A stretch of 64,000 bases of DNA, from positions 44,206,001 through 44,270,000 of the forward strand of contig OZ024750.1 in the NCBI GenBank assembly GCA_964016885.1, read 5' to 3'. This DNA comes from Eledone cirrhosa. Taxonomy: Eukaryota. Numbering within the stretch: the first letter of the stretch is position 1; every line of letters starts with the position of its first letter. Shown here one piece after another: positions 1 through 64,000 of the stretch. The notes below the pieces were generated by a model that made no database searches, was not told the DNA's origin, and saw only the letters and a program-made list of their open reading frames with translations. The position numbers were made by a program, and so were the translations under genes.

Positions 1-158
1 CGATTACCTGTTAATTAATGGATGAGTTATTGATTTATCGATAATTAATGTGTACATATAGGAATGTTTGTATGTATTCAGCTTTTCTCCGTGATCATCT
101 TACATTTCCACCTTATATTATCTATTCTCGTCTCTCTTTTTATCTCCTATTTTCCCTG

Positions 159-213
<55 letters not shown>

Positions 214-264
214 TGATGGTAGCTAAGATGCTTCGATTCGTTTTCTATTCTATATATATATATA

Positions 265-452
265 ACGAAGGAAATGAGGTAAGGAACCAGGTGGACCATA
301 ACACACCAAAGTACTCAATACTTAGGGTAGTAGAGTGGCTAATAGGAACCAGTAAGACCCCGACGACTGAGCTCAAGCCGTTTCGACGGCTAATTCAGTC
401 CAGAATTAGCCGCCGATACGGCTTGAGCTCAGCCGTCGGGGTCTTACTGGTT

Positions 453-457
<5 letters not shown>
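265..457 (-). mobile_element. Family A (TA)n-inserted palindromic PLE-like element carrying only the 3' half of a hammerhead
   Basis: Flanked by (TA)n. Near-perfect palindrome 342-457 plus a unique tail 265-341. Homologous copies at 1987, 43079, 49836, 54120, 55768 and 61152. Confidence 0.75.
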
Positions 458-494
<37 letters not shown>

Positions 495-532
495 ATATTA
501 ATAAATGGAAACTATATTTATAAAACCATAAT

Positions 533-598
533 TATTTTATTATATATATTTCAAGGGCAACAAAGACAAATTATGGTGCGCTCTCATCAGATAAAATA
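533..598 (-). ncRNA. Type I minimal hammerhead ribozyme motif (family B)
   Basis: Minus strand reads TATTTTAT CTGATGA GAGCGCACCA-loop-TTGTTGCCCTT GAAA TATATA TA ATAAAATA. Stem I is TATTTTAT/ATAAAATA. Confidence 0.75.
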
Positions 599-716
599 CA
601 GATTTGTTTTATAAATAAATATTGACATACCCGGAAAAAAGATAACCTTAACGGTTGAAATTCCCTGGATAGTCTTTTTTCCGGGTATGTCAATATTTAT
701 TTATAAAACAAATCTG

Positions 717-782
717 TATTTTATCTGATGAAAGCGCACCATCATTTGCCTTGGTGGCCCTTGAAATATACATAAAAAAATA
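717..782 (+). ncRNA. Type I minimal hammerhead ribozyme motif (family B)
   Basis: TATTTTAT CTGATGA AAGCGCACCA-loop-TGGTGGCCCTT GAAA TATACA TA AAAAAATA. Confidence 0.75.
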
Positions 783-913
783 ATTATGGTTTTATAAATA
801 TAGTTTCCATTTATTAATATATAGAATATTTACTCCACTAATCAGTTGAGTGCTTTATATCAGTTATAAAAATGTTTAACCTTATTGAATCCCAACAAAT
901 TAAATATAACCTC

Positions 914-969
<56 letters not shown>

Positions 970-1490
970 TAATTCACAGGAATCAAAGTTATGTTCAAAC
1001 CATTTATTAGCTTACAATTGTTTCATCCAAACCGAGGTTTGAAGTCTTCGGACCATTTTTCAATGTTTGTATACATACGTGACCTCCTTTCCAACGCAAG
1101 AGACATACAGATACATATGTATGTATTGATGCACAGTGGGGTGACATCTATTATATTATTTCTGAATGGCAATTTAAATTCAAAAATTAAAATCATATTA
1201 AAACAGAATCAAAGCAAAATTAAAATTAGAATACAACATCGGCAGTTAACGTAGATAATGCAAGATGATAGTTTGTTAGTCAGTTATAGTAGTTATTGTA
1301 TGCATTAGTTACACGTGGAGCATGCACGTGTGTCTTGTTTATATATGATTATTGTGCGGCAGGTTGTTATATGCAATACAAGCACTTTAAGCGGGTAATC
1401 AAGAGTATTATGGAGGTTGAAGTGGTAAGGTATTTTCTGTGTATGTTAAAGAAGCTTGTGTGCAGAGAAATAGTATAAATGAGAAGCAAA

Positions 1491-1678
1491 ATAATTGTTT
1501 CTACTTTAGGCACAAGGCCAGCAATTACCTAGTGCATTACTGGTACTTTATCTTATCGACCCTGTAAGGATGAAAGGCAAAGTCAACCTCGGCGGGATTT
1601 GAACTCAGATTGTAAAGGGACGTAACTATGCTGGAAAGCATGACGTCCGACCCTCCATCGATACTGCCAATCCACCGC
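1491..1678 (-). mobile_element. tRNA-derived SINE (short octopus-type family)
   Basis: Minus strand has an A-box-like TGGCAGTATCG, a B-box GAGTTCAAATCC, the central GCCTTTCATCCTT..GGGTCGATAA..AAGTACCAG domain and an AATTATT tail. Many copies in the window. Confidence 0.85.
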
Positions 1679-1695
1679 AAAATAATGTTATGGTT

Positions 1696-1770
1696 TTTGT
1701 ATACACCACCATTTTCACAATTGTGAAAATGGTGGTGTATACAAATTGTGAAAATGGTGGTGTATACAAA
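1696..1770. repeat. Perfect 50-bp palindrome followed by a direct repeat of one 25-bp arm
   Basis: TTTGTATACACCACCATTTTCACAA|TTGTGAAAATGGTGGTGTATACAAA, then TTGTGAAAATGGTGGTGTATACAAA again. Confidence 0.9.
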
Positions 1771-1986
1771 TTGTAAGCTAATAAATGTTGAGTTTTTCTT
1801 CAGATCTTCGCTCGTAGAGTGGGATTGGCTCAGTGCACATTCTTTCCTCACTTTAAAAAAAAATCTTCACGCACAGGCATTGCACGATAGCATTAATTGA
1901 TAATTATTAATAATGTTATATAGTGCAATGGCCATACTCGATAACGAGGGTGGCAGCCATTATATATATATATATATATATATATA

Positions 1987-2165
1987 ACGAAGGAGGTGTG
2001 GTCAGGAACCAGATGGACCAGAACGCAGCAGAGTACTCAATACTCAGGGTAGCAGAGTGGGTAATAGGAAAATGTTTAACCCCGACGGCAGAAATAGCCC
2101 TCGTGGTCCAGAAATAGCCCTCGAAACGGCTTGAGCTCTGCCGTCGGGGTTAAACATTTTCCTAT
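1987..2165 (-). mobile_element. Family A element (subfamily A2, internal deletion in one arm)
   Basis: Same tail (ACGAAGGAGGTGTGG...GAGTACTCAATAC). GAAACGGCTTGAGCTCTGCCGTCGGGG arm. (TA)n flank. Confidence 0.75.
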
Positions 2166-2616
2166 ATCTATATGTATATATGTGTGTGTGTGTATGTGTG
2201 TGCGTGTGTGTGTGTATATATATATATTCCATTTTACTACTTGGAGACGGAGACTGAAGCCGCACTATACAATCACCATTGTTGGTCCACTTTCAATAGC
2301 CGTCTTTACGCTTTATATTATAGATTAAGCGCAAAGGTTGCTTTTCGTTCTGTTTTTTTTTTTGTTTTTTGCTTTGTTTTGTAGAAACGTGTGTTAGAAG
2401 GAAAAGCGATTAAAATTCTTACCTTTGTTATTTCTTTATTACATTAGTAATCATTTGTTCTGTAGCCCTACATTCACACTGCTTTTGAATTTACTTACAC
2501 GAACATTCTTAACTATTTTTACGGACGGGACTAGTGTTGTGAAGAATACACACACACACACACACGTGCACACACATACACACACACAATACACACACAC
2601 ACATATATATATAAAT

Positions 2617-2680
<64 letters not shown>

Positions 2681-3026
2681 TATATATTTTATAGCTACAC
2701 TACATTGCATAAGATAGAGGGAGAAGGGGAGAGGGAGAAGGGGAGAGAGAGAGTGAGAGAGTGTGAATGAGTAAGATCGTGTTTGAAAGTTAAATATATA
2801 TATATATATATACGTGTGTGTGTGTGTGTGTGTGTATAGAGCTTTATGCAAATATTTTAAACGCATAAAAAATTAGAATAATCGTAAATCAATAAACTAT
2901 AGTGAAATAGACATAAATAATTTTAAGAAGAAATAATAAGATATTTGAGTGAATCGTGTTTAAAGTTTCATTATTTATGTTTATAGATTTTATTCACTTT
3001 CTTCAAATCATATATTTTTTCTCAAT

Positions 3027-4165
3027 ATTTCCCTATAATATATACTTCATACTATGTTTATATCATTTCCATATAATATATACTTTATACTATGTTTATA
3101 TCATTTCCATATAATATATACTTCATACTATGTTTATATTATTTCCCTATAATATATACTTCATACTATGTTTATATCATTTCCTTATAATATATACTTT
3201 ATACTATGTTTATATTATTTCCCTATAATATATACTTCATACTATGTTTATATCATTTCCCTATAATATATACTTCATACTATGTTTATATCATTTCCCT
3301 ATAATATATATTTTATACTATGTTTATATCATTTCCCTATAATATATACTTTATACTATGTTTATATTATTTCCCTATAATATATATTTTATACTATGTT
3401 TATATCATTTCCCTATAATATATATTTTATACTGTTTATATCATTTCCTTATAATATATACTTTATAATATGTATATATTATTTCACTATAATATATATT
3501 TTATACTATGTTTATATTATTTCCCTATAATATATATTTTATACTATGTTTATATTATTTCCCTATAATATATACTTCATACTATGTTTATATTATTTCC
3601 CTATAATATATATTTTATACTATGTTTATATTATTTCCCTATAATATATACTTCATACTATGTTTATATTATTTCCCTATAATATATACTTCATACTATG
3701 TTTATATCATTTCCTTATAATATATACTTCATACTATGTTTATATCATTTCCCTATAATATATACTTCATACTATGTTTATATCATTTCCTTATAATATA
3801 TACTTCATACTATGTTTATATCATTTCCCTATAATATATACTTCATACTATGTTTATATCATTTCCTTATAATATATACTTTATACTATGTATATATTAT
3901 TTCCCTATAATATATATTTTATACTATGTTTATATCATTTCCCTATAATATATACTTTATACTATGTTTATATCATTTCCCTATAATATATACGTTATAC
4001 TATGTTTATATCATTTCCCTATAATATATACATTATACTATGTTTATATTATTTCCCTATAACATATACTTCATACTATGTTTATATTATTTCCCTATAA
4101 TATATACTTTATACTATGTTTATATCATTTCCCTTACTTTATACTATGTTTATATCATTTCCTTA
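3027..4165. repeat. AT-rich 38-bp minisatellite, about 30 copies
   Basis: Unit ATTTCCCTATAATATATACTTCATACTATGTTTATATC with point variants and no spacers. Confidence 0.95.
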
Positions 4166-4650
4166 CAGCGCGAGCATTTTTTATGTTCCTAAAATTAGTT
4201 GTATTATGCCCAATTAGTTATCGCATGATAATCGGCAGCTCGACGGACTCTCTTAAAATGCTATAAGAAAATGAAATACATGCTATGTGGTAAAGTCAGA
4301 GTTTCAAGAGTTTGACAAAATGAGTTGTTTTGATTGGTGGGAAGGATCAAGGCGATGTACTGGCCTGTAGTGTATATGGGGGTGGGTGTGATGGTGAGAT
4401 GTTGGTGACGGTCTGTGGATGAGGTGGGCTGTGGTGTGGTGGTGGTGGGTTGGCCTTGGCGTGTAGAGTATGTGTGGTGGATGTGATGATATGGTGGTGG
4501 TTAAGGTTATTTAGTGGGATGGGCTGTGGTATGAGGTTAGGGGATTGTCAGTAGACGGGTTGAGGTGTGGGTGGGGGTGTGGTAGTGGTGCCGTTGTCTA
4601 TGGTAGCGGCGTTTGTGGTGGTGTGGTGGATGTATTGGTGGCGTCAAGGT

Positions 4651-4681
<31 letters not shown>

Positions 4682-4820
4682 CCATAATTAGGTTTAATCT
4701 ATACAGTATGTTACTCAACGAAGAGAGCTCAATGTATATTAAACTCAGACTCAGAGCATAATTGTTTTACAAACTGAAATGATAAACACTAAACATCTTT
4801 TTCATTTATCATGTTGAGAA

Positions 4821-4823
4821 ACG

Positions 4824-4854
<31 letters not shown>

Positions 4855-6830
4855 CGACGACGACGACGACGACATCAGCAACAACAACAACAACAGCAAC
4901 AACAACGACAACAACTGCTGTAAATAATACTTTTTGAAGAAGTGTGCAGAGAAATTTAATACGTTGATACCTAGAGGAGAAGAAGAAGAAGAAGAAGAAG
5001 AAGAAGAAGAAGAAGAAGAAGAAGAAGAAGAAGAAGAAGAAGAAGAAGAAGAAGAAGAAAAAGAAGAAAAATGAAAAACAAGATGAATAATAGCAATAAC
5101 AAGAACACTAACAACACCCTCCAGCCCTCAAAACTCCTTATTACAGATCTCCCTGTGAAGTGGGATTGAACCTGTATTGTAGCAACTATTATCTTTACTA
5201 ACGGTAATCCCGCTGAGGTTAACTTTGCCTTTCATCCTTACGGGGTCGATAAATAAAGTACCAGTAATACACTGCGTAATTGCTGGCCTTGTGCCTAACG
5301 TAGAAACAATTATCTTTACTAACAGTAGAAATATTAGAGACACAACTAATGGTTTGTTGGAGTCTACAGATTGTTGTTGTTATGGTTGTTGTTGTTATGT
5401 TTATTGTTGTTATGGCTGTTGTTGTTGTTGTTATGGTTGTTGTTGTTGTTGTGGTTGTTGTGGTTGTTGTTGCTGTTGTTGTGGTTGTGGTTGTGGTTGT
5501 TGTTGTTGTTGTGTTGTGGTTGTGGTTGTTGTGGTTATGGTTGTTGTTGTTATGTTTGTTGTTGTTATGGCTGTTGTTGTTGTTGTCATGGTTGTTGTTG
5601 TTGTGGTTGTTGTGGTTGTTGTAGTTGTTGTCGCTGTTGTTGTGGTTGTGGTTGTTGTTGTTGTTGTTGTTATTGTGGTTGTGGTTGTTGTTGTTATGGT
5701 TGTTGTTGTTATGTTTGTTGTTGTTATGGCTGTTGTTGTTGTTGTTGTGGTTGTTGTGGTTGTTGTTGTTGTTGTTGTGGTTGTGGTTGTTGTTGTGGTT
5801 GTTGTTGTGATCGTGGTTATGCCGCTTTCATTTGTGTTTATCATACCCAGTAGCATCCTCTATATCGCCTCCTCTTCTTCATCACCATCATCATCACCAT
5901 CCGCCTGACGATCGACATCATCATCATCATCATCATCATCCTCATCGGCATCATCACTTTAGTCCTCATCGTTATAATTACAATCATCCTTATAAACACC
6001 AAGATGATGATGAATATGATGATGATGGTGATGATGATGAATATGATGATGGTGATGATGATGAATTTGATGATGGTGATGATAATGATGATGAAGATGA
6101 GGAGGGGGAGGGGTGATGATTTTTTTAATATTTTTTTTTATTTCGGCGATAATGAAATTGATTTTGATAAGGATAATATGATAATGACGTTGGTAAAATG
6201 ACATAGACGTCGATGATGATGATGATGATGACGACGATGATGATGATGATGATGATGACGATGATGATGATGCGGATAGTGAAGATGATGATGGATAGGA
6301 AAGAGGATGGTGATGATCACCATCACTACCACCGCAACTAAAATCAGCGCCACGTGTATCACCGGCGCCAACACCACCACACCATACCATCAACATCACC
6401 ACCACCACCACCACCACCACCATCACCACCATCACCACGACCACCAACACCACCACCACCACCTCCACTACCGCCAACACTACCACCACCACCACCACCA
6501 CCATCACCAAAACCAACACCACCACCACCACCACCACCAACACCACCTCCACTGCCGCCACCACCACCACCACTACCAACACCAACGCAACCACCTCCAC
6601 TACCGCCACCGCCACCACCACCGCCACCACCACCACCAACACCACCTCCACTACCGCCGCCGCCGCCACCACCACCACCATCACCAACACCACCACCACC
6701 ACCACCACCACCATCACCACCGACACCACCACCACCACCACCTTCACCACCACCACCAACACCACCAAAACCACCACCGGCGCCACCACCAACACCCACA
6801 CCATCAATAACAACAACAACACTAGTCACA
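4821..6830. repeat. Trinucleotide microsatellite/low-complexity block: (CAA)n, (GAA)n, (GTT)n, (GAT)n, (CCA)n
   Basis: Directly visible. A partial SINE lies at ~5207-5312. Confidence 0.9.
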
Positions 6831-7130
6831 TTCTAAGGTGTATTATATATATATATCTTTCCATCATACTGTGGTATGTTGTATGGTGTTTGTTTATATT
6901 TTAACTGGTACATTGACGCCATTCAACGAGGTGTCATATATTCATCAACGACATTAAATACACTGCAGGCTATATATATTTAGATTTCCAAAAACAAATA
7001 GCTAACATATTGGACAAACCAGTTTAAACCTATAACACTCACACACTCAGACATGCTGTGTATGTATATATCCTTTGCATATACGGTACCGATTGTGTTG
7101 TTATTTCTGTTTACCTTTTACATACCTATA

Positions 7131-7163
<33 letters not shown>

Positions 7164-7205
7164 GTGTGTGTGTGTATGAATATATTTACATATATATATG
7201 TATAT

Positions 7206-7238
<33 letters not shown>

Positions 7239-7248
7239 AATGAAAATG

Positions 7249-7285
<37 letters not shown>

Positions 7286-7570
7286 GCATATGGATGTGCG
7301 TCGTATAATTATGCACACACACGGACACACACACACACACACAGACAGATATTTATATATATATACGTACATACACACACACGCACGCACACACACACAC
7401 ACACACACATATATATAAATAAATAAATAAATAAATATATATATATATACAAATATATATATATATACAAATTTATATATATGAATATAAACATATATAA
7501 ACACACACACATATATATATATTTGTATTATATATATTATATATATACATATTTTATATATATATATATC

Positions 7571-7656
<86 letters not shown>

Positions 7657-7704
7657 CATCTCTCGTAATTACATCTCCTCTCCTCTATGATGTTTTAACT
7701 CTTC

Positions 7705-7792
<88 letters not shown>

Positions 7793-7975
7793 CTATGTGT
7801 GTGTCTGTATGTGTACGTGTGTGTGTTTGTTTTCTTGTTTTTCTCATGGTCCGTATGTACTCATTTACGTATAAACATTTCATTAAACAACCACATAGAG
7901 AAATCACCATAACTTTATATATTTATAAGTATATACATATACCTATGTGTATATATACATGCACACACATACTAC

Positions 7976-8012
<37 letters not shown>

Positions 8013-9090
8013 TTCGTTGTATTTTTCTGTTGTTCTTGTTCCCTTAATCAATATACACCCTCTCCACCTCCACATACATACATACATACATACAAACATG
8101 CATACATGCATACATACATACATATATACATGCATACATACATAATACATATATACATGCATACATACATACATACACACATGCATACATACATACATAA
8201 TTATGCCCACACAGATACATGTATACATACATACAAACATACATACATATATACTTACATTCATAGATACATACACACTCACATACTTACAGACATATAT
8301 ACATTCATACATACAGACATATATACATACTTACATGCATACATACATACATACTTACATACATACATATATACATACATACAGACATGTATACATACAT
8401 ACATACATACATACATACATACCTACATACATACATACATACATACATACATACATACATACATACATACATACATACATACATACATACATACATACGA
8501 ATACATTTACATATACTAAACATTTATGTATATACATTCATATATACATACATAGATGCATATATGCACATACACATTCTCTCTCTCTAGTTCGCCACCG
8601 CCTCCACCACCACCACCACCACCACCACCATCACCACCACCAGCAACAACACCACCACAACACCAACACCACCAACACCGACACCACCACCAACACAACC
8701 ACCGCCACTATCACCATCCCCACCACCAACAGCACCAATACCGACAACACAACCAACACAACCACCATCACCATCACCATCGCCAACAGCACCACCAGCA
8801 CCACCACGACCACCACCAAAACCACCACCACCACCACCACCACCACCACCACCAAAGAGCATTAACTACAATAACAACACCATCAGCACCACCACCACCA
8901 ACACCACCACCATCACTACCACCACCACCAAAGAACGTTAACTACAATAACAACAACACCATCAGCACCACCACCGTCATCACCACCACCGCCACCAGCA
9001 TCACCACCACCGAAGAAGAAGAAGAAGAAGAAGAAGAAGAAGAAGAAGAAGAAGAAGAAGAAGAAGAAGAAGAAGAAGAAGAAGAAGAAG

Positions 9091-9124
<34 letters not shown>

Positions 9125-9624
9125 CCAACAACAACGACGACGACTACGACAAGAACAGATTCCTTAAATCGTCTGCTATCGTTCAGTGTTCACTCCACCA
9201 CCACCGTCATCACCACCACCGCCACCAGCATCACAACCACCAAAGAACAACAACAGCAACAACAACAACAACAACAACAACAACAGCAAGAACAAGAACA
9301 ACAATGACAACTACGACGACTACGACAAGAACAGATTCCTTAAATCGTCTGCTATCGTTCAGTGTTCACTCCATCACACGACCACACAGCCTTAGATATA
9401 ATATATACCCGATTGTCGCCAATTAATTGTACATTGGCAGATAGAATTATGTGATATTTAAGAAACGTGTCTCTGCGTTAGATAAAAGATTGGACTTAGA
9501 TGGTGCAAAGATAAGACCGCACACTGGCAGTGACGTCACCACTATGTCCTCCTTGCCAGATCTCGTCCGATATTTCCCATCATTGTATCATTGTATCATT
9601 GTAGCCAAACAAATGTTATGTATA

Positions 9625-9669
<45 letters not shown>

Positions 9670-9696
9670 ATGTGTATATGTATATATATATGTATT

Positions 9697-9727
<31 letters not shown>

Positions 9728-9764
9728 GTATGTATATGTATATGTATATATATATATATGTATG

Positions 9765-9848
<84 letters not shown>

Positions 9849-9992
9849 TATATGTGTATATGTATTTATATATGTATTTATATATATATATGTATATATA
9901 TATATGTATATGTGTATATGTATATATGTATATGTGTATATGTATATATGTATGTATATATATATATATAGATGTGTATATGTATATATATG

Positions 9993-10049
<57 letters not shown>

Positions 10050-10054
10050 GTATA

Positions 10055-10103
<49 letters not shown>

Positions 10104-10169
10104 ATATTTATATATATATATATATATACATATATATACATATATACATATATATATATATATACAGGC

Positions 10170-10222
<53 letters not shown>

Positions 10223-10539
10223 AGTATGTGTGCTTTTTATGTTTGCTAACATGCTTATTATTAATATCTCTATGAATTTCAATGAAAACAGTTATGAAAT
10301 TTTTATATCAGAATTCACGAAACGAATATGGAGTGTGTTATAAAACTCATTACGAGATTTACAGATGTGTGTATACACTTGTGTGTACGTGTGTATGTAC
10401 ATCTGTTGTGTTAGAGAATGTGTCCGCATGTGTGTATATGTGACACAGTGTATGTGTGTCTGCTGTGCGCAAGCATTTGCGTAAATTCAATTGAAACAGT
10501 TCCTTTAAAACTTACATATAATTGTACTACGTAATTGTG

Positions 10540-10573
<34 letters not shown>

Positions 10574-10581
10574 GTATACAA

Positions 10582-10642
<61 letters not shown>

Positions 10643-10643
10643 A

Positions 10644-10674
<31 letters not shown>

Positions 10675-10790
10675 TATATATATGTATAGACATACATACA
10701 TATATATACATATGCATATATATATACAATATATACATGCATATATACTTAGATATACATATATATATATATACAATAATCTGTTATCCC

Positions 10791-10824
<34 letters not shown>

Positions 10825-10832
10825 GTATACAA

Positions 10833-10910
<78 letters not shown>

Positions 10911-10997
10911 TCGTATACGTGTATATATATATAGACATACATACATATATATATATATATGCATATATATACATACATATATACATACACACACACA

Positions 10998-11120
<123 letters not shown>

Positions 11121-11599
11121 TTATATATTCATCTCTATATGTAAATGTTTATAGAAATTCCTAATAAATCTTCTATCTGCTACTTCACTAATCTTCCCAG
11201 CTCCTCTCAGTCACCAGCCAGTCTCTCATCTCTCCCAAACTAATCAGGCTATGAAACAATTTAATGGATCTCTCTATCTATGTATATCTCCTTATCTTCT
11301 TATTATCAGTAAAAACACTTCTCCTTAGTCCGTTTTCAACATGTTACCTAGTTATCAATCTATCTCTACCTACACACACATATACACATATATGTGTGTA
11401 TATATAGATATATATATCTATGTGTGTGAGTGCGTGTGTGTATTTGTGTGTGTAAGTGTATGTGTTTATGCATGTATGTATCATTACGCCTTATCTTTCT
11501 GTCATATAACTACATGCATTTGTAAACAATATATTTGGGTCTATATATTAGTTGCATTCTCTGTAAAAAGCATATATTCTTACATAGATACAAGATGGC

Positions 11600-12080
11600 T
11601 GCAATTCGATTTCGAGTAATGTCATCGCTTAATACTGGGACGTAGGTTTTTAGTCCTGCTAGGGACCTGCCTATAGCCAGCAATACCATGCACCGCAAAA
11701 TATGTCACATACCAAAAGATGCCTATGATTGAAGCTTTTTAAAGTGAGGAAAGGTTTTGCATGGGGCCAATCGCACTCTCTGAATTTATGCATTTACCCA
11801 AGAAGAAGAAATGGTCTACAACATTGGATATAAATGAAATCGCAGGTTTTATATCAGAGAGACCTTCTCCTAGAGAGATGCTTTAGTGAAGGTTAGGGGT
11901 CTTTCATTCCATTTCCTCCTAAAAGAAAAAAATTATTGGATGGCCGTTAATTCTTCTGAGTTCCTTCGTGTTTTGTTTTACATCCCTCTGTGTGCCCCAA
12001 ATCCCGCTCAAGACCACGCAACCTTGGTAGGTTATCCGGGTTAGTCGACGGCAATCAGACCATGTATAGGTTTTACTGGG
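11600..12080 (-). mobile_element. Probable 5' region of an RTE-like LINE (homologous to 61633-62100)
   Basis: Shares TTTCGAGTA, GAAGCTTTT.A.AGTGAG, CCTTCTCCTAG and GATGGCC.TT.A.TCTT blocks with 61633-62100. CTAGGAGAAGG on the minus strand resembles RTE 5' regions as I recall them. Confidence 0.4.
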
Positions 12081-12252
12081 TTACATGTTACATACATACA
12101 TACATACATGTACACACATGCACACACAGACACACACACACATATATATATATATATTAATAAGAAATTTGAAGACTAAAATCCAAAGAGGGCTCGATAA
12201 GGATAAATATATATCGAATATATAAGAACCGTAGAGCAAATATTTTATTTTA

Positions 12253-12303
<51 letters not shown>

Positions 12304-12307
<4 letters not shown>

Positions 12308-12597
12308 AAAGTTCTATTTAAATTGTTGGAATACAACAAGCAAATATTTTTATAACTGATATAAAGCACTCGACAAGTATTTGGAGTAGATATACTATAT
12401 TAACAAATGGAAACTATATTTATAAAACCATATTTATTTCATTATACATATTTCATTATACATATTTCAAGGATACCAAGTTAAATTATGGTATGCCTTC
12501 ATCAGACAAAATACAATATATACCAGTTTTATAAATAAACATACCCTTGACGTACCCTTTCAAAATGCAACCGTTACTTTTGGAAGACACCGGGATA

Positions 12598-12599
<2 letters not shown>
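12304..12599 (-). mobile_element. Family B (subfamily B2) complete uninverted ~295-nt unit between (TA)n tracts
   Basis: Minus strand runs ACTATCC...HHR...TCGAGTGCTT...TTTTGCA with (TA)n on both sides. Confidence 0.8.
12449..12513 (-). ncRNA. Type I minimal hammerhead ribozyme motif (family B2)
   Basis: TATTTTGT CTGATGA AGGCATACCA-loop-TGGTATCCTT GAAA TATGTA TA ATGAAATA. Stem II sequence differs from B1 but still pairs. Confidence 0.78.
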
Positions 12600-12644
<45 letters not shown>

Positions 12645-13045
12645 TACATATATATACATATATATATATACATCTTATATATTCGATATATATATATACA
12701 TAGATATAGATATAAATAGGTAGATAGAGACAGATAGACAGATAGATAGATAGATAGATAACTGTTTTTTTTTTTACATTTATTGTTCGAAGATAGATGT
12801 ATAGGTAGGTAGCTATGCTGCTGCTGTTTGACCACCGAAAATGTTGTGTACTCTGTGTGAGAAAGAAGGTGGGGAGGAAGATACCAAATTACCAATTCCC
12901 TGTGAAAGTTAACACAGATTGGTTATCTATTGAAATATATATATTTTTAAGGAACGATCGACTTTCCTCAAATCGGACCGAGGGAACAATGTTTCCGTTG
13001 GTCTTTCCAATTGCTAATACTATCTATCGGTTGCAACTCCAGGTA

Positions 13046-13170
13046 GAAGGAGCAACGTGAAATAAAGTGTCTTGCTCAAGGACATAACGCATAGCCTGGT
13101 CCAGGAATCGAACTCACAACCTTACGATTGCGAATCCAATTCCCTAACCACTCCGCCACACGCCTTCACA
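13046..13170 (-). mobile_element. 5' part of a second (long) tRNA-derived SINE family
   Basis: Minus strand: GGCGTGTGGCGGAGTGGTTAGG (A box)...GAGTTCGATTCC (B box)...TTGAGCAAGACACTTTATTTCAC. Confidence 0.75.
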
Positions 13171-13329
13171 TATATATATATATATACTTCTCTCTTCTTT
13201 CCGATGGGGCGGATGGGAAAAACAGAGGTGATGGCAATGGGAGTTTGGTTCCTCTGTGTTCGGACTTGGTGTATATGTGTTATTGGTGACATTATTCATA
13301 TCTCCACAGTATTACTTCAACATTATTAA

Positions 13330-13522
13330 GGGCGATGGACTGGCTGTATCGGTAAGGGTCTGACGCCATGCTTTGCAAGCAAAGAGTTACGGCCCTTTAT
13401 GATCTGAGTTCAAATCCCGCCGAGGTTAACTTTACCTTTCATCCTAACGCGGTCGATAAAATAAAGTACCAGTAATGTACTGGTTAATTGCTGGCCTTGT
13501 GCCAAAAGTAATAACAATTATT
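13330..13522 (+). mobile_element. tRNA-derived SINE (short family)
   Basis: A/B boxes, GTCGATAAAATAAAGTACCAG domain, GGCCTTGTGCCAAAAGTA 3' end. Confidence 0.85.
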
Positions 13523-13773
13523 TCAACATTATTTTCCTACCACGCCACTAAACCACTTCCTGACCAATCTCCCAGAAATTCTCCATTATTTTTCAAAACA
13601 TTTGCACACTCACTCTCCTTCTGCTTCTCTAACTCACACACTTTGTCCTACGTCCTTTCTTTCTTTCCCTCTCTGCATGTACATATGTGTGAGTTTGTGA
13701 GCACGTGTACATATACATATATATATATATCCATATGCATACACATACACATATATTTATATTTATATTTATA

Positions 13774-13810
<37 letters not shown>

Positions 13811-64000: not shown

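Follow-up and report, generated by a model that had tools for sequence, protein, structure and literature searches.

The focal unit and its relatives in the window

The window analysed here, a stretch of 64,000 nucleotides from Eledone cirrhosa, is microsatellite-rich animal DNA taken from a 3.0-Gb assembly. The unit in question lies on its minus strand between two tracts of (TA)n, and it is read below as a solo pLTR of a Penelope-like element (PLE). The features needed for the argument are the following.

12304..12599, minus strand: unit read as a solo pLTR of a Hydra-clade PLE, with a putative promoter region, a hammerhead and both 3' end sites
12593..12599, minus strand: ACTATCC, nt 1-7 of the unit, Inr-like, at the peak of 5' ends, putative transcription start
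12568..12572, minus strand: DPE-like GGTTG, +28..+32
12449..12513, minus strand: type I hammerhead with an 8-bp stem I, core at 12505-12499, long stem II and short palindromic stem III
12304..12390, minus strand: optional tail of ~83 nt between the recurrent 3' ends (nt ~213 and 296), which are the putative RT start sites
12253..12304, no strand: (TA)n target tract on the 3' side of the unit
12599..12718, no strand: (TA)n-rich tract on the 5' side of the unit
483..917, no strand: two-arm inverted insertion, with a +1-to-213 arm on minus (~483-673) and a 5'-truncated tail arm on plus (674-917)
29649..29942, no strand: two-arm inverted insertion, with a +1-to-213 arm on minus (to 29842) and a tail arm on plus (29843-29942)
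39015..39262, no strand: two-arm inverted insertion, with a tail arm on minus (39015-39085) and a +1-to-213 arm on plus (from 39086)
60952..61112, plus strand: arm of family L, a related young PLE family, beginning 20 nt upstream of ACTATCC

An earlier note on this DNA had located ACTATCC at 667-673, 12593-12599 and 29836-29842 on the minus strand and at 39086-39092 on the plus strand, and these coordinates were verified, together with the observation that the family homology begins at ACTATCC in all four copies, upstream of which lies either a TA tract or an inverted arm. The unit at 12304-12599 runs uninverted to TGCA between its two TA tracts, as had been described, and carries two small private duplications; TGCA is, however, not the 3' end of the family sequence, which goes on into a 5'UTR and an ORF. 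The other three copies each form one arm of an inverted two-arm insertion: the arm that starts with ACTATCC extends to nt ~213, and its partner bears the tail to nt 296. The heptamer alone is not above chance in the window (7 matches against 10.2 expected); the informative part is its position relative to the hammerhead. When the whole unit was folded, its stability was no better than that of shuffled sequence (z -0.02). Elsewhere in the window (43600-43760, minus strand) a family B-like arm, truncated at its 5' end, adjoins a repeat of another kind, which is found again near 39915 and 39983.

The hammerhead ribozyme

The type I hammerhead is real as judged from its core boxes and three covarying stems, and its cleavage activity is predicted. 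Among eight window sequences 94.7% of the cells are paired and six pairs are changed on both sides, values well above those of slid controls; stem II of the focal unit contains a C-pyrimidine mismatch. Stem III is still palindromic in family L (308 motifs, pre-selected for stem I pairing), and the predicted dimer (-26.0 kcal/mol) is more stable than two monomers (-10.6 kcal/mol for the monomer). Rfam returned no hammerhead match for the unit alone at E up to 10, and the results for the whole window were dominated by microsatellite-driven miRNA matches among the 150 of 325 matches listed.

The predicted cut falls between 12457 and 12456, that is, after nt 143 and in the middle of the unit, and hammerhead cleavage as the origin of the ACTATCC 5' end is thereby ruled out. 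Only about 3 of the 96 copies in the position sample described below end within +128..+137, which is the background rate; as ends are not enriched at the predicted cut, linear cleaved RNA is not a main template. Another hammerhead-like motif, of more compact form (core, 4-bp stem II, GAAAC), is seen at 58552 and 45189 on the minus strand and at 58023 on the plus strand and probably comes from another PLE clade.

The parent element and its protein

The earlier note had proposed the involvement of a PLE, which is borne out, and had called for a search for an autonomous PLE sharing the 3' tail: the unit corresponds to the pLTR of a protein-coding PLE, of which copies with intact 742-aa ORFs (L184 and L185) were found. 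Already among the first 30 genomic matches about 10 run upstream of ACTATCC with a common sequence and one runs downstream into the ORF. The locus L031 displays the complete layout, beginning with (TA)n, an inverted arm, a piece of 3'UTR, a pLTR, ~50 nt and a frameshifted ORF, and continuing with ~1.95 kb of 3'UTR, a second pLTR and (TA)n; the element can thus be described as 3'UTR, pLTR, ~50 nt, a single 742-aa ORF, ~2 kb of 3'UTR and pLTR. A protein search gave 136 scored copies of the ORF with identities of 89-100%. Between the focal unit and the ORF-linked pLTR of L233, 271 of the 277 aligned bases agree (97.8%), and ORF-linked pLTRs are present in two further subfamilies (L138 and L106). 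The family is abundant, with 39,560 exact genome matches of a 28-mer downstream of the ribozyme.

The ORF was not named by Pfam or PDB sequence searches, Pfam giving no RT match for the query itself and matching RVT_1 in 2 of 61 relatives; the relatives are 31-48% identical and mostly unnamed, and YRDD is present in 61 of 61 aligned proteins. The predicted structure (mean pLDDT 87.6), for which the top Foldseek match was TERT (E 4.6e-9), points to a single ORF with a telomerase-like RT. The N-terminal part carries RWR at 37 and DKT at 118, and the C-terminal part a CxCx5C linker at 601-609, VVY at 620, YVG at 635, CDLC at 699 and CRH at 726, motifs which indicate a GIY-YIG-type endonuclease with the CxCx5C linker, CxxC and CxH.

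These features are shared with the Hydra clade of C-terminal EN+ PLEs, for which the motif definition was taken from PMC8557442 (Craig et al. 2021). There, RWK-like, DKT and CxCx5C motifs are described, with CxxC and CxH around a conserved E and N, and also a single ORF, a hammerhead, a (TA)n target, an inverted 5' arm and a tail at one end; the parent element likewise has a hammerhead in its pLTRs, an inverted 5' arm, a tail that is optional and (TA)n as its target, and the published Hydra proteins (supplementary file 1 of PMC8557442) show by eye the same blocks as the present ORF. The present element measures ~4.5 kb (~2 kb of it 3'UTR) against <3 kb in the clade as described in PMC8557442, its tail ~83 nt against 30-40 nt, its pLTR arms number at least 39,560, and its hammerhead does not have the same sequence as in the six new Hydra families of that paper, which were the ones compared. 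The motifs and the by-eye match suggest that the parent is a Hydra-clade PLE, and the focal unit is, on the evidence of these alignments, the pLTR/5'UTR of this autonomous element and not a separate SINE or retrozyme. A different Hydra-like family is represented by the ORF at L180:2048-3034, which is 26-43% identical to pieces of L031 and by eye nearer to the Hydra-1 type in supplementary file 1 of PMC8557442.

3' ends and two-arm insertions

Insertions of the element sit in (TA)n, and both 3' end sites (213 and 296) fall on a short TATA of the element itself. The count of two-arm insertions covered those with terminal arms and no long TA tract between them. These are 64 of 92 pairs, the others being 6 with a TA tract inside and 22 in which an arm is ORF-linked; in 59 of the 64, one 213 end is combined with one 296 end. 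Some tiny insertions (L223, L255, L259 and L260) end in the ATG region (~+330) and adjoin (TA)n, which may point to a third, less used 3' end site there. An abundant short palindromic repeat, found at 43088-43187 of the window and at many other loci, often lies beside PLE-targeted (TA)n tracts.

The 5' boundary is preferred and leaky

For the 5' ends, the first 100 of the 39,560 matches of the 28-mer were taken as a position sample, which was reduced to 96 by merging identical 60-nt contexts, and ends were scored by leftward alignment to 24 long references drawn from the same sample. This anchored alignment replaced an all-versus-all extension that was confounded by TA tracts and inverted arms, and nine of its rows were adjusted by eye, among them L047, finally read as extending upstream. 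In 26 of the 96 copies the start lies at -2..+12, in 32 it lies inside the unit, and 38 run upstream into 3'UTR. The density of ends is 1.9 per nt at -2..+12, 0.26 inside and ~0.08 just upstream, so the earlier argument that random truncation does not suffice to explain the boundary stands. The 5' end is, on the other hand, not fixed as had been claimed. At least a third of the copies extend past ACTATCC, and the segment serves as a pLTR in an abundant element that is autonomous, which is an outcome that the earlier note had named as refuting its model. In the focal subfamily (467 matches, the first 30 taken) 10 of 30 extend upstream and the full heptamer is kept in 7 of the other 20; in the subfamily of the copies at 667 and 39086 (1,374 matches, the first 30 taken) the figures are 10 of 30 and 4 of 20. 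A peak of 5' ends is present in the position sample and, with 20 of 30 copies apiece, in subfamilies A and F. The 5' boundary is preferred, not fixed; it is strong, yet smeared and leaky.

Promoter-like motifs and the families M and L

The long references carry C at -1 in 22 of 24 cases, and 21 of the 24 have RGWYV (DPE consensus as given in PMC11361659) at +27 or +28, with spacers that diverge between copies; as these references were picked on the ACT..CC motif and are homologous, the counts are not independent. An internal promoter with Inr and DPE has been described for Penelope (PMC2377424), and PMC3846280 gives an Inr-like TCACT for rotifer pLTRs. The Inr-like +1 and the DPE-like motif at +27/+28 together suggest a transcription start at the boundary, and the recurring start is likely that of the transposon's own internal promoter. 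The ends smear over +1..+12, and many junctions have TA or palindrome microhomology, which can bias the apparent ends. The proposal that an RNA with a defined 5' end gets copied is probably right in so far as the start can be read from DNA ends and motifs. A 3' splice site or spliced leader, an idea prompted by a pyrimidine tract and CAG at the boundary in one subfamily, was rejected, since most subfamilies are without AG and short copies are without a common added 5' sequence.

Family M, a divergent family in which a different RGWYV (DPE-like) word stands at +28 together with the same Inr-like motif, gave a comparable picture: among the best 30 of 54 matches to a query from +20, with end classes assigned by eye, ~19 stop at ~-6..+6, 9 extend and 2 start inside. 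It is a further related hammerhead PLE family with window copies at 42820-43010 (plus), 51780-52080 (plus) and 51400-51700 (minus), of which the copy near 42896 begins at the Inr-like motif and the other two extend upstream.

Family L runs against a simple Inr-DPE rule. It had been said to start at ACTATCC (60972), but its boundary lies 20 nt upstream: the window copy begins at -20, and of 32 arms (the top-scoring loci for a query beginning at the heptamer) none ends at the heptamer and 12 end at -22..-16, clustered ~20 nt upstream of it. ACTATCC is kept in this family, but reading by eye found no RGWYV at +28 from either position. Family L (60820-61112 of the window; L262-L291) has the same tail and two-arm layout as family B and is very young, 42 of 43 among the matches listed being identical over 139 nt. 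An endonuclease-like sequence is found ~900 nt upstream of it in several loci. A short open frame lies at 61290-61495 on the plus strand, and its end resembles what we take to be the C-terminus of a restriction-like-endonuclease LINE.

Asymmetry of the ends and a proposed mechanism

An unexpected difference is seen in pLTRs that are linked to the 5'UTR. A 21-mer located between nt 296 and the ATG occurs 61 times in the genome, and every occurrence was examined. Of the 5'UTR/ORF-linked pLTRs 30 reach +12, and 2 of these 30 stop at -9..+12, compared with 40 of 60 terminal pLTRs that stop at the boundary (Fisher p 2.5e-8), some of the 5'UTR-linked loci being duplicates and not independent (L233/L234). 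Three more 5'UTR-linked copies end at -10 to -15, and a stop window extended to -20 gives 5 of 30. The position sample yields the same direction, with 26 of 64 against 2 of 30 (p 6e-4). The asymmetry implies that the boundary depends on the template and not on sequence alone, because a stall intrinsic to the sequence would affect both classes of pLTR. A literature search with limited coverage of subscription papers found no published report of such an asymmetry.

We consider it fairly probable that the unit is a solo pLTR of an abundant autonomous Hydra-clade PLE, with ACTATCC as the likely start of its internal promoter and with copying from two kinds of template. The protein of the element would nick both strands of (TA)n, as suggested by the counts and by PAc, the Poseidon element of Anolis, which has been reported to prime internally at two sites and on each of the two strands (PMC11167929). 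Reverse transcription would be primed internally at 213 and 296, probably aided by a few TA-UA base pairs. On an RNA starting at +1, priming in the 5' pLTR would lead to run-off after 200-300 nt, and the product would be a solo or fold-back pLTR ending at +1..+12. Most of the long copies with an ORF would be made on RNA of more than unit length, either circles cut and ligated by the hammerhead or read-through multimers; since such RNA has no end at +1, long copies would rarely stop there.

Circles and read-through multimers fit the present data equally. Circles from dimeric hammerhead cleavage were proposed for PLEs in 2014 (PMC4209133). The circle step is favoured by L219, where a junction is repeated twice and lands on the predicted cut site, which is suggestive at this one locus. 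Against the priming and circle steps count the in vitro results on PAc, in which priming took place without target homology and the hammerhead was not needed (PMC11167929). A stricter version, in which capped mRNA is primed only in the 5' pLTR and gives solo pLTRs only, every long copy deriving from a hammerhead-cut ligated circle, is tentative and in our judgement rather doubtful.

L219 (G000:C1:377085892) is one of four mini-tandem derivatives of 184-285 nt, the others being L237, L244 and L294. They include both 3' end sites, 5'UTR and ATG, with no intact hammerhead, and the repeats of L219 look like the result of rolling-circle or repeated template-jump copying. Two of the mini-tandem junctions were considered as possible non-autonomous families and rejected as one-offs (3 matches at 2 loci and 2 matches at 1 locus).

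Alternative explanations

The solo pLTRs could form a self-propagating SINE-like unit, transcribed from their own promoter and copied again in trans as lineages of their own. A solo copy does contain the putative promoter and both 3' end sites, short copies far outnumber those linked to the 5'UTR (467 matches of one subfamily's 5' word against 61 of the 5'UTR word), pLTRs suffice in cis in rotifers according to PMC3846280, and non-autonomous Chlamys elements exist. However, on a tree of 65 pLTR bodies (five rows skipped, a short alignment and most branches unresolved) the short copies are intermingled with the long ones, with 18 label changes against 20.4 when shuffled, a value as low being reached in 87 of 500 shuffles; short copies share small indel variants with long copies, and upstream-extending copies occur in each of the four sampled groups. 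Such a unit is improbable, and the discrete non-autonomous SINE or retrozyme family of the earlier note, with no clade of its own, no tandem junction for the tail variant searched and near-identity to an ORF-linked pLTR, is not upheld.

There is also only a slim chance that the boundary marks a hotspot at the level of DNA or RT (TA microhomology, self-priming on the ATCC-GGAT palindrome or an RT stall) instead of an RNA 5' end. Many junctions are indeed fold-backs centred on the motif, or (TA)n followed by TCC, and the boundary of family L is likewise on a palindrome, CATATG. The same sequence is nevertheless passed by 28 of the 30 5'UTR-linked copies, and several subfamilies without the palindrome keep both the boundary and the +28 motif.

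A non-LTR retrozyme, that is, a circular RNA of ~300 nt derived from tandem hammerhead repeats, agrees with the unit in size, type I hammerhead, palindromic stem III and kinship to PLE pLTRs (PMC7229834; bioRxiv 10.64898/2026.07.22.740005), but it is largely refuted here and very improbable. The same sources define retrozymes by tandem units, and the focal unit is neither tandem nor bounded by the cut site, which lies mid-unit, and is nearly identical to the pLTR of an autonomous element. Tandem multimers, for which the earlier note had suggested a search, gave 0 genome matches of the junction from tail end to ACTATCC for the one tail variant used. Among 307 anchors only 9 have a same-strand neighbour at <600 nt, none of them a clean hammerhead-bearing array, and a circle would have no fixed 5' end.

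That solo pLTRs are what remains when the two pLTRs of a full-length copy recombine, as PMC3846280 proposes for some in rotifers, is disfavoured and highly improbable. The 5' pLTRs of long copies carry upstream 3'UTR in 28 of 30 cases, so that recombination would leave no ends at +1, and many of the short copies belong as arms to inverted insertions that have one 213 and one 296 end.

Relation to known systems and significance

The pLTRs, hammerheads, tails, internal promoters and solo pLTRs have all been published previously, and this PLE family may already stand in Repbase entries or bioRxiv supplements; the accessible portion of PMC13282606 mentions Penelope-like elements at order level only. 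As in PAc (PMC11167929), two putative internal RT start sites bound the tail and both target strands would be primed; as in Penelope of Drosophila virilis (PMC2377424), the pLTR would hold an internal promoter with Inr and DPE, which here is a reading of motifs. In contrast to both, which belong to a different clade, the end sites precede the ATG and coincide with short TATA microhomologies.

Short, SINE-like units with a hammerhead, present in tens of thousands, would be side products of an autonomous PLE and could be misclassified in annotation. The asymmetry between 5'UTR-linked and terminal pLTRs makes the template RNA of PLEs and the purpose of their hammerhead open to experiment, and intact ORFs together with a young sister family offer a workable system. 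If the stricter version of the two-template reading is true, it would explain the partial tandems of PLEs and the retention of the ribozyme, and L219 would be the footprint of rolling-circle copying.
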